This document shows positions 1 to 64,000 of a stretch of DNA of 64,000 nt, in pieces. Made by a program: the position numbers and the translations under genes. The stretch lies in assembly GCA_902594855.1 (NCBI GenBank), contig CACJNS010000001.1, positions 561,335-625,334 of the forward strand, written 5' to 3'. How positions within the stretch are numbered: the first letter of the stretch is position 1; each line of letters starts with the position of its first letter. The notes beneath the pieces are model-generated. The model was given only the letters and a program-made list of their open reading frames with translations. It was not told the DNA's origin and did not search any database. This stretch comes from an uncultured SAR86 cluster bacterium (GTDB lineage Bacteria > Pseudomonadota > Gammaproteobacteria > Magnimaribacterales > AG-339-G14).

Positions 1-281
1 TTTTAAAAACTTTAGGCTTAAGCAGAACCATCATGCAAAGAAATACTTTTTTGGAGTACTTAACCATCGGATTGTTCGCCGGAGGACTAGGGGGTCTGCT
101 CGCCTTGATTGCGACATATTTGATTGAAACGTTTGTTTTTGAAATAGATCCAACCGTTTATTGGGATATTCTTTTACTGGGAATCTTAAGTGCGGTGGTC
201 ATCATAGGAATTATTTCAGCCATCTTTACATTTTATCTTTCGACAAAAACTCCGAAGGATGTTTTTAGTAAAGTTTCATGA
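1..281 (+). CDS. FtsX-family ABC transporter permease, C-terminal end (5' truncated by window edge)
   Basis: The frame stays open from nt 3 (LKTLGLSRTI precedes the track Met at 33). The LGxSR...E...G pattern followed by two hydrophobic helices is the usual end of an FtsX domain. Confidence 0.5.
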   Translation, partial: LKTLGLSRTIMQRNTFLEYLTIGLFAGGLGGLLALIATYLIETFVFEIDPTVYWDILLLGILSAVVIIGIISAIFTFYLSTKTPKDVFSKVS

Positions 282-907
282 GCTCAAGCTTCAAACCAGT
301 TCCAATTCCAGCAGGTCGTCTTCAAAGAGGAAGCTCCAGCTCAGACAATTATATTTCTAAGTTCCGGCAGGTTCTTATGAGGCATGGTTTGACCATGACT
401 GTGATAGCAATTATTTGTCTATTGGTGCCGTTCATTTTGGATGATTTTAAATCCTCTCTAAGTAAATTATTTCTTTTTCCTTCAAGATATTTTGTATGGT
501 TTTTAGCAGTAACTTTGTTTATTTTTGGGTATTTAAAATTTACCAAAAAAAATCTTAATGTTCGTCAAATTGCTTGGATATGTTACTTATTTGTAATCTC
601 GGTAGTTGAGGAAATTGGCTTTAGGCTTGGTTTACCAATTCTTTTTACCTCTAAATTCATCGGTATAGATATGTTTTGGATAGCAGTTATTTTAAGTAAT
701 TTCATATTTGCAACAATTCACTACTTCACGTTACGTTGGAAACTTACAGCATGCGTATTCACATTTTTAGGCGGCATGGGATTTAGTCGACTTTTTTCGG
801 TAACAGGTGACTTGGCTTTGGTCATATTAGTTCATTGGGCCGTAACCTTTCTAAACACTCCATCTGCTCCAAAAGGTTTGAATAATTCAAATCAAAAGAT
901 TAATTGA
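278..907 (+). CDS. CPBP (CAAX/Abi) family intramembrane protease
   Basis: Polytopic membrane protein with the family motifs EExxxR (VVEEIGFRLGLP), FxxxH (FATIHY) and a distal His (LVHWAV). ATGA overlap with the upstream gene. Confidence 0.7.
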   Translation: MSSSFKPVPIPAGRLQRGSSSSDNYISKFRQVLMRHGLTMTVIAIICLLVPFILDDFKSSLSKLFLFPSRYFVWFLAVTLFIFGYLKFTKKNLNVRQIAWICYLFVISVVEEIGFRLGLPILFTSKFIGIDMFWIAVILSNFIFATIHYFTLRWKLTACVFTFLGGMGFSRLFSVTGDLALVILVHWAVTFLNTPSAPKGLNNSNQKIN

Positions 908-939
908 CACCGTAAATGTCATTATTTTAAGGTTGATAT

Positions 940-2064
940 ATGAGTCGTTCTTTATCAGTTATCTTATTAATTGCAGCAATTTCCATCGCTTTTGTTTTTT
1001 ATCTTTCAAATCAAAAACCTGAAATAAATTACGACAGATTTAATTTGGTATCACCAGGCATCCTAAGAACTCCGGATGATCGTTTTGAAAATTTGGAGGA
1101 TTTTCCATTTAAAGCTAATTATCTAACTATTGGCGACACCAGAATTCACTATTTAGATGAAGGCCCAAAAAACGGAGAGGTAATTTATCTTCTTCATGGT
1201 GAGCCGGCTTGGAGTTATTTATTTAGAAAAATGATTCCTGTACTTGTAGATGCAGGTTATCGAGTTATAGCGCCTGATATGGTTGGCTTTGGAAAATCGG
1301 ATAAATATATTTCTGTGGAAGATTACACCCATCAAATGCACGTAGATAAGATGACTCAATTAATTGTAGAGCTGGACTTAAATAACATTACTGCTCATGT
1401 GCATGATTGGGGTGGGCTCGTTGGACTTAGAGTTGTTGCTGAAGAGCCAGATAGATTTTCTAGAATTATTGCTTCCAACACTTCTTTAATTGCTACTGGA
1501 AGGGGTGTTCTAAATGATATGTTTAGTTTTATAGCTTATCCACTTTTTAAATTTGCAATATGGTTCCAAGGACCAGCAACTTGGGAAGAATTTATAGGGG
1601 GCAGTGGATTTACGGGCTGGATAAGGTATTCAAAATCAACTGATAACATTGATGTTGGTGGCATAATGCAGACCCTTGGCACTGTCTCAGCTAGTGAAAG
1701 AGTTGGATATGAAGCTCCATATCCTAATGCAACCTATAAAGCAGGCGCTCAAATATTTCCTTTTTTAATCCCAAGTGAACTAAGAAAAAATGAAAAAGCC
1801 TACAGGGATGTTTTTGAAAAATGGGATAAACCATTTTTAATTGCCAACAGTGATAATGACCCCGTTACTAGTAACAACCCTAGGTTGGTAGAGATGTTAA
1901 AAAGAGTGCCAACGGCTGAAGAGATTGTCATCAAAGGACCAGGTCATTTTATTCAAGAAGAAGCTGGGCCTGAATATGCCCAATTAATAATAGATTTTAT
2001 AAACGGAAATCCTAAAGGTTTTTCAGTCGAAAAAAAGTTAGATAACTTTTTAAATTTGGAATAA
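940..2064 (+). CDS. Haloalkane dehalogenase-like alpha/beta hydrolase (DhlA type) with N-terminal membrane anchor
   Basis: Collinear with Xanthobacter DhlA as I recall it: RTPDDRFENL, LLHGEPAWSYLFRKMIP, nucleophile elbow HVHDWGG, cap Trp GFTGWIRY and His in GPGHFIQEE. The first ~25 aa are hydrophobic (SVILLIAAISIAFVFYL). Confidence 0.7.
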   Translation: MSRSLSVILLIAAISIAFVFYLSNQKPEINYDRFNLVSPGILRTPDDRFENLEDFPFKANYLTIGDTRIHYLDEGPKNGEVIYLLHGEPAWSYLFRKMIPVLVDAGYRVIAPDMVGFGKSDKYISVEDYTHQMHVDKMTQLIVELDLNNITAHVHDWGGLVGLRVVAEEPDRFSRIIASNTSLIATGRGVLNDMFSFIAYPLFKFAIWFQGPATWEEFIGGSGFTGWIRYSKSTDNIDVGGIMQTLGTVSASERVGYEAPYPNATYKAGAQIFPFLIPSELRKNEKAYRDVFEKWDKPFLIANSDNDPVTSNNPRLVEMLKRVPTAEEIVIKGPGHFIQEEAGPEYAQLIIDFINGNPKGFSVEKKLDNFLNLE

Positions 2065-2071
2065 CTAGTTT

Positions 2072-2290
2072 ATGGAAGGATATGACTTGCTAATGATATT
2101 TTGGTCAGGTTTCTTAATCTTTGGATTATTTATGGCCTTCCAAGATTATCGGAAGTGGATTACTTCAAATGAAGCCAATAGGAGCTTGTCTCTTAGAGAA
2201 ATATTTTCAATCTTTGGTCAAGGAATTGTCTTCGTAATAATTGCGTTAGCAGGGATTATTTTTTTTACCTTAAATCAACATTTAATTTAG
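2072..2290 (+). CDS. Small two-helix membrane protein, unknown function
   Basis: 72-aa ORF with two clear hydrophobic helices, tightly packed between neighbours. I recognise no family. Confidence 0.4.
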   Translation: MEGYDLLMIFWSGFLIFGLFMAFQDYRKWITSNEANRSLSLREIFSIFGQGIVFVIIALAGIIFFTLNQHLI

Positions 2291-2293
2291 CAG

Positions 2294-2638
2294 GTGAAAT
2301 ACCTAATTTTCATTCTTGCTTTGTTAGCCGTCTGCTGCAGTGATAACTTTAGAGAACTGAATTGTGAATCTTCTTCAGATGGAAGTAGAAGTTATATTTT
2401 TAATAAACAAAGGGTTCAAGTAATAACATCAGAAGATGAAGGCAGTTGGAGTTGCGATTATTTTCGACAGACTCAAGATTTCTTAAGATGTAGGGTCTAC
2501 TCAGCAGACAATAGTAGTATGGATATTGTTTATTCTGATTACGAGGAATCAATAAACGATACTAGAGTTTATTTTGGGGCAAATAACCCGAGCTATTCAA
2601 AAACATATACTTGGAAAGGCTATTGCGGAAAATCCTAA
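2294..2638 (+). CDS. Putative lipoprotein, unknown function
   Basis: GTG start and a signal peptide ending in the lipobox-like LLAVC|C. The mature part is Cys-containing and hydrophilic. Confidence 0.45.
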   Translation: MKYLIFILALLAVCCSDNFRELNCESSSDGSRSYIFNKQRVQVITSEDEGSWSCDYFRQTQDFLRCRVYSADNSSMDIVYSDYEESINDTRVYFGANNPSYSKTYTWKGYCGKS

Positions 2639-2658
2639 CCCTAAAATCCTTTTTAAAA

Positions 2659-2704
2659 TGGTGCCCAGAGGTGGAATCGAACCACCGACACAAGGATTTT
2701 CAGT
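2659..2704 (-). repeat. Island-distal att repeat: displaced 3' 46 nt of tRNA-Phe
   Basis: tggtgcccagaggtGgaatcgaacCaccgacacaaggattttcagt matches 6858-6903 at 44/46 positions. It lacks the tRNA 5' half, so it is a fragment and not a gene. Confidence 0.9.
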
Positions 2705-2754
2705 TCTTTACAAGTAGTCGTAAACACTTATTACTACAATGTTTTTAATAATAG

Positions 2755-2827
2755 TGTGTTAAAAAATGTGTTAAATGACTAACTTTAGTGTGTTAGTCGA
2801 TGCCTTCTAAAGTGCTGAATTAACACA
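2755..2827. repeat. Left-end array of TGTGTTA(A/G) motifs (candidate arm-type/iteron sites)
   Basis: tgtgttaa at 2755 and 2767, tgtgttag at 2789, inverted ttaacaca at 2820, and a degenerate agtgttaa at 2931. The same motifs recur at 6740-6811. Confidence 0.6.
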
Positions 2828-2964
2828 TTATTCTTGTCTCTCTAGACATTTTTATCATATCAAAAAAATATGTGTTTTTTTTAAAAAAGTCCCTTACCAA
2901 AATTGAACTTCCATGAGATTATGAATGTGTAGTGTTAAAAACTACTTTTTTATAAATATAGTTA

Positions 2965-3465
2965 ATGAAAATGAAAAATGAATATCAAAAGTTCTTTAGT
3001 GCTGATTGCTTTACGCATCATATAACTTTATCTCCTTCACATCTAAACGAATATTCAATATTGCCTCTAATACGAAAAATAGAATTTAAATTAAATAAGA
3101 TTTTTCTAAATTCTAATTTTCCAAAATATGTGACTACAGATAAATTTAAATTTTTTATTTTTCCTGAAGACTCTGATAGACATTTACAACATTTTCATAT
3201 GCTTCTCTATTCTCCCTCAAAGAAAGAACGAGAAAGTAAAAGTAAAGATTATTGCATTGCATGTAAATTCATAGAAAAACCATTTTTTGAAACCTGTGAT
3301 TTTTGCACAGCAAGAGTTTTAAATGATTTGTTTGCTGAAGAAATTCCGAATGTAGATGTTCAAGTCAATATTACATCTGACTTTGACCATTACGATAATT
3401 TTTACGCAACAAAGAAACAAAGATTTGAATTAGATTATAAAGATAGTTATCTAGTGTGTTCATAA
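2965..3465 (+). CDS. Putative miniature HUH rolling-circle Rep-like protein (Rep_1/pC194-pUB110-like motif order) with CxxC...CxxC insert
   Basis: Ordered motifs: I FTHHITLS, II HLQHFHMLLY (HUH + hydrophobics), III NFYATKK (YxxK). The spacings of ~57 and ~70 aa are similar to pUB110 Rep, and PNVDVQVNI resembles its PNVKVQMI segment. CIAC-x13-CDFC lies between motifs II and III. Confidence 0.45.
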   Translation: MKMKNEYQKFFSADCFTHHITLSPSHLNEYSILPLIRKIEFKLNKIFLNSNFPKYVTTDKFKFFIFPEDSDRHLQHFHMLLYSPSKKERESKSKDYCIACKFIEKPFFETCDFCTARVLNDLFAEEIPNVDVQVNITSDFDHYDNFYATKKQRFELDYKDSYLVCS

Positions 3466-3467
3466 TT

Positions 3468-3523
3468 GCTGCTCTATCTTGAGAGTAATTTAACTATCTG
3501 TTCATGCAGTTCTACTTCTGCAT
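3468..3523 (+). other. Candidate double-strand origin: nick-site-like TATCTTGAGAGTAAT plus small hairpin
   Basis: CTTGA at 3478-3482, 13 nt after the Rep-like stop, resembles the CTTG/ATA nick core of the pC194 family and phiX174. ATGCAG-N8-CTGCAT hairpin at 3504-3523. Confidence 0.3.
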
Positions 3524-3607
3524 TGTGATTTCTATTATCTGAAAAAACATAAATAGTAATATGAAGACATCATCAAAAATAAAACAATTACAAAGAAGAT
3601 TACAAAC

Positions 3608-3811
3608 ATGAAAAGAAAAAATTACTCATCAAATCCTCTGCAAGTTCGATTGCATACAATTACAGAAGAATCTCTGAATAATTTAATTCAAGATAATGAA
3701 TATTGTCAGAAGAAGAATATTATTTCTAAATCTGATGCTGTTCGTTCTGCATTATTTAATTTCTGCAAAGACTACGAGTCTTATAAATTTAATAAATTAA
3801 ATTCACTTTAA
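3608..3811 (+). CDS. Putative ribbon-helix-helix (CopG/Arc-like) DNA-binding protein
   Basis: The LQVRLHTITEESLNNLIQ...SKSDAVRSALFNF pattern fits beta-strand/helix/helix of RHH regulators. 67 aa. Confidence 0.4.
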   Translation: MKRKNYSSNPLQVRLHTITEESLNNLIQDNEYCQKKNIISKSDAVRSALFNFCKDYESYKFNKLNSL

Positions 3812-4015
3812 ACACTACATGAAAACACTAATAAAAGAGTGTATGTGCTTGGGGAGAAATCAGTTCTAGTCGACTAATATATCGGGAAATTTTTAAGAAA
3901 AAATATGAAATCTCAACCTTTGAAAAAACACATTAATGATTTAAAGAAACAATTAAATCAAATCAAGAAAGATATAACTGCACTCGAAAAACTTTTTGTA
4001 AATTTAGAGAAAGAT

Positions 4016-4768
4016 CTATAAATCAATATAGGCATCAAACATTTCTTTAAAGTCAGATGATTTGACTAATCTTATGCCTCCACCATGATTATGTTTTTTA
4101 CCAATATTTGTGCCTGAACGATATACACCCAGTCTGTTATCGTATCTTGCTTTACCTTCTTTGATTAACTTAATGCATTTTTCGAAATTAAATCCCATAA
4201 ATGCTTTGCCTTCTATGTATTTAAAATGTGTTCTACCATCAATTTTTTCTTCTTCTGCTTTCACAACAAATGTATTTTTAAGTTTTGAACTTGCAGTTCT
4301 TAATGAGTCAAAAGTCCAATAAACACTTGAATCTATTGGTTTTTCATTAAGGTCACAAAGTAATATTTTTAATTTATGTTCAGCATCATCAATCTGTATT
4401 TTCATTTTGTATTTGCCATATACTACTGACCATCTATGTGCATAAATTGATGTTCTGAAAACTTTGATATGAGGATACTCTTCATCACTTATGCCCCAGT
4501 TTTCCCTCATATATTCATCACCTTTTTCAGGAAAATCAGGTTTACAGGTGAAAAGACTTGCTGCAGATTTTGTATGTTGTCTTTGACTCTTACATTCCCA
4601 ACCTTCAAAGTCAGCATCTTTTAGATTATTTTCCTGAACACCTAGAATTGTTTCAAAAGTATTTCCAATTGCTCCATCGTTTTTTTCTGCAAATGGTTTG
4701 TCACTTTCAATGAAACCAAGATTTTTGATTCGTTGGAATTCTGATTTAACTCTATTTACATCTACCAC
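4016..4768 (-). CDS. Type II restriction endonuclease, MvaI/BcnI family
   Basis: Matches my recollection of R.MvaI: GAIGNTFETILG, catalytic DADFEGWECKS (D...ExK), SSVYWTFDSL and RLGVYRSGTNIGKKHNHGGGIRL. GTG start, directly downstream of the methyltransferase. Confidence 0.75.
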   Translation of the reverse strand: MVDVNRVKSEFQRIKNLGFIESDKPFAEKNDGAIGNTFETILGVQENNLKDADFEGWECKSQRQHTKSAASLFTCKPDFPEKGDEYMRENWGISDEEYPHIKVFRTSIYAHRWSVVYGKYKMKIQIDDAEHKLKILLCDLNEKPIDSSVYWTFDSLRTASSKLKNTFVVKAEEEKIDGRTHFKYIEGKAFMGFNFEKCIKLIKEGKARYDNRLGVYRSGTNIGKKHNHGGGIRLVKSSDFKEMFDAYIDL

Positions 4769-4802
4769 AAATAAAGCATGCCATATGCTTTATTATTTGT
4801 GG
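4765..4802 (-). promoter_or_regulatory. M-R intergenic hairpin that base-pairs the GTG start of the endonuclease gene
   Basis: The mRNA-sense sequence CCACAAAUAAUAAAGCAUAUGGCAUGCUUUAUUUGUGG folds into 15 bp with a 3-nt bulge and a 5-nt loop. The GUG at 4768-4766 lies in the basal stem, and no Shine-Dalgarno sequence precedes it. Confidence 0.55.
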
Positions 4803-4807
4803 AGTCA

Positions 4808-5557
4808 TTATTCAGTAAAAAGGTCTTCTGATTTCTTTAGTCTATCTTCTGAAATATCAATATATTTCTTACTTATCTCACTTCCTAGATATTTTCTCTT
4901 TAGTCTTTTTGCAACAACTGCTGTCGTTCCAGTTCCCATAAATGGGTCATAGACAACATCACCTTCTTCAGAGAAATTCTCTAAAATTTTTGCAACTAAT
5001 TCTTTTGGGAAAACTGCTCCATGATTTTCTCCCCCACGACTTCTTTCTCTTTTAATTTCCCATATATCATCAAGAGTTCCTCTTTCAAAACTTCCTCTTT
5101 TTCTATATTGCCTACTAATCGGATAATCTTTATCAAAAACAAGAATTAGTTCTGTTCTTCTATTAAGAACTTGTTTTTGTATAGAGGGTTGAGCATTTCC
5201 TTTATCCCATACAATAATATCTTTAAGATATTCAGAAAATTCACCTATCATCTTAAAAATTGACCTCTTGCTGCCTGTGACGATTTGAATGTTATAGAAA
5301 ATTAATTCACTTACTCTAATCAATTCCCTTAAGATCTCTGTATGAAGTTTGTTGTATTCATCAATCGGAAGATTATCATCAAACTCTGTGTATTTTGTGC
5401 TAATTTCTTTAACAATTTGTCGTGAACAATACTCTCCATTTCTTATTCTTAAATTCATATTGTAAGGTGGAGAAGTGATGACTAAATCAACAGAGTCATC
5501 TTTCATCTTCTTTAAAGTTGAAAGACAATCTTCATGATAAATTTTATTTAGTTTCAT
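4808..5557 (-). CDS. Beta-class N4-cytosine (or N6-adenine) DNA methyltransferase
   Basis: Motif IV DLVITSPPYNM lies N-terminal to motif I VVYDPFMGTGTTAVVA (beta permutation). SPPY rather than DPPY favours m4C, matching MvaI/BcnI-type systems. Confidence 0.85.
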   Translation of the reverse strand: MKLNKIYHEDCLSTLKKMKDDSVDLVITSPPYNMNLRIRNGEYCSRQIVKEISTKYTEFDDNLPIDEYNKLHTEILRELIRVSELIFYNIQIVTGSKRSIFKMIGEFSEYLKDIIVWDKGNAQPSIQKQVLNRRTELILVFDKDYPISRQYRKRGSFERGTLDDIWEIKRERSRGGENHGAVFPKELVAKILENFSEEGDVVYDPFMGTGTTAVVAKRLKRKYLGSEISKKYIDISEDRLKKSEDLFTE

Positions 5558-5582
5558 ATTTAAATTATATCCTCTTAATCAT

Positions 5583-6731
5583 TTATATAACTCGCAAGAA
5601 CTCTTTTAAATCAGTATTTAACTGACTTTTCGGAAAATAGAAGTCATCAATCATTTTCAGTGATGTGTCTGCTCTTCTTGCAATTTGAATATGACTAATT
5701 TTTGTATTCATAAGATTCATGATTATTGATGTATGTCTTAAAGAATATGCAGTGCAATTATTGCCATCATCATCTGTTCTCAAATCACATCTCTCAAGTA
5801 AAGTTCTAAATTGTGCAGTCATTACACGCATTGCATGTCTTCTGTTTTGATGCTCATTTAAAAATAAGAAATCAGATTTTTTCCAACCTTTATTTCTTTT
5901 CTTCATATCTCTAAAAATATAACTTCCAGTAGATAGAGTCTGAACAGACATCTGTTGATTTTTTCTATTAACTTTAAATTGTAGATATTCTGCTTTTGTA
6001 TCTTTTTCTTTTTTCTCTTCAATATCACCATAACGAAGAGAGTAAACTTCAGAGATAGTAGGTCTTAACATACTAGACATCATGAACACTATAAAATCAT
6101 GTAAATCATATGTAATCGTATATCTAGTGCCATTGTGCATCACGACACTTTCTCCAATGAGTTCTAACGACTTCTTTTGTAGTTTCTTATACGAATCTCT
6201 AGTAAAGAATCCTCTGCGTTCAGATTTGACTCCTCGAATTTTAGAAAATTTCACATAATTTTCTGCCATATCTAAAATTTGTCGAAGTAAAGAACGATGT
6301 TTATTGATTGTTGATTTTGCAAGTTGTCTTTCTTTGTGCAAGTTAGTGAAAAAATCTTCTGTATCTTCTCTAGTAATTGATTGAACTTCACGATTTTTGA
6401 AAAACTCTAAAATTCCATTTTTACGATTGAGTAGAGAAGTGACTTCTTTTTCTGCACTGATGCCACTTGCTGTAATTTTGCCTTTTGTTCTTTCTATGAT
6501 TTTGTTTGCAAAATGCTCGATTGTCTTATCTTTATCAAATATGAGTTTTTTGCTACCAGTCATCAAATCTTGCTGATATTCAAATGCTTTCTTTCTTGCT
6601 TCAGTTTGTGATGTTGTTTTTAGTGATTTGCGATGCTGTTTTCCATCTACATTGATACATACATACCAATTTTGACTGCGATTACGAGTGTAGATACTCA
6701 TGTAATCAAATAATTTAATTGTCTTGCTCAT
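5583..6731 (-). CDS. int: Tyrosine recombinase / phage-type integrase
   Basis: C-terminal catalytic signatures MLRPTISEVYSLRYGDI (box I Arg), AYSLRHTSI (HxxR) and MIDDFYF (Tyr). Adjacent to the tRNA-Phe attachment site. Confidence 0.9.
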   Translation of the reverse strand: MSKTIKLFDYMSIYTRNRSQNWYVCINVDGKQHRKSLKTTSQTEARKKAFEYQQDLMTGSKKLIFDKDKTIEHFANKIIERTKGKITASGISAEKEVTSLLNRKNGILEFFKNREVQSITREDTEDFFTNLHKERQLAKSTINKHRSLLRQILDMAENYVKFSKIRGVKSERRGFFTRDSYKKLQKKSLELIGESVVMHNGTRYTITYDLHDFIVFMMSSMLRPTISEVYSLRYGDIEEKKEKDTKAEYLQFKVNRKNQQMSVQTLSTGSYIFRDMKKRNKGWKKSDFLFLNEHQNRRHAMRVMTAQFRTLLERCDLRTDDDGNNCTAYSLRHTSIIMNLMNTKISHIQIARRADTSLKMIDDFYFPKSQLNTDLKEFLRVI

Positions 6732-6739
6732 TCAAACCC

Positions 6740-6811
6740 TTAACACACTTGAGATACAAGAATTAACACACAAATAATGTGTTAAAGTGTGTTAGTAGTT
6801 ATCATAACACA
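6740..6811. repeat. Right-end array of TGTGTTA(A/G)/TTAACACA motifs
   Basis: ttaacaca at 6740 and 6763, tgtgttaa at 6778, tgtgttag at 6788, ataacaca at 6804. The pair aatgtgttaaa + agtgtgttagt occurs at both island ends with different spacing. Confidence 0.6.
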
Positions 6812-6857
6812 TAAAATGATTAAAAATGTCTGAAAGTGTTGATTTTACTGCATTTGA

Positions 6858-6933
6858 TGGTGCCCAGAGGTAGAATCGAACTACCGACACAAGGATTTTC
6901 AGTCCTTTGCTCTACCAACTGAGCTATCTGGGC
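6858..6933 (-). tRNA. tRNA-Phe (anticodon GAA)
   Basis: The reverse complement reads GCCCAGATAGCTCAGTTGGTAGAGCAAAGGACTGAAAATCCTTGTGTCGGTAGTTCGATTCTACCTCTGGGCACCA. It forms a 7-bp acceptor stem, has a CTGAAAA anticodon loop and a TTCGATT T-loop, and encodes CCA. It is close to E. coli tRNA-Phe. Confidence 0.95.
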
Positions 6934-6974
6934 AATCGAGCGCACAATATTAGAAGAATCGTAAGTTAAGCGCA

Positions 6975-6988
6975 ATCGATTAATCGAT
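6975..6988. promoter_or_regulatory. Perfect 14-bp palindrome ATCGATTAATCGAT in the tRNA-Phe/transporter divergent region
   Basis: Self-complementary by inspection. It lies 36-49 bp upstream of the GPH transporter start. Candidate operator; function unknown. Confidence 0.25.
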
Positions 6989-7023
6989 AGAAATTAGAAT
7001 ATTTAAAGTATTATGAACAGGGG

Positions 7024-8367
7024 ATGAATTCAGAAACTTTAACAAACCGAGTAAGGGCAGGGTACGGTATTGGTGACTACGCCATTTGCCTTTACTGGAG
7101 CGGTATCGGTCTTTATCTTTTATATTTCTATACCGACGTGGTTGGCATTTCTCCAATTTTAGCTGGTTGGATTTATGCTCTGGGAATTGGTTGGGATGCG
7201 ATCACCGACCCGTTCATGGGGTATTTAGCCGAAAGGACCAAAACAAAAATGGGCAGCTATCGTCCCTTTATTTATTATGGATCGATACCATTAGCCTTAT
7301 CATTTGTTCTGCTCTTTTGGGTGCCTCCTTTTGAAGGTACTGTTTTGTTTTTATTCTTGATTCTAGTTAATTTAATTCACAGAAGTTGTTTCACCATTGT
7401 TAGTGTTCCTTACTCATCATTGACAGCCAGAATTACCAACGACAGCAATGAGCGCACAAAATTAACGACCGCAAGAATGATAAGTGCTTCATTTGGAACA
7501 CTTTCAATGTCTGCTTTAGCGTTTCCGTTGATAGCATATTTTGGCGGAGCCGATGAGGCTTATGGTTTTCTTTGGCTCGCAACAATCTCTGGTTTGATTG
7601 CTATTGCTCTATTATCTGTAACGGTTTATTCAGTTCGCGAGAAGGTCGATGAAATAGTTACCTCAAATCTTCCCAACTTTGTATCAATTACCAAAACCGT
7701 GGCAACCAATTATCCTTTTTGGATAGTTTTCGGCTGCATTCTCATCTTAGGTTCAACCGGAGTCATGTTTAACAAAAATTTAATTTATTTTGTTAAGTAC
7801 GGACTAGAACTGCATGAATATCAGGGATTAATCTTAGGGGTAAGTTCTGGCGCCTCGTTTTTATCTTTACCTTTTTGGGCGTATTTGGCATTAAAAATTG
7901 GAAAAAGGGAGACCTGGTTAATTTCAATGACAATCGCTTTCATAGGTCTTTTATTATTTTTCTATTATCCAATTGCTTCTTTAAATGAGCTATTGATCCT
8001 TTTAGCACTAATCGGAGTTGGAAACGGTGCTGGAGGGGTTCTCTTTTGGTCAATGTTGCCTGATACAGTTGAATACGGCGAGTGGAAAAGCGGCGTTAGA
8101 ACCGAATCATCTCTTTATGGTTTTATGACATTTGCACAGAAATCATCGATAGCTGTGGCGGCTTTAATCTTAGGATTTTTATTATCGGGCATAGGGTTTG
8201 AACCCAACCAAATTCAATCAGGAGAAACCATATCTGGAATGAAGTTTATGATGAGTTGGATACCTATCTGTGGAATTATAATTAGTCTAGTATTGATGTA
8301 CTTTTATCCAATAAGCACAAAGTTTCATGGCGAGCTTTTACAGAGAATAAAAGAGAGGAACGCATAA
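7024..8367 (+). CDS. Glycoside-pentoside-hexuronide (GPH/MelB-like) cation symporter
   Basis: 12-TM protein with the GPH signature region GWDAITDPFMGYLAERT. 447 aa. Confidence 0.75.
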   Translation: MNSETLTNRVRAGYGIGDYAICLYWSGIGLYLLYFYTDVVGISPILAGWIYALGIGWDAITDPFMGYLAERTKTKMGSYRPFIYYGSIPLALSFVLLFWVPPFEGTVLFLFLILVNLIHRSCFTIVSVPYSSLTARITNDSNERTKLTTARMISASFGTLSMSALAFPLIAYFGGADEAYGFLWLATISGLIAIALLSVTVYSVREKVDEIVTSNLPNFVSITKTVATNYPFWIVFGCILILGSTGVMFNKNLIYFVKYGLELHEYQGLILGVSSGASFLSLPFWAYLALKIGKRETWLISMTIAFIGLLLFFYYPIASLNELLILLALIGVGNGAGGVLFWSMLPDTVEYGEWKSGVRTESSLYGFMTFAQKSSIAVAALILGFLLSGIGFEPNQIQSGETISGMKFMMSWIPICGIIISLVLMYFYPISTKFHGELLQRIKERNA

Positions 8368-10358
8368 TGTCTAAATCAAAAGTGAAGTGGGGAATCATTG
8401 CAGCCGGAAGCATAGCTAACGCCTTTGCACATTCAATTAAATATTCAGAAAACTCTGAACTCAAAAGTGTTCTTGGAAGAAATGAAGAAAAGGTAAATGC
8501 TTTTGCAGAAAAACATCAAATACAACCGTTTACTGACCAAGAATCTTTTTTTGATTCTGAAATTGATGCTGTTTACGTAGCTACGCCACACGATACACAC
8601 TTTCACTACTCCATGGAGGTAATAAACAGATCTTTACACGTTTTATGCGAAAAACCGCTTACTGTTAATTCAACCGAAGCCATGGTTCTTATGAATGAGG
8701 CTAAAAAGCAAAAGGTCTTTTTAATGGAAGCATTCATGTACAGGACACATCCTCAAACTCATGAGATTTTAAAATTAGTGAAAGAACACTTTCTGGATAA
8801 TAAGGTTCTTATTTCCAGTTCATTTGGTTTCAATGCTCCAGTTCCAGAAGATCACAGATTAAGAAACCCTGACTTAGCGGGCGGCGCTATCTTAGATGTA
8901 GGTTGTTACCCTCTATCCATGGCCAGACTTATAGCCGGCACTATTGATGGCAAGCCTTTCCTTGACCCAATCAGCATGGAAGTATCCGGTGAATTAGATT
9001 CCACAGGCGTAGATGCAGACTCAACGGCAAAGATTACCTTTAATGACAAAATTCAGGCGGAAATTAAAACTGCCATTGCTAATGAATATGCAAATGACTT
9101 GATCATAGAATCAGGTGATTCAAAACTAGAAGTTTCTCAACCTTGGCATTGCGGTCAATTTCAGGATGGTAAATCGTCCATTAAATTAACTTTAAATAAT
9201 AAAGAATCTGAAATTCCCATAGTTGACGACGTTGGTTTATTTACTAGAGAAATTAATGAAGCATCTGATTGTATTCTTCAAGGGAATCTAGAATCTGAAG
9301 CGATGTCTCATAAAGACACCTTTGGAAACATGCTGTGGTTAGAAAGATGGTATGTTGAAACTGGCGTTGAGTATCCCCAAAACACTCCGCAAAGTTCGCC
9401 AATATTTAGTTATGACTACTCGGCTGTTGAAAATATAAAGAAATCAGCCTTCAAAGAGATTTCTAAAGAAGGCTCTCGAATAGTATTTGGTTGTGATAAT
9501 CAAACCTCTCAACTTCATGCTTCTACTATGTTTGATCATTTTTATAGAAACGGAGGCAATATTTTTGATACTGCCTACATCTATAATTTTGGAAAATCTG
9601 ATAAATACCTCGGCGAGTGGATTAAAACTAACGACTTGTCTAAAGATGTAATGGTGCTAGGCAAGGGGGCGCATACTCCTGACTGTGAACCTAAGTTTGT
9701 AAAGCCACAATTAGAAGAATCACTCGATAGACTCATGCTCGATCGCATAGATATATATTGCTTGCATAGAGATAATGCAGATATCCCTAGCGGTGAATTT
9801 ATTGATGCTCTTAATGAAGTCCGTGATGAAGGACTCATATCTTATCTTGGCGCATCAAATTGGACCTTAGAAAGATTCAGTGAGGCTAATGAATTTGCGC
9901 AGAACAACGATAAAGTAGGGTTCAAAGTTTTGAGCAACAATTTTAGTTTGGCCAACATGAACAAACCAGTATGGCCAGGTTGTGTCCACTGTCATGAAGA
10001 ATTTCTAGACTATTTAATTGAGAACGACATTTTTCTTTTTCCTTGGTCGAGTCAAGCTAGAGGTTTTTTCCTAGAAAAGGACCTTTTTCCTAAAGCTGAG
10101 CATTTTGCTAATCCCACTCTGGAAGAGGAAAAAAGAGTCTGGCACAGCAAAGCAAATCTGTTAAGAAGAGATAAATGTTTTGAACTAGCGGAAGAATTAG
10201 GTTGTCTCCCCATTGAATTAGCGCTTGCCTATGTATTGAACAAACATCCAAACATATTTCCACTGGTTGGACCAAGGTCTATATACGAATCGGAAAGCTG
10301 TATGCAGGCTTCAAAGATAAATTTGAGTGAAGATCAGCTGGATTGGCTAATTTCCTAG
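8367..10358 (+). CDS. Fusion protein: Gfo/Idh/MocA NAD(P)-oxidoreductase (N-terminal) + aldo/keto reductase (C-terminal)
   Basis: N-terminal half: WGIIAAGSIA Rossmann, LCEKPL, GAILDVGCYPL. C-terminal half from ~aa 370: FDTAYIYNFGKSD, IDIYCLHRDN, GASNW (AKR D/Y/K/H set). A single uninterrupted 663-aa ORF. Confidence 0.75.
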   Translation: MSKSKVKWGIIAAGSIANAFAHSIKYSENSELKSVLGRNEEKVNAFAEKHQIQPFTDQESFFDSEIDAVYVATPHDTHFHYSMEVINRSLHVLCEKPLTVNSTEAMVLMNEAKKQKVFLMEAFMYRTHPQTHEILKLVKEHFLDNKVLISSSFGFNAPVPEDHRLRNPDLAGGAILDVGCYPLSMARLIAGTIDGKPFLDPISMEVSGELDSTGVDADSTAKITFNDKIQAEIKTAIANEYANDLIIESGDSKLEVSQPWHCGQFQDGKSSIKLTLNNKESEIPIVDDVGLFTREINEASDCILQGNLESEAMSHKDTFGNMLWLERWYVETGVEYPQNTPQSSPIFSYDYSAVENIKKSAFKEISKEGSRIVFGCDNQTSQLHASTMFDHFYRNGGNIFDTAYIYNFGKSDKYLGEWIKTNDLSKDVMVLGKGAHTPDCEPKFVKPQLEESLDRLMLDRIDIYCLHRDNADIPSGEFIDALNEVRDEGLISYLGASNWTLERFSEANEFAQNNDKVGFKVLSNNFSLANMNKPVWPGCVHCHEEFLDYLIENDIFLFPWSSQARGFFLEKDLFPKAEHFANPTLEEEKRVWHSKANLLRRDKCFELAEELGCLPIELALAYVLNKHPNIFPLVGPRSIYESESCMQASKINLSEDQLDWLIS

Positions 10359-12776
10359 AGTAATCGTTTCGCTAAGTTCTATTTTTTCTGAAGAAGACCC
10401 TATTTCAATCGAATAACTGCCAGGTCTTATTTTCCAATCCTTGTCTTTAACATCCCAAAAAGAGAAGTTTCTGGCGTTAAGATGAATTTCAATTTCTTGT
10501 TTTTTTTGTTTTTCAATCAATACTTTTTTGAATGACTGAAGACTTTTTATGGGTTCATCACTTGGGCTACTCTCATACGATACATAACACTGAGCTACTT
10601 CTTGACCATCCATATCGCCGATATTTTCAATGTTGAATTTACAAACTACATCTGCGTTATCGCCTACTGATATTTCAAGATCTCCGTAGGAAAAATCGGT
10701 ATAAGACAACCCATGCCCGAAAGGAAAGAGGGACTTGATGTTTTTTCTTTCGTACCATCGATGTCCAACCAATAGCTTTTCTTCGTAGTCCATTTGCGAA
10801 TTCTCGCCCGGGTAACAGGAAAAAGCGGGAGTATCTTCAATTCTTTTTGGGAAGGTAGTAGGGAGCTTCCCAGAAGGATTAACTTCACCAAATAAAATAT
10901 CCATTAGTGCATTTCCATATTCTTGGCCGCCAAACCAAGATTGAAGTATTGCTTTAGATTGATCTTCCCAAGGCATCGAAACCGGCGATCCTGAATTGAT
11001 TACCACCACAGTGTTTTTATTTTCAGCCAAGACTGCGTCTACCAACTCATCTTGATTTGCTGGCAATCCTAAGTCAGCCCTATCATTTCCTTCCGTTTCC
11101 CAATCTGAATTAGTGCCAATAACTAGAATGACTGCATCAGCTTCTTGAGCGGCTTTTTTTGCTTCCTTCAAGAGATCTACTGCCTCTGGTGGCTTACATC
11201 CGAACTGAATTGCAGGAAATCTACCTTCAAAAAAATACTCAACTTCAAAACGGTAAGTTTGATCTTTGTTGAGGTTAAAGGATTGTCTTTTTGGAGCTGT
11301 CGCAAAAGAGAAGAAAGCCTCACCTGGAGAGGTTTCATTCCAATTATCAACAAGAACCTCTCCATCAATCTTCAATTTACTCAATCCTATACCAAAAATT
11401 TCAAATTCATGATCACCTGAAATATCCGGAGTGTAGTCACAAGAAAATCTTACGATGATATGAGGTCGTTCCTCTTTATTGATAATATTTTTAGCAAAAC
11501 CTTCAAATACCCAGTATCGATTTCCTTTCAAAACTTCTGTGGATATAAGATTAGATTCGTCAATTTCTTTATCGAAGTACTCAACTAAAAAACCGTCTTC
11601 AGAATTTGAGAAAAGCCTCTCATCTAATTTAGGTAAATATTTATTCGTATTTGCTCCTTTTGCATAAGTGATCGCAAATTTATCTTTGTACCTTTCATTC
11701 AATGCATCAAATGGGTGAACCTGATAATGGGGTTTTAGACTTGCACTACCACCACCGATAATTTGACTGTTTTTCGCATTAGGACCAATGATTGCAACCT
11801 TGGAGATTTGCTTATGATTCAATGGCAGAAGATTATCGTTTTTGAGTAAAACCATACCTTCGCAGGCTACATCTCTGAGAAGTTTATTATGAGCATCTCT
11901 TACGTTACTTTTTTCGGGTTTGTTTTGTGGAGATTCAAACCTTCCAGAGAATTTTCCTACTGATAGAATTCTATGTACTTTATCGTCTATTAATTTTTCA
12001 TCCACTAGACCTTCATTTACAGCTTGCAGCAACTTTTCACCCCATGCATTTCCTGGCCCTGGCATCTCAAGATCTAGGCCACCGTTAGCATTTTCAATAG
12101 TTTCCAGTGCCGCTCCCCAATCACTTACTACATAACCATCAAATTTCCACTCTTCTTTTAAGATATCGATAAGAATTTCTTTATGGGAACTGCAAAAAAT
12201 ATTATTCAGTCGGTTGTATGCAGACATCACTGACTTAGCATCACCATCTTTGACACCCATCTCGAAAGGCAGAAGATATATTTCTCGAAGTGTTCTTTCG
12301 TCTACATTCGAACTTACAGAATGTCTCTCAAATTCAGTATCGTTTGCAATAAAGTGCTTCAAACATGCGGAGACTTTTTGAGATTGAACGCCTTTGACAT
12401 AAGCAGTTGCAAGTTTTCCTACCAGCAAAGGATCTTCAGAATAATTTTCAAAATGCCTTCCACCTAAGGGATGTCTATGAAGGTTAATGGTAGGACCGAG
12501 CAAAACATCAACATCCTTATCTCTGGCTTCTTCTCCTAAAGCGACACCTATTTTTTCAAGCAGTTCTTCATTCCAAGTTGATCCCATTAGAATAGGGCAA
12601 GGAAAACACGCTGAAGTCTTACCTGAGGTTCCGTCTCCTCTGACTCCGTTTGGACCATCAGACATTTTGATACTAGGGATGTCTAGCCTCTCAATTTTAT
12701 TGGTGTACCAATTATTGAAACCTGATAGCAAAAGAATTTTTTCTTTCAGGTTAAGTTCTTTAACTAAATCTTCCAT
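10347..12776 (-). CDS. GH3 beta-glucosidase with PA14-like insertion, no signal peptide
   Basis: KMSDGPNGVR, nucleophile GYVVSDWGA, and an inserted ~150-aa segment (GDHEFEIFGIGLSKLKIDGEVLVDNW) typical of PA14. 809 aa. Confidence 0.85.
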   Translation of the reverse strand: MEDLVKELNLKEKILLLSGFNNWYTNKIERLDIPSIKMSDGPNGVRGDGTSGKTSACFPCPILMGSTWNEELLEKIGVALGEEARDKDVDVLLGPTINLHRHPLGGRHFENYSEDPLLVGKLATAYVKGVQSQKVSACLKHFIANDTEFERHSVSSNVDERTLREIYLLPFEMGVKDGDAKSVMSAYNRLNNIFCSSHKEILIDILKEEWKFDGYVVSDWGAALETIENANGGLDLEMPGPGNAWGEKLLQAVNEGLVDEKLIDDKVHRILSVGKFSGRFESPQNKPEKSNVRDAHNKLLRDVACEGMVLLKNDNLLPLNHKQISKVAIIGPNAKNSQIIGGGSASLKPHYQVHPFDALNERYKDKFAITYAKGANTNKYLPKLDERLFSNSEDGFLVEYFDKEIDESNLISTEVLKGNRYWVFEGFAKNIINKEERPHIIVRFSCDYTPDISGDHEFEIFGIGLSKLKIDGEVLVDNWNETSPGEAFFSFATAPKRQSFNLNKDQTYRFEVEYFFEGRFPAIQFGCKPPEAVDLLKEAKKAAQEADAVILVIGTNSDWETEGNDRADLGLPANQDELVDAVLAENKNTVVVINSGSPVSMPWEDQSKAILQSWFGGQEYGNALMDILFGEVNPSGKLPTTFPKRIEDTPAFSCYPGENSQMDYEEKLLVGHRWYERKNIKSLFPFGHGLSYTDFSYGDLEISVGDNADVVCKFNIENIGDMDGQEVAQCYVSYESSPSDEPIKSLQSFKKVLIEKQKKQEIEIHLNARNFSFWDVKDKDWKIRPGSYSIEIGSSSEKIELSETITLGN

Positions 12777-12779
12777 GAG

Positions 12780-13046
12780 TTATTCAACTGGCTTAAAACC
12801 AACCGGTTTATCAACGTCACCATTATTGAGAAATTTATCAAGTTGATCATTTAAATAATCTCTCGTTTCTTTTTCAGCAAGATTTAATTGCTTTTCATTT
12901 ATGAGCATTGTTTGGAGCTGTAACCACTCCATCCAAGCTTTTTTTGAAACGTTATTAAATATTTCTTCACCCCTAGGACCAGGGTAGGGAGGCCTATCTA
13001 ATGCAGGAAGCTCTTCTTGATATTTTTTACAGTAAACCTTTGTCAT
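12780..13046 (-). CDS. yggX: Fe(2+)-trafficking protein YggX
   Basis: PYPGPRGEEIFNNVSKKAWMEW signature. ~88 aa, downstream of mutY as in E. coli. Confidence 0.85.
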   Translation of the reverse strand: MTKVYCKKYQEELPALDRPPYPGPRGEEIFNNVSKKAWMEWLQLQTMLINEKQLNLAEKETRDYLNDQLDKFLNNGDVDKPVGFKPVE

Positions 13047-14028
13047 TTTGATTTAAAATTTTTTTAACGATGTCTAATACTGGCTTAGGTGCCCCCAATT
13101 TAGCAATTTTATTTTTTTCAATCCAAATAGTTTTTTCATCATCGGTTTCCATATCATCAGGAATATTAATTATTCTAGGTGATATGTGGAAGTCTTTATG
13201 AGATAAGGAATGTTTAAAGCTAGGCAGTTCATTTATATCTTGCTTTGTCTGAAACAATTCTCGCTTCGGAAACACCCATAGGTTTGGCCAAATACCTTCA
13301 TCAGGATTTTTACAAAGCATGACTTTGTTATTTTTCTGATAAATAAACCAATGAAAACTTTCTTGAGTTTTGGTGATTGTATTCTTTTTAGTTTTGATGA
13401 AATCTTGTTTTTTAAAACTTAAGCAAGTTTTTTGAATGGGGCATAGATCACATTTTGGTTTTTCTTTCACGCAAATGAGAGAGCCTAAATCCATCATGCC
13501 TTGTCCAAAACTTCGATAATTTGCTTTTGGAGAATTCTGATATAAAAAAGGCTTGATGGATTGTTTTAACTCGCGTGGATTGTTTTCTACATTAAGATAT
13601 CTTGAAACAACTCTTTTGACATTCCCATCAAGGATAGTTCCTTTCTTATTAAAGGCTAATGCAAGGATTGCTCCAGCTGTTGACTCTCCAATCCCAGGAA
13701 GAGCAACTAAATCTTCATAATTATCAGGAAATACTTGATGATATTTATCTGTGATTATTTTTGCAGTTTGGTGAAGATTTCTCGCTCTTCGATAAAAGCC
13801 TAAACCAGCCCAATTTTTGAGAACTTCATCTAGATTGGCTTTTGATAAAGTTAAAACATTTGGAAATGATTTCATAAAATTTTCGTAGAAGGGAATAACT
13901 GTGGAAACTTGAGTTTGTTGAAGCATGATCTCAGAAACCCAGACTTTATAAGGATCATTCGTTTGCCATGGCAAATTATTCCTACCGTGTAAGTTTTGCC
14001 ACTCGATGATTCTTACTGAAAATTTCAT
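13027..14028 (-). CDS. mutY: A/G-specific adenine DNA glycosylase
   Basis: WVSEIMLQQTQV, HhH PGIGESTAGAI and the 4Fe-4S cluster CVKEKPKCDLCPIQKTC. Confidence 0.9.
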   Translation of the reverse strand: MKFSVRIIEWQNLHGRNNLPWQTNDPYKVWVSEIMLQQTQVSTVIPFYENFMKSFPNVLTLSKANLDEVLKNWAGLGFYRRARNLHQTAKIITDKYHQVFPDNYEDLVALPGIGESTAGAILALAFNKKGTILDGNVKRVVSRYLNVENNPRELKQSIKPFLYQNSPKANYRSFGQGMMDLGSLICVKEKPKCDLCPIQKTCLSFKKQDFIKTKKNTITKTQESFHWFIYQKNNKVMLCKNPDEGIWPNLWVFPKRELFQTKQDINELPSFKHSLSHKDFHISPRIINIPDDMETDDEKTIWIEKNKIAKLGAPKPVLDIVKKILNQNDKGLL

Positions 14029-14077
14029 AATTAAGATATTCTACCTCCATTGATAATATATAATCTGTTTTCGTTTT

Positions 14078-14665
14078 ATGAGATCAATAGACTTAGAAAG
14101 AAATACTAAAGAGACGCAAATAAAGCTCTCTCTTAATTTAGATGGTAGCGGTTCTGCAGACTTATCCGTGGAATTACCTTTTTTTGCTCATATGCTAGAT
14201 CAACTCGTCAGACACGGTGACTTTGATTTACAGCTTAATGCAGTAGGTGATCTTGAGATTGATGCACATCATACTGTTGAGGACATTGGAATAATTTTAG
14301 GCGAAGCATTTAACTCTGCTTTAGGAGATAAAAAAGGCATTAAAAGGTTTGGCTCTGCTTACGCACCATTAGATGAATCTTTATCTAGAGTTGTTGTTGA
14401 TTTCTCTGGAAGACCAGGATTATTTTGGGATGTTGAATTTAAAAGAGAATTCATCAATGATTTTGATTTGCAATTGTTGGAAGAATTTTTTCATGGGTTT
14501 ACTAACAAAGCCCTAGCAACCATTCACGTTGATAATCTAAAAGGGGCAAATGCTCATCACCAAGCAGAGACAATATTTAAAGCTTTCGCTTTAGCTTTAA
14601 AACAAGCGTGCTCTATGGACGATGCTAAAAAAGATAAGCTTCCGTCTACCAAAGAACTTCTTTGA
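14078..14665 (+). CDS. hisB: Imidazoleglycerol-phosphate dehydratase
   Basis: [20 protein letters not shown] and HHQAE motifs. Monofunctional size. Confidence 0.9.
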
Positions 14666-15276
14666 GTATGAAAGTTGGAATAATAGATTACGGAGCAAGT
14701 AATTTATACTCCATTGATAGAAGTCTTAGATATTTGGGAGCAAATACCCTCATAATTGACGAGCCCAATAAGCTCAAGGAAGTGGATAAACTAGTTTTTC
14801 CTGGTCAAGGTTCTCTGGGTTCCGCAATGTCTCATTTAAAGAAAATCGAGCTGCTTGAAGATTTAAGAACACAGTTGAAAGAAAAACCTTTTTTGGGCAT
14901 TTGTTTAGGACTCCAAGTTCTTTTTTCAAAAAGTGAAGAGGGAGATACTCAAGGATATGGTTTTTACAAAAATGAAATATCAATGTTTCCCCCTGATTTG
15001 CCTATAAAGGTTCCTCACATGGGTTGGAACAAGGTCTTTATAAAACAAGATCATGACTTATTTACAAATATTGAAAATGACACAAGATTTTATTTTGTGC
15101 ATTCGTATTTATTAAAAGACTTCGATGAGGAAAAATCTTTTTCTACCACTCATCATGGTATTGAGTTTATTTCATCTATTGGAGATGAAAATATTTTTGC
15201 TACCCAATTCCATCCTGAGAAGAGTGGAGAGGCGGGATTAAAATTTTTTGATAATTTTCTTAAATGGAATCCTTAA
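14662..15276 (+). CDS. hisH: Imidazole glycerol phosphate synthase, glutaminase subunit
   Basis: [10 protein letters not shown] (catalytic Cys) and FHPEKS. Confidence 0.9.
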
Positions 15277-15995
15277 TGAAAATTATTCCAGCTATTGATA
15301 TCCAAGATGGGAAGTGTGTAAGGCTTACAAAAGGTGATCTAAATTCTACTGTTAAGTATTTTGATGATCCTGTCCAAGCTGCCGAACATTGGTATTCATA
15401 TGGAATAGACAGAATTCATATAGTTGATTTAGACGGGGCAAAAAAAGGCCAGTCTTTAATATTGAACATCATTCATGATATTAAAAAGAAATTACCAAAA
15501 GTTTCCCTTCAAGTGGGGGGAGGTTTCAGAAATAAAGAAATAATTGAGCGTGCATTAAATTCTGGCATCGATCAAATCATTTTAGGTAGTCTTGCTGTCA
15601 AAGATCCTATTTTATTTCACGACATTGCTTCCTCTTATCCAGATAAAATTATTTTTGGGCTGGATACAAAGAATGACTATGTAAAGTCAGAGGCCTGGAC
15701 AGAAGATTCAGGAGTTTATTGGATAGATTTGGTCAAAAAGTTTAATGATTTACCCATAAACTCTATTATTTTTACAGACATAGATAGAGATGGAATGCTC
15801 AATGGACCTAATTTGGAAAAAATAACTGAATTAACAAGCAATACCTCATTGCCCGTTATCGCATCCGGTGGTGTATCTTCTCTGGAAGATTTAATTCAAT
15901 TAAAAAAAATTAAAGGCGTCTGGGGAGTGATTTCTGGCAAAGCATTATACGAAAATACCTTTTCTTTAGATGAGGCATTAAATTTAATTTCTTAA
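15276..15995 (+). CDS. hisA: ProFAR isomerase
   Basis: [17 protein letters not shown]. The start is taken at the ATG overlapping the hisH stop (the track start 15264 is also possible). Confidence 0.85.
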   Translation: MKIIPAIDIQDGKCVRLTKGDLNSTVKYFDDPVQAAEHWYSYGIDRIHIVDLDGAKKGQSLILNIIHDIKKKLPKVSLQVGGGFRNKEIIERALNSGIDQIILGSLAVKDPILFHDIASSYPDKIIFGLDTKNDYVKSEAWTEDSGVYWIDLVKKFNDLPINSIIFTDIDRDGMLNGPNLEKITELTSNTSLPVIASGGVSSLEDLIQLKKIKGVWGVISGKALYENTFSLDEALNLIS

Positions 15996-15996
15996 T

Positions 15997-16755
15997 ATGA
16001 CAGTAGCTGTAAGAATCATTCCTTGTCTTGATATCAGAGCGGGACGAGTCGTTAAAGGTATTAACTTTGAAAATATTATCGATGCAGGAGATCCTGTAGA
16101 AACAGCAGAAAGATACAATACAGAAGGAGCTGATGAGCTATGTTTTTTAGATATAGATGCTTCTTATGAAAATCGATCAGCTACTCTTTCTACAGTTGAA
16201 GCTGTAGCTTCGCAGGTATTTATTCCTTTAACTGTTGGTGGAGGAGTTAGCAAATTACAAGATATAGAGAGATTACTTGAAAAGGGAGCAGATAAAGTAT
16301 CGATAAACACCTCAGCTATCCTTGATCCGTCTTTGGTTGGGAATGCAGCAAAGAAATTTGGTTCTCAATGCATTGTTGTTGCGGTTGATTCAAAGAGAGA
16401 AGGAGAAAAATCTTATGTTTATACTCATGGAGGAAAAAATAAGACTGCTTTCGAGACATCAGCCTGGATAAAAATCGTTGAAAGTGAGGGCGCAGGAGAA
16501 ATTCTTCTTACTTCCATGGATAGGGATGGCACCAAAATAGGATTTGATAATGAACTTACTTTCTCAATTGCAAAAGATTTGAGTATTCCGCTTATTACTT
16601 CAGGAGGAGCCGGAAGTATTGATCATATGATAGAAGGGATAACCGATGGAAAAGCAGATGCTGTCCTCGCAGCTAGTATTTTTCACCAAAAGGAAATTAC
16701 TATTGCAGAGGTCAAAGATGGCCTAGCTTCCAAGGGTATCGAAGTAAGGTTATAA
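15997..16755 (+). CDS. hisF: Imidazole glycerol phosphate synthase, cyclase subunit
   Basis: [16 protein letters not shown] and SGGAGS. Confidence 0.9.
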
Positions 16756-17376
16756 AATCTCTTTTGAAATTACTTGAAGATCTTCATCCAGTTTATAGAC
16801 AATTGGCTGTCCAGTAGCGATCTCAAGCTTTACTATTTTATCCTCAGATATTTTCTCTAGATACATAATCAAAGCTCTAAGAGAATTACCATGAGCTGAA
16901 ATTAAAATATTTTTCTGATTTCTTAATTCTGGATAAATAATATTTTCAAAGTATGGCAAAACTCTTTCAGCTGTATTTTTAAGACTCTCTCCTCCTGGAG
17001 GAGGAGTATCATAAGATCTTCTCCAAATATGAACCTGTTCATCTCCCCACTTTTTTCTCGCATCGTCTTTATTTAATCCAGATAAATCTCCATAGTCTCT
17101 TTCGTTAAGGGCTTTATTTTCAGACGTGGGGATATCTTCTCCAAGCTCTTGCATGATGAGATTACCTGTCCTTTGAGCTCTTTTTAGTTTTGAAGTGAAA
17201 TGTAAGTGAAAATTAATGTTAGTTTGTTTTATTTTTTTACCGGCATTAATAGCCTCTTCAATTCCTTTTTCAGTCAAATCTGGATCTTTCCAACCTGTGA
17301 ATAAGTTTTCTTTATTCCATTGACTTTGTCCGTGCCTAACAAGAACTAAAGTAGAAATTTTTTTTGACTGAGACAT
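16750..17376 (-). CDS. gpmA: 2,3-bisphosphoglycerate-dependent phosphoglycerate mutase (short form)
   Basis: [18 protein letters not shown] and [10 protein letters not shown]. Confidence 0.8.
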
Positions 17377-17412
17377 AGTTTCTTCTAAGCTTACGGTTTA
17401 ATATACGCTCCC

Positions 17413-17820
17413 ATGGAATACTTCATTCAATTCGTAATTGAAAATTGGTACATCGAGATACCTCTTATTATATCTATTGCAGCTTTAATATTGTTTGAAA
17501 AATCAAAAAGAGCATCGAAAATTGAGCCTCAAGCTGCAACCATTATGATAAATAAACAAAAAGCTAGAGTTTTAGATGTCAGAAGTGCCATTGAATTTAG
17601 CAAAGGAACAATTCCCAATGCAGTTAACGTTAACAAAGATAACGCTTCTTGCATCAATGCTTTAAAAGGAGATTTAGATAACCCGGTAATATTTGTTTGT
17701 AATCAAGGCACTGATTCTTCAAAAATTGCATCCAGCCTAAAAAAAGATTTGAAAGAGGTTTATGTGATTAACGGAGGTATTAACGCATGGAAAAGCGAGG
17801 GCTTTCCTATTGTGAATTAG
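17413..17820 (+). CDS. Membrane-anchored single-domain rhodanese sulfurtransferase
   Basis: N-terminal TM helix. Rhodanese fold with the active-site loop VIFVCNQGTDSS. Confidence 0.65.
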   Translation: MEYFIQFVIENWYIEIPLIISIAALILFEKSKRASKIEPQAATIMINKQKARVLDVRSAIEFSKGTIPNAVNVNKDNASCINALKGDLDNPVIFVCNQGTDSSKIASSLKKDLKEVYVINGGINAWKSEGFPIVN

Positions 17821-18591
17821 TCAAATATCTAGCTCTTGTATTTTTCTAGCTAAGGTATTTCTTCCCCAGCCTAGCAGCTTAGCAGCCTCAGATTTATTTC
17901 CTCTAGTGGACTTTAAAGCCACATTAATCATTGTTCTTTCAAAAATTGGAGTAGCTACATTTAATAGATGATCTTCCCCTTTGGAAAGTTGTTTTTCTGC
18001 CCAGCTTTCAAGAATATCTTCCCAATTTTGCTCTTCTTTTTCAGTTTGAATAAATAGTTGTTTATGAAGGTCGCTCTCTTTTAAATCTTGTCCCGGTGAA
18101 AGAACAAACATTAACTTTCCAATAGCGTTAAAAAGGTCTTGCATAGCTTCTGATCTATCTACTGTTTTTTCTTTTTCAGGCAAAATCTCTTCAATTTGTT
18201 TATTCGAAACAGTCACTGATTTTTTTTCGCTAATCACTTTATCTATTTTTGATATGGCAGTATGAATATCGAAAGGTTTTGCTAAATAATCCCAGGCACC
18301 ATTATCAAAAGCTTCAACAGTTGTTTCTAGGTCAGAAAAAGCAGTCATCATTATGATGGGTATATTTGGATGTTCATTTTTAAAAGTATCAAGAAGATCC
18401 ATCCCATCCCTGCCTGGCATACGCATATCTGTGAGAACTATATTAGGCGATTCAATATCTAATTGATTAACCACTTCATTTCCGTCTTCAAAAGTAGAAA
18501 CTTCGAAACCTGCTTCAGATAATCCTTTTTCTAGAACCCACCTTATGGATTCATCATCATCAGCAACCCATATTTTTTTATCTTGCCTCAT
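17821..18591 (-). CDS. ntrC: NtrC-like response regulator lacking the sigma54 AAA+ central domain (REC + Fis-type HTH only)
   Basis: REC: VADDDESIRWVL, VLTDMRMPG, YLAKPFD. C-terminus: EAAKLLGWGRNTLARKIQEL. Only a remnant of the central-domain start remains (DRSEAMQDLFNAIGKL). There is no Walker A or GAFTGA motif. 256 aa. Confidence 0.8.
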   Translation of the reverse strand: MRQDKKIWVADDDESIRWVLEKGLSEAGFEVSTFEDGNEVVNQLDIESPNIVLTDMRMPGRDGMDLLDTFKNEHPNIPIIMMTAFSDLETTVEAFDNGAWDYLAKPFDIHTAISKIDKVISEKKSVTVSNKQIEEILPEKEKTVDRSEAMQDLFNAIGKLMFVLSPGQDLKESDLHKQLFIQTEKEEQNWEDILESWAEKQLSKGEDHLLNVATPIFERTMINVALKSTRGNKSEAAKLLGWGRNTLARKIQELDI

Positions 18592-19691
18592 GCTGATTCA
18601 TAATTTTCATTTTTAGATGCTTCCTTTGCATCTTCATCTTCAATTTTTAAAGGCAAATAGATTGAGAACTTTGTGCCGGAAGAAGAACTCTCACATTCGA
18701 TTGCTCCGCCATGTTGACTGACTATTCCTTGAGCAATTGAGAGCCCCAAACCAGACTTAATTTCTTTACTTGAAACAAGAGGGAAAAATATTGAGTCAAT
18801 TATTTCTTCTGGAATACCAGGACCATTATCAATAAAGGATATCTCACAAGTGGTTTTGTGGAATGTCCTGTTGATGAAAGTTCCAAAATGTATTCTGGTT
18901 TTAAGAGAAATTTTATTTTCTCGATCGGTCGATCTCATGGCATCAACTGAATTATTTGCCAAGTTGTATAGGACCTGAGTCATAAGTGATGAATCAATAT
19001 TCAATTCAGGTAAAGTAGGGTCATAATCTTTAGTTATCTCTATTTTATCTCTAGATATACTTCCTAGATATTCTGGAATAGTTTCAAGAATTGTATGAAT
19101 GTTCACATCTTCAGGTTGGATTTCAAACTGTCTATCTAGAATTTTCGTAACCAAATCACTCAATCTTTCAGTCTCTTTTAATATGATTCTCGTGTATTCC
19201 TTAAGATCATCATTTTTTAATTTTGGCTCAAGAAGTTGAGTAGCACCTTTAATGCCACTAAGAGGATTTCTTATTTCGTGCGCTAAGCCCTTTGAAAAAG
19301 TAGCTGTGACAGTCGAAATAGTTTGTCTTTTCATCCTATTCAATTCCTTTGTTTGGTTAGCATCGTAAAATTCATAAAGAAGATATTTTTTTGAATCTAT
19401 CTCGAAGAAATTAATTTCATAGGTGCAAACTTTTTCAAGACCTCCTTTTAAATAAATTTTTCGTCTGGACTTCTCAAGAGAATCTTTCTCAGCAAGAAGT
19501 CTTTTGAGTTCAAACATATTGCTAGGACTTTCAGAAAATATATTTTCAATACCTTTGCCTTCACTATTTTTTGAGTCAAATAATAAAAAAGCTTCTGCTT
19601 CATTGCTTGCAAAAACAAAATTTAAGTTTTCATCAACAACCAAAACTTTGGAAGAAATGTTTTCCATTGTTTTTTTCAGAAGCTTCTTCAT
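18588..19691 (-). CDS. ntrB: Nitrogen regulation sensor histidine kinase NtrB-like
   Basis: PAS-like N-terminus, H-box GLAHEIRNPLSGIKG, and ATPase N/G boxes (NLANNSVDA, GLGLSIAQ). Confidence 0.8.
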   Translation of the reverse strand: MKKLLKKTMENISSKVLVVDENLNFVFASNEAEAFLLFDSKNSEGKGIENIFSESPSNMFELKRLLAEKDSLEKSRRKIYLKGGLEKVCTYEINFFEIDSKKYLLYEFYDANQTKELNRMKRQTISTVTATFSKGLAHEIRNPLSGIKGATQLLEPKLKNDDLKEYTRIILKETERLSDLVTKILDRQFEIQPEDVNIHTILETIPEYLGSISRDKIEITKDYDPTLPELNIDSSLMTQVLYNLANNSVDAMRSTDRENKISLKTRIHFGTFINRTFHKTTCEISFIDNGPGIPEEIIDSIFFPLVSSKEIKSGLGLSIAQGIVSQHGGAIECESSSSGTKFSIYLPLKIEDEDAKEASKNENYESA

Positions 19692-19708
19692 CGTTTTTAT
19701 TTCAAATT

Positions 19709-19775
19709 AAAACTTTGAAGTTAATCGCAGACTAAAATGTTTAGATTCTAAATCTTTGATTAACTTCAAAGTTTT
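19709..19775 (-). terminator. 18-bp perfect inverted repeat between glnII and ntrB (probable terminator/attenuator)
   Basis: aaaactttgaagttaatc (19709-19726) pairs with gattaacttcaaagtttt (19758-19775). The 31-nt loop holds the nested palindrome tttaga-t-tctaaa (19740-19752). On the transcribed strand the 3' arm ends in UUUU and is followed by AAUUU. Confidence 0.45.
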
Positions 19776-19794
19776 TAACATATGCTTTTAAGCC

Positions 19795-20775
19795 TTATTT
19801 CGTTAACGTGCCAACGATATGAGAAAGTATTTTGTATGGATCGGCATTCGAGGCAGGTCTTCTGTCCTCAAGGTATCCATTCCAATTATGTTCAACTGTG
19901 TAAACAGGTATACGTATACTTGCTCCTCTGTCACTGACCCCATATGAGAATTTCTCAATGCTTTGAGTTTCGTGAAGACCAGTTAGTCTCATATCATTAT
20001 CTGATCCATACGCAGCAATACCGTCCTCATGGACTTCGCCTAGTTTTTCACACATTGATTTAAATAAATCCTCTGAACCACCAGTTCGCATAGCCTCATT
20101 GGAAAAGTTTGTGTGCATTCCAGATCCGTTCCAATCCCCAGTTTTAGGTTTTGGATGGATATTTACACCAACACCATACTCTTCAGCTGTTTTGAAGAGA
20201 AGATATCTACTAACCCATAAATCATCAGCTGCTTTAATTCCTTTACCAAAGCATTGATATTCCCATTGACCCAAAGCAACTTCTGCATTTGTTCCTGTTA
20301 GTGTTATCCCTATGTCTAAGCAAGCTTGCAAATGTGCATCTGATATTTCTCTTCCAACTACGTTAGCAGCACCTACTCCGCAATAAAATTCTCCTTGCGC
20401 TCTAGGTTCGCCATCTTCCCATCCTAAAGGTTCACCAGTAGTAGGGTCGGTGAAGAAAAACTCTTGCTCAAATCCAAACCACCATTCATCAGAAACAACC
20501 TCTGCAGCTGCAGCCCTGTTATTGGATGAATGCGTAGTATGATCTGCTGATTGAACTTGTGTCATAACTAAATCGTGCCCATTTGGGTTTGAATAAGTTT
20601 GCACAGGTAATAAAAGACAATCAGAACTTCCACCTTCAGCTTGTTGAGTCGAGGACCCATCAAAAGACCAATCTGGAGGGGAAGCATCTTCTGTTGCTTT
20701 CACTTTACTTCTCATAAAAGGCTCAGGCTCGTAGCCGTCTAGCCAAATATATTCATATGTTTTCATGTCTGACAT
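19795..20775 (-). CDS. glnII: Glutamine synthetase type II (eukaryote-like GSII)
   Basis: 326 aa. EYIWLDG, FDGSSTQQAEG, NAEVALGQWEYQ, DWNGSGMHTNFS and YLEDRRPASNADPY are collinear with rhizobial GlnII as I recall it. Confidence 0.9.
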   Translation of the reverse strand: MSDMKTYEYIWLDGYEPEPFMRSKVKATEDASPPDWSFDGSSTQQAEGGSSDCLLLPVQTYSNPNGHDLVMTQVQSADHTTHSSNNRAAAAEVVSDEWWFGFEQEFFFTDPTTGEPLGWEDGEPRAQGEFYCGVGAANVVGREISDAHLQACLDIGITLTGTNAEVALGQWEYQCFGKGIKAADDLWVSRYLLFKTAEEYGVGVNIHPKPKTGDWNGSGMHTNFSNEAMRTGGSEDLFKSMCEKLGEVHEDGIAAYGSDNDMRLTGLHETQSIEKFSYGVSDRGASIRIPVYTVEHNWNGYLEDRRPASNADPYKILSHIVGTLTK

Positions 20776-20871
20776 TTTTAACTCCTTAATGTTTAACGGA
20801 ACTAAATTATCAGAACCAGTGATTATTAATAGTGCAATAATGTATCAATTTAATACATATTTTGCTTTATT

Positions 20872-21432
20872 TTAGAACAAAAAGCTAAAAATTTGCTCTA
20901 TTTTATCCTCAAAACCTAAAAATTGATGATTTCCACGCTTAGAAAACGAAATTTTACTATCCTTAAATTTCTCAAGTGAAAGTCTTTGATCAAGAACTTC
21001 GTCACCCTCTTGTGCAAGAAGAAAATGATTCTTAGGTGACGTAAGCACGGGTGTAGAATATTTTTTTAAATTTTCATAATCATTCATAGAGAATTTATCT
21101 TTTTTCCCATTATTAAAGTTTTCATAACTACCAACAATATTAAGCATGCTGGGTAAATGATCATCCACTACTGGGTTTATATAAACTCCTTTCAAATTAT
21201 ATTTATTAGCAAAATAACAAGAATAAAATCCTCCCATTGAACTGCCAATAAAACCAACAATTTCGTTTTCAGATATCAACATTTCAATGAGGTTAACAAC
21301 TTTATTTGTTGATAACGGTAAATCTGGAATTAAAATTTTATCGTCGATACCTTTGTCGGAAAGATATTTTTTACAAAGCTGTGCTTTTGAAGAAGAGCTA
21401 GAACTATTGAAACCGTGTAGGTAAATTATCAC
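20872..21432 (-). CDS. yqiA: YqiA-family esterase
   Basis: IIYLHGFNSS and GSSMGG nucleophile elbow. ~186 aa, next to yqiB as in E. coli. Confidence 0.7.
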   Translation of the reverse strand: MIIYLHGFNSSSSSSKAQLCKKYLSDKGIDDKILIPDLPLSTNKVVNLIEMLISENEIVGFIGSSMGGFYSCYFANKYNLKGVYINPVVDDHLPSMLNIVGSYENFNNGKKDKFSMNDYENLKKYSTPVLTSPKNHFLLAQEGDEVLDQRLSLEKFKDSKISFSKRGNHQFLGFEDKIEQIFSFLF

Positions 21433-21847
21433 TTTCAGCTAATCCTTCTTTTACGCAAAATACTAGAAATTCATTAAGAAATTTATTCCATTGAGTTCTT
21501 TCATCTCTCTGAAATCCGAATTTCTTAATTGTTGGAATAATATCAATTAGATTATTATGAAAACTCTGAAGAGAGATAACCTCTGCCATCTTTGCTTCTA
21601 AATAAACTCTTACTTTAAAGGTTGTATTTTCTTCGACTGGATTGATATTGATATTCAATTCAATATCAAAAGTGTACTTTGATAATTTAGTTGAACCAAT
21701 TGAGACCTTTCTATTCTCATCTTGAATGGGAATCTCAAAAACTTTCTTTTTATTTTCATCAAAATCATCTACAAGAGAATTCAAAAGAAAAAAGTTTCTT
21801 TCAAATAAAGAATGCAGGTTTTTCAGCTTGAGATATTCCTTCATCAA
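21404..21847 (-). CDS. yqiB: DUF1249 protein YqiB
   Basis: FKVRVYLEAKMAEVISLQ and QRDERTQWNKFLNEFLVFCVKEG parallel E. coli YqiB (TVRLYHDAMVAEV, QRDEKHQINQFLADWLRYC) from memory. Confidence 0.7.
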   Translation of the reverse strand: MMKEYLKLKNLHSLFERNFFLLNSLVDDFDENKKKVFEIPIQDENRKVSIGSTKLSKYTFDIELNININPVEENTTFKVRVYLEAKMAEVISLQSFHNNLIDIIPTIKKFGFQRDERTQWNKFLNEFLVFCVKEGLAESDNLPTRFQ

Positions 21848-21879
21848 ATCAGTCTATAAAATAGATTCTAAAATTCAAC

Positions 21880-22473
21880 TCAATCATAAGAATTCCATAA
21901 CATATTTGCCACAAGAGTTCGATACGGTTTCCACTTAACAGAAATTTCTTCTAGCTCCATTTCTGAAGGACGATTAGAAAGTTTTTTTAATTTTTGTACG
22001 CTAATTTGAAGACCAAGGTCTCCTACTGGCCAGATGTCTTCTCTCTTAAGAGATGCAAGCATGTAGCAATCTGCTGTCCACTTACCTATACCCTTGATTT
22101 TACAAAGTTCCTTTCTGAGATCTTCATCATTCATCCTATGCAAGGTTGTAAAGTCTAAATCTCTTGCAATGCATGCATTAGCAAGCCCAGTGCAATAATC
22201 AATTTTTTGTCTGCTTAACCCTGTTTTTTGAAGATCTTTCTTTGAAACTTTTAAAAAGTTTTTTGCCTCAAATGGCGAAACTATTTTCGCCAATCTATCG
22301 AAGATGGCTTTTGCTGAAGCAACAGATAATTGCTGTTCACATATCAATCTAACCAATCCTTCAAATCCTTTTTCTCTCTTAAAAGGAACTATTTTAGGAA
22401 TAGATTTGATTAATTCTTCAAGGTCCTTATCAGACTTTAAAAGGTAAGAAAGTTGCTCCTTTTGAGAAGTCAT
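21880..22473 (-). CDS. DNA-3-methyladenine glycosylase II family (HhH-GPD)
   Basis: HhH IKGIGKWTADCYML followed by WPVGDLGLQ (catalytic Asp). Confidence 0.75.
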   Translation of the reverse strand: MTSQKEQLSYLLKSDKDLEELIKSIPKIVPFKREKGFEGLVRLICEQQLSVASAKAIFDRLAKIVSPFEAKNFLKVSKKDLQKTGLSRQKIDYCTGLANACIARDLDFTTLHRMNDEDLRKELCKIKGIGKWTADCYMLASLKREDIWPVGDLGLQISVQKLKKLSNRPSEMELEEISVKWKPYRTLVANMLWNSYD

Positions 22474-23630
22474 ATGTTCTTAAATGGTAAAAGAGTGCTA
22501 GCATCTTGATGATAATCTTTAATATATTTGTCTTCTCTGAGAAGAAAATCACTTATAGCTAGGCTGAAATCATGGTTTTCTATCCAGTGAGAAGAAAATG
22601 TAAAAGTGGGCTCAAAACCTCTTTTAATTTTGTGTTCGCCTTGTACGCCAGGATCAAATCTCTTGATGTTTTTTTCAATACAAAAATCTATACCTTGGTA
22701 ATAACAACACTCAAAATGCAAAGCATCAAAATCATTAGATGCTCCCCAATACCTTCCGTATAAATTATTTTGATCATAAAAGAAGAAAGAGCCAGCAACC
22801 GCTCGACCATTTTTATATGCCAGGATGATTAATATGTTGTCAGTAATGGTTTGTGTTATCTCTTCAAAGAAATCTTTATTCAAGTATCCAGAATGGCCGC
22901 TTCTTCTCAGATGAGTGTCTACATAGAAGGAATAGAAATCATCAACGACATCTAAAGATATTTGATTCCCTGTAAACCGTTTTATCTCAAGATTTTGTTC
23001 AGCAATTTTTCTTCTTTCTTTTTTTAAGTTTTTTCTATTTCGTGAGGAGAAAAACTCTAAAAAGTGATCAAAACTTTCATAGTTATTATTTTTCCACATG
23101 AACTGAACATTCTTTCTAGTACTGAGACCAAGAGATTCAAAAAGATCTTTTTCATCTTCTTCTGGAAAAAGAATGTGCCAAGAAGATATCTCGTTTTCCT
23201 TAGATACTTTCTGTATAGCTTTAAAAATTTGTTCAGCAGTATTTTTTTTATCATTCAATGTGGAATATAGAATTCTTGGACCAGTTGCAGGCGTGAATGG
23301 AATCGATGAAACAAACTTTGGGTAATAGTATTTTTTATGTTGGTAGTATGCATTTGCCCAGCTGTAATCAAAGACAAATTCGCCTTGTGAATTATTTTTT
23401 AAATAAAGAGGCATCGCTCCAATTAAAGAATCTTCCTTCCACAAGGTGACATGGAATGGCTGCCACCCTGTTCTTTCCGAAACGCATCCGGATTCTTCTA
23501 GAGCATTTAAAAAATCAAAGGAAAGAAAGGGATAACTTTCATGATTTAGTGAATCCCAAGAATGTTTTGCTACATCTTTAATTTGTGAAAGAAACTTTAC
23601 ATGCATATTAGAAACCAAAAAGAATTCCAA
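22470..23630 (-). CDS. DUF482 / FemAB-like GNAT-fold protein
   Basis: YPFLSFDFLNALEESGCVSERTGWQPFHV is the typical N-terminus of this family. ~386 aa. Confidence 0.6.
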   Translation of the reverse strand: MEFFLVSNMHVKFLSQIKDVAKHSWDSLNHESYPFLSFDFLNALEESGCVSERTGWQPFHVTLWKEDSLIGAMPLYLKNNSQGEFVFDYSWANAYYQHKKYYYPKFVSSIPFTPATGPRILYSTLNDKKNTAEQIFKAIQKVSKENEISSWHILFPEEDEKDLFESLGLSTRKNVQFMWKNNNYESFDHFLEFFSSRNRKNLKKERRKIAEQNLEIKRFTGNQISLDVVDDFYSFYVDTHLRRSGHSGYLNKDFFEEITQTITDNILIILAYKNGRAVAGSFFFYDQNNLYGRYWGASNDFDALHFECCYYQGIDFCIEKNIKRFDPGVQGEHKIKRGFEPTFTFSSHWIENHDFSLAISDFLLREDKYIKDYHQDASTLLPFKNI

Positions 23631-24480
23631 AAAATAGAAAAACTCCTATCCAGTTATTACCTTTAAAAATTGAAAGGTAAATTTGTCTCAACCCTAAGTT
23701 GATTTGAAAGTTTTGGAAAAAAACAATTCCAAAACATAAAGATAAAAAGAAGAAAAAAGAAAGATCTAAATTGAGCGAAAGACCTACAAAAAAGTAGATA
23801 AATAAATGAGCCAACCCTAAAAGAAATACCCATTTCTCTTTTCTTCTACCAAAATATCTTGCTGAGTTACCTATATTTAATTTTTCATCATCAGCAGCAT
23901 CTATCATCCCATAGACAGTATCGTAAGCAATAACCCAAAGAAAATTAGCTAAAAATATAACCCAAGTGATTAATGAAAGATTATCTTGTGAAGCGAATGC
24001 AATCGGTATGCCAAAAGAGAACGCCAATCCTAATATCGTTTGTGGAATTGCTAAAAATCTCTTTGCCAGAGGATAAAGAAGAATTAATAGGGCTGCACCC
24101 AGTCCCATGTATATGCTTAATTCATTTAATTGGAAAAGAATCCATACGGAAGGAATGCTCAGAAAACCAAATAAAATCAATGCTTCAATAGAAGATACTT
24201 TTCCGGATGCAATTGGTCTTTGGCTTGTTCGGAGTACTTTCGAATCGATATCTTTATCGAAAAAATCGTTGATTACACATCCCATAGATCTAGCAAAAAA
24301 AGCCCCCAGACAAAATAACCATATAGTCTTCATATCTACAGAAGCTTCTGACGCTAACAAAAGAGCACAAAGAGTGGGCCAAAGGAGTAAAAGAGTTCCA
24401 ATAGGCTTATCCAACCTCATTAGGTAAGCGTAATTTCTAACTCTTTCCATCGTGGTGTTATATAATTCTTGCTCATCCAA
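23608..24480 (-). CDS. ubiA: 4-hydroxybenzoate polyprenyltransferase
   Basis: Polytopic prenyltransferase with NDFFDKDID and a second Asp-rich region (YDTVYGMIDAADD). Confidence 0.85.
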   Translation of the reverse strand: MDEQELYNTTMERVRNYAYLMRLDKPIGTLLLLWPTLCALLLASEASVDMKTIWLFCLGAFFARSMGCVINDFFDKDIDSKVLRTSQRPIASGKVSSIEALILFGFLSIPSVWILFQLNELSIYMGLGAALLILLYPLAKRFLAIPQTILGLAFSFGIPIAFASQDNLSLITWVIFLANFLWVIAYDTVYGMIDAADDEKLNIGNSARYFGRRKEKWVFLLGLAHLFIYFFVGLSLNLDLSFFFFLSLCFGIVFFQNFQINLGLRQIYLSIFKGNNWIGVFLFFGILFGF

Positions 24481-24503
24481 TCTAGCATAAAACTTTATTA
24501 TTT

Positions 24504-24698
24504 ATGGAAGAATACAAGAAATGGGAATGCATTGTTTGCGGCCTTATTTATGACGAGGCAGAAGGGTGGCCTGATGATGGAATACCACCTGGAACCAAAT
24601 GGGAAGATGTTCCAGTTGATTGGGTCTGCCCAGATTGTGGTGTAGGCAAAGAAGATTTTGATATGGTACCTTTTGAAGGGGCTGGAAAAAGTTATTAA
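24504..24698 (+). CDS. Rubredoxin
   Basis: [12 protein letters not shown]...[13 protein letters not shown] (two CxxCG knuckles). Confidence 0.9.
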
Positions 24699-25924
24699 TG
24701 TCCTATACTGCAAAAATTTTAATATCCATGCTTTTGGGTATTGGATTAGGATCGTTAATCAATTTATTTTTACTTGAACTATCGCTAATTAATATTGCAT
24801 TAAACTTATTTGATGCTGTTGGTGAGATTTTTATTTCATCTCTCAAGTTGATGGTAGTTCCTCTTGTATTTTTTTCTTTAGTATCAGGAGTTGCTCAAAT
24901 TGAAAATTCAAAAGAGCTAGGTTCAATTAGTTTTAAGGCTATTACCTTTTATCTAATAACAACCGCATTGGCTATCTCAACAGCATTATTTTTCGCTAAT
25001 TTTTTTAATCCAGGAGATGGGGTAGGCCTAGAAACTTCATCAACTTATTCAGCACCTGAAGCTCCATCTTTGAAGGAAGTCTTAATAAATATTATTCCCA
25101 CTAATCCAATTCAAGCTATGGCAGATGGAGAAATGTTACAAATCATAGTCTTTTCGATACTAGTAGGATTTGCAATTAAAGGGATGGGGACACATTCGTC
25201 AGGGGCTGCAAACTTTTTCAAATCAGGGAATGACTTAATGTTGCGCTTGGTAGAAATCATAATTATGTTTGCGCCTTTAGGAATTTTTTGTCTTTTGGCT
25301 TCCATATTTTCCGAGATAGGTTTTTTTATAATCTATGATTTAGCAGGTTATTTTTTTCTACTCTCGTTTGTATTGATATTTCATGCCTTGATTACTTACG
25401 GATCAATACTTTCATTTTTTAGACTAAATCCATTCATTTTCTTTAAGAAACTCAGAGAAGTTTTGTTATTTGCATTTAGTACATCGTCTAGCAGCGCAAC
25501 AATGCCTTTGACTTTAAAAACAGTTCAAGAAAAATTTGGTGTTGATAAGTCAGTCGCATCATTTTGTATTCCTCTTGGAGCAACTATAAATATGGATGGA
25601 ACTGCAATTATGCAAGGCATTGCAACAGTTTTTATAGCTCAAGCTTATGGTGTTGATTTACAAATCACAGATTATTTAATGGTTATTTTGACAGCTACTT
25701 TAGCCTCAATTGGAACAGCTGGTGTTCCGGGTGTGGGTCTTATAATGCTTGCAATGGTTTTACAACAAGTTGGTCTCCCTGTAGAGGGAATCGCTTTGAT
25801 CATAGGCGTGGATAGACTTTTAGATATGATCAGAACAGCAGTAAATGTATCTGGAGACTCAATGATTGCTTGTATTATTTCTTCAACTCAAGGCACCTTG
25901 AATAAATCAAAATTCTTTGATTGA
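24698..25924 (+). CDS. Dicarboxylate/amino acid:cation symporter (DAACS family)
   Basis: 408-aa polytopic protein with SSSATMPLT- and GATINMDGTA-type hairpin motifs. Confidence 0.8.
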   Translation: MSYTAKILISMLLGIGLGSLINLFLLELSLINIALNLFDAVGEIFISSLKLMVVPLVFFSLVSGVAQIENSKELGSISFKAITFYLITTALAISTALFFANFFNPGDGVGLETSSTYSAPEAPSLKEVLINIIPTNPIQAMADGEMLQIIVFSILVGFAIKGMGTHSSGAANFFKSGNDLMLRLVEIIIMFAPLGIFCLLASIFSEIGFFIIYDLAGYFFLLSFVLIFHALITYGSILSFFRLNPFIFFKKLREVLLFAFSTSSSSATMPLTLKTVQEKFGVDKSVASFCIPLGATINMDGTAIMQGIATVFIAQAYGVDLQITDYLMVILTATLASIGTAGVPGVGLIMLAMVLQQVGLPVEGIALIIGVDRLLDMIRTAVNVSGDSMIACIISSTQGTLNKSKFFD

Positions 25925-25992
25925 GTTGTTTTTAAACTCATATAATAAAAGACAATTTTCTGATAAATTAGCGCGATCTTTAGGAGAACTTT

Positions 25993-27975
25993 ATGGAATC
26001 TAATCTAATTTTACCGCCACTTTTTGGTATTTTTGGTTTGGCTGTTGCCTTTATTTTGTACTTATTGGTTATGAGATATGACGGAGGTACAGACAAGGTT
26101 AAAAAAATTGGTGATCAAATTCACTTGGGTGCTATGGTTTTTATGAGACGTGAATACACTTACCTTGCAATGTTTGTAGCTGTTTTAATTGTTCTCTCTT
26201 ACTTATTTTTAGGTCTAAATACCGCATTAGCTGTTACAGCCGGGGCATTATCATCATCTCTTGCTGGATGGCTTGGAATGTTCTCTGCAACTAAAGCAAA
26301 TGTTAGAACTGCAACTGCTGCATCTGAGTCTGGAGCGCAAGCTGCCCTTTCTGTGGCTTTTTATGGTGGATCAATTATGGGACTATGCGTTGCTTCTCTT
26401 GGATTGGTAGGTCTAGGAGGCCTTTACTTCTATTTTGGAGGCGATCCTGATACTGCTAGAGCAATAGAAGGTTTTGGAATGGGAGCGTCATGTGTTGCTT
26501 TATTCTCTCGTGTAGGAGGCGGAATTTATACAAAAAGTGCTGATGTTGGTGCTGATTTAGTTGGAAAAGTTGAAGCAGGAATACCAGAAGACGATCCAAG
26601 AAATCCTGGAGTTATTGCCGATAACGTCGGAGATAATGTTGGAGATGTTGCTGGTATGGGTTCTGATATTTTTGAATCATATTGCGGAGCCATGATTGCA
26701 TCAATCGCAATTGCTGCCACAATCGATAACACCGGAATGATGGCGCTACCTTTAGCTTTAGCTTCCCTTGGACTATTGGCATCTATACTCGGAATTATAA
26801 TTGTTAGAGTATTTTCCAAAGCAGACCCTGGAACAGCATTGAGAACGGGGACTATAGGATCAGCAATTCTTTTTATAATTGCAGCTTACTTTTTAATCCA
26901 AATGATTTTGACTGAAAACGCCTTAAACACTTGGTTGGCAGTATTAGCTGGCGCAGTAGGCGGAGTCATTATTGGATTGATTACAGAATATTACACAGGA
27001 TCAAAACCAGTTGAGAAAATTGCTAAATCTGGAGAAACAGGTCCTGCTACAGTCATGATTACAGGACTTTCAGTAGGCATGCAATCTGTAGTTCTTCCTA
27101 TTCTTGTTTTGGCTACAATAATTTTGGTTTCTACCTCACTTGTTGGTTTGTACGGTGTAGGCATAGCCGCGGTTGGAATGCTTGCTACGGTTGGAATAAC
27201 AATGGCTATTGATGCCTACGGACCCGTTGCCGATAATGCCGGCGGTATTGCAGAAATGTCTGGTATGGGAAGTGAAACCAGAGAAATAACTGATTCTCTA
27301 GACGAATTAGGTAATTCCACAGCTGCCATTGGTAAAGGTTTTGCAATAGGAGCAGCTGCGTTAGCAGCACTGGCAATTATTGCTGCTTTTGTTGAGACAG
27401 TTGCTCACAACAGAGGTAGCTTTGAATTACTTCTTTCAGATCCCAGAGTTCTTGTAGGTATGTTTATAGGAATTTCCATTCCTTTTCTCATCTCCTCTAT
27501 CACTATGACAGCTGTTGGGGATGCCGCTTTCGATATGATCAATGAGATAAGAAGGCAATTCAGAGAAATTCCTGGCTTATTGGAAGGAAATGCAGAACCA
27601 GATACTGCTAAGTGTGTTGATATCGCGACTTCTGCTGCATTAAAAAGAATGCTTCTGCCAGGAGTAATTGCTGTAAGTGCTCCAGCTGTTGTTGGTTTTG
27701 GTCTTGGTCCAGAATCTCTTGGAGGAATGTTAGGAGGAGGTTTGATAGGTTGTGTATCCATGGCCTTGATGATGGCTAATGCTGGTGGAGCTTGGGATAA
27801 CGCAAAAAAATTCATTGAAAAAGGTAACCTAGGAGGAAAAGGAACGGATACTCACTCTGCAGCTGTAGTTGGTGACACTGTTGGAGATCCATTCAAAGAT
27901 ACTTCAGGACCTTCGATGAATATCTTAATCAATGTTATGGCAATTGTTAGCTTGGTGATTTCACCTTTGTTGTAG
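25993..27975 (+). CDS. hppA: Membrane-bound ion-translocating pyrophosphatase (K+-dependent signature)
   Basis: [30 protein letters not shown] (Ala at the K+-dependence position) and [14 protein letters not shown]. Confidence 0.9.
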
Positions 27976-27978
27976 TTA

Positions 27979-30066
27979 CTACTGAGCCTTTATATACACT
28001 TGATCCTGACCGATCCATCGATCAATAAGCTTCTCTAGTTTGGTAGATTCCAAATTAGAGATCCTTTCAGTGAGAGACTGACTTAATTTGAGAAGTTGAG
28101 CATCTCTGGATATATCTGAGATTTTAAAATCAATTCCTCCTGATTGTTTCAAGCCTAATAATTCTCCCGCTCCTCTCAATTCCAAATCTATTTCAGATAT
28201 ATCAAATCCGTTAGAGTATTTTTTCATTGCTTCGAGTCGCTTTTGAGCATTTTCACTTACCGGATCTTGGTAAAGTAAAGCACAATAAGAATCCATATCT
28301 GGACCTCTGCCAACTCTCCCTCTCAATTGATGAAGTTGAGATAAACCTAATCTTTCTGCATTTTCTATTATCATCAGACTTGCGTTAGGAACATCCATAC
28401 CTACCTCAATTACGGTTGTACACACCAATATATCAATTAATCCATTTCTGAAGTCTATGATGTTTTTCTCTTTTTCTTCGTTGCTGAGTTTGCTGTGGAC
28501 TAGTTCTGATCTCAGCTCAGGAGCATTTTCTCTAATCCATTCGAGGCTAGTTTCTGCTGATTGCACATCAAATGAATCATTGTCTTCAATCATAGTACAA
28601 AGCCAATATACTTGATTGCCATCTTTGCACACTTTTTGAAGTCTATTTACTATCTCCAGCCTCTTGTCATTTGATAAAACTACTGTTTTAACTGGATTTC
28701 TCCCTGGAGGTAGTTCGTCAATGATAGATAAATCTAGGTCAGAGAAGATGGTCATAGCTAATGTTCTGGGAATCGGCGTCGCTGTCATAAATAACTGATG
28801 AGGCATCTCTTCAGATTGTGATTTTGATGCCAGATTAAATCTTTGTTTAACACCAAATCTTTGTTGTTCATCAACCACAATGAGAGCCAGACTCTTGAAT
28901 TCAATATTTTTTTGAAAGACTGTATGAGTCCCAATAAGAATATCAATCTCACCATTTATAAGTTTTTTTTCAATCTTTTCTTTATCGCTTTTTTTTGTTT
29001 TTCCTAAGAGAAGCTCGATAGAAATATTTTTGTCTTTGAACCAATTAACAAAGTTTTCAAAATGCTGTTTAGCAAGAACTTCGGTGGGGCACATTAAAAC
29101 AGACTGTTTTTTATTTTGAGAGCATATGTTCATTGCCGCAGCGGCCACTATGGTTTTTCCTGAGCCAACATCTCCTTGAATGAGTCTTCTCATCGGCTTT
29201 TTCTCTTGAAAATTCATCATGATTTCTTGCACAACCTTTTGTTGAGCTTTTGTTGGATAGAAAGGGATATTTAAATCAAAAGTCTCCAGATTTAATTTTT
29301 GACTTGAAAGATCAAAAGATTTCATTTTATTTATCCTTTCTGATGAAATATTGATAGCAATTTGATTAGCGGCAAATTCTTCTACTATCAATCTTTTTTG
29401 CGCAGGATGCTTAAAAGTTCTGAGTTGATTAAGATCATCATTAATTGAAGGCATGTGTATCTTCGAAATAGCTTCTCTACCTTTAGGAAAATCAATCTTT
29501 TTGCTTTCAAAGAAATCATCTGCATCTTTCATACAGATATCATCTAAATTTAGTCCACTTAATGCTTGTCTTATTATTGTTTTTAGTCTGAATTGGGTCA
29601 GGCCAGAGATAGTTGGATACACTGGAGTATAGGTATTATCTAAATGGGGCCTATCAGATAGTAAAAATACCTTATAGCTAGGATGAAACATCTCTATTTT
29701 AGATCCGCTGATTTTCACATTTCCGTAAGCTCGAACTATTTTGCCTTTTTCAAAAGCTTTTGCCTGAGTTTGTGAAAAATAAAACATTCTTATGTTAAGA
29801 AAACCGGTTCCATCAGTTATCTTTGCTAAAAAAGATCTTCTTCCTGGAAAAAAAATTTTACTTTCTACAATCTCGCCCTCGACATGAGCAGTTTGATTTT
29901 GGTCTAAATCTTTTATTTCATTTAATTGTGTTTTATTTTCATACCTTATCGGCAAATGAAAAATCAGATCCTCTATCGTAAATATATTCAGGGCGTTTAA
30001 TTGCGTTTCAATTTTTGGACCAACGCCTTTAATCTTTCTTAGGGCATCCGTTAGCGATAAAGACAC
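27979..30066 (-). CDS. recG: ATP-dependent DNA helicase RecG
   Basis: Walker A GDVGSGKT and DEQQRFG. 695 aa, in spoT-recG synteny. Confidence 0.9.
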
Positions 30067-30443
30067 TATTCTTTATAAGCTATAGATTCAATTTCAATTG
30101 AGGAGTTTTTTGGCAAAGCAGAAACTTCATATGCGGCTCTTGCAGGGTAGGGATTTTCCAGAACCTTTTCCATAATTTCATTTACTTTTTGAAAATTCGA
30201 TAAATCTGTAAGCAAAACATTGAATTTAATAACATCATTAATGGAACAACCAGCTTCTTCACAGATTGCTGAAATATTTCTGAAAACTTGAATTGTTTCT
30301 TGCTCAAATCCCTCAACCAGTTCCATCGTGACTGGATCTAAACCTATTTGTCCAGATATAAAAAGAAACTTATCTGCTAATACTGCCTGAGAATAGGTTC
30401 CTATTGCTTTAGGGGCATCATCGGTATGTATTACTTTTTTCAT
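30066..30443 (-). CDS. ridA: RidA/YjgF-family reactive intermediate deaminase
   Basis: 125 aa. APKAIGTYSQA...PARAAYEVSALP. Confidence 0.85.
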   Translation of the reverse strand: MKKVIHTDDAPKAIGTYSQAVLADKFLFISGQIGLDPVTMELVEGFEQETIQVFRNISAICEEAGCSINDVIKFNVLLTDLSNFQKVNEIMEKVLENPYPARAAYEVSALPKNSSIEIESIAYKE

Positions 30444-30447
30444 CCTC

Positions 30448-32598
30448 TTATCTTATTCTCAACTTTCTATCTTCTGATGAATGGACTCTGTTAACTGATA
30501 TTACATTTTTTGTTTTCTTTAAAGCTTTCATAATGTTTGCTAAATCATCCCTTCCAGATACTTCGATAATTAAGAAAAGTTGAACTTGATTACCAACCGG
30601 GGCTTCACCTCTTATTCCTTCAATGTTTTTATTCATTTCAGAAATAGCAGAAGAAATTTCTGCCAAGATACCTGGCCTATCTTGAGTTGTTACCACAAGT
30701 TCTGCAGAGAAGTTTCCATCAATATTATCTTCCCACTGTACAGGTGCGCACAGAGCAGGATCATCTTTAATAGGCAAAATGTTTTTACATCTTTCTTGAT
30801 GAATAACCATTCCTCTTCCCGCAGTGAAATGAGCTACAACTGGATCTCCCGGTATTGGTTTACAACAAGGTCCATAGTTAACTAGCAGTCCTTCTGAGCC
30901 AGAAATTTGTAAATTACTTGACTCTATTAAACTAGGCGAATCAAAATCAATTGCCTGCATAATTTGATTAGCTACAAAATTACTTGGTCTTATCCCTAAA
31001 CCTATTTGCTGTAAAAGGTCATTTAAGGAATTAACTTTCAAAGAATCTAGAAGTTTAGACATCCTTGATTTAGGAATACTCCTCAATTTTAAGTTATGTT
31101 GCGCAAGGGAATTCTCTAAAAGTTTCTTGCCAAATTTTCTTGCCTCTGAAGATCTTAAATTTTTTAATTGATGCCTGATGGCACTTCTTGCCCTTGAAGT
31201 AACTACCATTTCAAGCCACGATGGCTGTGCTTGAGGAATATCATCAGTGATAATCTCAACGGTTTGTCCACTCTCAAGGGGAACACTTAAAGGAGCAAGA
31301 TTTTTATTAATTCTGCATCCTCTGCAATGAAGACCAATGTCAGAATGAACCATGAAAGCAAAATCAATAGGAGTCGATCCTTTTGGTAATTCGATAATTC
31401 TTCCCTTAGGAGTGAAGACATAAATTTCGTTTGGAACTAATCCAGTTTTTATAATTTCAACAAAGTCTCTGGAGTTCTCTGTATTTTTCTGGATTTCTAC
31501 TAAATTGTTTACCCATCTTCTTGCTCTTGCTTGAACGGGGCTATCTTTTTCTTCTCCAGACTTATATAACCAATGTGCAGCAATTCCAAATTCTGCTAAC
31601 TCATCCATTTCATTAGTTCGTATCTGTATTTCAACAGGTAAGCCATCAAAAGTTATGACTCCCGTATGCAAGGACTGATATGAATTTGATTTAGGAATAG
31701 CAATATAGTCTTTAAATCTTCCCTCAATCGGACTAAAAGCATTATGCAAAACTCCAAGTGCTTTATAACAATCCATTGCAGATTCAACTGTTATTTTAAA
31801 GGCATATACATCCAAAACCTCAGAAAGAGGTTTTCCTTGTTTCCGCATTTTTTTGAATATTCCATAAAGATGTTTCTGTCTTCCTACAACATCTCCAATC
31901 AAATCATTCTCTTTTAATTTTTCCTTAATAGATTTTTCAATTTTAGATAAGATTTTTTTCCTTCCTTTAGTCGCTGTTTCTATAGCTTTTCTGAGAATGG
32001 TAGCCCTATGAGGATTAAGAACTTCAAATGCTCTATCTTCCAATTCTCTATATATTTGATGCATACCGATTCTATGAGCAATGGGCGCATAAATTTCAAT
32101 TGTTTCTTTAGAAATCCTTTTTTGTTTAGCTGCGGCAAGATGATTCAACGTTCGCATGTTATGAAGTCTATCTGCCAGTTTGACAACAATTACTCTGATA
32201 TCTTGCGACATTGCTAGAACCATTTTCTGAAAATACTCAGCTTGTTCATCTTCCTTGCCGCTAATTTTTATTTTGTCGAGTTTGCTTACTCCATCAACAA
32301 GATTAGCTACGTCTTTATTAAATTCTTTTGATAAAAAAGACTTCGGTATACCCGAATCTTCGATAACATCGTGAAGCATTGCAGCAGAGAGACTATCTCC
32401 ATCCATTTTGAATTTTGCCAATATCTCTGCAACAGCTACAGGATGAGTTACATAAGGATCCCCGCTTACACGATATTGACCAGAATGAGCATTGGCTGCA
32501 AAAAAGAAGGCTTTCTTAACTTGCTCCAATTGATCAGAGTCCATGTAAGTCTTCAGACTTTTAGTTAAATCTTTTATAGAAGATACTTCAGCAACCAT
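30448..32598 (-). CDS. spoT: Bifunctional (p)ppGpp synthetase/hydrolase
   Basis: HD hydrolase motif LHDVIEDS, RelA/SpoT synthetase core, TGS and ACT regions. Downstream of rpoZ. Confidence 0.9.
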   Translation of the reverse strand: MVAEVSSIKDLTKSLKTYMDSDQLEQVKKAFFFAANAHSGQYRVSGDPYVTHPVAVAEILAKFKMDGDSLSAAMLHDVIEDSGIPKSFLSKEFNKDVANLVDGVSKLDKIKISGKEDEQAEYFQKMVLAMSQDIRVIVVKLADRLHNMRTLNHLAAAKQKRISKETIEIYAPIAHRIGMHQIYRELEDRAFEVLNPHRATILRKAIETATKGRKKILSKIEKSIKEKLKENDLIGDVVGRQKHLYGIFKKMRKQGKPLSEVLDVYAFKITVESAMDCYKALGVLHNAFSPIEGRFKDYIAIPKSNSYQSLHTGVITFDGLPVEIQIRTNEMDELAEFGIAAHWLYKSGEEKDSPVQARARRWVNNLVEIQKNTENSRDFVEIIKTGLVPNEIYVFTPKGRIIELPKGSTPIDFAFMVHSDIGLHCRGCRINKNLAPLSVPLESGQTVEIITDDIPQAQPSWLEMVVTSRARSAIRHQLKNLRSSEARKFGKKLLENSLAQHNLKLRSIPKSRMSKLLDSLKVNSLNDLLQQIGLGIRPSNFVANQIMQAIDFDSPSLIESSNLQISGSEGLLVNYGPCCKPIPGDPVVAHFTAGRGMVIHQERCKNILPIKDDPALCAPVQWEDNIDGNFSAELVVTTQDRPGILAEISSAISEMNKNIEGIRGEAPVGNQVQLFLIIEVSGRDDLANIMKALKKTKNVISVNRVHSSEDRKLRIR

Positions 32599-32636
32599 AG
32601 CACTGAAATTCTAACAAAATTGGAGAAAAATGGAGA

Positions 32637-32897
32637 TTAAGTCTCGGAATCAGATGTGAGTTGTTCAGAGAGCTCTTCTTCAAAAATATCAAAATTAAAC
32701 TCTTGAATGTTGTCTTGAGTAACTGTTCCAGCAGCGATTTCTCTGAGAGCGACAACAGTTGCTTTATCATCGCCGCTATCGATAGTTGGCTCTCTGCCAT
32801 CAAGAGCTATTTGTCTGGCTCTTTTAGCAGCAAGCTTAACCATTTCAAAACGATTTGGAATTCTCTTTAAGCAATCTTCTACAGTAATTCTAGCCAT
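32637..32897 (-). CDS. rpoZ: RNA polymerase omega subunit
   Basis: [25 protein letters not shown]. Confidence 0.9.
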
Positions 32898-32939
32898 ACT
32901 AACCTCTGAATGAAGGGGATTCTACTTAATTTATAGTTC

Positions 32940-33569
32940 TTATTCCAGCAATTTCTTTACATGAAAAGATGTCATTCTCTTCACAAAATCCTTTGGATCA
33001 CATCGGTCAAGAATTATAGATTTAAGATCTTGAAGAGCCATCTCAAAGTTGTCATTAAGAATAAGAAAATCGTAAATTTTGGAGTTAGTTATCTCATTTT
33101 TTGCTTCTTTAATTCTTTTTTCAATAATTTCACTCTCATCAAGATTTCTATCGATGAGTCTCTTTTTTAAATCATCTATAGATGGCGGTAATAAAAAGAT
33201 TAAATAACAGGGTATTTTGCTTTTAACCTGCTTCGCACCTTGCCAATCCAATTCAAGAATAACCGTCTTGCCTTGACTGACTAGTGAGTTAACTGTTTCC
33301 TGAGAAGTTCCATAATAATTATCAAATACCGTTGCATACTCTAAAAAATCATTTTTTTTTATTTTATCTTCAAAACTTTTTTTATCAGTAAAGAAGTAGT
33401 CAACTCCATCTTTTTCGTTCAACCTCTTTTCTCTTGTTGTGTCGGAAATGCTTAAAACTGTACCTTCTGATCTTGGATCTTCAAGGAGCTTTTTTATAAG
33501 ACTTGTTTTTCCTCCCCCAGAGGGGCTTGAAATAACAAAGATGTTTATATTTTGTTTATCCATTATCAT
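32940..33569 (-). CDS. gmk: Guanylate kinase
   Basis: P-loop [11 protein letters not shown] and TTREKR. Confidence 0.9.
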
Positions 33570-33577
33570 ATTAAATT

Positions 33578-34135
33578 ATGCACCCATTTATAAAAAAGGC
33601 TATCGAATTAGAAGCTCTTAAATTCGGTGATTTCACTTTAAAGTCGGGACTTAAAAGCAAATATTTTTTTAATATTGCGAGTTTTTTTAATGGTCAAGAC
33701 ATGCACTTTTTGGCTAGCCAATATTTTAAAGTTATCCAAAAAGCGAATTTAGAATTTGATGCTATGTATGGACCGGCATACAAAGGCATACCTTTGGCAA
33801 CTGCGATAAGTCAGCTTTTCTATGTTGAGGAGCAGAAAAAAATTGAACTTATATTTGATCGGAAAGAAATTAAAGATCATGGTGAGGGTGGCAAGCTGAT
33901 AGGAGATATTTCTGGAAAGAAAATATTAATAATAGATGATGTTTTGACTGCCGGCACGGCAATTAAAGAGACTGTTGAAATAATTCAACAAAACAACGCC
34001 AAAACCGTTGCAGCAATAGTGGCGCTCGATAGAATGGAGAAGGATGCAAATTCTCTTACATTTAAAGAAAACCTTGAAAAAAGCTTATCAATTCCAATAT
34101 TAAGTATTGCAACTTTTGAAGATTTAAAAGAATAA
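33578..34135 (+). CDS. pyrE: Orotate phosphoribosyltransferase
   Basis: ALKFGDFTLKSG and PRPP loop LIIDDVLTAGTA. Confidence 0.85.
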   Translation: MHPFIKKAIELEALKFGDFTLKSGLKSKYFFNIASFFNGQDMHFLASQYFKVIQKANLEFDAMYGPAYKGIPLATAISQLFYVEEQKKIELIFDRKEIKDHGEGGKLIGDISGKKILIIDDVLTAGTAIKETVEIIQQNNAKTVAAIVALDRMEKDANSLTFKENLEKSLSIPILSIATFEDLKE

Positions 34136-34137
34136 AG

Positions 34138-34725
34138 ATGTTTTCAGGAATAGTACAAACAAAAAGTGAAGGGCACGAATCCAGCAAAACGGACTCTGGC
34201 ATAAAGTTAAAAATTACCTCTAATGAATCTTTCTATCTAAACATTAAAAAAGGAGACAGTGTTTCGGTAGACGGTGTATGTTTGACTGTTACAGATTTTG
34301 GAAAAAATTATGCATTCTTTGATGTCATTCCTGAAACTCTAAGATGCACTAACCTGAATGAAATTAATAAAAAAAGGATTTTCAATCTTGAACGTTCCTT
34401 AAAGTTCGGTGATGAAGTTGGGGGGCATCTAGTTTCTGGACATGTGCACGAAACCGGCACAGTAGAGGAGGTTACTATAGGAGATGAATACATACTTAAG
34501 ATATCTTTTTCAAACAACTTAAGTAAATACTTATTTAAAAAAGGATACGTTGCTATCAATGGTGCCAGCCTGACTATTAAAGACAAAGAAGAGAACCATT
34601 TAACGGTTGCTTTGATACCTGAAACTTTACAGGCAACAAATCTAAATAATCTGATCAAAGGCGATAAAGTTAATTTAGAAGCCGATCAACAAATTGTTGC
34701 AACTGTTGATTCCGCGAGTAACTAA
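34138..34725 (+). CDS. ribE: Riboflavin synthase (alpha chain)
   Basis: MFSGIVQ and the duplicated barrel motifs GDSVSVDGVCLTV / GYVAINGASLTI. Confidence 0.9.
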   Translation: MFSGIVQTKSEGHESSKTDSGIKLKITSNESFYLNIKKGDSVSVDGVCLTVTDFGKNYAFFDVIPETLRCTNLNEINKKRIFNLERSLKFGDEVGGHLVSGHVHETGTVEEVTIGDEYILKISFSNNLSKYLFKKGYVAINGASLTIKDKEENHLTVALIPETLQATNLNNLIKGDKVNLEADQQIVATVDSASN

Positions 34726-34728
34726 AAA

Positions 34729-35178
34729 TTAGGAAAGTAATCCTTTAACAATTTTGCTGATTGTAGCAGGATCGGCTTGACCGGAAGTTTTATCCTTAAG
34801 GGCCTTCATAACATTACCCATGTCCTTCATGGAATTAGCAGATAAATCACTAATAGTCTCTTTAGCTAATTTCATAAGGTCTTCTTCGTTAATCTGCTCA
34901 GGAAGAAAATCTTGAATAATCTCTATTTCTTTTTGTTCTTTTTCGGCAAGTTCATTTCGTCCAGCATCATTATATTGTTTGATTGAATCATTACGTTGCT
35001 TAATCATCTTTTGCAGAAGACTAAGCTCATCATTATTGTTTAAATCTGAACCTTGAGATATTTCTTCTTTTTGAAACTCAGCCAAGATTAGTCTGAGGAC
35101 CATAGTTATCTCTTTATTGCCCTCTTTAAGAGACTTAACGCTAGCCTCCTTTATTAAAGGTTTAAGTAAATCTGACAT
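34729..35178 (-). CDS. GatB/YqeY domain protein
   Basis: 149 aa of helical YqeY-type sequence, immediately downstream of rpsU. Confidence 0.7.
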   Translation of the reverse strand: MSDLLKPLIKEASVKSLKEGNKEITMVLRLILAEFQKEEISQGSDLNNNDELSLLQKMIKQRNDSIKQYNDAGRNELAEKEQKEIEIIQDFLPEQINEEDLMKLAKETISDLSANSMKDMGNVMKALKDKTSGQADPATISKIVKGLLS

Positions 35179-35182
35179 GGAA

Positions 35183-35401
35183 TTAAACGCCGACTCTATT
35201 TCTAGGTAACATACCGGCTCTGCTTCTTTTAGCCTGACGTTTCACAGCAGCAGCAGCTTTTCTTTTTCTTACAGAAGTTGGTTTTTCATAGAATTCTCTT
35301 TTTCTGACTTCAGAAATGACACCCGCACGATCGCAGGATCTTTTGAATCTTCTTAAACCTGAATCAAATGATTCATTTTCTTTTAGCTTAATTATCGGCA
35401 T
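35183..35401 (-). CDS. rpsU: 30S ribosomal protein S21
   Basis: [28 protein letters not shown]... Confidence 0.95.
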
Positions 35402-35479
35402 ATATATCCTTAGGTGGGCAATTCTATAGATAAAATGCTTATTTGCAAAATTAAATATATTTCCTGATAAGCTTTACCT

Positions 35480-36496
35480 ATGGCAATTTTAGGAATTGAA
35501 ACCTCATGCGATGAAACGGCTATAGCGGTCATTGATAGCACAAATAAGAAAGTTCTTTGCGAGGCATTATTTAGTCAAATAGATCTGCATAATCTATACG
35601 GTGGAGTTGTCCCTGAATTAGCTGCTAGGGACCACATTTCAAGGTTAGTTCCACTGATTAAGAATGAGTTTGAAAAAAACGACTTATCTTTTGAGATTCT
35701 TGATGCGATTGCTGTATCTAAAGGACCTGGGTTAAGAGGGCCGCTGTTAGTTGGAAATACCATTGCAAATTCCATTGCTTATGCACTGAAAATTCCAGTG
35801 ATAAACGTCCATCACATGGAAGCGCATCTTTTGATGCCTTTGTTTGATGCCAACCCACCAAGCCTGCCATTTGTTTCTCTTCTAGTTTCAGGAGGACATA
35901 CATTAATTGTTAAAGTGGATGAAGGAGGGAGATATACAATTATGGGAGAGACCAAAGATGATGCCTTGGGAGAAGCCTTTGATAAAACAGCTAAATTACT
36001 TAATTTGGGCTACCCTGGTGGACCTGAAATTGAAAAGCTAGCGAAGCTTTCTCAAATTGATAGATTTAGGTTTCCTCGACCTATGATTAACTCTGAATGT
36101 TTAAATTTAAGCTTCAGCGGATTAAAAACAGCAGTTTTATACGCCGTCCAAAAATTAGATGCTCTTTCGGATGAAGATAAAATTGATATATCAAACAGTT
36201 TTCAAAATGCAGCGGTAGACTGCATCGTAAGCAAAGTATTAAAAGCCTCTATCCAAGAAAATATTTCTGATTTAGTAGTTTCTGGAGGTGTGGCAGCTAA
36301 TGAATTTTTAAGGTGTTCGTTAGCAGATGCAATGCCATCAAATGTGAAGTTACATTTTCCTGACCTGAAGCACTGCACCGATAACGGTTTAATGGTCGCT
36401 CATGCCGGACTAATGAAGATAGAAAATTCTGAAAAAAACTATAACATTGAAGCAAGAGCAAGATGGTCTTTAGAAGAGAATAAAGATGCAAGATAA
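35480..36496 (+). CDS. tsaD: tRNA N6-threonylcarbamoyladenosine synthase TsaD
   Basis: ILGIETSCDETA and HHMEAHL. Divergent from rpsU as in E. coli. Confidence 0.9.
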   Translation: MAILGIETSCDETAIAVIDSTNKKVLCEALFSQIDLHNLYGGVVPELAARDHISRLVPLIKNEFEKNDLSFEILDAIAVSKGPGLRGPLLVGNTIANSIAYALKIPVINVHHMEAHLLMPLFDANPPSLPFVSLLVSGGHTLIVKVDEGGRYTIMGETKDDALGEAFDKTAKLLNLGYPGGPEIEKLAKLSQIDRFRFPRPMINSECLNLSFSGLKTAVLYAVQKLDALSDEDKIDISNSFQNAAVDCIVSKVLKASIQENISDLVVSGGVAANEFLRCSLADAMPSNVKLHFPDLKHCTDNGLMVAHAGLMKIENSEKNYNIEARARWSLEENKDAR

Positions 36497-36839
36497 AGTA
36501 TTCATTGAAGACCTGGAAGTTGAAACAATCATTGGAATTTTTGGCTGGGAAAGAAAGGTCAAACAGATAGTTAAAATATCTCTGGAAATGGATTTTAATA
36601 TCAGCGATGCTGCGAAAACAGATCATATTGATCAAGCTCTCGACTATAAGTCCATAGGAAAAGACATCTCGAGCTTTGTTGGAAAATCAAGCTTTCAGCT
36701 GGTAGAAACAATGGCTGATAAAATTGCAAAAAGGGTTCTTAAAAACAAATCTATTGAAAAGGTTGAGGTTAAAGTGGAAAAACCCGGCGCGTTGCGAGGA
36801 TCAAAGTCAGTCGGCATAAAAATAGTTAGAAAAAATTAA
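36486..36839 (+). CDS. folB: Dihydroneopterin aldolase
   Basis: VFIEDLEVETIIGIFGWER...VEKPGAL. Confidence 0.85.
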   Translation: MQDKVFIEDLEVETIIGIFGWERKVKQIVKISLEMDFNISDAAKTDHIDQALDYKSIGKDISSFVGKSSFQLVETMADKIAKRVLKNKSIEKVEVKVEKPGALRGSKSVGIKIVRKN

Positions 36840-37315
36840 TGTCTCTTGTGTTCTTCAGTCTTGGCAGCAATATCGAGCCATTAAAAAATTTATCTGATGC
36901 AAGAATTGAACTAAGTAAATATTTTTCCTTAAGAAAATTCTCTAGTACTTATCAGTCTCCATCAGCAGGATTTGATGGAGCGGATTTTTTAAACGAAGTT
37001 CTTTGTTTTGAGACTGATTTAGAGGTAAGCGAAGTTCTAAAAATAACCAAAAATATAGAAAATAACATGGGTAGAGAAAAAACATCAAAGAAATACTCTG
37101 ATCGAAATATAGATATTGATTTGATCCTCTATGATTCTTTTGTGGGGGAGGTTGAATCTACAAAATTACCTCACTCAGATATTGAGAATTACAACTTCGT
37201 TCTTATTCCGTTAAAAGAAATTGCCGGTGAAATGATTCATCCCTCTTTAGGAATTTCTATGAAGGATTTAGCTGAACAAAAAAAATTTACCAATAAATTA
37301 TTGAAGCTTGATTAA
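36839..37315 (+). CDS. folK: 2-amino-4-hydroxy-6-hydroxymethyldihydropteridine pyrophosphokinase
   Basis: SLGSN start and RNIDIDLILYD. Follows folB with a 1-nt overlap. Confidence 0.85.
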   Translation: MSLVFFSLGSNIEPLKNLSDARIELSKYFSLRKFSSTYQSPSAGFDGADFLNEVLCFETDLEVSEVLKITKNIENNMGREKTSKKYSDRNIDIDLILYDSFVGEVESTKLPHSDIENYNFVLIPLKEIAGEMIHPSLGISMKDLAEQKKFTNKLLKLD

Positions 37316-38883
37316 ATTTCTTCTCCCAGAGATCTGGCTTTTTCATAGATTTCAGCCTCATCATTTTTAAGATATTTACAAGCAACAGCAAGCAACCCAA
37401 AAGGCAAAACAAGAACCAAAAGCGTTAAGGTCATAGCATTTTTTAGTGCAGGGCCAGGAAGAAGTCCTGAATTAATATAAATATCACTGACCATTCCAGT
37501 TAAATAAGGCCCAAGAGCTAATCCAATCATGCTCAACATTAATATAAAAAATGCACTTGCAACCGCTCTCAACCGAGGAAGAACTAATTCTGTAACAGTT
37601 GAAGCTGCACAACCTAACCATGCAGTAGAAGCAATGTGATAAACGAATTTCCAAGTAAATGAAGCAACTAAATTTTCTGAATGAATAAAACCTATAGCAG
37701 TAACACCAGTTAATACAGCCGAAGCCATTATTAAATAAAGCTTGCCATTAACATAAGTCTCCCTGAGTTTATCGCCAAGGATGCCTCCACAAATAACCCC
37801 AATCATTGAACCGAATACAGTAATCAAGCCATAAATAATTCCAACTTCAGTAGCAGTCATTGAAAAATTTCTTATGTAAAAAGATGGTCCAAAAGCACCC
37901 AAGGCATAGGTTACAAACGTTATGAAAGGAAAAGAGAGAAGACCCAGCAAGAGAGCTTTGCTTTTGAATATCAACAAAAATGCAACCGGATCTCTATTTT
38001 TTAAGCCGTGTATCCAATTACAAATTACGTAAACACCGATTCCAAAAGCAGTCCATTGAAGAAAGTCTCCAGTTAGAACGTAAAGATAATAAGAAGCGAG
38101 AAAAATTAAAACAGTAAAGATAATATTTATAGAAAGCTCTTTTTTGAAGTTATCTGATCCTACTAAGCCAAAAGGAGTTAAGCCGACTAACTCTCTGAAA
38201 GTTTCCTTTAAAGGATTTTTTGATTCTGAGCTAATTAAACCTTCACTCAATCCTCTTGGTGGTTCTTTAATTTGCCAAGTCAAAAGAGCTAAAAGCATAC
38301 CCGGTATGCCAACTGCCATAAAAGCTACTTGCCATCCTTTTAAACCAAATGGAGCTTCTGAAATAATTGGGTATGCATTATTCCAGTTATCAACGATCAG
38401 ACCTCCTATGAAAATACCTATTCCGGAACCTATGTAAAGTCCGCTAGCGTATATTGAGATCACGGTTGCTCTGACCTTAGGAGAGAAATAGTCAGCTAAA
38501 AGAGAATATGCTGATGGGCTTGCACTGGATTCTCCTATCCCAACGCCAAATCTATATACAGATAAAGCCAAAAAAGATTTGGCAGTTCCAGATAAAAAAG
38601 TCATGAAACTCCAAAAAGCTAAGCCGATACTAATTAAGTTTTTACGATTCCATGTATCAGCCAGTTTTCCCATGGGAATTCCAACAACTGAATAAAAAAC
38701 AGCAAAAGCTGTTCCGTATAAGAAGCCTATATCGCTATCCGATATACCTAGGTCAGCTTTGATATCTTCAGCAAGAATAGTAAGTATCTGTCTATCAATA
38801 AAATTGAAAACATAGACAAGCACAAGCAATGCGAGAGCAAACTTTGCGCTCCTTCCGCCGACTTCTGGAATTCCTTTATTCAA
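37312..38883 (-). CDS. MFS transporter (large, ~14 TM-like)
   Basis: FNFIDRQIL and GKLADTWNRK (MFS loop 2-3 motif). 523 aa. Confidence 0.7.
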   Translation of the reverse strand: MNKGIPEVGGRSAKFALALLVLVYVFNFIDRQILTILAEDIKADLGISDSDIGFLYGTAFAVFYSVVGIPMGKLADTWNRKNLISIGLAFWSFMTFLSGTAKSFLALSVYRFGVGIGESSASPSAYSLLADYFSPKVRATVISIYASGLYIGSGIGIFIGGLIVDNWNNAYPIISEAPFGLKGWQVAFMAVGIPGMLLALLTWQIKEPPRGLSEGLISSESKNPLKETFRELVGLTPFGLVGSDNFKKELSINIIFTVLIFLASYYLYVLTGDFLQWTAFGIGVYVICNWIHGLKNRDPVAFLLIFKSKALLLGLLSFPFITFVTYALGAFGPSFYIRNFSMTATEVGIIYGLITVFGSMIGVICGGILGDKLRETYVNGKLYLIMASAVLTGVTAIGFIHSENLVASFTWKFVYHIASTAWLGCAASTVTELVLPRLRAVASAFFILMLSMIGLALGPYLTGMVSDIYINSGLLPGPALKNAMTLTLLVLVLPFGLLAVACKYLKNDEAEIYEKARSLGEEI

Positions 38884-39300
38884 TTATTTAGCCAATGCAA
38901 CAGCTGATCCAGTTATGACAGTGACATCATCTTGATTAGTTGTTTCAATATTCAAATCTACGAGAGTCTCTCCATTTTCTTCTCTGATTGACATTACAGT
39001 AGCTTTGCTTGTGAGGGTGTCTCCAGGCCAGACCTGATTAGTGAATCTAACTCCAAATTTTTTTAATGAAGCATCCCCAACATAATTGGTAAGCATTTTT
39101 CCTGTTAAGCCCATTGAAAGCATTCCGTGGGCAAAAACAGATGGATAACCAACTACCTTAGTAGTAAATATTTCATCGCTATGTAGAGGATTGTAATCAC
39201 CAGAGGCACCAGCGTATTGAACTATTTGAGTTCTTTTAAGGTCTTCAACAACCACCTCAGAGTGGGTATCTCCAACATTAATTTTTGATTTATCTAACAT
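38884..39300 (-). CDS. MaoC-like (R)-specific hydratase hotdog protein
   Basis: Hydratase-2 motif ASGDYNPLHSDE. Confidence 0.75.
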   Translation of the reverse strand: MLDKSKINVGDTHSEVVVEDLKRTQIVQYAGASGDYNPLHSDEIFTTKVVGYPSVFAHGMLSMGLTGKMLTNYVGDASLKKFGVRFTNQVWPGDTLTSKATVMSIREENGETLVDLNIETTNQDDVTVITGSAVALAK

Positions 39301-39309
39301 TTGATTCTC

Positions 39310-39816
39310 CTAATTTTCTACTGGTTTTTCTGTTTGAACGCCGACTCCAGTAGCCGTTACAACTAGTTCTCCATTTTGATCTCTGAATTCTGTAACTGAT
39401 TCACTAAACTTGAGTTTACCGGCTCTTTTACTATCTTTTTCCCAAGTTTTACCTGGTTTTGTTTCTGGCGTGAGAATATCTCCAGGTCTAACAGGTCTAT
39501 GATATTCAAAATGTTGTTCTGCATGGAGCCCCATTGCTGCACCGCCGCCATTACCACCTGAAGAAGATCCCTCTTTTTTGGCGCCAGTTGGTTCTTTTCC
39601 TGAACCAAACCAACCCTTACCATCTATCTTTGGTCTTAAAAAGTAATCAGGATCAAACTGTGCACTTGCTTGTGTAAAGGTTGGAGGAGCGATTATTGAA
39701 CCTACATCTGAATCATTTGCATGATCTTCGTCATAGTAAATTGGATTAGGGTCTCCTATTGATCTCGCAAACATCATGATGTGACTTTTCTCAATGGGCA
39801 TATCTTTTTTTGACAT
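39310..39816 (-). CDS. MaoC N-terminal-type hotdog protein (probable non-catalytic partner)
   Basis: Degenerate motif ARSIGDPNPIYYDE and a Gly-rich insert SSSGGNGGGAAMG. Adjacent to the catalytic hotdog subunit. Confidence 0.55.
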   Translation of the reverse strand: MSKKDMPIEKSHIMMFARSIGDPNPIYYDEDHANDSDVGSIIAPPTFTQASAQFDPDYFLRPKIDGKGWFGSGKEPTGAKKEGSSSGGNGGGAAMGLHAEQHFEYHRPVRPGDILTPETKPGKTWEKDSKRAGKLKFSESVTEFRDQNGELVVTATGVGVQTEKPVEN

Positions 39817-39832
39817 AATTTTCTCCTTTTAA

Positions 39833-40894
39833 CTAAGTTCTGTCTTTTACAAGATCCCAAGCAGATTCTGCAAGTAATCTTGCCCTCATTCCTGTCTCTT
39901 CAGCATTGACTCCAGCTGCAGTACCGTCTCTTACTCTCCCCATGATGCCTTGAAATATTCCGGCTAATTTGAATAAATTAAAAGACATGTAAAGATCCCA
40001 TTCTGAGTCAATGTAATAATCAACCTTGTCGGCATAGAGCTTTAGGTATTCTTTTTCAGTTGGAATTCCTAAATTCTTACATTGAGCTGCATCCGAGAGA
40101 ATAGGGTTCAGTTTATATTGCAAACAGTGATAACTGAAATCTGCCATTGGATCTCCGAGAGTTGAAAGTTCCCAATCCAATATTGAAGCCACCTGATCAG
40201 ATTCATTATCAATAATGACATTTGTGAGACTAAAATCACCGTGCACTAGACACAGAGGTTTTTCAGTAGGTAAATTCTCAGGCAACCATTCCATTAAATT
40301 ATTCATTGCTTCAATAGTTTCAGTCTCAGATGCAACATATTGCTTAGACCATCTCGAAACTTGTCTGGCCACATAATTTCCAGGCCTTCCATAATCTTCA
40401 AGGCCAATATCACTAGGATTTACATTATGTAATTTATAGATGGTTTCACTTAAAGATTTATAGATATCACTTCTTTGTTTGTTATCTTTAGCTTCAGGAA
40501 TATGAGACTCCCAAAAAACAGTTCCTTCTACAAAACTCATTAAGAAAAATTCTGTTCCTATTACGCTTTCATCCTCGCAGTGAAGATATGCAATAGGTAC
40601 TGGAACGTCTGTCATATTTAGAGCTTTAATAACTTTGTATTCTCTATCCACAGCATGAGCTGATTTCAGAAGCAGGCCGGGAGGTTTTCTTCGGAGAACG
40701 TATGAATCAGTCGATGTTTTTATAAGGTATGTAGGATTTGATTGACCGCCTTTGAATTCTTCTACGGTAATTGGCCCGCTGAAATTTTCCAAATGCTCAG
40801 CCAAATAATCATTCAATTTTTTGGTATCAAACCCATGCTTTTCCGAAACTGGCATGGTGCCAGCAAAAAGCTCACTAGTATTCTGATCAGTCAA
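39833..40894 (-). CDS. Phosphotransferase (APH/ChoK-like kinase fold) family protein
   Basis: Catalytic loop LVHGDFSLTNVII and metal-binding ILDWELSTLGDP. Confidence 0.7.
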   Translation of the reverse strand: MTDQNTSELFAGTMPVSEKHGFDTKKLNDYLAEHLENFSGPITVEEFKGGQSNPTYLIKTSTDSYVLRRKPPGLLLKSAHAVDREYKVIKALNMTDVPVPIAYLHCEDESVIGTEFFLMSFVEGTVFWESHIPEAKDNKQRSDIYKSLSETIYKLHNVNPSDIGLEDYGRPGNYVARQVSRWSKQYVASETETIEAMNNLMEWLPENLPTEKPLCLVHGDFSLTNVIIDNESDQVASILDWELSTLGDPMADFSYHCLQYKLNPILSDAAQCKNLGIPTEKEYLKLYADKVDYYIDSEWDLYMSFNLFKLAGIFQGIMGRVRDGTAAGVNAEETGMRARLLAESAWDLVKDRT

Positions 40895-40919
40895 TTAATT
40901 CTCCCTGCTGATGTATTTT

Positions 40920-41639
40920 TTAATTTAAAGATCTTCCGCCGTCAACCCTAATAATTTGACCGGTTATATATTTATTTTCTACTAAATGAAACACTGCAGA
41001 AGATATATCCTCTGCGCTTCCAATCCTTCCTAAAGGAATGTTCATAAGAATTTGTTCATCTGGATCAGGATTTTGCTCTGGCCAAAGGATAGCTCCTGGG
41101 GCAACTCCGTTTACCCTAATCTCTGGTGCAAGTTTCCTGGCTAATGATCTAGTTATGGTTTCTAATCCCCCTTTAGCAATTGAATAAATTGGAAACTTTT
41201 CCATTCCTCTAATTACCATTGCATCAGTGATATTCACTATCGACCCATAATTTTTTTTCAATTCATCTTTAAAGTTTGAGACTAAGTAATAAGGGGCTTT
41301 AACATTAGAATTTATTAAGTCATTCCAATTAGACCCTTCATTAATTTCTAGGTCATCGCTATAAAAAGTAGAAGCATTATTTACAAGTACATCTAATCGA
41401 CCAAAGATATCTTTAACTTCGTTACAGAAGTTGTTTATTCCTTCAATATCGTTAAGGTCATATTGAATTATTTCACAACTGTTTTCTCTCTCTGTATTAA
41501 GTTGATCTTTAAGATTTTCTGCTTCTTTTTCAGAATTATTGAAATGACAAATAATATTGAAATCATTTTTATGAAAATATTCACATATGGATTTACCAAT
41601 TCTTTTTGATCCTCCTGAAACAAAAATAGTTTTTTTCAT
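40920..41639 (-). CDS. Short-chain dehydrogenase, pteridine reductase (FolM/PTR1)-like
   Basis: IFVSGGSKRIGKSI and catalytic YSIAK. The pteridine assignment is by resemblance only. Confidence 0.5.
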   Translation of the reverse strand: MKKTIFVSGGSKRIGKSICEYFHKNDFNIICHFNNSEKEAENLKDQLNTERENSCEIIQYDLNDIEGINNFCNEVKDIFGRLDVLVNNASTFYSDDLEINEGSNWNDLINSNVKAPYYLVSNFKDELKKNYGSIVNITDAMVIRGMEKFPIYSIAKGGLETITRSLARKLAPEIRVNGVAPGAILWPEQNPDPDEQILMNIPLGRIGSAEDISSAVFHLVENKYITGQIIRVDGGRSLN

Positions 41640-42733
41640 AAATTGGTTCTCGCTATTCTAATAATGTTAAGTCTCAACTCTGAAAGTTTAGATTTTTTAT
41701 CTTCATCTTTCATGTCTTTTAATGAGTGGTTAATTTCAATCTTTGATTCCTCAAGCTTATCTGCAATATTTAACATTAATGAAGGCTCTAAAGATAAACT
41801 TGAACCTCTTAATTTTAGTAAATCGCCGCATAGCTCCATTGCTTTTCTTGCAGAAGATGACTCTCTAAAAAAAGACATTTTGTGAAGGCTATCTAGAATT
41901 TCTAAATCAGAATTTTTCTGAGTAAATAATCGAATACATTCTTGAATCTTGTCAGATAACTTTGAAAACTTTTTTGGTATTTTTAGAAGTTCATTGGTTT
42001 TCTTTTGATCTATTGAAAGTGAATTAACAGCAGCCCATCTTTCAACATCTCCAACATACTTCTTTTTTACATGCTCTATTAGATCAATAACTTCTCTTAT
42101 GTCACGTAAATTGAAAAAATAATGCAAGCAATCAGCCTTATTTAATACACTGAAGTATTCTTCTGGATGTTCAGAAATCAACGCTTTTTGAGTTTCTATC
42201 CAAACTCTTTCGGCAGATAAAGATAAAAATTCATCCTTGCTGAACTTTGTTTGCATCAAGTTGATTGTTTCGTCTGATACTTTAAATCCAAAAGATTTCA
42301 GAGCTGCGGCAAATCTTGCACACCTAAACACTCGAAGGGGGTCTTCTGTAAAAAATTCTGAGACATGTTTAATTAATTTATTATTTATGTCTGCTACACC
42401 AGCGAATGGATCAATAAGCTCGCCGTTGTCTTTTTTAGCGATAGCATTCATTGTGAAATCTCTTCTCTTAAGATCTTCTTCGATTGTAACCGAGGGATCA
42501 AAAATAAATTTAAATCCTTGATGACCAGGAGATACTTTTTTTTCTTTTCTAGCTAAAGCATATTCCTCCCTAGTTTCTGGATGGAGAAAAACCGGAAATT
42601 GACTATTTATCTTTTTAAATTTTTTAGCTAAAAGATCCTCCTCAGTTGAGCCAACAACAACCCAATCTTTTTCTTTTATTTCACGGCCAATAAGTTCATC
42701 TCTGACAGCTCCGCCAACTAAATAGACATTCAT
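41636..42733 (-). CDS. cca: CCA-adding tRNA nucleotidyltransferase without HD domain
   Basis: VYLVGGAVRDELIG, FPVFLHPETREEYALAR and RRDFTMNA are collinear with E. coli Cca up to ~aa 215. No HD dipeptide occurs anywhere in the C-terminal part. Confidence 0.85.
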   Translation of the reverse strand: MNVYLVGGAVRDELIGREIKEKDWVVVGSTEEDLLAKKFKKINSQFPVFLHPETREEYALARKEKKVSPGHQGFKFIFDPSVTIEEDLKRRDFTMNAIAKKDNGELIDPFAGVADINNKLIKHVSEFFTEDPLRVFRCARFAAALKSFGFKVSDETINLMQTKFSKDEFLSLSAERVWIETQKALISEHPEEYFSVLNKADCLHYFFNLRDIREVIDLIEHVKKKYVGDVERWAAVNSLSIDQKKTNELLKIPKKFSKLSDKIQECIRLFTQKNSDLEILDSLHKMSFFRESSSARKAMELCGDLLKLRGSSLSLEPSLMLNIADKLEESKIEINHSLKDMKDEDKKSKLSELRLNIIRIARTNL

Positions 42734-42737
42734 TGGG

Positions 42738-43553
42738 TCAGTTTATTTTATTTACCGAAAATTTTCTTCCATCCTCTAGTCTCATTGCAGTTAATTTCTT
42801 GTTCCATACGCAACCAGTATCAAGAGCATGGATTCTTTCTATATTTGTTTTCCCTTCTAGAGCAGCCCAATGACCAAAAACTACTGATCTGTGTTTCTTC
42901 ATAATTTTTAAATCATAAGAAAACCAAGCTTTGAAATTATCCTTAAGTTCACTTTTTTTGCCTTTGAACCTCAAGTCCATTTCTTCATTTTCATCTACTG
43001 CCCTGACTCTTGTGAGCCAATCGACCCAATCTTTAAGGCTTTTTTTATCTTTTAATAACTTAGGCACTTTTCTTTTATGATCATAAATCATTTTTAAGGT
43101 CTTTTTTGGATTATTTATAAGAGCTTTCTTTATTTTTCTGTTAACTTCCGTTAATGATTTTTTTGTGGCTGATTTGGGAAAACCGGCATGAACCATAATA
43201 AATTCTCTTCTCCCAATTTTAATCTCTCTTACAAGCGGCTGTTTAGTAAGCCACTTTGCTAATTCGTCAATATCTTGGGAATTTAATAAATCACTTAAAG
43301 TATCAAATTTATTTGGTTTTCTTACACCATAATAAATAGCTAGAAAATGTAGATCGTGATTTCCTAAAACAGTCCTTATTGCTTTGCGATTATCATATAC
43401 ATGCTTTAGAACAGATAATGAAGCTGGTCCTCTATTGATCAAATCCCCTGTAAGCCAAATAAAATCTTTTTTTGAATCGAATTTAATTTTATTCAATAGG
43501 AGTGAATACTCATCAAAGCATCCTTGGATATCGCCGATAACATAATTAGCCAC
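42738..43553 (-). CDS. apaH: Bis(5'-nucleosyl)-tetraphosphatase, symmetrical
   Basis: GDIQGC, GDLINRGP, GNHD. Confidence 0.9.
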   Translation of the reverse strand: MANYVIGDIQGCFDEYSLLLNKIKFDSKKDFIWLTGDLINRGPASLSVLKHVYDNRKAIRTVLGNHDLHFLAIYYGVRKPNKFDTLSDLLNSQDIDELAKWLTKQPLVREIKIGRREFIMVHAGFPKSATKKSLTEVNRKIKKALINNPKKTLKMIYDHKRKVPKLLKDKKSLKDWVDWLTRVRAVDENEEMDLRFKGKKSELKDNFKAWFSYDLKIMKKHRSVVFGHWAALEGKTNIERIHALDTGCVWNKKLTAMRLEDGRKFSVNKIN

Positions 43554-44331
43554 TTTGAATACTTTTAGCTAATTTTATATAGGTCTCTACAGATAGGTTT
43601 TCAGGACGAGATTTTCTCTCAATACCAAGATTAACAAGATCTTCCTCGGTGAAGAAGGACTTCAGGCTGTTAGTGATTAATTTTCTTCTTTTTGAAAAAG
43701 CTTCCCTTGTTAAGATTGATAAGTTCTTCATCAGAATAGAATTAGGTGTCTTGTCCGAAACTTTAGGAATGAGTTTTAAAAATATGCTTTGAACCTTTGG
43801 AGAAGGAGTAAAAGATGATTTATCCACCTCTCTAATTACGGTTACATCGAAAAAACATTGAACAAATATTGATAATCTTCCATAAGATTTTGTATTAGGT
43901 TGAGCAACACACCTTTCACCAAATTCTTTTTGTAACATTAGAAAAATTTCATCAAATGATGATTTGTTATCAATAATCCACTCAATTATTGGTGTAGAGA
44001 TATTGTAAGGTATATTACCTATGAGCTTATTTACTCTAACAAGCTCTTTTGGATCATAAAGAAGAATATCTTTTTCGATCAGGTTAAAATTTTTTCTATC
44101 CCCATAAGCTTTTTTTAAGAATCTTATTAAATCCTTATCAATTTCAATTGCAGTTAGAGACTCACAGTTTTCGAGCAGGAGACTTGTCATTGCACCTTTT
44201 CCAGGCCCTATTTCTAAAAGATGATCGATTTCCTGAACGTTTATTTCTTCAATTAACTCTTCAATTAATTGAAAATCAGAAAGAAAATTTTGACCGAAAA
44301 ATTTTTTTGGTTTTAGGTTATTTTTTTTCAT
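43546..44331 (-). CDS. rsmA: 16S rRNA (adenine1518/1519-N6)-dimethyltransferase
   Basis: KKFFGQNFL and LEIGPGKGAMT. Confidence 0.9.
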   Translation of the reverse strand: MKKNNLKPKKFFGQNFLSDFQLIEELIEEINVQEIDHLLEIGPGKGAMTSLLLENCESLTAIEIDKDLIRFLKKAYGDRKNFNLIEKDILLYDPKELVRVNKLIGNIPYNISTPIIEWIIDNKSSFDEIFLMLQKEFGERCVAQPNTKSYGRLSIFVQCFFDVTVIREVDKSSFTPSPKVQSIFLKLIPKVSDKTPNSILMKNLSILTREAFSKRRKLITNSLKSFFTEEDLVNLGIERKSRPENLSVETYIKLAKSIQSG

Positions 44332-45298
44332 CCAATGAAGCTAAGGCTGTTTCAAGAGCAAGTTTCATGCTTGAAAAATCTGCATTCATATCATCTGCGA
44401 TATCAAGAGCTGTACCGTGATCAACAGAAATTCTGAGATAGGGTAATCCAAAAGTTATGTTTAATGTTTGCCTGAATCCAAGAATTTTTGCAGGTATCAT
44501 TCCTTGATCATGAAACATGGCTAAAAAGGCATCATAATGAGATAGGTTTTTTTCTGAAAAAGCTGTATCCGCAGATATTGGACCATCAACAGTTACCTCT
44601 CTTTGATCAAATTTTTTTATTCCTTTTAATATCGTTGTTGATTCTTCGGTTCCTATATAGCCACCTTCTCCTGCATGGGGATTTAATCCCAACACACATA
44701 TTTTCAAGTTTTCTTTTTTTAGAAGTCTCTTTAGACCCAAACTTAAAACTTTTAATTTGTTGTAAATTAAGTCTTCAGTAATGCTCTCGCTAACTTTTTT
44801 AATGGGTACGTGAGTAGTGGCTAAACCTATCTTTATTTTTTCATTCGCCATCAACATTAAAGGCGAAATAATTTTTGCATGTTCAGCCAAAAATTCAGTG
44901 TGACCAGAAAAATCAGTTCCGGAAGCAGATATTGTTTCTTTATTAATAGGACCAGTAACTAATATATTGTTAGTGTTGTCCATGCAATGTCCTGCACAGG
45001 CGGTTAATACTTCTAAAACATATTTAGCATTGTTTACAGAGGAAGATCCAAGAACCGGCTTTTCTTGAAGTGGGATATTAATTATTTCAATTAGTTTTGA
45101 GCTTGATGCCGTTTTTGAGACTCCATACGGGATGAACTCAAATCCTAATTTCAAAGATGCTGATAAATTTTCAAGATATTGAATATCTCCAGCAATAACA
45201 AATTTGCGTGTTTCGTTTAAATTATTAAGAGATTTAAGAGTTATTTCTGGACCAATGCCTGCGGGATCGCCAGGACTTATAAAAACATGAGAGCTCAT
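44318..45298 (-). CDS. pdxA: 4-hydroxythreonine-4-phosphate dehydrogenase
   Basis: GDPAGIGPEI, GHTEFLAEH, ISVDHGTALD. Confidence 0.9.
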   Translation of the reverse strand: MSSHVFISPGDPAGIGPEITLKSLNNLNETRKFVIAGDIQYLENLSASLKLGFEFIPYGVSKTASSSKLIEIINIPLQEKPVLGSSSVNNAKYVLEVLTACAGHCMDNTNNILVTGPINKETISASGTDFSGHTEFLAEHAKIISPLMLMANEKIKIGLATTHVPIKKVSESITEDLIYNKLKVLSLGLKRLLKKENLKICVLGLNPHAGEGGYIGTEESTTILKGIKKFDQREVTVDGPISADTAFSEKNLSHYDAFLAMFHDQGMIPAKILGFRQTLNITFGLPYLRISVDHGTALDIADDMNADFSSMKLALETALASLDEKK

Positions 45299-46569
45299 GA
45301 TTTTATTTTTATGTTCACATATGATTCTGCTCTCATTTCGCTAAGAGTTTTTTCTAATTGTTCTTCATACTTTCTATCAAATAGAATTTGATAAGCTCTA
45401 TTTTTTTGAATGTTTAAGGAAATGTCTTCTTCTCGTCTATCTAAAACTTCAACAATGTGCCATCCGAAATTTGACTTGAAGGGTTTACTAACTTGATTTA
45501 TTTCAAGGGAATCCATGACTTCTTCAAACTTAGGATCAAATCTACCAGGACCAGTCCAGCTTAATTCTCCACCTTCCATCTTGCTACCTGGATCATCTGA
45601 ATATAACCGAGCTAAGTCAGAAAATTTATCCTCGTTTTGGCTTCTGTTGTAAAGGTCTTCGATAAGATCCTTGGCTTGCTTCTCACTTCTTATTTCGGAA
45701 GTTTGTATCAAGATATGCCTGGCTAAAGTTTGTTTTTCAATTTTAATATCCCTTCCTTTTTTGTCTTTTAATTTAATCAAATGCAATCCTGCGCCGCTCT
45801 TGAAAGGCCCAGCAATCTCACCTTTTCTCAAGGAAGAAATTTCATTAGCAAAAAGCGTTGGAATTTCATTGATTTTCCTCCACCCCAAAGAACCTTCATT
45901 ATTAGCTTCTTCTCCAGAAGAGTATTCTTTTGCAAGATCTCCAAAATCCATCTCGGCAGATATTTTTTCTTTTAATGAATCAATGATTGATGAAGCAGTT
46001 TCTTCATCTTGTTCTCTATTAATTGGAATCAAAATTTGTTGGATTAAAAATTCTGCAGACAGATTGACTTGTCCTTCTTGAGAGCTAATAAAGTTGTCCA
46101 GTTCTTGTTCCGATATGTACACCTTTGATTGCACCAGACCCCTTTGTATTCTAGAGAGTATCATTTCTTTCCTTACTTGTTCGCGAACAAATTCATAGGA
46201 TTCTCCTTGTTCTTCTAAAAATGACCTAAAATCTTGAAGGGAGAGACCATTCCCTTGAGCAATTTGAGCCATGGATTCATTTAGTTCTTGGTCTGATATT
46301 CTTACTCCCGCTCTTTGAGCCTTTTGAAGTTGTATTTCCTCAATAATCATTCTCTCAATGATCTGCTCAAATAAGACTTCTTGAGGGGGAAGGGGAGTTT
46401 CACTTTGTTTTAAAGATTCTACAATTTGCTCAATTCTTTTGTTAACTTCTGACTCTAAAATTATTCCATCCTCAACAACAACTGCTACTTTGTCTAATAA
46501 TTCGATAGCTGCGTTTGTCATGGGGCTAACTAAAAAAATTAACAGAAATAATTTATATTTATTCATCAT
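45295..46569 (-). CDS. surA: Periplasmic chaperone/PPIase SurA
   Basis: Signal peptide, N-terminal chaperone region and two parvulin-like segments (ARHILIQ...; GWHIVEVLDRR). Sits between lptD and pdxA. Confidence 0.85.
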   Translation of the reverse strand: MMNKYKLFLLIFLVSPMTNAAIELLDKVAVVVEDGIILESEVNKRIEQIVESLKQSETPLPPQEVLFEQIIERMIIEEIQLQKAQRAGVRISDQELNESMAQIAQGNGLSLQDFRSFLEEQGESYEFVREQVRKEMILSRIQRGLVQSKVYISEQELDNFISSQEGQVNLSAEFLIQQILIPINREQDEETASSIIDSLKEKISAEMDFGDLAKEYSSGEEANNEGSLGWRKINEIPTLFANEISSLRKGEIAGPFKSGAGLHLIKLKDKKGRDIKIEKQTLARHILIQTSEIRSEKQAKDLIEDLYNRSQNEDKFSDLARLYSDDPGSKMEGGELSWTGPGRFDPKFEEVMDSLEINQVSKPFKSNFGWHIVEVLDRREEDISLNIQKNRAYQILFDRKYEEQLEKTLSEMRAESYVNIKIKS

Positions 46570-46571
46570 AT

Positions 46572-48647
46572 TTATTGTAACTTCAAAGGTTTGATATATT
46601 GATTAATCTTTTGTCCAATAGACCCTAGCCCTTTCAATTCAAGATATATTCTAATGCCTTCTTGGCTATATTCGGGATAAAGTTGATCTTGAAGTCTATT
46701 TTGTTCTAAGAACATTTTACGCCAATCTGGTTCTTTGCTTTGCCTAAATGCAAACCCAATCAGTAAACCTTCATCTTCGTATTCTAGTCCAATAAGATTA
46801 TCTGTTACTTTCTTTAATTCAAAATCATAATAGAGTTTGGTAACTAAGGACCAATTTTTTTCTAATCGGACATCAAATCCTGAAGTTAAAAAAGATAATT
46901 TTTCTTCAGGAAGTTGATTAAATAAAAAAGAATTTCTATTTTCCATTTCTAAGTACTCGAAAGAGAAGTACTTATTATCTTGAAAAGCAAATCTTGCCCT
47001 CAGGTCAAAAGAAGAAAAATCCTTATCCTCATCAAATTGAAAGTTTCCATTCAATTCAATATTTTTTTTATCCCATCGCCAATTAATAAAAATAGGTTCA
47101 GGAAGATTATGAAGAGTGAATTTATTTTCGTGTATTGAGTCTAAAAATCCTATTTCGCTTTTGCCTAAAGATCTTGTCAGCCCAAAAGTAAACGAAGTAA
47201 ATGATGATTGCTGAGATCTTTCCCAAAGGAGGCCAAGCTGTAACTGATTTTTATTCAAATTTGCATAGCCATGTTCAAGGCTTGAAGCATAAATGCTGGT
47301 GAAAGGTATTCTTGAAACAAGATAAATTGGATTTACGTATTTACCATCGTCAGTTTTCTTAAAAGAAAAATTAAAAAAAGGTTTTAAATACTCATTTGAT
47401 TTGGCCAAGTTCAGTATAAATCTTGATTCCATTCCTTTTGTGTTAAAAGAAGTATCTCTTCTATCAGAAACATAATGAGTATCGTTAGTGAGAAAAATCC
47501 TTGCATCAAAAGCTGAACTAGAGAATTTATATCCCAACCTTAAATTTAATTTTCCGGCTTGAACTTTTTTGGTTTCCTTGAAAACGAATGATCCGCCTTT
47601 CTCATAGTTAGCTACTTCTCCGTTCAAACTAAAAATAATATTTTCATGAGGCAGAATATAATCAAACGATAATTCTGGGATTGAACGGAATTGATTCTGG
47701 GAGAAAGGATCAATCAATTTAAATGAAAAAGCTCTTACCTGTATTGATGCAGATTCGCCTATCCAGCTCAGATTAAGGTTTTGTGGCAGTGCTACCGTCT
47801 TCTCGTCTCCATATAAATCGCTTCCAAGGTCTCTGATATAAAGAAAATCACTCACATTTGAGTAATCGATATCGATGTATAAGCTATCGGTGATTTCGCC
47901 TGTATGCTTAAAACTTATACCCCAACGGTTGCTATCCGTATTAAAAAGTCTCTCGTAATTAATATCGTTGAATAAAGAAGAGAAGTTAAAAGACCCAGAA
48001 GAGCTCTTAGTTAAATATCTCAAATTAGATGAAAATGCTAAGCCCCTCTCCTCAATGTATCTAGGGGAGATTGTCATGTCGTAATTGCTGGCAAGATTTA
48101 GGTAGTATGGAATTTCTAGATCAAAACCATTTTTATTTGAGTAGGACAATTCTGGTAATAAGATACCTGATCTTTTTTCGGTTGTTAGAGGAAACTTTCC
48201 TGCAGGTAAAATAAATATTGGCGTATCGTAAATATAGAATCTCCCTCCCTGGAAGTTTCCAAAATCTTCTTGAGAAGAAAAACTTAATTCATCGGTTTCA
48301 ACCCACCAAATTCTCTTCTTGCAAGGACATAGAGACATCTCTACCCCTTTAAATTGAGCTTTGTCTTTTTGGATTAGAATTTCATCTGCTTTTCCGTAAG
48401 CATTCCTATCGATTAAATCAAAACTAATGTTCTTCCCGGAAAGAATCTCTTTAGAAGAATCTAAATTAATCTCATCTGCTTGTAAGAAAAAGTCATTAAA
48501 ATAAATTTCTACGGATTCACTCAATTTTAAAACTTTATTTTCGCCGTCTAATTTGGCCTTCCCAGCATTAAAATCAATTTCTTCAAGTTGAGGATAAATA
48601 AGGTTTGAAATGAAAAATAATAGGAGAATCGATTTGTATGACTTCAC
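46572..48647 (-). CDS. lptD: LPS-assembly outer membrane protein LptD
   Basis: Signal peptide, OstA-like N-terminus and a long aromatic/Ser-Asn-rich beta-barrel. Heads the surA-pdxA-rsmA-apaH block as in E. coli. Confidence 0.8.
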   Translation of the reverse strand: MKSYKSILLLFFISNLIYPQLEEIDFNAGKAKLDGENKVLKLSESVEIYFNDFFLQADEINLDSSKEILSGKNISFDLIDRNAYGKADEILIQKDKAQFKGVEMSLCPCKKRIWWVETDELSFSSQEDFGNFQGGRFYIYDTPIFILPAGKFPLTTEKRSGILLPELSYSNKNGFDLEIPYYLNLASNYDMTISPRYIEERGLAFSSNLRYLTKSSSGSFNFSSLFNDINYERLFNTDSNRWGISFKHTGEITDSLYIDIDYSNVSDFLYIRDLGSDLYGDEKTVALPQNLNLSWIGESASIQVRAFSFKLIDPFSQNQFRSIPELSFDYILPHENIIFSLNGEVANYEKGGSFVFKETKKVQAGKLNLRLGYKFSSSAFDARIFLTNDTHYVSDRRDTSFNTKGMESRFILNLAKSNEYLKPFFNFSFKKTDDGKYVNPIYLVSRIPFTSIYASSLEHGYANLNKNQLQLGLLWERSQQSSFTSFTFGLTRSLGKSEIGFLDSIHENKFTLHNLPEPIFINWRWDKKNIELNGNFQFDEDKDFSSFDLRARFAFQDNKYFSFEYLEMENRNSFLFNQLPEEKLSFLTSGFDVRLEKNWSLVTKLYYDFELKKVTDNLIGLEYEDEGLLIGFAFRQSKEPDWRKMFLEQNRLQDQLYPEYSQEGIRIYLELKGLGSIGQKINQYIKPLKLQ

Positions 48648-48750
48648 TTTATTAATTACTTGGAGATAACCATTAGAGATTCGCTCTATATTGGTGATAA
48701 TTTTATCTTTTGGAGGTTAAAATAGAAAATTAATAATATTTGAGGTAAGC

Positions 48751-49608
48751 ATGAGTTTAGAAGGAAAAACACTATTCATTACAGGAGCTAGCAGAGGAAT
48801 TGGATTAGCTATTGCTTTAAAGGCAGCAAAAGATGGAGCAAATATAATATTGGCGGCAAAAACAGCTGAACCTCACCCTAAATTACCAGGAACTATTTAT
48901 ACCGCTGCTGATGAGATTGAAAAAGCAGGTGGGATGGCATTACCAGTAATTGTAGATGTTCGAGAAGAAGGGCAGGTTTTGAGTGCGGTTGAAGAAGGAG
49001 TGAAAAAATTTGGTGGAATTGATATCTGTGTTAACAACGCAAGTGCAATTCAATTAACTAATACCCTTCAAACAGACATGAAAAGGTACGATTTGATGAA
49101 TCAAATTAATGCAAGAGGGACATTTGTTACTTCAAAAAGTTGCCTTCCCCATTTATTAAAGTCTGAGAATCCTCATATTTTAAATATTTCACCTCCATTA
49201 GACATGAATCCAGATTGGTTTTCAGGGCACGTTGCTTATTCAATGGCTAAATTTGGAATGAGTCTTTGTGTTCTAGGTATGGCTGCAGAATTTAAAGATG
49301 ATGGAGTTGCAGTAAATGCACTTTGGCCTAGAACCGCCATAGCTACTGCTGCTGTTAAGAATGTCTTAGGCGGTGAGCAATTAGTTAATATTTCAAGGGG
49401 GCCAGAAATAATGGCAGATGCAGCTTATGTAATTCTTACCAAGCCATCCAAAGAATTTTCAGGAAACTTTTGTATAGATGACACTCTTCTTGCGGAAAAT
49501 GGTGTAAGTGACTTTTCTGTATACGCAGATGTTCCTTTCGATCAATTGGCTCCAGACTTTTTCGTCCCTGAAGATATGCCGCCACCTGAGGCAGCAAAGA
49601 AAAGTTAA
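48751..49608 (+). CDS. SDR-family oxidoreductase
   Basis: LFITGASRGIGLAIA and YSMAK catalytic pair. Confidence 0.75.
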   Translation: MSLEGKTLFITGASRGIGLAIALKAAKDGANIILAAKTAEPHPKLPGTIYTAADEIEKAGGMALPVIVDVREEGQVLSAVEEGVKKFGGIDICVNNASAIQLTNTLQTDMKRYDLMNQINARGTFVTSKSCLPHLLKSENPHILNISPPLDMNPDWFSGHVAYSMAKFGMSLCVLGMAAEFKDDGVAVNALWPRTAIATAAVKNVLGGEQLVNISRGPEIMADAAYVILTKPSKEFSGNFCIDDTLLAENGVSDFSVYADVPFDQLAPDFFVPEDMPPPEAAKKS

Positions 49609-49610
49609 AA

Positions 49611-50579
49611 GTGGATTCCATTTCTGATGACTCTTCTAGTTGGATAAGTTCTTGTTTTAAAACAGAGGAAACCTTTTCCTTTTCAAAGTTAAGAACAGAG
49701 TCCAGCCAGAGAGACTATTTCAGATTTAATTTTCAAGGAAAAACTTTTATTCTCATGTATGCTCCCAAAGGCATAGATGAGAGCATTGAATCTTTCTGTA
49801 AAAAAGCTGATGTCTTTAAATCCTTTCAAGTAAAAGTCCCAGAAATCTATTTTCGTAATGATGATCTATGCCATTTAATTATTGAAGATTTCTCAGATAA
49901 TCTCTATCAATTGAACATTACTCAGGAAAATAGTGACATTTTTATAAAATCGGCATTAGATCAGCTCATTCGAATACAAAATATAGATTGTGATAAAGAG
50001 ATTTTTGATCACTTTGATTTAGAAAAATCTATTGCAAATAAGGACTTATTTATTGATTTTTTTTGCAGGGGGTATCTGAATTTATCAGATTCAAGTATCC
50101 CTTTTGATACTATTGATGAAGGATACAACTTTATTCTCAAAAGGTTCTATGAACTGCCACTGTGCATTTCTCATTATGATTTTGAAACAAGAAACCTAAT
50201 TTATCTTGATTCAAAAGAGACAGGCGTTTTAGACTTTCAGGATGCCATGATTGCCCCTTATGCTCTTGATTTAGCCTCGATTTTCAAAGATTTATATATG
50301 GTCTGGGATAAAACGCAAGTGGATGATTGGTTAGATTACTATAAAAAAAATACGCAAAATGAAGAGATAAAATCTATAGAAGATTTTAAAGAAGATATTG
50401 AATTTTGCGCCATGCAAAGACAGATTAGAATTTTAGGAAAACTTTCCCAAGTATCCATAACACTTAACAGGGACGATAGACTTAATGACTTTCCGGTTTT
50501 AATAAATTATCTAATTGATTCAATGTCACGATACAAAGAACTAAAAGATTTCTCGAAGTTTTTACAGATTTTCAAATGA
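49611..50579 (+). CDS. amgK: Anomeric MurNAc/GlcNAc kinase (AmgK-like phosphotransferase)
   Basis: GTG start. QRDYFRF, LMYAP, ISHYDFETRNLIYL, VLDFQDAM. Followed by murU and adjacent to lptD as in Pseudomonas (from memory). Confidence 0.7.
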   Translation: MDSISDDSSSWISSCFKTEETFSFSKLRTESSQRDYFRFNFQGKTFILMYAPKGIDESIESFCKKADVFKSFQVKVPEIYFRNDDLCHLIIEDFSDNLYQLNITQENSDIFIKSALDQLIRIQNIDCDKEIFDHFDLEKSIANKDLFIDFFCRGYLNLSDSSIPFDTIDEGYNFILKRFYELPLCISHYDFETRNLIYLDSKETGVLDFQDAMIAPYALDLASIFKDLYMVWDKTQVDDWLDYYKKNTQNEEIKSIEDFKEDIEFCAMQRQIRILGKLSQVSITLNRDDRLNDFPVLINYLIDSMSRYKELKDFSKFLQIFK

Positions 50580-51205
50580 AGGCTTTTATTTTATGTGCTG
50601 GTTTAGGGACTAGGTTGAGGCCAATATCAAACCAAATCCCAAAATGTCTTGTTGAAGTTAAGGGTACGAGTCTTTTAGAAAGGCATATTAGAAAGTTGAA
50701 GGAAATCAATGTTTCTGAAATCATTATCAACTTACATCATAAACCCGACGCTATTAAGGAATTTTTAAATCGTAAAAAAAACTTTGGAATCAATATAACT
50801 TTTTCTGAAGAAGACACATTGATGGGAACAGGCGGGGCATTGATAGAAGCAAAAGAGGAGATTGGAACAGAGACTTTTATCTTAATTTCAGGAGACTTAT
50901 ACACCGAATATCCTTTAGAAAGTCTAAATAATAAAGTGGACGGAGCACATTTGATTGCCGTAAAAAACAATAAATCAACTGGAGATTTTTCAATAAACGA
51001 AGGAACAGTTGAAAAAGGAACTGATTTTAACTACGGTGGAATTGCTTTAATTAATCCAACTTTATTGGCAGATAGAAACAAACAACACAAAGAATTTTGG
51101 AAGGACATTATTTTACCTGCCGTGAAGAAAAAGAAAGTATCCGCTGAAATTTACGAGGGTGTTTTAAAAAATATTAATACAAAAGAAGATCTAGATTTTG
51201 TGTAA
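50576..51205 (+). CDS. murU: MurNAc-alpha-1-phosphate uridylyltransferase (MurU-like nucleotidyltransferase)
   Basis: MKAFILCAGLGTRLRPISNQIPKCLV. ATGA-coupled to amgK. Confidence 0.7.
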   Translation: MKAFILCAGLGTRLRPISNQIPKCLVEVKGTSLLERHIRKLKEINVSEIIINLHHKPDAIKEFLNRKKNFGINITFSEEDTLMGTGGALIEAKEEIGTETFILISGDLYTEYPLESLNNKVDGAHLIAVKNNKSTGDFSINEGTVEKGTDFNYGGIALINPTLLADRNKQHKEFWKDIILPAVKKKKVSAEIYEGVLKNINTKEDLDFV

Positions 51206-51214
51206 AATTTATCT

Positions 51215-51883
51215 GTGGCTAAACAGAAAAACATAATTGCTCCTTCAATTCTATCTGCTGACTTTGCAAACTTAGGAAGTGAGGTTGAATCTGTATTAGA
51301 AGCAGGAGCTGAATGGATTCATTTTGATGTGATGGATAACCATTTCGTGCCAAATTTAACTGTAGGCCCCATGGTCTGCAAATCTCTCAGGGACAATGGA
51401 ATAGATTGTCCTTTAGATGTCCACTTAATGGTCAATCCCGTAGATGAATTGATTAAAATGTTCGCAGACGCAGGAGCCACTTCAATCACTTTTCATCCTG
51501 AAGCATCAGAAGATCCAGAAAAATCACTCAAATTAATTTCCGATCTAGGGTGTAGTCCTGGTTTAGTTTTAAATCCTGATATTTCTCTGGATGTTATCAA
51601 GCCATACATGGATGATTTATATATGGTTTTATTAATGAGTGTTTTTCCCGGTTTTGGTGGGCAAGAATTTATACCTGAAGTCATGAATAAAATTAAAGAA
51701 ATGAGAAAAATAATTGATACTTCAAACCTTAAAATTAGATTAGAGGTTGATGGTGGTGTTAAGGAAGACAATATAGGAGAGATTTCGAAATCCGGTGCTG
51801 ATACTTTTGTAGCTGGATCAGCGATTTTTAATAAACCCAATTATTTTGATGCAATCAAAAATCTTAAGAATAATTTTAGTTAG
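51215..51883 (+). CDS. rpe: Ribulose-phosphate 3-epimerase
   Basis: GTG start. [26 protein letters not shown]. Confidence 0.9.
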
Positions 51884-52253
51884 CTTTATTTGCTTCCCTT
51901 TAGCTGGAGAAGAAAGTCCCTCTAATTTATGCGCAGAAGGATACATTGAAGAAGGAGAATATTGTGTTAAAAATTTGTACAAGCCTGCTGATAGAAGGAA
52001 GGGTCTAATGTATGTTGATGACTTGCCTCCTAATCACATTGTTAAATTTCATTTTCAAAATTTATCAACCAAATGTTTTTGGATGAGAAACACTTCTATC
52101 CCTCTTGATATTAAATTTATTGGATCGAATTCAGAAATTATTGAAAAAGGTATTCCATTTTCAGAAAAAAGTATTTGTCACAGAGCTAAGCTTGTAGTCG
52201 AGGCAAATAGAGGTGAACTCATCGGAAGTAGACAATATGGAAAGCGTTACTAA
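51846..52253 (+). CDS. Secreted DUF192-family protein
   Basis: Signal peptide, then the [15 protein letters not shown] pattern typical of DUF192. Overlaps rpe by ~38 nt. Confidence 0.6.
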
Positions 52254-53592
52254 AATTCCTTTTTTCAAAGAAATTTCAGGAGATCTAGAAACTCCTCTCA
52301 GCATCTATCTTAAATTCATGGATGATAGAAATTCCTACCTTTTCGAGTCAGTTGAAGGCGGAGAAAAATGGGCCAGATATTCAATAATTGGCCTACCTAC
52401 CGATAAGAAAATAGATCTCTCTAAGAATCCTTTGAAGGACATAGAGAATTTTCTCAAACAAAATAAAGCTCAATCAATTCCTGATTTGCCTGATTTCCAT
52501 GGGGGATTAGTAGGATACTTCAGCTATGAAACAATAAGACACATAGAAAAAAAGCTTCAAAATTCAACTAAAGAAAAACTCCCTTATCCTGATATATCTC
52601 TGATGGTTTCCGATGAAGTTGTAATTTACGATAATCTAAAAAAATCTCTTTTTATAGTTGTTCACGGCAACGAGGATACAAAAAAAGAATGTCATGAAAG
52701 AATTGAACTTATTCATAAAAAAATTTTAGAACCCCTACCTTCTCAAAAATCATCCAAAAAAGGAGTTATCAATTTTGAATCATCTGTAAAAAAAGAAGAT
52801 TATCTTGAAGCTATTAAAAAGATAAAAAACTATATCGTTGAAGGAGATGTGATGCAGGTTGTCTATGGGCAAGAATTCTCCACAAAATTTGAGGGATCGC
52901 CAATTGATTTATATAGATCTTTGCGAAAATTAAATCCTTCTCCTTATATGTACCTCATGAAAATTGATGACTTACATATTGTAGGGGCCTCTCCGGAAAT
53001 TTTAGTGAGGCTTCAAAATGAAGAGGTTACAGTGAGACCAATCGCCGGAACTGTAAAAAGAGGAAAAGATAGCAAAGAGGATAAAGAGTTGGCTGACAAG
53101 TTAAAAAGTGATCCAAAAGAAATAGCTGAGCATCTTATGCTAATTGATTTAGGAAGAAACGACGTTGGAAGGATAGCTGAGGTCGGCAGCGTTAAAACTA
53201 CAGAGGAGATGAAAATTGAGAAATATTCACACGTTATGCATCTTGTATCAAATGTTGTAGGAAAAATAAAAAAAGGACTTACTTCTATTGATGTTTTAAA
53301 AGCGACTTTTCCAGCGGGTACTTTATCTGGTGCTCCAAAAATAAGGGCAATGGAAATAATTGATGAGCTTGAACCCGATAGAAGGGGAGTCTATGGAGGA
53401 GCTGTAGGTTATTTATCTTGGACTGGAAATATGGATGTCGCAATTGCAATAAGAACAGCAGTTATTCAAGGAAAAAAACTTAGTGTAAGAGCTGGTGGAG
53501 GTATTGTTTATGATTCTGATCCAGAGAGTGAGTATCAAGAATCATTAAATAAAGCTATGTCCATTATGAAAGCTGTTGAGGAGATGGACTAA
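52237..53592 (+). CDS. trpE: Anthranilate synthase component I
   Basis: LMLIDLGRNDVGR, TFPAGTLSGAPK, GAVGY. The ATG at 52237 is preferred over the track GTG at 52213. Confidence 0.9.
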   Translation: MESVTKIPFFKEISGDLETPLSIYLKFMDDRNSYLFESVEGGEKWARYSIIGLPTDKKIDLSKNPLKDIENFLKQNKAQSIPDLPDFHGGLVGYFSYETIRHIEKKLQNSTKEKLPYPDISLMVSDEVVIYDNLKKSLFIVVHGNEDTKKECHERIELIHKKILEPLPSQKSSKKGVINFESSVKKEDYLEAIKKIKNYIVEGDVMQVVYGQEFSTKFEGSPIDLYRSLRKLNPSPYMYLMKIDDLHIVGASPEILVRLQNEEVTVRPIAGTVKRGKDSKEDKELADKLKSDPKEIAEHLMLIDLGRNDVGRIAEVGSVKTTEEMKIEKYSHVMHLVSNVVGKIKKGLTSIDVLKATFPAGTLSGAPKIRAMEIIDELEPDRRGVYGGAVGYLSWTGNMDVAIAIRTAVIQGKKLSVRAGGGIVYDSDPESEYQESLNKAMSIMKAVEEMD

Positions 53593-54161
53593 TGCTTCTT
53601 ATGATAGATAACTATGACTCTTTCACTTTCAATTTAGTTCAATATTTTGGTGAATTAGGTCAGAAAGTTAAAGTTCTGCGTAATGATGAGGTTAGTCTTG
53701 ATGAAATTGAGGATCTCAATCCAAAATTTATAGTAATTTCTCCTGGTCCTTGTACTCCTAATGAGGCGGGCATTTCGATAGATACAATTAAAAAATTTTC
53801 TGGAAAGATTCCTATTTTAGGCGTATGTCTTGGACATCAGGCAATTGGAGCAGCTTTTGGTGCAAAAATAGTAAAAGCTAATCAAATTATGCATGGAAAG
53901 ATTTCTAATGTGATTCATGATGGCTCAGAAATTTTTAAAAATATTGAAAGTCCTTTTCAGGCAACTAGGTATCATTCATTGGTTATAGACCCAGAAACTT
54001 TGAGCAAGGATTTTTCTGTTAATGCTTGGACAGAAGACGGGACAATAATGGGTATAAAACACAATTCCCAAGAAATTTACGGCCTTCAATTTCATCCAGA
54101 ATCTCTAAAAACTATGGATGGGATGACCATGTTGAATAATTTCCTTAAAGCAAATGATTGA
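53592..54161 (+). CDS. trpG: Anthranilate synthase component II (glutamine amidotransferase)
   Basis: GVCLGHQAIG and QFHPES. Confidence 0.9.
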   Translation: MLLMIDNYDSFTFNLVQYFGELGQKVKVLRNDEVSLDEIEDLNPKFIVISPGPCTPNEAGISIDTIKKFSGKIPILGVCLGHQAIGAAFGAKIVKANQIMHGKISNVIHDGSEIFKNIESPFQATRYHSLVIDPETLSKDFSVNAWTEDGTIMGIKHNSQEIYGLQFHPESLKTMDGMTMLNNFLKAND

Positions 54162-55161
54162 TACTTTAATAGAAAATATTAAAAAAAAGATCAACCTTTC
54201 TTTGGATGAGACGGAACAACTATTTGATAAAATTTTTAAGGGAGAGGTAGATACAAGTTCCCTTACTAGCCTCTTGGATGCTCTAGACAAAAAAGGAGAA
54301 ACCCCTGATGAATTGGCTGGAGCTACTACCTCAATGCGAAAAAATTCTAAATCCATTGATGTTAATCATAATCAAGTCATTGATTGTTGCGGTACAGGAG
54401 GGCTAGGAAAAAAAATGATAAACGTTTCTACTTCTGTCAGTTTTGTTCTAGCTGCGGCAGGCTTGAAAGTTGCAAAGCATGGAAATAGAACTGCAACGGG
54501 TAAGAGTGGTAGCGCTGACTTCTTAGAAGCAGCAGGTATCAATTTAAATGAGTCATCTAAATATTTTTCTGATTCTTTGGATAAAATAGGATTAGGATTT
54601 CTATTTGCCCAAAATCATCATCCAGGCATGAAATATGTCATGGAAGCCAGAAGAATATTAGGTAAAAAAACTATTTTTAACCTCTTGGGTCCTCTATCAA
54701 ATCCCGCCGGCGCAAACATTCAGTCTATTGGTGTTTTTCACGGTAAATGGATAAAACCAATTGGTGAGGCCTTAAGAAATTTGAATTGCAAAGCTGCAGC
54801 AATTTTTCATTCAGATGATGGCTTAGACGAAATTTCTTTCTCTGGTAAAACCCAATTAATAGAATTATCTAAGAGTGAACTTATTACTCATGAAATAGAT
54901 CCAAAAGCTTTTAACATAAAATCTAAAAATCTCTCTGATTTAGAAATAGATTCTCCTCAAGATAGTGTTAGGAAAGTTATAGATTCTTTTGAAAATAAAT
55001 TCTTACCTGGCAAGGAGATAATTTCTTTAAATGCAGCTCCAGCTTTGAAAATATCTTCTGTAGTAGATAATTTTGAAGACGGATACGATCTTGCTTATGA
55101 ACTCATTTCGTCAGGCAAAGCACTTGAGAAATTTGATGAGTTTATAAATTTTAATTCTTAG
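54154..55161 (+). CDS. trpD: Anthranilate phosphoribosyltransferase
   Basis: DCCGTGG and KHGNR. Confidence 0.9.
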   Translation: MIDTLIENIKKKINLSLDETEQLFDKIFKGEVDTSSLTSLLDALDKKGETPDELAGATTSMRKNSKSIDVNHNQVIDCCGTGGLGKKMINVSTSVSFVLAAAGLKVAKHGNRTATGKSGSADFLEAAGINLNESSKYFSDSLDKIGLGFLFAQNHHPGMKYVMEARRILGKKTIFNLLGPLSNPAGANIQSIGVFHGKWIKPIGEALRNLNCKAAAIFHSDDGLDEISFSGKTQLIELSKSELITHEIDPKAFNIKSKNLSDLEIDSPQDSVRKVIDSFENKFLPGKEIISLNAAPALKISSVVDNFEDGYDLAYELISSGKALEKFDEFINFNS

Positions 55162-55168
55162 GTAATTT

Positions 55169-55972
55169 ATGAATCATCTTGAAAAAATTATTCAAAGAAC
55201 AGAACAAAGGATTGAAACTTTGAAATCCACTTTTTCTAGAGAAAATCTTCAAAGTTACGGAAAGGAATATAAAAAAAGAAAATTTGTTGAAACTCTAAAC
55301 AAATCCTCAGAAGAGCAAAGAAATTCTGTGGTTGCAGAAATAAAAAAAGCCTCACCAAGCAAGGGTATTATTAGAGAAGATTTCGATCCCGTCTGGACTG
55401 CCAAGCAATATGAGAAGGGTGGAGCTGCCTGTCTCAGCATACTAACAGAACCTGATTTTTTTCTAGGCAGTCTTGATTATTTATTGGAGGTAAGAAAAGT
55501 CTGTCATTTACCTATTTTGCGAAAGGACTTCATAATTGATGAAATACAAATTTTGGAATCCAAAGCTTTTGGGGCGGATTGCATTCTACTGATTGTTTCA
55601 ATTTTAGATAAAAATAAAATTAAAGATTTTTATCAAATCGCAAAAGAAAATGAATTAGATGTTCTTATAGAAGTTCATGATGAGAAAGAAGCAGAAATAG
55701 CAATGGCAGTTTCACCTGAACTTTTAGGAATAAATAATCGAGATTTGAAGACTTTTGATGTAGATATTAATAATTCGATAAAAATCAAAAAAATGCTACC
55801 TAAAAGTCAATTAATTATCTCCGAAAGCGGCATCTATTCCAGAGACGACATAAATGATCTCAACGAAGCCAAAATTTACAACTTTTTGGTTGGAGAATTT
55901 TTTATGAGAAAAAAAGAACCCTATAAGGCTGTTCAGGATTTAATAGCTTTATCACCAATATCATCTCGATAA
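55169..55972 (+). CDS. trpC: Indole-3-glycerol phosphate synthase
   Basis: VVAEIKKASPSKG, LRKDFI, INNRDL. Confidence 0.9.
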   Translation: MNHLEKIIQRTEQRIETLKSTFSRENLQSYGKEYKKRKFVETLNKSSEEQRNSVVAEIKKASPSKGIIREDFDPVWTAKQYEKGGAACLSILTEPDFFLGSLDYLLEVRKVCHLPILRKDFIIDEIQILESKAFGADCILLIVSILDKNKIKDFYQIAKENELDVLIEVHDEKEAEIAMAVSPELLGINNRDLKTFDVDINNSIKIKKMLPKSQLIISESGIYSRDDINDLNEAKIYNFLVGEFFMRKKEPYKAVQDLIALSPISSR

Positions 55973-57204
55973 AACCCATCTTTCCAGTCTATAGTTTTAA
56001 CTTTTTGATAAGCTAAATTTTTTGAATCTAGCAAAGTACTGCCTAATGCAGTAACGCATAAAACCCTTCCTCCATTGCTGAGAACTTGTCCCTCATGAGT
56101 TTTTGTTCCCGCATGAAAGACTTTTTGGCGTGGATTTTCATTTTCTAAATTATTAATTTCTTTGTTTTTCTCATATTCAAAAGGGTAGCCTTTGGATGCT
56201 ATTACTACGCCAAGAGCTGAATCTTTAGTCCAAGAAATTTCTCTTTCATTTAAATTACCTTGCGCAGCTAGAAGACAAATCTCTGCTAAATCAGATTCCA
56301 TTCTCATGAGAATTGGTTGTGTCTCTGGATCTCCAAACCGACAATTAAACTCCAATACACTAATTTCTGAATTTTTTATCATCAACCCAGCATAGAGAAA
56401 GCCTTTGTAAGTTATTCCCTCTGATTTAAGGCCATCAATTGTTGGTTTTATAATTTTTTTCATTACTTGCTTATGAATTTCCTCCGTCACAATAGGAGCT
56501 GGAGAATATGCTCCCATGCCGCCTGTATTCGGGCCTAAATCATTGTTATCTCTAGCTTTGTGGTCTTGAGAAGAAGCAAAAGGAATGGTTTTTTTACCAT
56601 CGCATAAAACAATAAAACTCGCTTCTTCTCCTTGTAGAAAATCTTCTATAACAACTTTTGTACCTGCAGGGCCAAATATCTTTTTTTGCATAGCATCATC
56701 TAGTGCTTTATGTGCTTCTTCAGCTGAGTGGGCAATGGTTACACCTTTTCCAGCAGCAAGACCGTCTGCCTTAATAACAATAGGAAACTTAGACTTTGAT
56801 ATATACTCCTTTGACTCTTCATAGTCTTCAAAGACTTCATACTCAGCAGTACGGATATGATTTTTCTTTAAAAAATCTTTCATAAATTTTTTTGATCCTT
56901 CAATTTGCGAAGCTTTTTTAGAAGGACCTAAAATAAGTAAGTTATTTTTTTCAAACTCATCAACGATACCTTTCACTAGCGGGGCTTCAGGGCCGACAAT
57001 AGTAAGGTCTATAGATTTTTCAATGGCAAAATCTCTCAGTGCAGATATATCTTCGGAATCAATATTTATATTTTCACACTTATTTTCTCTTTCAGTTCCC
57101 GCATTTCCAGGAGCAATGAAAACTTTTTGAACAAGCGAGCTTTGGGAGATTTTCCATGCAAAGGCGTGTTCCCTTCCACCGTTGCCAATAATTAAGAAAT
57201 TCAC
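55933..57204 (-). CDS. purD: Phosphoribosylamine-glycine ligase
   Basis: LIIGNGGREHA. ATP-grasp core. C-terminus FYRDDIGDKA. Confidence 0.9.
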   Translation of the reverse strand: MNFLIIGNGGREHAFAWKISQSSLVQKVFIAPGNAGTERENKCENINIDSEDISALRDFAIEKSIDLTIVGPEAPLVKGIVDEFEKNNLLILGPSKKASQIEGSKKFMKDFLKKNHIRTAEYEVFEDYEESKEYISKSKFPIVIKADGLAAGKGVTIAHSAEEAHKALDDAMQKKIFGPAGTKVVIEDFLQGEEASFIVLCDGKKTIPFASSQDHKARDNNDLGPNTGGMGAYSPAPIVTEEIHKQVMKKIIKPTIDGLKSEGITYKGFLYAGLMIKNSEISVLEFNCRFGDPETQPILMRMESDLAEICLLAAQGNLNEREISWTKDSALGVVIASKGYPFEYEKNKEINNLENENPRQKVFHAGTKTHEGQVLSNGGRVLCVTALGSTLLDSKNLAYQKVKTIDWKDGFYRDDIGDKAIKS

Positions 57205-58731
57205 TTAATGCCTGAAATGCCTTACTTTAGTGAATAACATACTCATATCTGCCTCATTCGCAGCTTGAATTACTTCTTCATCTTTGATTGAACCTCCAGG
57301 CTGAATGATGCATTTTATGCCCAGTTCATGAGCATTATCGACGTTGTCCCTAAAAGGGAAAAATGCATCAGAAGCCATTGATGCTCCATTCAATGAGAAT
57401 CCAAATTCCTTAGCTTTAGAGGCAGCAATTTTACCGCTATCTATTCTGCTCATTTGACCTGCACCAATTCCTAATGTTTGTTCACTTGCAGCAAACACAA
57501 TTGCATTAGATTTAACATATTTACACACCTTCCATGCAAACAAAGCATTTTGTATTTCATCTTTATTGGGTGCTTTTTTGGTTACAACTTCTAAATTATC
57601 TTCGGTAATAATTTTATTATCTGCTGACTGAATAAGGAGGCCCCCAGATACAGATAAAATTTTATTTTTGTCATTTATTTTTGGTTCGAATGAGAGAACC
57701 CTTACATTAGGTTTTGCATTGAAAATTTTCAGAGATTCGTCTGAGTATGCTGGAGCAGCAACTACTTCAAGAAATTGATTATCAATCAATCTCTGCGCAA
57801 CTTCGCCTGAAACCTTCTCATTGAAGGCTATTATTCCTCCAAAAGCTGAGGTAGGATCGCTTTCAAAAGCACTTTGATAAGCATCCAATAAATTTTTTCT
57901 TGATGATACTCCACAAGGATTGGCATGTTTTACAATGACACAAGTAGGTTCAGCAAAATTACATACGCAATCGATCGCAGTATCTGTATCTGCTATGTTG
58001 TTATAAGACATCTCTTTGCCTTGATGCAGAATGGATGAAGATATCCCAAAAGGCTTTGAAAATTTATGTTTAAAAAAAGAGGCCGTCTGATGAGGATTTT
58101 CTCCGTACCTTAAATTTTCAGTTTTTTCATAACTCAAAAGAAGATTCTCTTCAAATTGGTCACCATTAAAATAGTTTGAAATCTCTAAATCGTAATTAGC
58201 TGTATGTGAAAAAACTTTGATTGCCAATTGTTTTTTTATAGATTTTGAAATAGTTTTGCTTTTTTTGAGTTCCTTTGTGACCAGATCGTAATCATTAGGA
58301 TCAACAATTGTGGTAACGTGCTCATGATTTTTTGCAGCCGCCCTCAACATCGTTGGACCACCTATATCAATTTTCTCAATTATTTCTGCTTCAGTACTAT
58401 TTGGATCTTTTGCAGTTGAATAAAAAGGATAAAGATTTACTATCACAATATCGATTTCATCGATGCTGTGTTCCTTTATGATTTTTTTATCAATTTTTCT
58501 TCGAGAGAGAATTCCTGCATGAATTTTGGGATGTAAGGTTTTGATTCTGCCATCCATTATTTCTGGAAAGCCTGTATGCTCTGAAACTTCAATAGCATCA
58601 ATATTATTTTCTTTTAGCAGCTGGTAAGTTCCGCCTGTTGAAATGATTTTGTAGTCCAGCGATACAAGATTTTTAGCAAAATCAATTATTCCTTCCTTGT
58701 TTGAGACACTAATAAGGGCAATTTTAGACAT
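57205..58731 (-). CDS. purH: Bifunctional AICAR transformylase / IMP cyclohydrolase
   Basis: ALISVSNKEG, GGPTMLRAAAKN, C-terminal RHFRH. Confidence 0.9.
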   Translation of the reverse strand: MSKIALISVSNKEGIIDFAKNLVSLDYKIISTGGTYQLLKENNIDAIEVSEHTGFPEIMDGRIKTLHPKIHAGILSRRKIDKKIIKEHSIDEIDIVIVNLYPFYSTAKDPNSTEAEIIEKIDIGGPTMLRAAAKNHEHVTTIVDPNDYDLVTKELKKSKTISKSIKKQLAIKVFSHTANYDLEISNYFNGDQFEENLLLSYEKTENLRYGENPHQTASFFKHKFSKPFGISSSILHQGKEMSYNNIADTDTAIDCVCNFAEPTCVIVKHANPCGVSSRKNLLDAYQSAFESDPTSAFGGIIAFNEKVSGEVAQRLIDNQFLEVVAAPAYSDESLKIFNAKPNVRVLSFEPKINDKNKILSVSGGLLIQSADNKIITEDNLEVVTKKAPNKDEIQNALFAWKVCKYVKSNAIVFAASEQTLGIGAGQMSRIDSGKIAASKAKEFGFSLNGASMASDAFFPFRDNVDNAHELGIKCIIQPGGSIKDEEVIQAANEADMSMLFTKVRHFRH

Positions 58732-58732
58732 C

Positions 58733-59005
58733 TTATTTTTTATTAATTTTGAGAAGGTCGTATTCTTTGAGTTTTGTTCTTAAGGTGCCCCTATTAAGGC
58801 CAAGCATTTTACTAGCCTCACTTTGATTTCCATTGCAATACTTCATTATCTCAAATAGAAGAGGCGCTTCTACTTCTTTTAGGACCATTGGATAAACATC
58901 AGATGATTTGTTGCCGTCTAACTCTCTAAGATATCTTCTGATTGATTTTCCGACCTGATATTTCAAGGAATTTTTATCGCTTGAATTATTTTTTTTTGAG
59001 ACCAT
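58733..59005 (-). CDS. fis: DNA-binding protein Fis
   Basis: GNQSEASKMLGLNRGTLRTKLKEY. 90 aa, upstream of purH as in Pseudomonas. Confidence 0.9.
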   Translation of the reverse strand: MVSKKNNSSDKNSLKYQVGKSIRRYLRELDGNKSSDVYPMVLKEVEAPLLFEIMKYCNGNQSEASKMLGLNRGTLRTKLKEYDLLKINKK

Positions 59006-59556
59006 CAGTTAACCACACTTTCTTGATTGTTTCCTATTTCCTCTAAAGAAAGTATTCCTTGATTTAGAGACATCTTTGTTACTGAACAATTATCTGGATA
59101 AAAAGTAACAATTTTTTTTGATTTTTGTAAATAACCTACCAAGACGTTTATCACCATGAAGTGTGAAAAAATTAAAGTCGGTGATTTAAAAGAATGAGTG
59201 ACTTTTATTATTTTATCTCTCCAATCTGCTTGAGGCTTTTCAAACTGATCTACATCCTTTGAAAACATTTCCCTCAACCAAAAAGGTCTTTCAGACATGT
59301 CTATCCCAGGAGAAGGAATTTCAATAAAGCTTTCATTAATTTCCACTTCCTTATTTAATTTCTTAGATATTGGTTCGGCGGTTTCTATTGCTCTTCTAAG
59401 CGGACTTGAAATGATTTGGAAATCATTCAAATCTTCTTGAGCAAGAATGTCTGAAATATTTTGGGCCTGCTCTCTGCCTCTCAGACTCAATTCTGGATCT
59501 CTATCAACTTCCCAAGATTTGGCAGCTTCTCCATGTCTTATGATGTAGATTTTCAT
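59005..59556 (-). CDS. Histidine phosphatase family protein (SixA/PGM-like)
   Basis: IYIIRHGEA and SSPLRRAIETA. Confidence 0.7.
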   Translation of the reverse strand: MKIYIIRHGEAAKSWEVDRDPELSLRGREQAQNISDILAQEDLNDFQIISSPLRRAIETAEPISKKLNKEVEINESFIEIPSPGIDMSERPFWLREMFSKDVDQFEKPQADWRDKIIKVTHSFKSPTLIFSHFMVINVLVGYLQKSKKIVTFYPDNCSVTKMSLNQGILSLEEIGNNQESVVN

Positions 59557-59602
59557 CTTTTAAACTCTGATAAAATTGAATGGTTAGCATACAAAGAAAT
59601 TC

Positions 59603-60313
59603 ATGAGAACTCCAAGGGTATTTTTAAAAACCGAATTAAAAGCAAATTCAATTATAGAGCTTGATCAAAACATTTCAGATCATTTAAAAGTTACGAACAA
59701 AAAAATTGGTCAGCAGCTTCATCTGTTTGATGGGCGAGGTAATTCAACTTTTGGAAATATCATTGAAAAAAAGAAAAAAACCTTTTTAATCAAAACAAAC
59801 AAGAATTTAAACTTTTCTAAAAAACTTAAACCAATATTTAATTTAGGCATCAGTGAGATAAAAAATTTTGATAACGTTGTAAAACAGAGCACTCCTCTTG
59901 GGATAAATTCGATAAATTGCTTATCAAGCGAAAGATCAAAAATAAGAAAAAAACCTTCTCAATCAAAAATAGAAAGATGGAAGAAAATCGCTGCAAGCAG
60001 TTGCGAACAATGCGGAATGGATTGGGTCCCTCAAATACATTCAAATGAATTAATGTCTTGGGCACATAATTCCAATGACTCTTTAAAAATTGTGTTAAAT
60101 CCCAGAGCAACTAAGTCCATTAAAGACTTGAAAAAAGCTGAAAGCCTCTCTATTGCAATCGGCCCGGAGGGCGGATTCACAGATAATGAAATAGAAAAAT
60201 TAGAAGAAGAAGGATTTATTAGCATTAATTGTGGAGATATGATTTTCAGAACAGATACAATGCCGATCGTAATATTATCAATGTTAAATTTTTCTATGAG
60301 GGATATATCATGA
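59603..60313 (+). CDS. rsmE: 16S rRNA (uracil1498-N3)-methyltransferase
   Basis: MRTPRVFL and IAIGPEGGFTDNE. Confidence 0.8.
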   Translation: MRTPRVFLKTELKANSIIELDQNISDHLKVTNKKIGQQLHLFDGRGNSTFGNIIEKKKKTFLIKTNKNLNFSKKLKPIFNLGISEIKNFDNVVKQSTPLGINSINCLSSERSKIRKKPSQSKIERWKKIAASSCEQCGMDWVPQIHSNELMSWAHNSNDSLKIVLNPRATKSIKDLKKAESLSIAIGPEGGFTDNEIEKLEEEGFISINCGDMIFRTDTMPIVILSMLNFSMRDIS

Positions 60314-61242
60314 AAATCGGTTTTGTAATGGAGCCAATTCCTGCAAAGAATCTAAAAAAGGATTCAACTTTATTACTAATGTTCGAAGCCCAAAATAATG
60401 GACACGATATATATTTTATTGATTCAAAAAATTTATTTATGAAGGACAATCAACCCTACTGTAAATATCAAAAGGTAGAAGTTTCTCTAGATGATACGAA
60501 CTTCAACGTTTTGTCCTCTTCCGAGAATACAATGAATTTTTTTGAAGTGATCATGATGCGTCAAGACCCCCCTGTTGATTACTCTTTTATAGTAAACACA
60601 ATGATTTTAGAAAAAGCTGCCGATTTAGGCGTCAACGTTATTAATAATCCTTCAAACCTAAGAAACTTAAATGAAAAAATATTTGCATTAAATTTTCCAA
60701 AATTTTGTCCGCCTACTTTGATCACATCTGATTTTGAAATATTTAATAATTTTCTTAAAGAGAATGAGCATATTGTAGTTAAGCCTCTTAACTCCATGGG
60801 TGGAGATTCTATCTTTCAACTAAAGAAGGATGATGAACATTTATCTGAAGTTTATTCAAAAATATCTAAGGAAGGTGAAGTAAAATTTATTGCGCAAAAA
60901 TTCCTTCCAGAAATTTCCATTGGAGATAAAAGAATATTAATTATCAACGGTAAAGTTCCTAAACACGCCGTTTTAAGAACACCTCCTGAAGGAGAGTTTA
61001 TAGGTAATTTGGCTGCAGGAGGATCAGCCTCAACTATTGAGCTTAATGAACAAGATAAAATTATTGCTCAGACGGTAGCAGACAAAATGTTGGATTTTGG
61101 TTTGTATATAGTTGGATTAGACATGATTGGAAATTTTCTAACAGAAATCAATTTAACAAGTCCCACTTGCTTTAGAGAACTCAATGATCAAGCAGGGGAA
61201 AACTTAGCAAAACTCTTTGTAGATGAACTATTTGGGCATTGA
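60310..61242 (+). CDS. gshB: Glutathione synthetase
   Basis: MKIGFVMEP and ATP-grasp VVKPLNSMGG. The start is taken at the ATG overlapping the rsmE stop, not the longer track ORF (60229). Confidence 0.85.
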   Translation: MKIGFVMEPIPAKNLKKDSTLLLMFEAQNNGHDIYFIDSKNLFMKDNQPYCKYQKVEVSLDDTNFNVLSSSENTMNFFEVIMMRQDPPVDYSFIVNTMILEKAADLGVNVINNPSNLRNLNEKIFALNFPKFCPPTLITSDFEIFNNFLKENEHIVVKPLNSMGGDSIFQLKKDDEHLSEVYSKISKEGEVKFIAQKFLPEISIGDKRILIINGKVPKHAVLRTPPEGEFIGNLAAGGSASTIELNEQDKIIAQTVADKMLDFGLYIVGLDMIGNFLTEINLTSPTCFRELNDQAGENLAKLFVDELFGH

Positions 61243-61627
61243 TTACGGAGAAGTTAATTATGGATTTGCGATTGGCAATTCAATTACCAAAAATTCAACA
61301 ACATATTTTTCTGAAAAAATTGCATCTGAACAAGAAGCTTTAAAATTTATAGAAAATTTAATAAAAGAGTGGGATTTAAAAGGAATTATTTTAGGATATC
61401 CACTTAATATGGATGATACTGATTCAAAACTTTCATTAAAAGTAAGCAAATTTAAAATAGCTTGTGAGCAACTGTTTGATATTGATGTTGAATTAGAAGA
61501 TGAAAGACTTACTACATGGGAAGCCAAGGAAATTATGTCTGATGAAAATAATCTTACTGATAAAAAAACAACATCTCACGCCCTTGCAGCTAAGATAATT
61601 CTTGATACTTGGCTTAACAAAAAATAA
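61223..61627 (+). CDS. ruvX: Putative pre-16S rRNA nuclease / Holliday junction resolvase-like YqgF
   Basis: LGIDYGEVNYGFAIG and EDERLTT. Confidence 0.85.
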   Translation: MNYLGIDYGEVNYGFAIGNSITKNSTTYFSEKIASEQEALKFIENLIKEWDLKGIILGYPLNMDDTDSKLSLKVSKFKIACEQLFDIDVELEDERLTTWEAKEIMSDENNLTDKKTTSHALAAKIILDTWLNKK

Positions 61628-61629
61628 TA

Positions 61630-63390
61630 ATGGCTCAATTACCCAAAGATTTTATTCAAAGAGTTTTAGATTCAACGGATATTGTCTCTTTGATTGATAG
61701 CCATGTTTCTCTTCAAAAAAGAGGAAAAGATCACTGGGCGCTCTGTCCCTTCTGCGATGATGGAAGTAAGCCTTCTTTTAGCGTAAGTCAACATAAGCAG
61801 TTTTATTATTGTTTCAAATGCAGAGCGAGTGGAAATGCAATTTCGTTTCTCACAGATCATCAAGGGCAAACTTTTATGGATGCCTTGGAATTTTTAGCAA
61901 CTAATGCAGGCATTGAAATACCTAAAAACTCCGATAGCACAAATAATGAAGATTTTAAAATTTTTGACAAAATCAATGATCTTACTCTGAAGTTTTTTCA
62001 AAAAAATCTTTCTGAGCAAAATGAATCTAGTTCTGTTTATAAATATCTTAAAAGTAGAAATATTGATGGGAAATCTTCCCAAAATTTCTCCTTAGGATAT
62101 GCAACTAAAAGCTGGGATGATTTATGCAAATATCTACTTAAAGAGGGTGTATCTAGAGAAGATATTTTGAAAACAGGATTAATCAAAACCTCTGACAAAG
62201 GTAAAGATTATGACTTTTTTAGGAATAGATTAATGTTTCCGATACGAAACAGAAGAGGGCAGGTTATAGGTTTCGGTGGCAGAGTAATTGAGAATGAAGA
62301 ACCAAAATACCTGAATTCTGCAGAATCTCTAGTATTTAAAAAAAATAGGGAGCTTTATGGCCTTTACGAATCAATTGAGCAAAATAGAAACATAAACAAA
62401 ATTTTAGTGGTTGAAGGTTATACAGACGTCATTGCTCTGTTTGCAGGTGGTTTTCCTTATGCGATGGCTACACTTGGGATAGCGACATCAAAATATCATC
62501 TTGAAAATATTCTAAAAATTACCAATGAAGTAGTTTTTTGTTTTGATGGTGATCAAGCAGGATCAGATGCAGCTAGAAGAGCAGTAGAAGTCGCACTGCC
62601 TTTCATTAATGATAATAGAAAATTCAATATTTTGTTTCTTCCTGAAGGGCAAGATCCTGCTAGCATTATTGAAGAGAATGGTACAAATAAATTTGAGGAA
62701 TATTTGAGTAAATCGGTAGTGCTTTCCAAATATATTCAAGATTCTTTTCGTGTTGGTACTGACGATTCAATAGAAACAAAAGCAAACGCTATGAGAAGTT
62801 TTCAAAATTTTATAAAGTCTATCCCACCTTCAAATTTCAAAACATTACTGGTTGAAGACTTTTCATCCAAATTAGGTTTGAAAGTTGATGAAGAAATCCA
62901 ACCATCAATAAAGAAAAAATCTTTCACGATAGAAGAAAACGAAACCTTTATAGAAAGTAAAATATTAAAAAAGATTCTAGCGGTTGTATTAGATTTTCCT
63001 GGAAGAATTAATTTAGATTTGTTTTCATATTTTGACGTCAAGTCGCAAATAAAGGAAGAAGAAACAATCGCCAAGATAATTGAATTTTGTAAATCAGCCC
63101 CCAACTATAATGCAGGTCAATTAATTGAGGAATATCCTGAATTAAAGGGAGATATTACTTCTATCGCTGCTGATGAGAATATAGTTTCTGAAGCCAAAGC
63201 TAATGAATACATTGAAGAATCGATTAATTTTTATTTAAAAAAAGAGAATATTTCAAATCATGGATATTTACAAAAAAAACTTATGGATGGAGATATTACG
63301 GAAGAAGAAAAGATCGATTTGAAAAAAAGTTTGCTTGAAAAATTTGAAGCATTAGATGATCAAGAAAAGGAGCTCCTAAAGTCTTTGTAA
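61630..63390 (+). CDS. dnaG: DNA primase
   Basis: Zinc ribbon CPFCDDGSKPSFSV..YYCFKC, RNRLMFPI and TOPRIM VVEGYTDVIAL. Confidence 0.9.
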   Translation: MAQLPKDFIQRVLDSTDIVSLIDSHVSLQKRGKDHWALCPFCDDGSKPSFSVSQHKQFYYCFKCRASGNAISFLTDHQGQTFMDALEFLATNAGIEIPKNSDSTNNEDFKIFDKINDLTLKFFQKNLSEQNESSSVYKYLKSRNIDGKSSQNFSLGYATKSWDDLCKYLLKEGVSREDILKTGLIKTSDKGKDYDFFRNRLMFPIRNRRGQVIGFGGRVIENEEPKYLNSAESLVFKKNRELYGLYESIEQNRNINKILVVEGYTDVIALFAGGFPYAMATLGIATSKYHLENILKITNEVVFCFDGDQAGSDAARRAVEVALPFINDNRKFNILFLPEGQDPASIIEENGTNKFEEYLSKSVVLSKYIQDSFRVGTDDSIETKANAMRSFQNFIKSIPPSNFKTLLVEDFSSKLGLKVDEEIQPSIKKKSFTIEENETFIESKILKKILAVVLDFPGRINLDLFSYFDVKSQIKEEETIAKIIEFCKSAPNYNAGQLIEEYPELKGDITSIAADENIVSEAKANEYIEESINFYLKKENISNHGYLQKKLMDGDITEEEKIDLKKSLLEKFEALDDQEKELLKSL

Positions 63391-63406
63391 CTTTTTTACA
63401 TATTTA

Positions 63407-63435
63407 TTCAAACTTTAGCTCTTAGAAGATATAAT
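63407..63435 (+). promoter_or_regulatory. Candidate sigma70 promoter for rpoD (TTCAAA-17 bp-TATAAT)
   Basis: -35 at 63407-63412 and -10 at 63430-63435, about 22 nt before the rpoD ATG. AT-rich DNA makes chance matches likely. Confidence 0.3.
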
Positions 63436-63457
63436 CAACGACCTTTTTTAGAAACAC

Positions 63458-64000
63458 ATGTACGAAGACGATTTAGAGAATAGCGGTTTAAGAGAACTCA
63501 TTGAAAAAGGGAGAGAGCAAGGATATATCTCTTATGCTGATATCAATGATTTCTTACCAGAAGATGTATCAGACCCTGATCAACTTGAAGAAGTTATTTC
63601 TCTTATAAACGAATTAGGACTCGAAGTTTTAGAGAATCCTCCTGCCGAGGGCTCAGATTTCATGCCTGCTGCTGAAGATCCACAGGAACAATCAGATCCA
63701 GAAGGTGAAATAGCTATTGAGTCAGAAGTAGGCAGAACAACAGATCCAGTAAGGTTGTACATGAGAGAAATGGGGTCCGTTGATTTATTAACACGAGAAG
63801 GCGAAATTTCAATAGCTAAACGTATTGAGGATGGAGCCAGAGATCTACTTAGTGCATGTGTTCATTATCCTGGAGTGGTTGAGGGAATAATAGAGGACTA
63901 TAAGCTAACTAAAAAAGGAGAAAAAAGGATTTCAGACTTGATTGTTGGCTTTATGGACGAGGATGAGGCTCCTTCGGAAGCTGCTGCTAATAAAAACATA
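63458..64000 (+). CDS. rpoD: RNA polymerase sigma factor RpoD (N-terminal 181 codons, truncated by window end)
   Basis: Not in the ORF track (no stop codon). My translation reads MYEDDLENSGLRELIEKGREQGYISYADINDFLPE...TTDPVRLYMREMG...LLTREGEISIAKRIE, the region 1.1/1.2 signature. Follows dnaG. Confidence 0.9.
   Translation, partial: MYEDDLENSGLRELIEKGREQGYISYADINDFLPEDVSDPDQLEEVISLINELGLEVLENPPAEGSDFMPAAEDPQEQSDPEGEIAIESEVGRTTDPVRLYMREMGSVDLLTREGEISIAKRIEDGARDLLSACVHYPGVVEGIIEDYKLTKKGEKRISDLIVGFMDEDEAPSEAAANKNI

What the first reader, a model, noticed from the sequence alone, without database searches (positions are those of the whole stretch)
2659..6933. Compact tRNA-Phe island combining integrase, R-M cargo and a rolling-circle-type module
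An intact tRNA-Phe(GAA) lies at 6858-6933 on the minus strand. Its 3' 46 nt recur as a direct repeat at 2659-2704 (44/46 identical). The ~4.15 kb between the repeats holds a tyrosine integrase next to the tRNA, an SPPY methyltransferase and an MvaI/BcnI-like endonuclease. It also holds a 166-aa protein with ordered HUH Rep motifs, an RHH protein, and ~260 bp and ~125 bp non-coding ends packed with one shared octamer motif. Both att copies, the integrase and the end motifs are all present, so the element looks complete and possibly still mobile. I cannot name a described element class that combines an integrase, an RCR-type Rep and a self-contained R-M in about 4 kb.
Basis: partly seen in the sequence, partly recalled or inferred. 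Interest (0 to 1): 0.8.

Follow-up and report, generated by a model that had tools for sequence, protein, structure and literature searches.

The report
Mini integrative island with HUH-like replicator
A 4.2-kb mobile island sits in the tRNA-Phe gene of a marine SAR86 bacterium, carrying its own integrase, a restriction-modification system and a tiny, previously unannotated HUH-type nuclease that probably copies the excised circle; it belongs to a widespread but undescribed branch of the small integrative elements known from ocean bacteria.

Summary
tRNA-Phe(GAA) lies at 6858-6933(-). Its 3' 46 nt recur once, at 2659-2704 (44/46). The two differences are compensatory in the T-stem.

The 4,153 bp between the copies hold:
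- a divergent tyrosine integrase;
- an MvaI/BcnI-family endonuclease with an SPPY methyltransferase;
- a 166-aa protein with invariant HxH and YxxK motifs;
- 67-aa and 38-aa ORFs.

The host is SAR86. Related genomes have unoccupied tRNA-Phe sites or different islands at the same site. Copies of this element at 98-99% identity sit at tRNA-Phe in other chromosomal contexts.

The 166-aa gene, with its 122-aa and 67-aa neighbours, is the constant core of a marine family. That family swaps recombinases (two tyrosine types, one serine type), targets (tRNA-Phe, tRNA-Ile, guaA) and cargo. One sister element assembles as a 5,962-bp circle with a single attP.

The end motif RTGTGTTAR tracks the integrase type, not the Rep, so I read it as integrase arm sites. 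A hairpin with compensatory changes, followed by an invariant 20-nt block after the Rep gene, is the candidate nick site.

The window copy has lost the 122-aa gene. The RHH call is unconfirmed.

The architecture matches tycheposon, PICMI and VEIME-type elements, so this is a new variant of a known kind.

The parts
2659..2704 (-). Distal att copy. This is the displaced, host-derived 3' 46 nt of tRNA-Phe (G..C T-stem variant). Similarity extends to 2655-2709.
   Evidence: It matches the tRNA of unoccupied-site genomes at 98%.
2705..2878 (.). Left arm, specific to Int382-type elements. It holds four RTGTGTTAR copies (2754-2762, 2766-2774, 2788-2796, 2820-2828), read as integrase arm-type sites (inferred).
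   Evidence: Similarity to the guaA-type elements starts only at 2879.
2879..2964 (+). Leader of the 166-aa gene, shared by elements with different integrases. It contains a small hairpin, GTAGT-N7-ACTAC, at 2929-2945 (GTAGTC/GACTAC in L104).
2965..3465 (+). 166-aa HUH/Y1-like nuclease, the putative replication initiator. It has invariant H76, H78 and Y147-x-x-K150, plus a subfamily-specific CxxC...CxxC zinc ribbon.
3464..3490 (+). Hairpin A, overlapping the stop codon. Other clades have a different sequence that forms a hairpin at the same place.
3504..3543 (+). Hairpin B (3504-3523, ATGCAG/CTGCAT) followed directly by the invariant block TGTGATWWCTATYRTCTGAA (3524-3543). Candidate nick site or origin; alternatively a terminator or operator.
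3561..3611 (+). 16-codon in-frame remnant (MKTSSKIKQLQRRLQT) of the family's 122-aa gene. A 318-bp deletion occurred between 10-bp microhomologies.
3608..3811 (+). 67-aa conserved small protein. Its pattern is RHH-like (PLQVRLH ... SKSDAVRSAL), but no profile search confirms this. Possible regulator or excision cofactor.
3905..4021 (+). 38-aa conserved small ORF, predicted helical, function unknown.
4016..4768 (-). Type II restriction endonuclease of the MvaI/BcnI family (cargo).
4808..5557 (-). Beta-class N4/N6 DNA methyltransferase with an SPPY motif (cargo). It is the partner of the endonuclease.
5583..6731 (-). Divergent tyrosine integrase (382 aa), facing inward next to the tRNA. Family invariants are R222, K256, Y328-x-x-R331 and Y364.
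6732..6857 (.). Right arm with four RTGTGTTAR copies (6740-6748, 6763-6771, 6777-6785, 6787-6795).
6858..6933 (-). Intact tRNA-Phe(GAA). Its 3' 46 nt (6858-6903) are the element-derived att copy (A..T T-stem variant).

Best explanation
This is a 4.15-kb site-specific integrative element of a SAR86 bacterium.

Integration (shown by comparison). Its tyrosine integrase recombined an attP that carried a copy of the tRNA-Phe 3' end with the chromosomal tRNA gene. The tRNA was rebuilt with element-derived sequence, and the native 3' end was pushed 4.2 kb away.

Arm sites (inferred). The RTGTGTTAR clusters at both ends are most likely arm-type binding sites for this integrase.

Cargo (family assignment shown, activity inferred). 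The cargo is a type II restriction-modification pair of the MvaI/BcnI type. It would give phage defence and also make the island addictive to its host.

Replication module (inferred). The opposite end carries the family's constant module. It encodes a 166-aa HUH/Y1-type nuclease and small partner proteins. After excision as a circle, the nuclease would nick one strand at the conserved hairpin-plus-20-nt site just downstream of its own gene. A host helicase and polymerase would then carry out rolling-circle copying. That would keep the excised form alive and produce multimers or single strands for transfer in vesicles or phage capsids.

State of this copy. It has lost the 122-aa module gene, so its replication step may be impaired or may depend on a complete relative.
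For: Boundaries and site.
- Similarity to related SAR86 genomes breaks exactly at the two core copies.
- L011 and L013 have a single core and no island.
- L008 has the same left flank and the same displaced core, but a different, integrase-less R-M island.
- The distal copy carries the native T-stem variant and the live tRNA carries the element variant.

Mobility.
- Contigs encoding an identical integrase carry this element at 98-99% nucleotide identity at tRNA-Phe, with other flanking genes (L111, L112, L117-L119).
- Modular variants exist: with the 122-aa gene (L111), without R-M (L113), and without the Rep module (L112).

Circular form.
- L100 carries a 98%-identical 166-aa protein (P0001).
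- It has a 77-bp exact terminal overlap, giving a 5,962-bp circle in which integrase, a single att core and the 166-aa gene are contiguous.
- L094 and L095 are the integrated form, with 19-20-bp direct repeats at the guaA 3' end.

Arm sites.
- All 8 RTGTGTTAR matches in the window are in the two ends, against 1.4 expected.
- The motif is present in Int382/Int381 elements, including L112, which lacks the Rep.
- It is absent from Int407 elements that have a 98%-identical Rep. Those have TTGTCAAA clusters around attP instead.

HUH nuclease.
- H76 is invariant, and H78 and Y147 are nearly invariant, across 45 sequences down to about 20% identity.
- 24 of 45 members give weak hits to PF23343 REP_ORF2-G2P. 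Further members hit Gemini_AL1, Phage_GPA and Rep_1.
- The AF2 model has pLDDT 82 and pTM 0.80, with a beta-alpha-beta-beta-alpha-beta core.
- Foldseek against BFVD gives 7 hits at E<=1e-3. All 7 named proteins in the top 50 are replication or nonstructural proteins of parvoviruses, CRESS-DNA viruses and Microviridae, which are HUH-initiator families.

Cis site.
- A hairpin sits at a fixed position, with compensatory stem changes between clades (ATGCAG/CTGCAT versus ATGTCA/TGACAT).
- It is followed by a block with 15 invariant positions.

Synteny.
- The order rep, 122-aa gene, 67-aa gene is constant across three recombinase types.
- Members at 24-28% identity again sit with integrases and R-M cargo.
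Against: - No HUH family reaches its curated threshold.
- Foldseek against the PDB gives nothing better than E=0.07, and the list mixes HUH folds with generic ferredoxin-like folds.
- hhalign against phiX174 gpA aligns the HUH strand in register, but with 1% probability.
- No relative was found in 72,556 plasmids, 50,697 phage records or IMG/VR.
- No circle junction was seen for the Int382 lineage itself.
- Hairpin B with its T-rich tail also passes a simple terminator scan, and the fold energy of the region is unremarkable (z = -1.5).
- The window copy lacks the 122-aa gene.
- At 166 aa with no helicase domain, the protein is smaller than the rolling-circle plasmid initiators I am aware of (my knowledge).
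- No excisionase was identified.
Confidence: 0.55

Rival explanations
1. It is a helper-dependent phage satellite of the VEIME or PICMI type. On phage infection it excises, rolls out concatemers and is packaged by headful into a helper phage's capsids. The R-M cargo protects the host from other phages.
For: - Size, integrase, small replication module and defence cargo match the published descriptions. PICMI115 is 6.1 kb with six genes, replicates by rolling circle and is packaged as a concatemer (PMC10803314).
- VEIME monomers range from under 5 kb to 16.8 kb, and some carry R-M or Abi genes (PMC9618062).
- A circular sister element exists.
- Sister elements carry AIPR, SinI and BstXI R-M cargo.
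Against: - No terS, pac or cos site, capsid, AlpA or primase gene was found.
- No relative of the 166-aa protein was found in IMG/VR viral contigs.
- SAR86 is not mentioned in the main text of the VEIME paper.
- Nothing here links the element to any phage.
Confidence: 0.2
2. It is an integrative mobilizable element. The 166-aa HUH protein is a minimal relaxase, and hairpin B plus the invariant block is its oriT. The 67-aa protein would be a relaxosome accessory factor. Transfer would rely on a conjugative system supplied in trans.
For: - A hairpin followed 3' by a conserved single-stranded stretch is the layout of relaxase nic sites (PMC4814116 abstract, and my knowledge of TrwC and TraI).
- Small DNA-binding partners usually accompany relaxases (my knowledge).
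- Integrase plus a Rep-like relaxase is the definition of many IMEs (my knowledge).
Against: - No MOB or relaxase family hit at any threshold. The weak hits and the fold matches go to replication initiators, not relaxases.
- No coupling protein or type IV secretion gene lies in any of the related loci examined.
- Streamlined SAR86 genomes are not known to carry conjugative systems (my knowledge).
Confidence: 0.1
3. It is an integrase-driven island only, with no self-replication. The 166-aa protein and its partners do something else, such as regulation, immunity to related elements or defence. Hairpin B would simply be a transcription terminator or operator.
For: - All HUH evidence is sub-threshold or structural at modest scores.
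- Hairpin B fits a terminator pattern.
- L112 persists without the module, and the window copy persists without the 122-aa gene.
Against: - HxH and Tyr are conserved down to about 20% identity.
- The module stays constant while integrases, targets and cargo are exchanged.
- The block after the hairpin is invariant where the flanking sequence and the stem itself change. A terminator tail would not need that.
Confidence: 0.13
4. The repeat is a dispersed or chance repeat, and the gene cluster is ordinary chromosomal DNA.
For: None found.
Against: - The repeat has exactly two copies, against 0 expected.
- Similarity to relatives breaks at the copies.
- The island GC is 29.8% against 34.4% for the window.
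- The same element sits at the same tRNA in other contexts.
Confidence: 0.01

Closest known systems
Tycheposons (Hackl et al., bioRxiv 10.1101/2020.12.28.424599; integrative elements of Prochlorococcus and other marine bacteria)
   Same: - An inward-facing site-specific tyrosine integrase lies next to an intact tRNA, with a partial tRNA copy at the far end.
- A small replication module lies at the opposite end, with cargo in between.
- Small serine recombinases occur as accessory hallmark genes.
- Tandem accretion at the tRNA builds variable islands.
- Related elements are reported in Gammaproteobacteria.
   Different: - Tycheposon replication modules are 2-4 kb and encode primases, helicases or polymerases. 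Here the module is about 1 kb and encodes an HUH-like nuclease.
- The elements described there are mostly about 10-20 kb.
- I could not test whether Int382 falls in the tycheposon integrase lineage or whether any tycheposon hallmark profile matches these proteins.
PICMI, phage-inducible chromosomal minimalist islands of Vibrionaceae (PMC10803314)
   Same: - Very small (6.1 kb, six genes).
- Has an integrase, a replication gene, unknown small ORFs and anti-phage cargo.
- Has a circular form.
- Rolling-circle-like amplification and concatemers were shown experimentally.
   Different: - PICMI is defined by int, alpA and a primase (DUF3987 or DUF5906), and integrates next to fis.
- Here there is no AlpA and no primase, the target is tRNA-Phe, and the putative initiator is of the HUH type.
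- No helper phage is known.
VEIMEs, virion-encapsidated integrative mobile elements of marine bacterioplankton (PMC9618062)
   Same: - Marine host and a small monomer size (under 5 kb to 16.8 kb).
- Tyrosine or serine recombinases.
- R-M and Abi cargo.
- The authors propose plasmid-like rolling-circle replication.
   Different: VEIMEs are defined operationally by recovery as concatemers from virus particles. That cannot be tested here. SAR86 is not mentioned in the main text.
HUH replication initiators of ssDNA phages, viruses and rolling-circle plasmids (phiX174 gpA and Microviridae Rep, filamentous-phage gII/PF23343, CRESS-DNA Rep, pC194-type Rep_1)
   Same: - The three motifs occur in the usual order: a beta-strand motif, HUH, and Y-x-x-K.
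- The predicted core is beta-alpha-beta-beta-alpha-beta.
- The best fold matches and the weak profile hits go to these families.
   Different: - No family threshold is reached.
- The protein is only 166 aa, with no helicase or oligomerisation domain.
- It has an inserted CxxC...CxxC zinc ribbon.
- It has one catalytic Tyr, unlike the Y-x-x-x-Y of gpA-type proteins (my knowledge).
- It is encoded on an integrase-bearing chromosomal element.
Integrative elements that replicate by rolling circle: AICEs such as pSAM2 (Int + Xis + RepSA), IMEs with Rep-like relaxases, ICEBs1 (my knowledge). Also integrative filamentous phages and their satellites (RS1, TLC, phiRSM with a small serine recombinase) (my knowledge).
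   Same: They combine a site-specific recombinase acting at a tRNA or other conserved site with an HUH or Rep-type nicking protein that acts on the excised circle.
   Different: - Those elements are larger, carry transfer or virion genes, or use host XerCD.
- No transfer, coat or morphogenesis gene is present here.
- No sequence similarity was detected.

Membership tests
tRNA-targeting integrase island (tyrosine-recombinase genomic island) | An integrase gene lies next to an intact tRNA, and a direct repeat of the tRNA 3' end marks the far boundary. | tested here: met
tRNA-targeting integrase island (tyrosine-recombinase genomic island) | Unoccupied sites exist in relatives, and similarity breaks at the repeat edges. 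| tested here: met
   - L011 and L013 have a single core.
- L008 has the same left flank and core with a different island.
- An exact 'lipo114-tRNA' empty allele was not found.
Tyrosine recombinase (Phage_integrase, PF00589) | Catalytic residues R, K, H-x-x-R, H/W and Y. | tested here: inconclusive
   - R222, K256, R331 and Y364 are invariant in 23 homologues.
- The first His is Tyr328.
- The H/W position is unclear.
Tyrosine recombinase (Phage_integrase, PF00589) | The catalytic-domain profile is hit above threshold. | tested here: not met
   - The window protein hits only the SAM-like N-terminal domain in Pfam.
- It does hit PHROG_1 'integrase' at E=2e-22 over residues 10-353.
- Some homologues at 41-43% identity carry PF00589.
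HUH endonuclease superfamily | An HUH (His-hydrophobic-His) metal-binding motif on a beta-strand. | tested here: met
   H76-F-H78-MLL lies in predicted strand 76-82. H76 is invariant and H78 is at least 90% conserved in 45 sequences.
HUH endonuclease superfamily | A catalytic Tyr motif C-terminal to the HUH motif. | tested here: met
   Y147-A-T-K150. Y147 is at least 90% conserved across the family, and the motif reads Y-x-[ST]-K in most members.
HUH endonuclease superfamily | HUH fold shown by structure comparison. | tested here: inconclusive
   - BFVD: 7 hits at E<=1e-3, with TM 0.37-0.56. All named hits are HUH initiators.
- PDB Foldseek: best E=0.07, with HUH folds mixed among generic ferredoxin-like folds.
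HUH endonuclease superfamily | Site-specific single-strand nicking with a covalent 5'-phosphotyrosine link. | not testable with these tools
   This needs biochemistry. The candidate site is 3504-3543.
Rolling-circle plasmid Rep families (Rep_1 PF01446, Rep_2, REP_ORF2-G2P PF23343) | A profile match above the curated threshold. | tested here: not met
   - PF23343 scores 17.1 bits against a cut-off of 27.8.
- The best E among 45 members is 4e-4.
- Rep_1 is hit by one member at E=0.1.
Type II restriction-modification system, MvaI/BcnI type | An MvaI_BcnI endonuclease lies next to a DNA methyltransferase. | tested here: met
   - PF15515 at E=3e-47 and PF01555 at E=4e-40.
- PADLOC REase_II at 6e-29 and MTase_II at 4e-46.
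- The genes are 39 bp apart on the same strand.
Ribbon-helix-helix proteins (67-aa ORF) | A profile or structure match to an RHH family. | tested here: not met
   No RHH family was found for any of 14 homologues in Pfam, and the PDB profile search found nothing significant. Only the sequence pattern resembles RHH.
Tycheposon | An inward-facing integrase at the tRNA end, a small replication module at the integrase or opposite end, and cargo between them. | tested here: met
   The gene order in the window matches the definition quoted.
Tycheposon | The tycheposon-specific integrase lineage and the shared hallmark gene profiles (primase, helicase and others). | not tested
No primase or helicase domain is present.
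PICMI | int + alpA + primase (DUF3987 or DUF5906), integrated next to fis. | tested here: not met
   No AlpA or primase hit. The target is tRNA-Phe.
VEIME | Recovered as concatemeric repeats from virus particles. | not testable with these tools
   Only an indirect negative: no relatives in IMG/VR.
Integrative mobilizable element (IME) | A relaxase of a MOB family with a cognate oriT. | tested here: not met
   No relaxase family hit was found for any island protein.

The most novel reading that the evidence does not exclude
The 166-aa protein may found a new, minimal clade of HUH/Y1 initiators. It has no Pfam family, and only 56 clusters at 50% identity were found among 1.84 billion representative proteins. 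On this reading it is the hallmark of a widespread class of 4-6-kb integrating and circularising elements in streamlined marine bacteria. The elements keep the module (rep, 122-aa gene, 67-aa gene, and the hairpin/nick site) constant. They exchange integrases (two tyrosine types and a large serine recombinase), chromosomal targets (tRNA-Phe, tRNA-Ile, guaA) and defence cargo. They would amplify by rolling circle into multimers that travel in vesicles or in borrowed phage capsids. That would make them the smallest self-replicating integrative elements or satellites described.
Probability: 0.35. Interest if true: 0.72.

Novelty: new variant of a known kind. Interest (0 to 1): 0.58.

Why it matters
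SAR86 is one of the most abundant uncultured bacterial groups in the surface ocean, and how its streamlined genomes exchange genes is poorly known.

This locus gives a concrete and very small vehicle for that exchange, made of an integrase, a roughly 1-kb putative replication module and a defence cassette. The same tRNA-Phe site holds different defence islands in different cells.

The constant module travels with three unrelated recombinases. This offers a clean natural experiment on how integration and replication functions are recombined.

If the 166-aa protein is an active HUH nuclease, it would also be among the smallest known. That makes it of interest for covalent protein-DNA tagging tools, since HUH tags use exactly this chemistry.

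Tried and rejected
Searches that found nothing.
- A profile of the 166-aa family against PDB sequences gave nothing meaningful.
- tblastn of the 166-aa protein against PLSDB plasmids and INPHARED phages gave no match at E<=1.
- The IMG/VR scan with the family alignment gave 206 pattern matches, none confirmed.
- A profile search with the wide alignment against 5.8 billion proteins found only unannotated relatives with no Pfam domain.
- Rfam at a permissive E-value on 2400-7200 found only the tRNA.
- PADLOC shows no defence-family hit for the 166-, 67- or 122-aa proteins, or for the cargo proteins of sister elements.

Fold comparisons.
- Foldseek of the first AF2 model (pLDDT 67) and the second (pLDDT 82) against the PDB gave no hit better than E=0.015 and 0.07.
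- hhalign of the family against phiX174 gpA aligned the HUH strand in register, but at 1% probability.

Tests that failed or were uninformative.
- RHH test of the 67-aa protein: no support.
- The exact-protein look-up of the flanking 114-aa lipoprotein was not on record.
- Counts of CCWGG and CCSGG: 0 in the island, but only about 1-2 are expected (my estimate). There is no depletion in the window. This says nothing about specificity.
- The DNA fold energy of 3460-3548 is not unusual (z = -1.5).

Readings rejected.
- The end motif as Rep iterons, because it follows the integrase type and not the Rep.
- An inovirus prophage, because there is no coat, Zot/pI or other morphogenesis gene and no hydrophobic small ORF.
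- An IS200/IS605-type transposon, because the protein always travels with a site-specific recombinase and att repeats.

pMV158 (NC_010096) was not in the plasmid collection. I did not pursue the pC194 Rep.

Full report
**1. The observation**

ARAGORN finds a single tRNA in the window, tRNA-Phe(GAA) at 6858-6933 on the minus strand. Rfam confirms it. Its 3' 46 nt occur exactly twice in the 64 kb, at 6858-6903 and 2659-2704, with none expected by chance.

The two copies differ at two positions, G..C in the distal copy and A..T in the live tRNA. These positions pair with each other in the T-stem, so the tRNA stays intact. Weaker similarity runs on to 2709.

The 4,153 bp between the copies have 29.8% G+C, against 34.4% for the window.
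- a 166-aa ORF at 2965-3465(+);
- a 67-aa ORF at 3608-3811(+);
- an MvaI_BcnI endonuclease at 4016-4768(-), Pfam E=3e-47;
- an N6_N4 methyltransferase with DLVITSPPY at 4808-5557(-), E=4e-40;
- a 382-aa integrase at 5583-6731(-).

PADLOC calls the nuclease and methylase a type II R-M pair.

The integrase is divergent. Pfam sees only the SAM-like N-terminal domain, while PHROG_1 'integrase' matches residues 10-353 at E=2e-22. In an alignment of 23 homologues, R222, K256, R331 and Y364 are invariant.

One is a conserved 38-aa ORF at 3905-4021(+). The other is a remnant of a deleted gene, described in section 3.

**2. Host and integration site**

The MFS transporter gene next to the tRNA identifies the host as the marine SAR86 cluster. 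Seven single-cell or metagenome-assembled genomes share 98-99% identical transporters.

At their tRNA-Phe:
- L011 and L013 have one core copy and no island.
- L008 has the window's left flank, including the 72- and 114-aa genes and the displaced core, at 95% identity. A 5.1-kb island with a helicase-type restriction enzyme and a methylase-specificity fusion, and no integrase, fills the gap.
- L040 (3.9 kb; HNH, HIT and EEP nucleases), L010 (8.5 kb) and L012 (about 1 kb) hold yet other contents.

Similarity to the window stops exactly at 2704 and resumes at or close to 6857. It resumes at 6857 in L009, L010, L011 and L040, and 8-25 nt inside the island end in L013 and L008.

The tRNA in all these genomes has the G..C T-stem of the window's distal copy. 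So the distal copy is the native 3' end, and the live tRNA's 3' end came in with the element. This is the classical outcome of integrase-mediated insertion into a tRNA 3' end.

An exact empty allele with the 114-aa gene abutting the tRNA was not found. It is inferred from L008.

**3. The same element elsewhere, and its variants**

The integrase protein is found, with identical sequence, on 23 metagenome contigs. Aligned to the window:
- L111 carries the whole element at 98.6% (right part) and 96.5% (left part) nucleotide identity, with both arms and both cores. It has different flanking genes, and another island lies in tandem.
- L112 has the integrase, methylase and endonuclease only. The Rep module is deleted (window 4010 is joined to 2776).
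- L113 has the integrase plus the module but no R-M. It is followed by a core and an 83%-identical right arm, which indicates a tandem element.
- L117-L119 have the element at tRNA-Phe with another upstream gene.

So this element has recently entered several SAR86 backgrounds, always at tRNA-Phe, and the R-M pair is a detachable cassette.

L111 also shows that the window copy has a deletion. A 318-bp in-frame deletion between 10-bp microhomologies removed a 122-aa gene and left a 16-codon remnant, MKTSSKIKQLQRRLQT, at 3561-3611. The same deletion is seen in L003, L004, L005 and L006, which come from four samples.

**4. A family with a constant module**

The 166-aa protein has 24 full-length close relatives at 47-98% identity, all from marine metagenomes and none annotated. 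Across about 70 loci, the order 166-aa gene, 122-131-aa gene, 67-aa gene, then often a 38-44-aa gene, is constant.

What varies is the recombinase, its target and the cargo:
- (i) Int382-like tyrosine integrases at tRNA-Phe (window, L104, L111). A 51%-identical relative sits at tRNA-Ile(GAT) with an 83%-identical methylase, a 73%-identical MvaI/BcnI enzyme and a 59%-identical Rep (L105-L107).
- (ii) An unrelated 407-aa integrase (PF00589) with a small resolvase.
- (iii) A 567-aa large serine recombinase with a resolvase (L088-L093).

Other cargo includes unknown membrane proteins (L100) and an acetyltransferase (L094). L109, an Int386 element at tRNA-Phe that keeps only the 67-aa gene of the module and has no Rep homologue, carries AIPR plus Dcm/SinI.

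Members only 24-28% identical to the window protein again lie beside a 428-aa integrase and an N6_N4 methylase/BstXI pair.

**5. Circular form**

L100 encodes a 98%-identical 166-aa protein (P0001). It is a SPAdes contig of 6,039 bp with an exact 77-bp terminal overlap, which gives a 5,962-bp circle. The circle runs 166-aa gene, 122-aa gene, 67-aa gene, cargo, resolvase, Int407, and back to the 166-aa gene.

Its Int407-to-Rep spacer contains one copy of CTATTCCCACTCAATAGTTGC. In L094 and L095 the same element type is linear in a chromosome. There it is bounded by 19-20-bp direct repeats of that sequence, and the copy next to the integrase completes an ORF ending ...KPPATIEWE*. I recognise this as the C-terminus of GMP synthase, guaA (my knowledge).

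So attP, attL and attR are all observed for the sister lineage. L101 and the scaffold L001 show the same integrase-to-Rep junction. L001 runs round the circle twice, once with the MvaI/methylase cassette and once with the resolvase.

No circle junction was seen for the Int382 lineage itself.

**6. The end motif**

All 8 matches to RTGTGTTAR in the window lie in the two ends, 4 in each. Across loci the motif follows the integrase:
- It is present at both ends of the Int382 and Int381 elements examined, including L112, which has no Rep.
- It is absent from Int407 elements whose Rep is 98% identical. Those have TTGTCAAA clusters on both sides of attP instead.

Similarity between the two lineages starts only at window 2879. 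I therefore read the motif as integrase arm-type sites, not as Rep iterons. This is an inference.

**7. Is the 166-aa protein an HUH nuclease?**

An exhaustive profile search of 1.84 billion representative proteins finds only 56 clusters, all short proteins of 46-231 aa.

For:
- In a 45-sequence alignment reaching about 20% identity, H76 is invariant, and H78, Y147, N44, K45 and F61 are at least 90% conserved. The tyrosine sits in Y-x-[ST]-K.
- The CxxC...CxxC pairs are confined to the close subfamily and a few others.
- 24 of 45 members weakly hit PF23343 (REP_ORF2-G2P, best E=4e-4). Others hit Gemini_AL1, Phage_GPA and Rep_1. All of these are HUH initiator families, but none is above threshold.
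- AlphaFold2 with the wide alignment gives pLDDT 82 and pTM 0.80. The model has a beta-alpha-beta-beta-alpha-beta core, with motif 1 and the HUH motif on strands.
- Against BFVD there are 7 hits at E<=1e-3. All 7 named proteins in the top 50 are parvovirus NS, CRESS-DNA Rep or Microviridae Rep proteins.

Against, or neutral:
- Foldseek against the PDB finds nothing better than E=0.07, although RAYT, parvovirus NS1, AAV Rep, IS200 transposase and Helitron appear in the list.
- hhalign places FIFPED...HFHMLL on phiX174 gpA's CVPEYG...LHFHAVHF, but without significance.

I conclude that HUH/Y1 chemistry is likely, at about 0.7. Membership of any named Rep family is not shown.

**8. Candidate cis site**

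Immediately after the Rep stop codon, every family member has two hairpins.

The first differs in sequence between clades but forms at the same place (window 3464-3490).

The second (window 3504-3523) is ATGCAG/CTGCAT in the window clade. In others it is ATGTCA/TGACAT, TGTCAT/ATGACA or ATGTCATC/GATGACAT. Three stem positions therefore change on both sides with pairing kept.

It is followed at once by TGTGATWWCTATYRTCTGAA, which has 15 invariant positions across clades whose Rep proteins are about 57-62% identical to the window's. A hairpin followed by a conserved single-stranded stretch is what HUH enzymes recognise (my knowledge).

The same feature also passes a crude terminator scan, and its folding energy is ordinary. 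The assignment is therefore a hypothesis.

**9. The 67-aa protein**

It is conserved (12 invariant residues in 14 sequences) and its pattern looks RHH-like. No RHH family or solved structure matches it. Its role as regulator, excision cofactor or nuclease accessory is open.

**10. Comparison with known elements**

The architecture fits the published definition of tycheposons: an inward-facing integrase at the tRNA, a small replication module at the other end, cargo in between, small serine recombinases as accessory genes, and tandem accretion. Those modules, however, encode primases and helicases.

PICMIs are experimentally shown 6-kb satellites with int, alpA and a primase that amplify by rolling circle. 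VEIMEs are marine integrative elements from under 5 kb to 16.8 kb, found as concatemers in virions, and some carry R-M or Abi genes.

IMEs, AICEs such as pSAM2, and integrative filamentous phages also pair a recombinase with a nicking initiator (my knowledge).

Four things are new here:
- the initiator family, which is unannotated and absent from sequenced plasmids and phages;
- the very small size;
- the documented exchange of three recombinase types around one module;
- the SAR86 host.

**11. Verdict**

This is a real and recently mobile integrative element with R-M cargo (confidence about 0.95). It most likely replicates after excision through an HUH-type nick at the conserved site (about 0.55).

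The rival readings are a helper-phage satellite life style, a relaxase role, and a non-replicative island. Each is stated in the report with the test that would refute it.

It is a new variant of a known kind, of moderate to good interest.

Noticed in passing
window 3561-3611 (compare L111 7661-8029): The window copy carries a 318-bp in-frame deletion of the family's 122-aa gene, between 10-bp microhomologies. It leaves a 16-codon ORF that overlaps the 67-aa start (ATGA). The same deletion occurs in contigs from four samples (L003, L004, L005, L006).
   Followed up: yes
L008 4688-9809; L040 5932-9834; L010 1356-9834; L012 8689-9718: In closely related SAR86 genomes the same tRNA-Phe site, with a displaced core copy, holds quite different islands with no homologue of the window's integrase. 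L008 has a helicase-type restriction enzyme plus a methylase-specificity fusion, and L040 has HNH, HIT and EEP nucleases. L012 keeps only a 90%-identical copy of the Int382-type right arm. The site is a defence-island hot spot.
   Followed up: partly
L094 1145-1163 and 5558-5576; L100 4952-4971: The sister lineage with the 407-aa integrase targets the last codons of a gene ending ...KPPATIEWE*. I take this to be guaA. It duplicates 19-20 bp, and repeated TTGTCAAA(C)TT motifs lie on both sides of attP.
   Followed up: partly
L001 (scaffold, N-gap at 2990-2999): This 5.4-kb scaffold runs round the circular element twice. It carries the MvaI/methylase cassette on one pass and the small resolvase on the other. 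This suggests co-existing cargo variants in one sample, or a tandem pair.
   Followed up: partly
L002 1-320: This contig has the window-type integrase and R-M on one side, but the guaA-type left arm and core next to the 166-aa gene. It is a recombinant between the two integrase lineages, or part of a tandem array.
   Followed up: no
L104 9825-19503 (GCA_028336305.1): A 9.6-kb tRNA-Phe island has a 41%-identical integrase. Its Rep module is in the opposite orientation relative to the integrase and lies next to a small resolvase/invertase. L123, L127 and L139 also have the integrase and Rep co-directional.
   Followed up: no
L155, L156 and a 5,266-bp contig without DNA: Distant Rep-like members (46% G+C, another host) lie on contigs of about 5.2 kb. 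The gene order is circularly permuted between samples, which hints at another small circular element. No terminal overlap was found.
   Followed up: partly
window 2072-2638 versus L011 9194-9831 and L013 8666-9832: The genes between the conserved alpha/beta-hydrolase gene and the tRNA differ between genomes. The window and L008 have 72- and 114-aa ORFs, while L013 has a 175-aa and an 88-aa ORF. The chromosomal side of the att site is therefore itself variable, perhaps from older integration remnants.
   Followed up: no
L149 599-2463: One distant Rep-like member (54% G+C) lies directly upstream of a Mutator-type transposase gene (PF00872) rather than an integrase.
   Followed up: no

What the first reader, a model, noticed from the sequence alone, without database searches (positions are those of the whole stretch)
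2965..3465. Miniature HUH (Rep_1-like) protein with an inserted CxxC...CxxC motif
The 166-aa ORF shows the three rolling-circle Rep motifs in Rep order. Motif I is FTHHITLS (FxTLT-like). Motif II is HLQHFHMLLY (HUH plus hydrophobics). Motif III is NFYATKK (YxxK). The motif I-II spacing (~57 aa) and II-III spacing (~70 aa) are close to what I recall for pUB110/pC194 Rep. The PNVDVQVNI segment echoes PNVKVQMI in pUB110 Rep. It is roughly half the size of plasmid Reps and carries CIAC-x13-CDFC between motifs II and III. A Rep on an integrase island suggests replication after excision, or single-strand transfer.
Basis: partly seen in the sequence, partly recalled or inferred. Interest (0 to 1): 0.7.

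Follow-up and report, generated by a model that had tools for sequence, protein, structure and literature searches.

The report
Small HUH nuclease on SAR86 mini-island
A 166-residue gene on a 4.25-kb island inserted in a tRNA gene of a marine SAR86 bacterium most likely encodes a very small DNA-nicking enzyme of the HUH type, from a family with no existing annotation, and probably lets the island copy itself once it has cut itself out of the chromosome.

Summary
The ORF (2965-3465, +) and its motifs are real. About 25 close protein clusters keep FTH-ITL, H76-F-H78, four Cys (97/100/111/114) and Y147-x-x-K-K. In a wider family reaching 15% identity, H76 is invariant and H78 and Y147 are at least 90% conserved.

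An AlphaFold model (pLDDT 81) puts HFH on a strand and Y147 on a C-terminal helix. It matches predicted viral proteins (best E 1.2e-4), and every named hit is an HUH replication initiator. Pfam hits are all below threshold. The most frequent is PF23343 (30 of 57 members), and the next are also replication-initiator or transposase families that carry the HUH motif. A profile-profile comparison with PF23343 proteins aligns all three motifs (P 0.0015, probability 17%). So it is HUH-like, but not Rep_1.

The gene sits in a 4.25-kb island at tRNA-Phe, together with an integrase and a restriction-modification cargo. A 3-kb relative carries only rep, two small ORFs and int. The rep module also travels with other recombinases, and distant relatives sit directly after short integrase genes.

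Best reading: it starts rolling-circle replication of the excised island (about 0.5). Nicking, the origin and excised circles are all untested.

The parts
2658..2709 (.). attL: 52-nt partial copy of the 3' part of tRNA-Phe, forming the left island boundary
   Evidence: Direct repeat D1, 94% identical to 6857-6908
2755..2827 (.). Cluster of four TGTGTTA heptamers (three on +, one on -) between attL and rep. Candidate protein-binding repeats: integrase arm sites, operators or Rep iterons
   Evidence: 14 copies in the whole 64-kb window, 9 of them in the island, all in two clusters beside the att cores. GTGTT repeats also lie upstream of rep in serine-recombinase elements
2929..2945 (+). Small hairpin GTAG-TGTTAAAAA-CTAC, 20 nt upstream of the rep start, with GTGTTAA across the stem-loop junction. 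It overlaps a promoter-like site (2935-2962). Candidate operator or nick hairpin
   Evidence: Conserved in most lineages, with one GTAT/ATAC variant; promoter-like match
2965..3465 (+). rep-like gene: 166-aa HUH-type protein. Motif I at residues 16-22, H76-F-H78, Cys4 insertion at 97-114, Y147 (with Y143)
3464..3490 (+). Hairpin 1, directly after the rep stop codon
   Evidence: Predicted in every lineage folded. RNAalifold finds 6 pairs, 4 of them with compensatory changes
3504..3523 (+). Hairpin 2 (ATGCAG-N8-CTGCAT). Its 3' arm ends exactly where the conserved block starts. It also fits a weak intrinsic-terminator pattern
   Evidence: Other lineages have ATGTCA/TGACAT, GTCAT/ATGAC or TGTCATC/GATGACA at the same place
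3521..3561 (+). Conserved non-coding block CATTGTGATTTCTATTATCTGAAAAAACATAAATAGTAATA. The core TGTGAT..CTATTRTCTGA is kept whatever gene follows. Candidate origin/nick region, or the promoter of the downstream genes
   Evidence: Present downstream of rep in at least 35 loci whose Rep proteins are only about 60% identical. A single copy in the window. TATCT occurs 4 times in direct orientation in 3440-3545, against 0.26 expected
3562..3612 (+). 16-codon remnant (MKTSSKIKQLQRRLQT) of the 122-131-aa gene that follows rep in most relatives. A 306-nt internal deletion is responsible
   Evidence: L008/L007/L020 carry the intact gene; L009/L010 share the deletion
3608..3811 (+). 67-aa conserved partner ORF of the rep module, function unknown. 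Its ribbon-helix-helix look is by eye only
   Evidence: Homologues follow rep in 12 or more distinct loci, including serine-recombinase elements. No Pfam or PDB support
4016..4768 (-). Cargo: MvaI/BcnI-family restriction endonuclease
   Evidence: PF15515, E 3.3e-47
4808..5557 (-). Cargo: N4/N6 DNA methyltransferase
   Evidence: PF01555, E 3.9e-40
5583..6731 (-). Integrase (tyrosine-recombinase type), facing inward next to the tRNA
   Evidence: Phage_int_SAM_1 at 24.4 bits is above its 22.3-bit cut-off; Phage_int_SAM_4 at 26.5 bits is just below its 27-bit cut-off. The C-terminal YSLRHT ... DDFY is read directly from the sequence
6741..6811 (.). Cluster of five TGTGTTA heptamers between the integrase start and attR
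6857..6933 (-). attR core (6857-6908) inside the intact tRNA-Phe(GAA) gene (6858-6933)

Best explanation
The ORF encodes a very small, single-domain nuclease of the HUH superfamily. Its motifs are in the 'Rep' order: motif I strand, then HUH, then the catalytic tyrosine. A Cys4 (probably zinc-binding) loop is inserted after the HUH strand. It belongs to a family that has no Pfam model and no named member.

It is the replication gene of a 4.25-kb integrative element of a SAR86 bacterium. The proposed sequence of events is:
1. The integrase excises the element from tRNA-Phe as a circle.
2. The HUH protein binds a cis site next to its own gene. The candidates are the two hairpins plus the conserved block at 3464-3561, or the hairpin and GTGTTA repeats just upstream of rep.
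3. It nicks one strand through Y147, with a metal ion held by H76/H78.
4. The free 3'-OH primes rolling-circle replication by host helicase and polymerase.
5. The excised element is thereby multiplied or maintained before it re-integrates or transfers.

Shown here: the motifs and their conservation, the predicted fold, the island structure, and the linkage of the gene to integrases. Inferred: nicking, the position of the origin, the existence of the circle, and rolling-circle replication.
For: - Family conservation is concentrated on the catalytic candidates. H76 is invariant, and H78 and Y147 are at least 90% conserved over 57 sequences reaching 15% identity.
- AF2 model: pLDDT 81, pTM 0.78, order beta1-alpha1-beta2-beta3(HFH)-insert-alpha2-beta4-alpha3(Y147).
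- Foldseek against BFVD: 7 hits at E<=1e-3, best 1.2e-4 (TM 0.54/0.69). All six named hits in the top 50 are parvovirus NS1, a Cressdnaviricota Rep or a microvirus replication initiator.
- 30 of 57 members give sub-threshold hits to PF23343. The next recurrent families are Gemini_AL1 and Y1_Tnp, with single hits to Phage_GPA and Rep_1.
- PF23343 is a genuine HUH Rep model: Pf3 ORF278 and phiX174 A match it at about 6e-8.
- hhalign of the family against 33 PF23343 proteins gives P 0.0015 over 110 columns, with motif I, HUH and Y aligned in order.
- Context: the island is bounded by tRNA-Phe repeats and has an inward-facing integrase. A 2.97-kb relative holds only rep, orf130, orf66 and int. The rep module recurs with three different recombinase sets. 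Distant relatives lie 30-70 bp downstream of ~195-aa integrase genes.
- Conserved hairpins and a conserved block flank the gene.
- Precedent: pSAM2-type elements integrate in tRNA genes and replicate by rolling circle through RepSA (PMC2440964).
Against: - No curated HUH model reaches its threshold: 17.1 bits against 27.8 for PF23343.
- The hhalign probability is only 17%.
- Foldseek against solved structures gives nothing below E 0.03, and generic ferredoxin-like folds are mixed with the HUH domains.
- No model coordinates were available, so His-Tyr proximity was not checked.
- No circular contig and no attP junction was found among 65 related loci.
- The family is absent from the phage, plasmid and IMG/VR collections, so no autonomous replicon carrying it is known.
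- Hairpin 2 plus the conserved block could simply be a terminator followed by a promoter.
- No candidate nick sequence is established.
Confidence: 0.5

Rival explanations
1. The HUH protein is a relaxase-like enzyme. It nicks an origin of transfer so that a single strand of the excised element can be exported, either by conjugative mobilisation or by packaging. The small downstream ORFs would be accessory DNA-binding proteins.
For: The HUH evidence is the same as for the main explanation. The cis layout is a hairpin followed directly by a conserved single-copy block. From memory only, this resembles oriT sites where the nick lies a few bases 3' of an inverted repeat. Small conserved partner ORFs follow the gene.
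Against: The motif order is HUH before Tyr. By established knowledge of the superfamily, this is the Rep/transposase order rather than that of classical Mob relaxases. The island has five ORFs, and none of them is a coupling protein or a secretion component. The partner ORFs have no detectable relaxosome-type domain.
Confidence: 0.15
2. The protein works with the recombinase rather than in replication. It could be a Y1-type single-strand transposase-like enzyme. It could also be an accessory that makes or processes single-stranded or hairpin DNA for the integrase, or that controls the direction of recombination.
For: Its size (166 aa) and single conserved Tyr resemble IS200/IS605 TnpA, and 3 of 57 members give weak Y1_Tnp hits. 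IS200-type and REP-associated transposases appear among the weak structural hits. The family is tightly linked to integrase genes across large distances, including ~195-aa integrases placed 30-70 bp upstream on the same strand.
Against: The element ends are tRNA-derived direct repeats typical of integrase action, not subterminal hairpins. The conserved block occurs once in 64 kb. The best structural and profile matches are to replication initiators.
Confidence: 0.15
3. The protein has an HUH-like or ferredoxin-like fold but is not a nuclease. It would be a DNA-binding regulator (with the zinc loop) of the element's promoters, and the motif resemblance to catalytic residues would be structural.
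For: No curated family threshold is reached. The PDB fold search is not significant. Repeats that could be operators sit at both the rep and the int promoter regions.
Against: The few columns conserved across the whole family are exactly the two His and the Tyr. That pattern is hard to explain for a non-catalytic protein. The Cys4 loop is absent from most of the family.
Confidence: 0.1

Closest known systems
pSAM2-type actinomycete integrative elements (RepSA, pC194-class rolling-circle replication; PMC2440964)
   Same: Both integrate in a tRNA gene through a tyrosine integrase and carry their own HUH-type replication initiator. In pSAM2, replication of the excised circle by rolling circle is documented.
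   Different: pSAM2 is 10.9 kb and carries conjugation (Tra) and regulatory genes. It is found in Actinobacteria. Here the element is 3-4.3 kb, has no transfer genes, sits in SAR86 Gammaproteobacteria, and its protein is roughly half the size of typical plasmid Reps (from memory). The window protein has no PF20199 (RepSA) match.
PF23343 REP_ORF2-G2P proteins (for example Pseudomonas phage Pf3 ORF278 and the phiX174 A protein core)
   Same: Motif I, HUH and Y-x-x-K are in the same order and align in a profile-profile comparison. This is the most frequent weak Pfam hit across the family.
   Different: Scores stay below the gathering threshold (17 against 27.8 bits). Those proteins are 278-513 aa and belong to ssDNA phages. 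They have no Cys4 insertion, and the ones examined here (Pf3 ORF278, phiX174 A) are phage genes, not genes of an integrase island.
Tycheposons and related tRNA-targeting islands of streamlined marine bacteria (bioRxiv 10.1101/2020.12.28.424599)
   Same: The layout is the same: an inward-facing site-specific integrase at the tRNA end, a small replication module at the opposite end, and cargo between them. In this window the cargo is a restriction-modification pair. The host is a streamlined marine bacterium.
   Different: The replication genes described for tycheposons are primases, helicases and polymerases, and the words HUH and rolling do not occur in that text. Tycheposons are described there as similar in size to 10-20-kb elements. 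Membership of the tycheposon integrase lineage was not tested.
Minimal HUH enzymes: IS200/IS605 TnpA, REP-associated tyrosine transposases, SIRV1 ORF119 Rep
   Same: All are single-domain HUH proteins of 119-166 aa with one catalytic Tyr C-terminal to the HUH motif. They show up as weak sequence or structure hits.
   Different: None of those hits is significant. Those enzymes act on hairpins at element or genome ends. Here the element ends are integrase att repeats.

Membership tests
HUH endonuclease superfamily | HUH motif: two His separated by a bulky hydrophobic residue, lying on a beta-strand | tested here: met
   H76-F77-H78. H76 is invariant and H78 at least 90% conserved in 57 sequences. 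The motif lies on predicted strand 76-82.
HUH endonuclease superfamily | Catalytic Tyr (Y-x-x-K type motif) on a helix; located after the HUH motif in the Rep/transposase class | tested here: met
   Y147-A-T-K-K. Y147 is at least 90% conserved family-wide and lies on predicted helix 143-149. A second Tyr (Y143, position i-4) is at least 90% conserved only in the close clade.
HUH endonuclease superfamily | Fold: ferredoxin-like beta-alpha-beta-beta-alpha-beta core similar to known HUH domains | tested here: met
HUH endonuclease superfamily | Significant sequence or profile similarity to a curated HUH family | tested here: inconclusive
   All Pfam hits are below threshold (best E 2.3e-4 among relatives, 6.9e-3 for the window protein). 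hhalign against a PF23343 profile gives P 0.0015 and probability 17%. The PDB profile search gives only E 0.5-0.8 to SIRV1 ORF119 and to a replication-associated protein.
HUH endonuclease superfamily | His pair and Tyr close enough in space to form one active site | not testable with these tools
   Model coordinates are not returned. Only the secondary-structure order is available.
HUH endonuclease superfamily | Metal-dependent site-specific ssDNA cleavage with a covalent 5'-phosphotyrosine intermediate | not testable with these tools
   Requires biochemistry.
Rep_1 (PF01446; pUB110/pC194 plasmid Reps) | Match to the PF01446 profile | tested here: not met
   The window protein has no hit at E<=1. 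One of 57 relatives reaches E 0.1. tblastn against 72,556 plasmids finds nothing.
Rep_1 (PF01446; pUB110/pC194 plasmid Reps) | Conserved pC194-type nick sequence (CTTGATA, recalled from memory) next to rep | tested here: not met
   CTTGA occurs in the hairpin-2 loop of some lineages, but other lineages have CTAGA, GTTAA, CATGA or CACGA there, and the window has TTCTACTT. The window's TCTTGAG at 3476-3482 is not conserved.
PF23343 REP_ORF2-G2P | Score at or above the Pfam gathering threshold (27.8 bits) | tested here: not met
   17.1 bits, covering only residues 52-94.
IS200/IS605 TnpA (PF01797 Y1_Tnp) | Profile match, and subterminal hairpins at the element ends | tested here: not met
   3 of 57 members hit, with best E 0.032. 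The element ends are 52-nt tRNA-derived direct repeats.
Classical Mob relaxases | Catalytic Tyr N-terminal to the histidine motif (established knowledge of the superfamily) | tested here: not met
   The order here is HUH (76-78) and then Tyr (147).
Integrative rolling-circle elements of the pSAM2 type | tRNA-gene integration by a tyrosine integrase, plus an element-encoded HUH Rep | tested here: met
   att repeats at tRNA-Phe, an integrase, and the HUH-like gene are all on one 4.25-kb island. The Rep assignment carries the caveats given in the HUH rows.
Integrative rolling-circle elements of the pSAM2 type | Conjugative transfer gene (FtsK-like Tra) and demonstrated replication of the excised circle | tested here: not met
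   None of the island's five ORFs is a transfer gene. No circular contig or attP junction was found. Replication itself cannot be tested here.
Tycheposons | Inward-facing integrase at the tRNA end, replication module at the other end, cargo between | tested here: met
   The order is attL, rep module, restriction-modification cargo, int, attR/tRNA. The definition is quoted from 10.1101/2020.12.28.424599.
Tycheposons | Tycheposon-specific integrase lineage and shared hallmark gene profiles | not tested

The most novel reading that the evidence does not exclude
This HUH family may be an obligate partner of site-specific recombinases across many bacteria. It occurs in SAR86 elements of only about 3 kb (int, HUH and two small ORFs). 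It also occurs as bare 'short integrase (195 aa) then HUH (160 aa)' gene pairs in unrelated high-GC genomes. That would define a new class of minimal integrative replicons. In the boldest version, the HUH enzyme produces a single-stranded circle or folded hairpin that is itself the substrate of the recombinase, as happens in other systems that recombine single-stranded DNA.
Probability: 0.1. Interest if true: 0.8.

Novelty: new variant of a known kind. Interest (0 to 1): 0.55.

Why it matters
SAR86 is among the most abundant uncultured marine bacteria, and how its streamlined genome gains and loses genes is poorly known. If the reading is right, the core mobile unit is a 3-kb element: an integrase, a 166-residue HUH initiator and two small ORFs. 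This unit carries restriction-modification cargo and swaps recombinases. That would make it one of the smallest self-replicating integrative elements. It would also add HUH rolling-circle modules to the primase/helicase modules described for marine tRNA-targeting islands.

The protein family has no Pfam model, and none of the homologues listed carried a functional name. It is widespread in marine metagenomes, and its distant branches are also linked to integrases. Annotating it would therefore flag many unnoticed mobile elements. As a very small HUH domain with a defined neighbouring DNA target, it could also be of practical interest as a covalent DNA-tagging enzyme.

Tried and rejected
- **Direct family searches of the window protein.** PHROGs and NCBIfam gave no hit. 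PDB sequence searches gave nothing for the single protein or the close-family profile.
- **Searches in public collections.** The phage and plasmid collections (tblastn, E<=1) gave no match. IMG/VR and the GTDB representative genomes gave pattern hits only, with no true relatives.
- **Circular forms.** No terminal repeats were found on any of 65 related contigs. No contig joined the integrase end to the rep end across a single att core. L020 stops inside the core and is uninformative. L007 joins a different integrase to rep across a scaffold gap and is better read as a mosaic relative.
- **Ribbon-helix-helix idea for the 67-aa ORF.** Neither Pfam nor a PDB profile search supports it, so it is kept only as an impression.
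- **The 122-131-aa ORF and the other accessory ORFs.** No family was found.
- **M13 gene II, SpV1 'ORF2' and Pf3 ORF301 as HUH references.** On reading the translations they lack the HUH motifs, and the last two look like P-loop proteins. Pf3 ORF278 and phiX174 A were used instead.
- **tRNAs or direct repeats around the distant 'short integrase + HUH' pairs.** None were found.
- **A pC194-type nick site.** Rejected as not conserved.
- **2H-phosphoesterase reading of H-I-T in motif I.** Rejected because H18/H19 are not conserved in the wider family.
Full report
**1. The observation**

The window has an ATG-started ORF at 2965-3465 (+) encoding 166 aa.
- FTHHITLS at residues 16-23
- HLQHFHMLLY at residues 73-82
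- NFYATKK at residues 145-151

The spacing is about 57 aa from motif I to HUH and about 70 aa from HUH to Tyr. The cysteine motif is CIAC-x10-CDFC (C97, C100, C111, C114), not x13.

A search of 5.8 billion proteins found 25 clusters, almost all of 164-191 aa, at 47-98% identity. All come from marine metagenomes, and none has a Pfam domain or a name. In their alignment the invariant residues include F16 T17 H18 I20 T21 L22, H76 F77 H78, all four Cys, and Y147 K150 K151. The ORF is therefore a real, conserved gene, and the motifs are its most constrained parts.

**2. A wider family**

A profile search of 1.84 billion representative proteins found 56 proteins with E<=1e-3, mostly 160-230 aa. A second profile search of the clustered database added more.

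In alignments of 41 and 57 sequences, identity to the window protein falls to 14-15%. Only a few columns stay conserved:
- H76 and P84 are invariant.
- K45, F52, H78 and Y147 are at least 90% conserved.
- The consensus reads ...RF.F..F.EG......H.H.LLH.P ... Y.SK.

The Cys pairs occur only in the subclade that contains the window protein, so they are an insertion rather than part of the core. A second tyrosine, Y143, four residues before Y147, is at least 90% conserved only in the close clade.

**3. Is it HUH?**

*Sequence evidence.* The window protein has one weak Pfam hit, to PF23343 REP_ORF2-G2P. It has E 0.0069 and 17.1 bits against a 27.8-bit cut-off, and covers residues 52-94. Across the 57 family members:
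- 30 hit PF23343 (best E 2.3e-4)
- 5 hit Gemini_AL1
- 3 hit Y1_Tnp
- 1 hits Phage_GPA
- 1 hits Rep_1

From my own knowledge of these families, all of them carry the HUH motif. The remaining weak hits are scattered, each found in only one or two members.

I checked that PF23343 models a true HUH core. Pf3 ORF278 carries LTLTV, PHLHCAAFF and QYVSKH. The phiX174 A protein carries FDTLTL, HFHAVHF and YVAKYVNK. Both match PF23343 at about 6e-8.

hhalign gave these results:

| Comparison | P | Probability | Columns |
|---|---|---|---|
| Family vs Pf3 ORF278 alone | 0.026 | 1.9% | 106 |
| Family vs profile of 33 PF23343 proteins | 0.0015 | 17% | 110 |

In both comparisons motif I, HUH and the Tyr motif align in order. 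This target was chosen because Pfam pointed to it, so the P value is supportive rather than decisive.

Profile searches of PDB sequences gave only E 0.5-0.8. The hits were SIRV1 ORF119, a 119-aa chain aligned at its HYH motif, and a replication-associated protein aligned at the Tyr motif.

*Structure evidence.* With the 25 close homologues the AF2 model was mediocre (pLDDT 68). With the 41-sequence alignment it reached pLDDT 81 and pTM 0.78. The order of elements is:
- strand 16-22 (motif I)
- helix 29-48
- strands 62-68 and 76-82 (HFH)
- a low-confidence Cys loop
- helix 112-126
- strand 132-136
- helix 143-149 (Y143 and Y147)

To my knowledge this is the Rep-class HUH topology.

Foldseek against solved structures gave nothing below E 0.03. 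HUH nuclease domains were among the weak hits: AAV Rep, B19 and MVM NS1, PCV2 Rep, a vientovirus Rep and an IS200 transposase. They were mixed with unrelated ferredoxin-like folds.

Foldseek against predicted viral structures (BFVD) gave 7 hits at E<=1e-3, the best at 1.2e-4 with TM 0.54/0.69. All six named hits in the top 50 are HUH replication initiators: four parvovirus non-structural proteins, a Cressdnaviricota Rep and a microvirus replication initiator.

Coordinates are not returned by the tool, so the His-Tyr geometry named in the finding's refutation test could not be measured.

*Conclusion.* I put HUH-superfamily membership at about 0.85. Rep_1 (pUB110/pC194) membership is not supported.

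**4. The element**

tRNA-Phe(GAA) lies at 6858-6933 (-). A 52-nt copy of its 3' part at 2658-2709 is 94% identical to 6857-6908. These two copies bound a 4.25-kb island with 29.7% GC, against 35-38% in the flanks.

The gene order is:
- rep-like (+)
- a 16-codon remnant
- a 67-aa ORF (+)
- an MvaI/BcnI-family endonuclease (-)
- an N4/N6 methyltransferase (-)
- an integrase (-) beside the tRNA

The host is a SAR86-cluster gammaproteobacterium. The window's PurH is 94% identical to that of SAG AH-287-I17.

**5. Relatives of the element**

I retrieved 65 loci.

- **Near-identical islands exist with and without a 306-nt internal segment** of a 122-aa gene between rep and the 67-aa ORF. The window, L009 and L010 carry the deletion; L007, L008 and L020 do not.
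- **L043 is a 2.97-kb element** between the same tRNA-Phe repeats. It holds only rep (164 aa), orf130, orf66 and the integrase. These four genes are the core, and the restriction-modification pair is cargo.
- **The rep/orf122-131/orf67 module recombines with several recombinase sets.** It occurs with a 407-aa tyrosine integrase plus a 195-aa resolvase (L007, L012). It occurs with large and small serine recombinases (L001, L025). In L048 an integrase lies directly upstream on the same strand.
- **The link to integrases extends to distant branches.** For three of five distant relatives examined (about 16% identity, high-GC contigs), the gene starts 30-70 bp after a ~195-aa Phage_integrase gene on the same strand. 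A fourth lies near an integrase fragment.

The link between this family and site-specific recombinases is therefore old and recurrent.

**6. Candidate cis sites**

*Downstream of rep.* Every lineage has the following layout:
- a hairpin directly after the stop codon (window 3464-3490), with 6 consensus pairs, 4 of them showing compensatory changes
- a second hairpin (window 3504-3523)
- a conserved block that begins exactly where the second hairpin's 3' arm ends (window 3521-3561)

The core of the block is TGTGAT..CTATTRTCTGA.

The stem of the second hairpin is ATGCAG/CTGCAT in the window lineage. Elsewhere it is ATGTCA/TGACAT, GTCAT/ATGAC or TGTCATC/GATGACA. The structure is kept while the sequence changes.

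The block is nearly invariant among loci whose Rep proteins are only about 60% identical. It is retained whichever of two different downstream modules follows. It occurs once in the window. TATCT occurs four times in direct orientation in 3440-3545, against 0.26 expected.

The second hairpin also fits a weak terminator pattern, and the block could be a promoter.

*Upstream of rep.* A small hairpin GTAG-TGTTAAAAA-CTAC (2929-2945) sits 20 nt before the start codon. It overlaps a promoter-like site and is conserved in most lineages.

*Repeats.* The heptamer TGTGTTA occurs 14 times in 64 kb. Nine copies lie in the island, in two clusters: 2755-2827 and 6741-6811. Both sit just inside the att cores. 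In an excised circle they would flank attP, and they also cover the rep and int promoter regions. GTGTT repeats also precede rep in serine-recombinase elements. They may therefore belong to the rep module rather than to the tyrosine integrase.

Which of these sites, if any, is the origin cannot be decided from sequence.

**7. Mechanism**

The best-supported reading is a compact Rep-class HUH nuclease that initiates rolling-circle replication of the excised island. The closest documented precedent is pSAM2-type elements. These integrate in tRNA genes and replicate by rolling circle through RepSA (PMC2440964). The layout also matches the tycheposon definition, with the integrase at the tRNA end, a replication module at the other end and cargo between. 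The replication genes described for tycheposons are primases, helicases and polymerases (10.1101/2020.12.28.424599).

The rivals are:
- a relaxase-like role in single-strand transfer
- a role coupled to the recombinase
- a non-catalytic regulator

No excised circle, autonomous replicon or nick site was observed, so the functional steps are inference.

**8. Verdict**

The finding is real. The HUH reading is supported and the Rep_1 label is not. The family is undescribed and consistently tied to integrases. It is a new variant of a known kind. Its interest is moderate to high for people who study mobile elements in marine bacteria.

Noticed in passing
window 4016-5557: The island's cargo is a complete restriction-modification pair: an MvaI/BcnI-family endonuclease (PF15515, E 3e-47) and an N4/N6 methyltransferase (PF01555, E 4e-40). 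Homologues at about 76% identity sit beside the rep module in L041 and L042. There, three large ORFs on the other side look like a type I R-M system, but that is judged from their N-terminal sequences only.
   Followed up: partly
window 3562-3612 vs L008:1004-1372: The window variant has an internal 306-nt deletion of the 122-aa gene that normally follows rep. It leaves a 16-codon ORF whose stop still overlaps the start of the 67-aa gene. Three metagenome contigs share the same deletion (L009, L010 and one more without DNA). The shortened element is therefore circulating in nature.
   Followed up: partly
window 2755-2827 and 6741-6811: The TGTGTTA heptamer is strongly clustered. Nine of the 14 copies in 64 kb lie just inside the two att cores, and a related GTGTTAA lies across the stem-loop junction of the hairpin at 2929-2945. 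It is unknown whether these bind the integrase, the HUH protein or a small partner ORF.
   Followed up: partly
L043:25-3080: A 2.97-kb relative at the same tRNA-Phe site contains only rep, orf130, orf66 and int. It is bounded by the same tRNA-derived repeats. It is a candidate for one of the smallest integrative elements carrying its own replication gene.
   Followed up: partly
L148:197-1300, L151:2830-3932, L156:806-1966: Distant family members (about 16% identity, high-GC contigs) sit 30-70 bp downstream of a ~195-aa Phage_integrase-domain gene on the same strand. No tRNA or direct repeat was found nearby.
   Followed up: partly
L025:63-7734: A relative with large and small serine recombinases upstream of rep lies a few genes from ORFs that look like glmS, glmU and ATP synthase genes. 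That identification rests on N-terminal sequences only. The element may be inserted near glmS.
   Followed up: no
L007:1-5387: This scaffold joins the same R-M pair to a different 407-aa integrase, and then, across a run of N, to an identical rep gene followed by a resolvase. It also repeats about 55 nt (window 3966-4020) at positions 1-55 and 4577-4631. It could be a mosaic relative, a tandem array or a mis-scaffold.
   Followed up: partly
window 3533-3540 and homologous blocks: In most relatives the conserved block contains TATTGTCT; the window itself has TATTATCT. From memory, TATTGTCT is identical to the eight bases preceding the nick in the R388 (TrwC) origin of transfer, which also follows a hairpin. 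This recollection is unverified, and an 8-mer match may be chance.
   Followed up: no
window 2935-2971: The only promoter-like match upstream of rep ends 3 nt before the ATG. Relatives keep TAAATA 8-13 nt before the start codon, with no obvious ribosome-binding site. The rep mRNA may be leaderless, or translation may start at the second ATG (2971).
   Followed up: no

Follow-up and report, generated by a model that had tools for sequence, protein, structure and literature searches.

How Type II restriction-modification (R-M) systems that have no C protein delay or limit their nuclease on entering a new cell is understood only in patches. The question is raised here by a methyltransferase gene (M) and an endonuclease gene (R) in a 64,000-nucleotide stretch of an uncultured SAR86 cluster genome, to which we refer throughout as the window. 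A literature search on R-M regulation in SAR86 found nothing relevant. We asked of this locus what, in the short spacer between the two genes, could hold the endonuclease back relative to the methyltransferase.

The cassette and its integrative element

The genes of the cassette and the features of the element that carries it are as follows.

4016–4768, minus strand: R gene, an MvaI/BcnI-family restriction endonuclease of 250 aa (PF15515 and R.MvaI matches)
4808–5557, minus strand: M gene, an N4/N6 DNA methyltransferase of 249 aa (PF01555, N6_N4_Mtase, E 4e-40)
4769–4807, minus strand: M-R spacer of 39 nt, read from the minus strand
5583–6731, minus strand: tyrosine-type integrase of the cassette-carrying element (Phage_int_SAM domains and phrog_1)
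6858–6933, minus strand: tRNA-Phe (GAA), the integration site (Rfam search and repeat of its 3' 53 nt, 6858–6910)
2659–2711, strand not given: far-end att repeat, with four mismatches to 6858–6910

M and R lie on the same strand with M upstream, 39 nt apart, and this pairing recurs in relatives. In a profile search, the R protein matched PF15515 with E 3e-47 over residues 10–240; it also matched R.MvaI (2oa9) with E 5e-27 and R.BcnI with E 4.5e-5, and a protein search returned 89 homologues. M contains one PF01555 domain in its 249 aa, with no extra DNA-binding domain, and its stop codon, TAA at 4810–4808, is 4 nt ahead of the extended stem described below. The cassette consists, in other words, of an MvaI/BcnI-family endonuclease and an adjacent cognate amino-methyltransferase, and from this family membership CC(W/S)GG recognition with protection by N4-methylcytosine is the putative specificity. 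CCNGG sites are absent from the element (0 observed against about 4.8 expected in 4.15 kb), including the spacer.

The att repeat at 2659–2711 marks the far end of the integrative element, which is about 4.15 kb long. Its integrase gave Phage_int_SAM matches below or near the Pfam cut-off and a phrog_1 integrase match with E 2e-22. The element also contains an unassigned 67-aa ORF (3608–3811) that looks ribbon-helix-helix-like by eye. No cassette related to this one turned up in similarity searches of phage and plasmid collections, and the relatives found in viral contigs were at 27–29% identity only.

An earlier, sequence-only reading of this locus had proposed that the endonuclease is controlled by some means other than a C protein. 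In agreement with this, domain and profile searches for a C-protein gene found no HTH family in any ORF of the element. A search of the spacer for a C-box (for example, GACT-N3-AGTC repeats some 18 nt ahead of a leaderless start) found a lone conserved GACT with no AGTC partner. This tetranucleotide (4806–4803) directly follows the M stop codon, and we assign no role to it.

A stable hairpin holds the endonuclease start codon

Two features of the spacer are central to what follows.

4765–4802, minus strand: core RNA hairpin of 15 bp with a 3-nt bulge and a 5-nt loop, AUGGC (4784–4780) (RNAfold)
4766–4768, minus strand: endonuclease GUG start, paired with C4801, A4800 and C4799 in the basal stem (fold and homologue alignment)

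The minus strand reads CCACAAATAATAAAGCAT-ATGGC-ATGCTTTATTTGTGG from 4802 to 4765. The sequence-only reading had folded this stretch by inspection into a stem of 15 bp with the bulge and loop given above, and had placed the GUG in its base. RNAfold reproduced the same structure with a minimum free energy of -13.9 kcal/mol, and all three bases of the start codon were paired with a probability of 1.00. Shuffled sequences had a mean of -5.5 ± 2.3 kcal/mol, which gives the hairpin a z-score of -3.62; none of 200 shuffles was as stable. When folded in a 91-nt context, the identical hairpin gained two pairs, C4804-G4762 and U4803-A4763, across a 1-nt bulge, so that the extended structure spans 4762–4804. 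The folding energy was -18.8 kcal/mol at 25 °C and -22.4 kcal/mol at 15 °C, which indicates that the stem is stronger at sea temperatures. For comparison, the start codons of 55 crude control genes from the window had a mean pairing probability of 0.48, and 9% of them reached 0.9.

The GTG at 4768–4766 is the true start of R. An in-frame TAA lies upstream at 4792–4790 with no other ATG, GTG or TTG before the GTG. In an alignment with the N-termini of 41 homologues, the R sequence MVDVNRVKSEF matches position by position, and several of these homologues begin with ATG at this position. R starts with GUG in the window and in 7 of 16 lineages. No AGGAG-like Shine-Dalgarno sequence was found ahead of the R start, as had been noted before, but this is not a special property of R, because only about 25% of the genes in the window have a Shine-Dalgarno-like sequence.

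The hairpin sequence occurs once in the 64-kb window, which rules out a repeat element. An Rfam search of positions 3800–7000 at E ≤ 1 returned tRNA-Phe and no family match for the hairpin; the other match was a sub-threshold chance fit to a eukaryotic snoRNA model, inside R. We also considered an upstream ORF beginning at the loop ATG (-16) and rejected it: the conserved core is TG and not ATG (CTG or TTG stands there in L107, L030, L032, L034 and L042, L-numbers denoting homologous lineages), and the length of this out-of-frame ORF is not conserved, since it runs on in L099 and L028.

The hairpin is compensated in some lineages and lost in others

We compared the window's own sequence (WIN) with those of the homologous lineages, counting start-codon occlusion over 16 of them. 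In L023 and L111, whose R proteins are 82–83% identical to that of the window, the 15 bp and the 3-nt bulge are kept, with four fully compensated pair changes and zero uncompensated ones. Between WIN and L023, 9 of the 57 aligned positions are different. The four exactly compensated pairs (columns 16-43, 21-41, 23-39 and 26-36) account for eight of them, and none lies in the loop. In L111, the change is confined to the sequence of the bulge. L106 has a shifted version of the stem and an ATG start. When the structure was held fixed, 70.6% of cells were paired, compared with 33–48% when the partners were slid, and the covariation score was 0.209 against 0.135 in shuffles (1/500).

Burial of the start codon at p ≤ 0.05 relative to shuffled upstream sequence was found in about 8 of the 16 lineages and is achieved by non-homologous helices. 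In L099, the GUG pairs with a CAC that immediately precedes the M stop codon (CACAUAA/UUAUGUG); a GACCAU/AUGGUC helix buries the start in L108, and GCCAUAU/AUAUGGC does so in L028. No significant occlusion was seen in 6–8 of the 16 lineages, and little of the hairpin is left in L020 (R 91% identical) and L022 (83%), while R remains intact. Because of this loss, and because about half of the lineages show no significant occlusion, the hairpin behaves, as far as the alignments tell, as a tunable accessory rather than as the core control. The covariation that the earlier reading proposed to look for in homologous spacers is present in the four compensated pairs, but the hairpin is not a family-wide property. 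In the same way, the proposal that the stem damps translation of R finds support in the compensated stem of L023 and L111 and in the recurrence of burial, but it does not extend to L020 and L022.

Promoter-like motifs precede both R and M

The spacer contains a second signal that the sequence-only reading missed, an extended -10-like motif at a leaderless spacing, and it has a counterpart ahead of M, TATAAT-N6-ATG.

4775–4785, minus strand: candidate extended -10 element, TATGgCATGCT (motif conservation across lineages)
5564–5569, minus strand: perfect TATAAT with a 6-nt gap to the M ATG (5557), candidate promoter for a leaderless M message (motif)

The R motif sits in the loop and 3' arm of the hairpin. 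It comprises a TG at 4783–4782 (-15/-14) and the hexamer CATGCT at 4780–4775 (-12 to -7), which is followed by 6 nt (4774–4769) and then by G4768. T-15, G-14, A-11 and T-7 were all present in 12 of 16 lineages, compared with 2 of 53 control genes. Information content peaks at -15, -14, -13, -12, -11, -10 and -7 and is lowest at -9, a profile that resembles that of a sigma70 -10 region. Among 44 distinct upstream regions from the wider family, the gap between TGnNAnnnT and the start codon peaks at 5–7 nt (19 of 31 hits). Judged from these alignments, the motif is the best-conserved element of the spacer and is more widely kept than the stem: it is present in L020 and L022, where the hairpin is lost, in L025–L027, where an insertion of about 870 nt separates the two genes, and in the 58-nt intergenic region of the divergent L058 (TGcCATAAT, 5 nt, ATG). 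The exceptions are L118, which lacks the TG, L121, in which the gap is 10 nt, and a freshwater clade in which the TGn-hexamer stands just 2 nt ahead of the ATG, unlike a leaderless start.

At M, a perfect TATAAT 5–8 nt ahead of the ATG was found in 8 of 12 lineages and in 0 of 53 controls, and it recurs beside differing upstream genes. The R motif has the features of an extended -10 element (TG at -15/-14, A-11, T-7 and a gap of about 6–7 nt), from which we infer a promoter function for TATGgCATGCT. The hexamer CATGCT matches TATAAT at 3 of 6 positions, with C at -12, and no convincing -35 was found. In E. coli, efficient leaderless translation calls for a 5'-terminal AUG, which is strongly favoured over GUG, whereas the R start is GUG.

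The conservation of the R motif could be due in part to an anti-start function in RNA instead of to a promoter, because C-12, A-11 and U-10 are also the complement of a RUG start and because TGCCAT...ATGGCA forms a perfect 6-bp complement in L028, L042, L080 and L122.

Two other promoter types were considered and rejected. A sigma54 promoter (TGGCAC-N5-TTGC) would need a GG-N10-GC spacing, which is absent. A methylation-sensitive promoter of the CfrBI type does not fit the lack of CCNGG in the spacer and the element, an argument that holds if the specificity is MvaI/BcnI-like. For an antisense promoter derived from the palindromic motif, the equivalent of T-7 is not conserved on the opposite strand, by inspection, and no convincing antisense promoter was found.

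Proposed mechanism

We propose that two superimposed signals in the spacer together limit or delay the endonuclease relative to the methylase without a C protein, and we put this forward tentatively, as a reading whose chance falls a little short of even. The first signal, seen at the level of the sequence, is the stable hairpin whose base holds the GUG of R, a start with no Shine-Dalgarno sequence; it would block de novo initiation of R on RNA that reads through from M or from the integrase. The second would be an extended -10 promoter in the loop and 3' arm, which would give R a separate, leaderless mRNA that begins at the start codon or beside it. Such a message would not contain the 5' arm and would escape the hairpin, so that the hairpin would act only on read-through RNA. 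With its weak hexamer and 5'-terminal GUG, it would be a poor message for R, while M would be expressed from a strong leaderless promoter. The net effect would be a strong M and a weak, insulated R. Neither a controller protein nor a Shine-Dalgarno interaction specific to the host would be required, and this design would suit a 4-kb integrative element moving among streamlined marine genomes. It is conceivable, but rather doubtful, that leaderless M (TATAAT, AUG), weak leaderless R (TGnCATGCT, GUG), hairpin insulation and a conserved CAY in the R hexamer that doubles as an anti-start element form a controller-free, host-independent timing circuit that is widespread in streamlined marine MvaI-like systems.

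Alternative explanations

The main alternative to a leaderless R message is opening of the stem by translation of M. As in the sequence-only reading, R would be translated only from an M-R bicistronic mRNA, would have no separate promoter and would be damped statically by the stem; in a coupled version, ribosomes terminating at the M stop codon, 4 nt ahead of the stem, would open it, and R would be made only with M and less often. We regard this explanation as unlikely. The stability of the hairpin, the burial of the start and the covariation apply to it equally, and a precedent exists in the hairpin control of the REase start in Cfr9I, as described in a citing paper (PMC12707154). The geometry also suits it: the 5' arm begins 4 nt past the M stop in WIN, L020, L022, L023 and L106, and the stem brings the M stop next to the R start. 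The GUG helix of L099–L104 includes the M stop, so that a terminating ribosome must melt it; L028 has two stacked hairpins, the first of which contains the M stop; and L110, with a 6-nt spacer and an SD-like AAGGGG, looks like a plain coupled operon. However, bicistronic translation leaves unexplained the invariant T-15, G-14, A-11 and T-7 at fixed spacing and the parallel at M. Furthermore, the motif and an intact R survive the insertion in L025–L027, the R→M gene order of L118 and divergent orders, arrangements in which coupling to M is not possible, and several lineages pair the start codon with a local stretch (-12 to -10) away from the M stop.

If only the promoter were functional, the palindrome would play no part in translation; it would be incidental, would be maintained by templated (quasi-palindrome) mutation or would act at the level of DNA. 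We consider this quite improbable. It would account for the far better conservation of the motif than of the stem and for the loss of the hairpin beside an intact R in L020 and L022. In WIN, L001, L023 and L111 all 17 pairs are Watson-Crick, which makes the hairpin a DNA palindrome as well, and a strand test of this palindrome (11 G-U cells versus 9 A-C cells) was neutral and did not show action as sense-strand RNA. On the other hand, four exact compensations with zero uncompensated changes would be very improbable if neither selection nor templating were at work, with a chance of the order of 1e-6 by our combinatorial estimate from the alignment columns. Templated correction should erase the 3-nt bulge, yet the place and length of the bulge are kept while its sequence varies (AAT, ATA, CAC), and start burial recurs through unrelated helices in 8 of 16 lineages.

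It is very unlikely that the palindrome, TGsCAT or both serve as an operator for a DNA-binding regulator, such as a small protein of the element or the MTase. Operator-like repeats stand beside the R start in distant relatives: L038 and L063 carry (T)ATGACAT-N11-ATGTCAT(A), L042 and L058 carry TTTCTGsCAT twice, 21 nt apart, and the 67-aa ORF of the element could supply a binding protein. However, even close lineages differ freely in their half-sites (AAAGCAT versus AAGAGAAT) while having only M and R in common, and neither an HTH or C gene in the element nor an extra domain in M was found. Binding by the MTase or REase at its own site, or switching by methylation, is unlikely because the spacer and the element contain no CCNGG.

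A role of the hairpin as a 3'-end stabilizer, processing site or weak terminator of the M (or int-M) transcript, which would lower R mRNA, is highly improbable: the stable stem does stand immediately past the M stop, but no U-tract follows it (GUGGUAGAUGUAAAUAG), and its 3' arm lies partly within the R ORF and holds the start codon, which a pure 3'-end role does not need. A scan for intrinsic terminators found none here on either strand; the tail reads GUGGUAGAUG. Finally, low-GC spacers fold readily, and shuffled upstream sequence pairs the G-rich start region with a mean probability of about 0.66–0.68, but the shuffling result for the hairpin itself, the compensated changes and the recurrence across lineages make a non-functional, AT-rich chance structure scarcely credible.

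Significance

If the proposed mechanism is correct, a 39-nt spacer is sufficient when it combines a leaderless promoter of low strength with a GUG start and a hairpin that insulates R, and these parts would be portable across hosts that barely use Shine-Dalgarno sequences. It would also provide a sequence rule, a -10 hexamer ending 6 nt before both starts, by which the regulation of R-M systems in marine metagenomes could be annotated anew. The identical spacer occurs in a cultured SAR86 strain, HIMB1674 (CP151794), which makes the locus a compact and directly testable case. Should the model fail, the spacer would be another predicted start-occluding hairpin of modest interest.

Comparison with known systems

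In the Cfr9I system, M is said to precede R on one strand, and the two genes to be translationally coupled. A hairpin there restricts how readily the REase start can be reached (Lubys et al. 1994, Gene 141:85, as cited in PMC12707154), and the idea behind the sequence-only reading is, to judge from that citing paper, not novel in kind. As Cfr9I is outlined there, both are Type II systems without a C protein in which mRNA structure limits access to the REase start, and the predicted hairpin of the window likewise encloses this start in a stable mRNA structure. The window cassette differs from that outline in its 39-nt spacer, in its SD-less GUG, in the burial of the start codon itself and not of the RBS, and in the extended -10-like element inside the hairpin.

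Leaderless transcripts are established in R-M control regions, with ATG and GTG starts (PMC2632904, PMC4824078), and leaderless C genes with GTG are mentioned (PMC2632904). Leaderless C(R) transcripts are known from PvuII, AhdI, Esp1396I and Csp231I, and the BcnI R-M system has a C gene of its own (PMC2632904, PMC2275141, PMC2691842, PMC4824078, PMC2997769). As in the C-protein systems, a candidate leaderless and poor message would delay or limit the endonuclease in the window, and the promoter element stands at a short, fixed distance from an ATG or GTG. In contrast to them, the cassette has no C gene or C-box, and the candidate leaderless genes are R and M themselves. Ahead of leaderless C genes, Sorokin et al. 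could recognise no -10, whereas in the family of the window the -10-like signal is the most conserved.

Predicted hairpins also occlude the initiation region of pvuIIR (Kaw and Blumenthal 2010, PMC2997769), and REase-occluding hairpins of ≤ -4 kcal/mol were reported in 9 of 11 C-dependent systems (PMC2997769). Deletion of the RBS-occluding hairpins of PvuII had no clear or detectable effect (PMC2997769). The window resembles PvuII in having a predicted hairpin over the REase translation initiation region, but the PvuII hairpin has -4.6 kcal/mol compared with -14 to -16 kcal/mol at 37 °C for that of the window, and compensatory evolution is seen in the window family. Csp231I has two routes to R mRNA, bicistronic read-through and a promoter of its own just upstream (PMC4824078), as we propose here; it differs in that a C protein is present, the R transcript is not described as leaderless and no occluding hairpin is reported. 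In EcoRI and Eco29kI, RNA pairing blocks the REase start post-transcriptionally (PMC12707154), as proposed for the window hairpin. That pairing occurs in trans, from reverse promoters inside R, whereas the pairing in the window would be in cis, within the spacer.

In the coat-replicase and lysis genes of MS2 and in E. coli atpHA, the downstream start is sequestered by pairing with the last part of the preceding ORF, and a translating or terminating ribosome opens it. Coupling in atpHA is cited in PMC2997769. L099–L104 in particular fit structure-mediated coupling of this type, but several other lineages pair the start codon with sequence that lies away from the M stop, and a dependence of R on M is hypothetical. 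Occlusion of a nuclease start by a hairpin, as in Cfr9I, and leaderless R-M transcripts, as of C genes, are both already known, and the spacer is probably a protein-free means of keeping a toxic nuclease low by varying such tricks, rather than a new principle.

The R-M cassette and its integrative element

The host is a SAR86-cluster gammaproteobacterium with 34% G+C, and the closest genome match, the HIMB1674 chromosome, encodes an R protein of 96% identity. Because the 3′ 53 nt of the tRNA-Phe gene are duplicated at 2659-2711 with 4 mismatches, sequence comparison indicates that the cassette is carried by an integrative element of ~4.15 kb inserted at tRNA-Phe. The element comprises the following features.

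6933-6858, minus strand, tRNA-Phe
6731-5583, minus strand, integrase (cargo)
5557-4808, minus strand, M, N4/N6 DNA methyltransferase (PF01555, E 4e-40; cargo)
39 nt between M and R, minus strand, M-R spacer
4768-4016, minus strand, R, MvaI/BcnI-family endonuclease (PF15515, E 3e-47; cargo)
3608-3811, plus strand, ORF67 (67 aa, convergent with R; cargo)
2965-3465, ORF166, weak Rep-like match (cargo)

R.MvaI is the nearest solved structure to R (E 5e-27). Neither an HTH gene nor a C-protein gene was found within the element, in line with the control without C protein that the sequence-only reading had proposed. ORF67 contains the pattern LQVRLHTITEESLNNL ... SKSDAVRSALFNF, ribbon-helix-helix-like as judged by eye; it had no match in Pfam or PHROG, and HIMB1674 holds a 67-aa ORF at the corresponding place (L001 3987-4190). 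CCAGG, CCTGG, CCCGG and CCGGG sites number 0 in the element (2712-6857) versus ~4.8 expected from window density, and across the whole window they are not avoided (observed/expected 0.96). GATC is under-represented in the whole window (observed/expected 0.73).

A stable hairpin at the start codon of R

The hairpin previously read in the M-R spacer, CCACAAAUAAUAAAGCAU-AUGGC-AUGCUUUAUUUGUGG at 4802-4765, was correct in every detail (15 bp, a 3-nt bulge and a 5-nt loop), and in wider context two extra pairs join 4804/4803 with 4762/4763. The suggested folding-energy calculation gave a minimum of −13.9 kcal/mol against −5.5 ± 2.3 for shuffled sequences (z = −3.6), with an equal fold in 0/200 shuffles; a hairpin arising by chance is a minor alternative. 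Cooling strengthens the predicted fold, to −18.8 kcal/mol (25 °C) and −22.4 kcal/mol (15 °C). The GUG at 4768-4766 does sit in the stem, with a pairing probability of 1.00; 55 control genes from the window average 0.48, with 9% at 0.9 or above. An in-frame TAA lies upstream at 4792-4790 and the R N-terminus, MVDVNRVKSEF, aligns with those of homologues, some of which have ATG at that codon, which together indicate that GTG is the genuine start. The Shine-Dalgarno sequence is indeed missing, but this has no special significance: AGGA, GGAG, GAGG or AAGG occurs at −18 to −5 in only ~25% of 55 crudely called window genes, so that an SD-less start is normal for this organism, in whose genome Shine-Dalgarno use appears to be low. 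An Rfam search gave no match for the hairpin or spacer. No terminator was predicted at the hairpin site, and a role as a 3′-end element of M is a minor alternative.

Start-codon occlusion among relatives

The relatives sample comprised 123 loci (L numbers below), six further viral-contig loci being left out as too distant, and those at 60% R identity or above were sorted into 16 lineages. Tandem M→R order is the rule in the marine clade, with a spacer of 36-42 nt in most lineages and exceptions in L031 (53 nt), L032 (27 nt) and L110 (6 nt). The methyltransferases of L030 (165-986) and L031 (359-1204; 281 aa) have lysine-rich C-terminal extensions, of KKPVA-type repeats in L030, that lengthen the distance to R. 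On a 767-kb contig, L118 (1501-3330; 69% R identity) has the reverse order, R then M; 137 nt of non-coding sequence precede R, and 306 nt separate it from M.

Covariation in an ungapped alignment of 12 M-R spacers (57 columns) scored 0.209 versus 0.135 in shuffles (1/500), and 70.6% of cells were paired on the window's structure versus 33-48% with partners slid. Conservation is clearest in L023/L111 (82-83% R identity). Of the 57 positions, 9 distinguish L023 from the window; eight of these make up four exactly compensated pairs, none is in the loop, and 17/17 pairs remain Watson-Crick. In these loci the position of the 3-nt bulge is constant while its sequence varies (AAT, ATA, CAC). In L106 the stem is kept in a shifted form and the start is ATG. 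The hairpin, although kept by compensation in L023/L111, is not universal and is largely lost in L020 (91% identity; 12/17 pairs, start-codon pairing probability ~0.56) and in L022 (83%), where a small CAUGC-UUC-GCAUG hairpin abutting the GUG replaces it.

Unrelated helices bury the start codon elsewhere: GACCAU/AUGGUC in L108, GCCAUAU/AUAUGGC in L028, and in L099-L104 pairing of GUG with a CAC immediately 5′ of the M stop, in a helix (CACAUAA/UUAUGUG) that includes the stop. Against dinucleotide-shuffled upstream sequence, occlusion was significant (p ≤ 0.05, across three window sizes) in ~8/16 lineages and not in the rest; occlusion is therefore, as far as these comparisons indicate, a recurrent and selected but dispensable theme. 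With 11 G-U cells versus 9 A-C, RNA is not distinguishable from a DNA palindrome; that the palindrome or motif is a protein operator is a minor alternative.

The GACT directly after the M stop (4803-4806) is nearly invariant among otherwise diverged spacers (A8, C9 and T10 of the spacer alignment), some of which have AACT or GAAT. It is accounted for by neither the stem nor the −10 motif described below, and resembles a lone C-box half-site.

A −10-like motif at leaderless spacing before R and M

The best-conserved part of the spacer is not the stem, but the loop and 3′ arm (TATGgCATGCT, 4785-4775), which the earlier reading had missed. Aligned on the start codon, T-15, G-14, A-11 and T-7 occur together in 12/16 lineages versus 2/53 control genes, and information peaks at −15 to −10 and at −7, with a minimum at −9. 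The profile resembles conservation of an extended −10 promoter (TRTGn + NAnnnT). Between the hexamer and the first base of the R start codon are 6 nt, and R mRNA from such a promoter would therefore be leaderless. In the family as a whole (44 distinct upstream regions), the gap from TGnNAnnnT to the start shows a sharp peak, with 19 of 31 hits at 5-7 nt.

The motif persists without the hairpin in L020 and L022; a promoter with an incidental palindrome is a minor alternative. It also persists in L025-L027, where ~870 nt inserted between M and R leave ~45 nt of the old spacer, and in L058, where M and R diverge from a 58-nt intergenic region (TGcCATAAT, 5 nt, ATG). The insertion in L025, L026 (931-1806) and L027 holds two small ORFs and leaves R intact; L108 is the uninterrupted version. 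In a prospective check of three later-fetched lineages the motif was present in one (L122, 7-nt gap); in L118 A-11 and T-7 are kept but TG is missing, and the gap in L121 is 10 nt. The R hexamer is weak (3/6 matches, C at −12), and no good −35 was found for the candidate R promoter. Counting against a leaderless start, a TGn-hexamer in a freshwater clade stands just 2 nt before ATG, together with operator-like inverted repeats.

Part of the motif's conservation could reflect an anti-start role in RNA, because CAY at −12 to −10 is the complement of an RUG start and TGCCAT...ATGGCA forms a perfect 6-bp complement in L028, L042, L080 and L122.

M and R are divergent in the more distant relatives L042/L058 (1114-1171), L035 and L080, and in L038 (2974-3000) and L063. 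Marine-clade divergent loci carry TTTCTGsCAT twice, ~21 nt apart, in the short intergenic region, and in freshwater-clade ones the inverted repeat (T)ATGACAT-N11-ATGTCAT(A) abuts the R start; both look like operators.

In 8/12 lineages versus 0/53 controls, the M ATG is preceded at 5-8 nt by a perfect TATAAT, and this adjoins differing upstream genes (integrase, resolvase, others). In the window it stands at 5569-5564, exactly 6 nt upstream of the start codon, suggesting that M mRNA is leaderless; an SD-like AAGAGGA just upstream, ~13 nt from the ATG, is too far.

Proposed control and its main alternative

The sequence shows a stable hairpin holding the R start in its base, its maintenance by compensation in at least one independent lineage and, before M as well as R, a conserved −10-like motif placed as for a leaderless mRNA. 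Our favoured but tentative reading, possible though doubtful, is that both genes have leaderless messages and that the hairpin insulates R. On RNA reading through from M or integrase the SD-less GUG would be occluded and R would lack de novo initiation. For productive R mRNA, the weak extended −10 would direct a start at G4768, giving a leaderless message without the hairpin's 5′ arm; in an mRNA starting there, the first three bases are computed to be only moderately paired (0.38-0.52). A strong leaderless promoter would supply M, which would be made in large excess over R with no controller protein involved. One caveat is that in E. coli GUG serves poorly as the start of a leaderless message.

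The main alternative, which we consider rather unlikely, dispenses with a separate R promoter: the stem would be opened by ribosomes as they finish translating M, whose stop lies 4 nt upstream, and the geometry of L099 fits this especially well. The leaderless R route and such M-coupled opening are not mutually exclusive. The earlier proposal that the hairpin damps or delays the endonuclease is supported in part, in that the stem is stable, occludes the start and is compensated in L023/L111, but it is dispensable across lineages.

Comparison with known systems

Leaderless transcripts, GTG starts included, are an established device of R-M control regions (PMC2632904, PMC4824078); C genes are often leaderless, yet their upstream sequences had no −10 that could be recognised (PMC2632904). 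BcnI employs a C protein (PMC2997769, PMC2632904), whereas none was found in the SAR86 cassette. A hairpin limiting access to the REase start is attributed to Cfr9I in a work cited in PMC12707154 (its reference 104). The PvuII hairpins are weak (−4.6 kcal/mol) and their deletion had no clear effect (PMC2997769), whereas the SAR86 hairpin is much stronger. In Csp231I, R is transcribed both by read-through and from a promoter of its own (PMC4824078). The SAR86 cassette, C-less and in M→R order, brings together ingredients that are already known.
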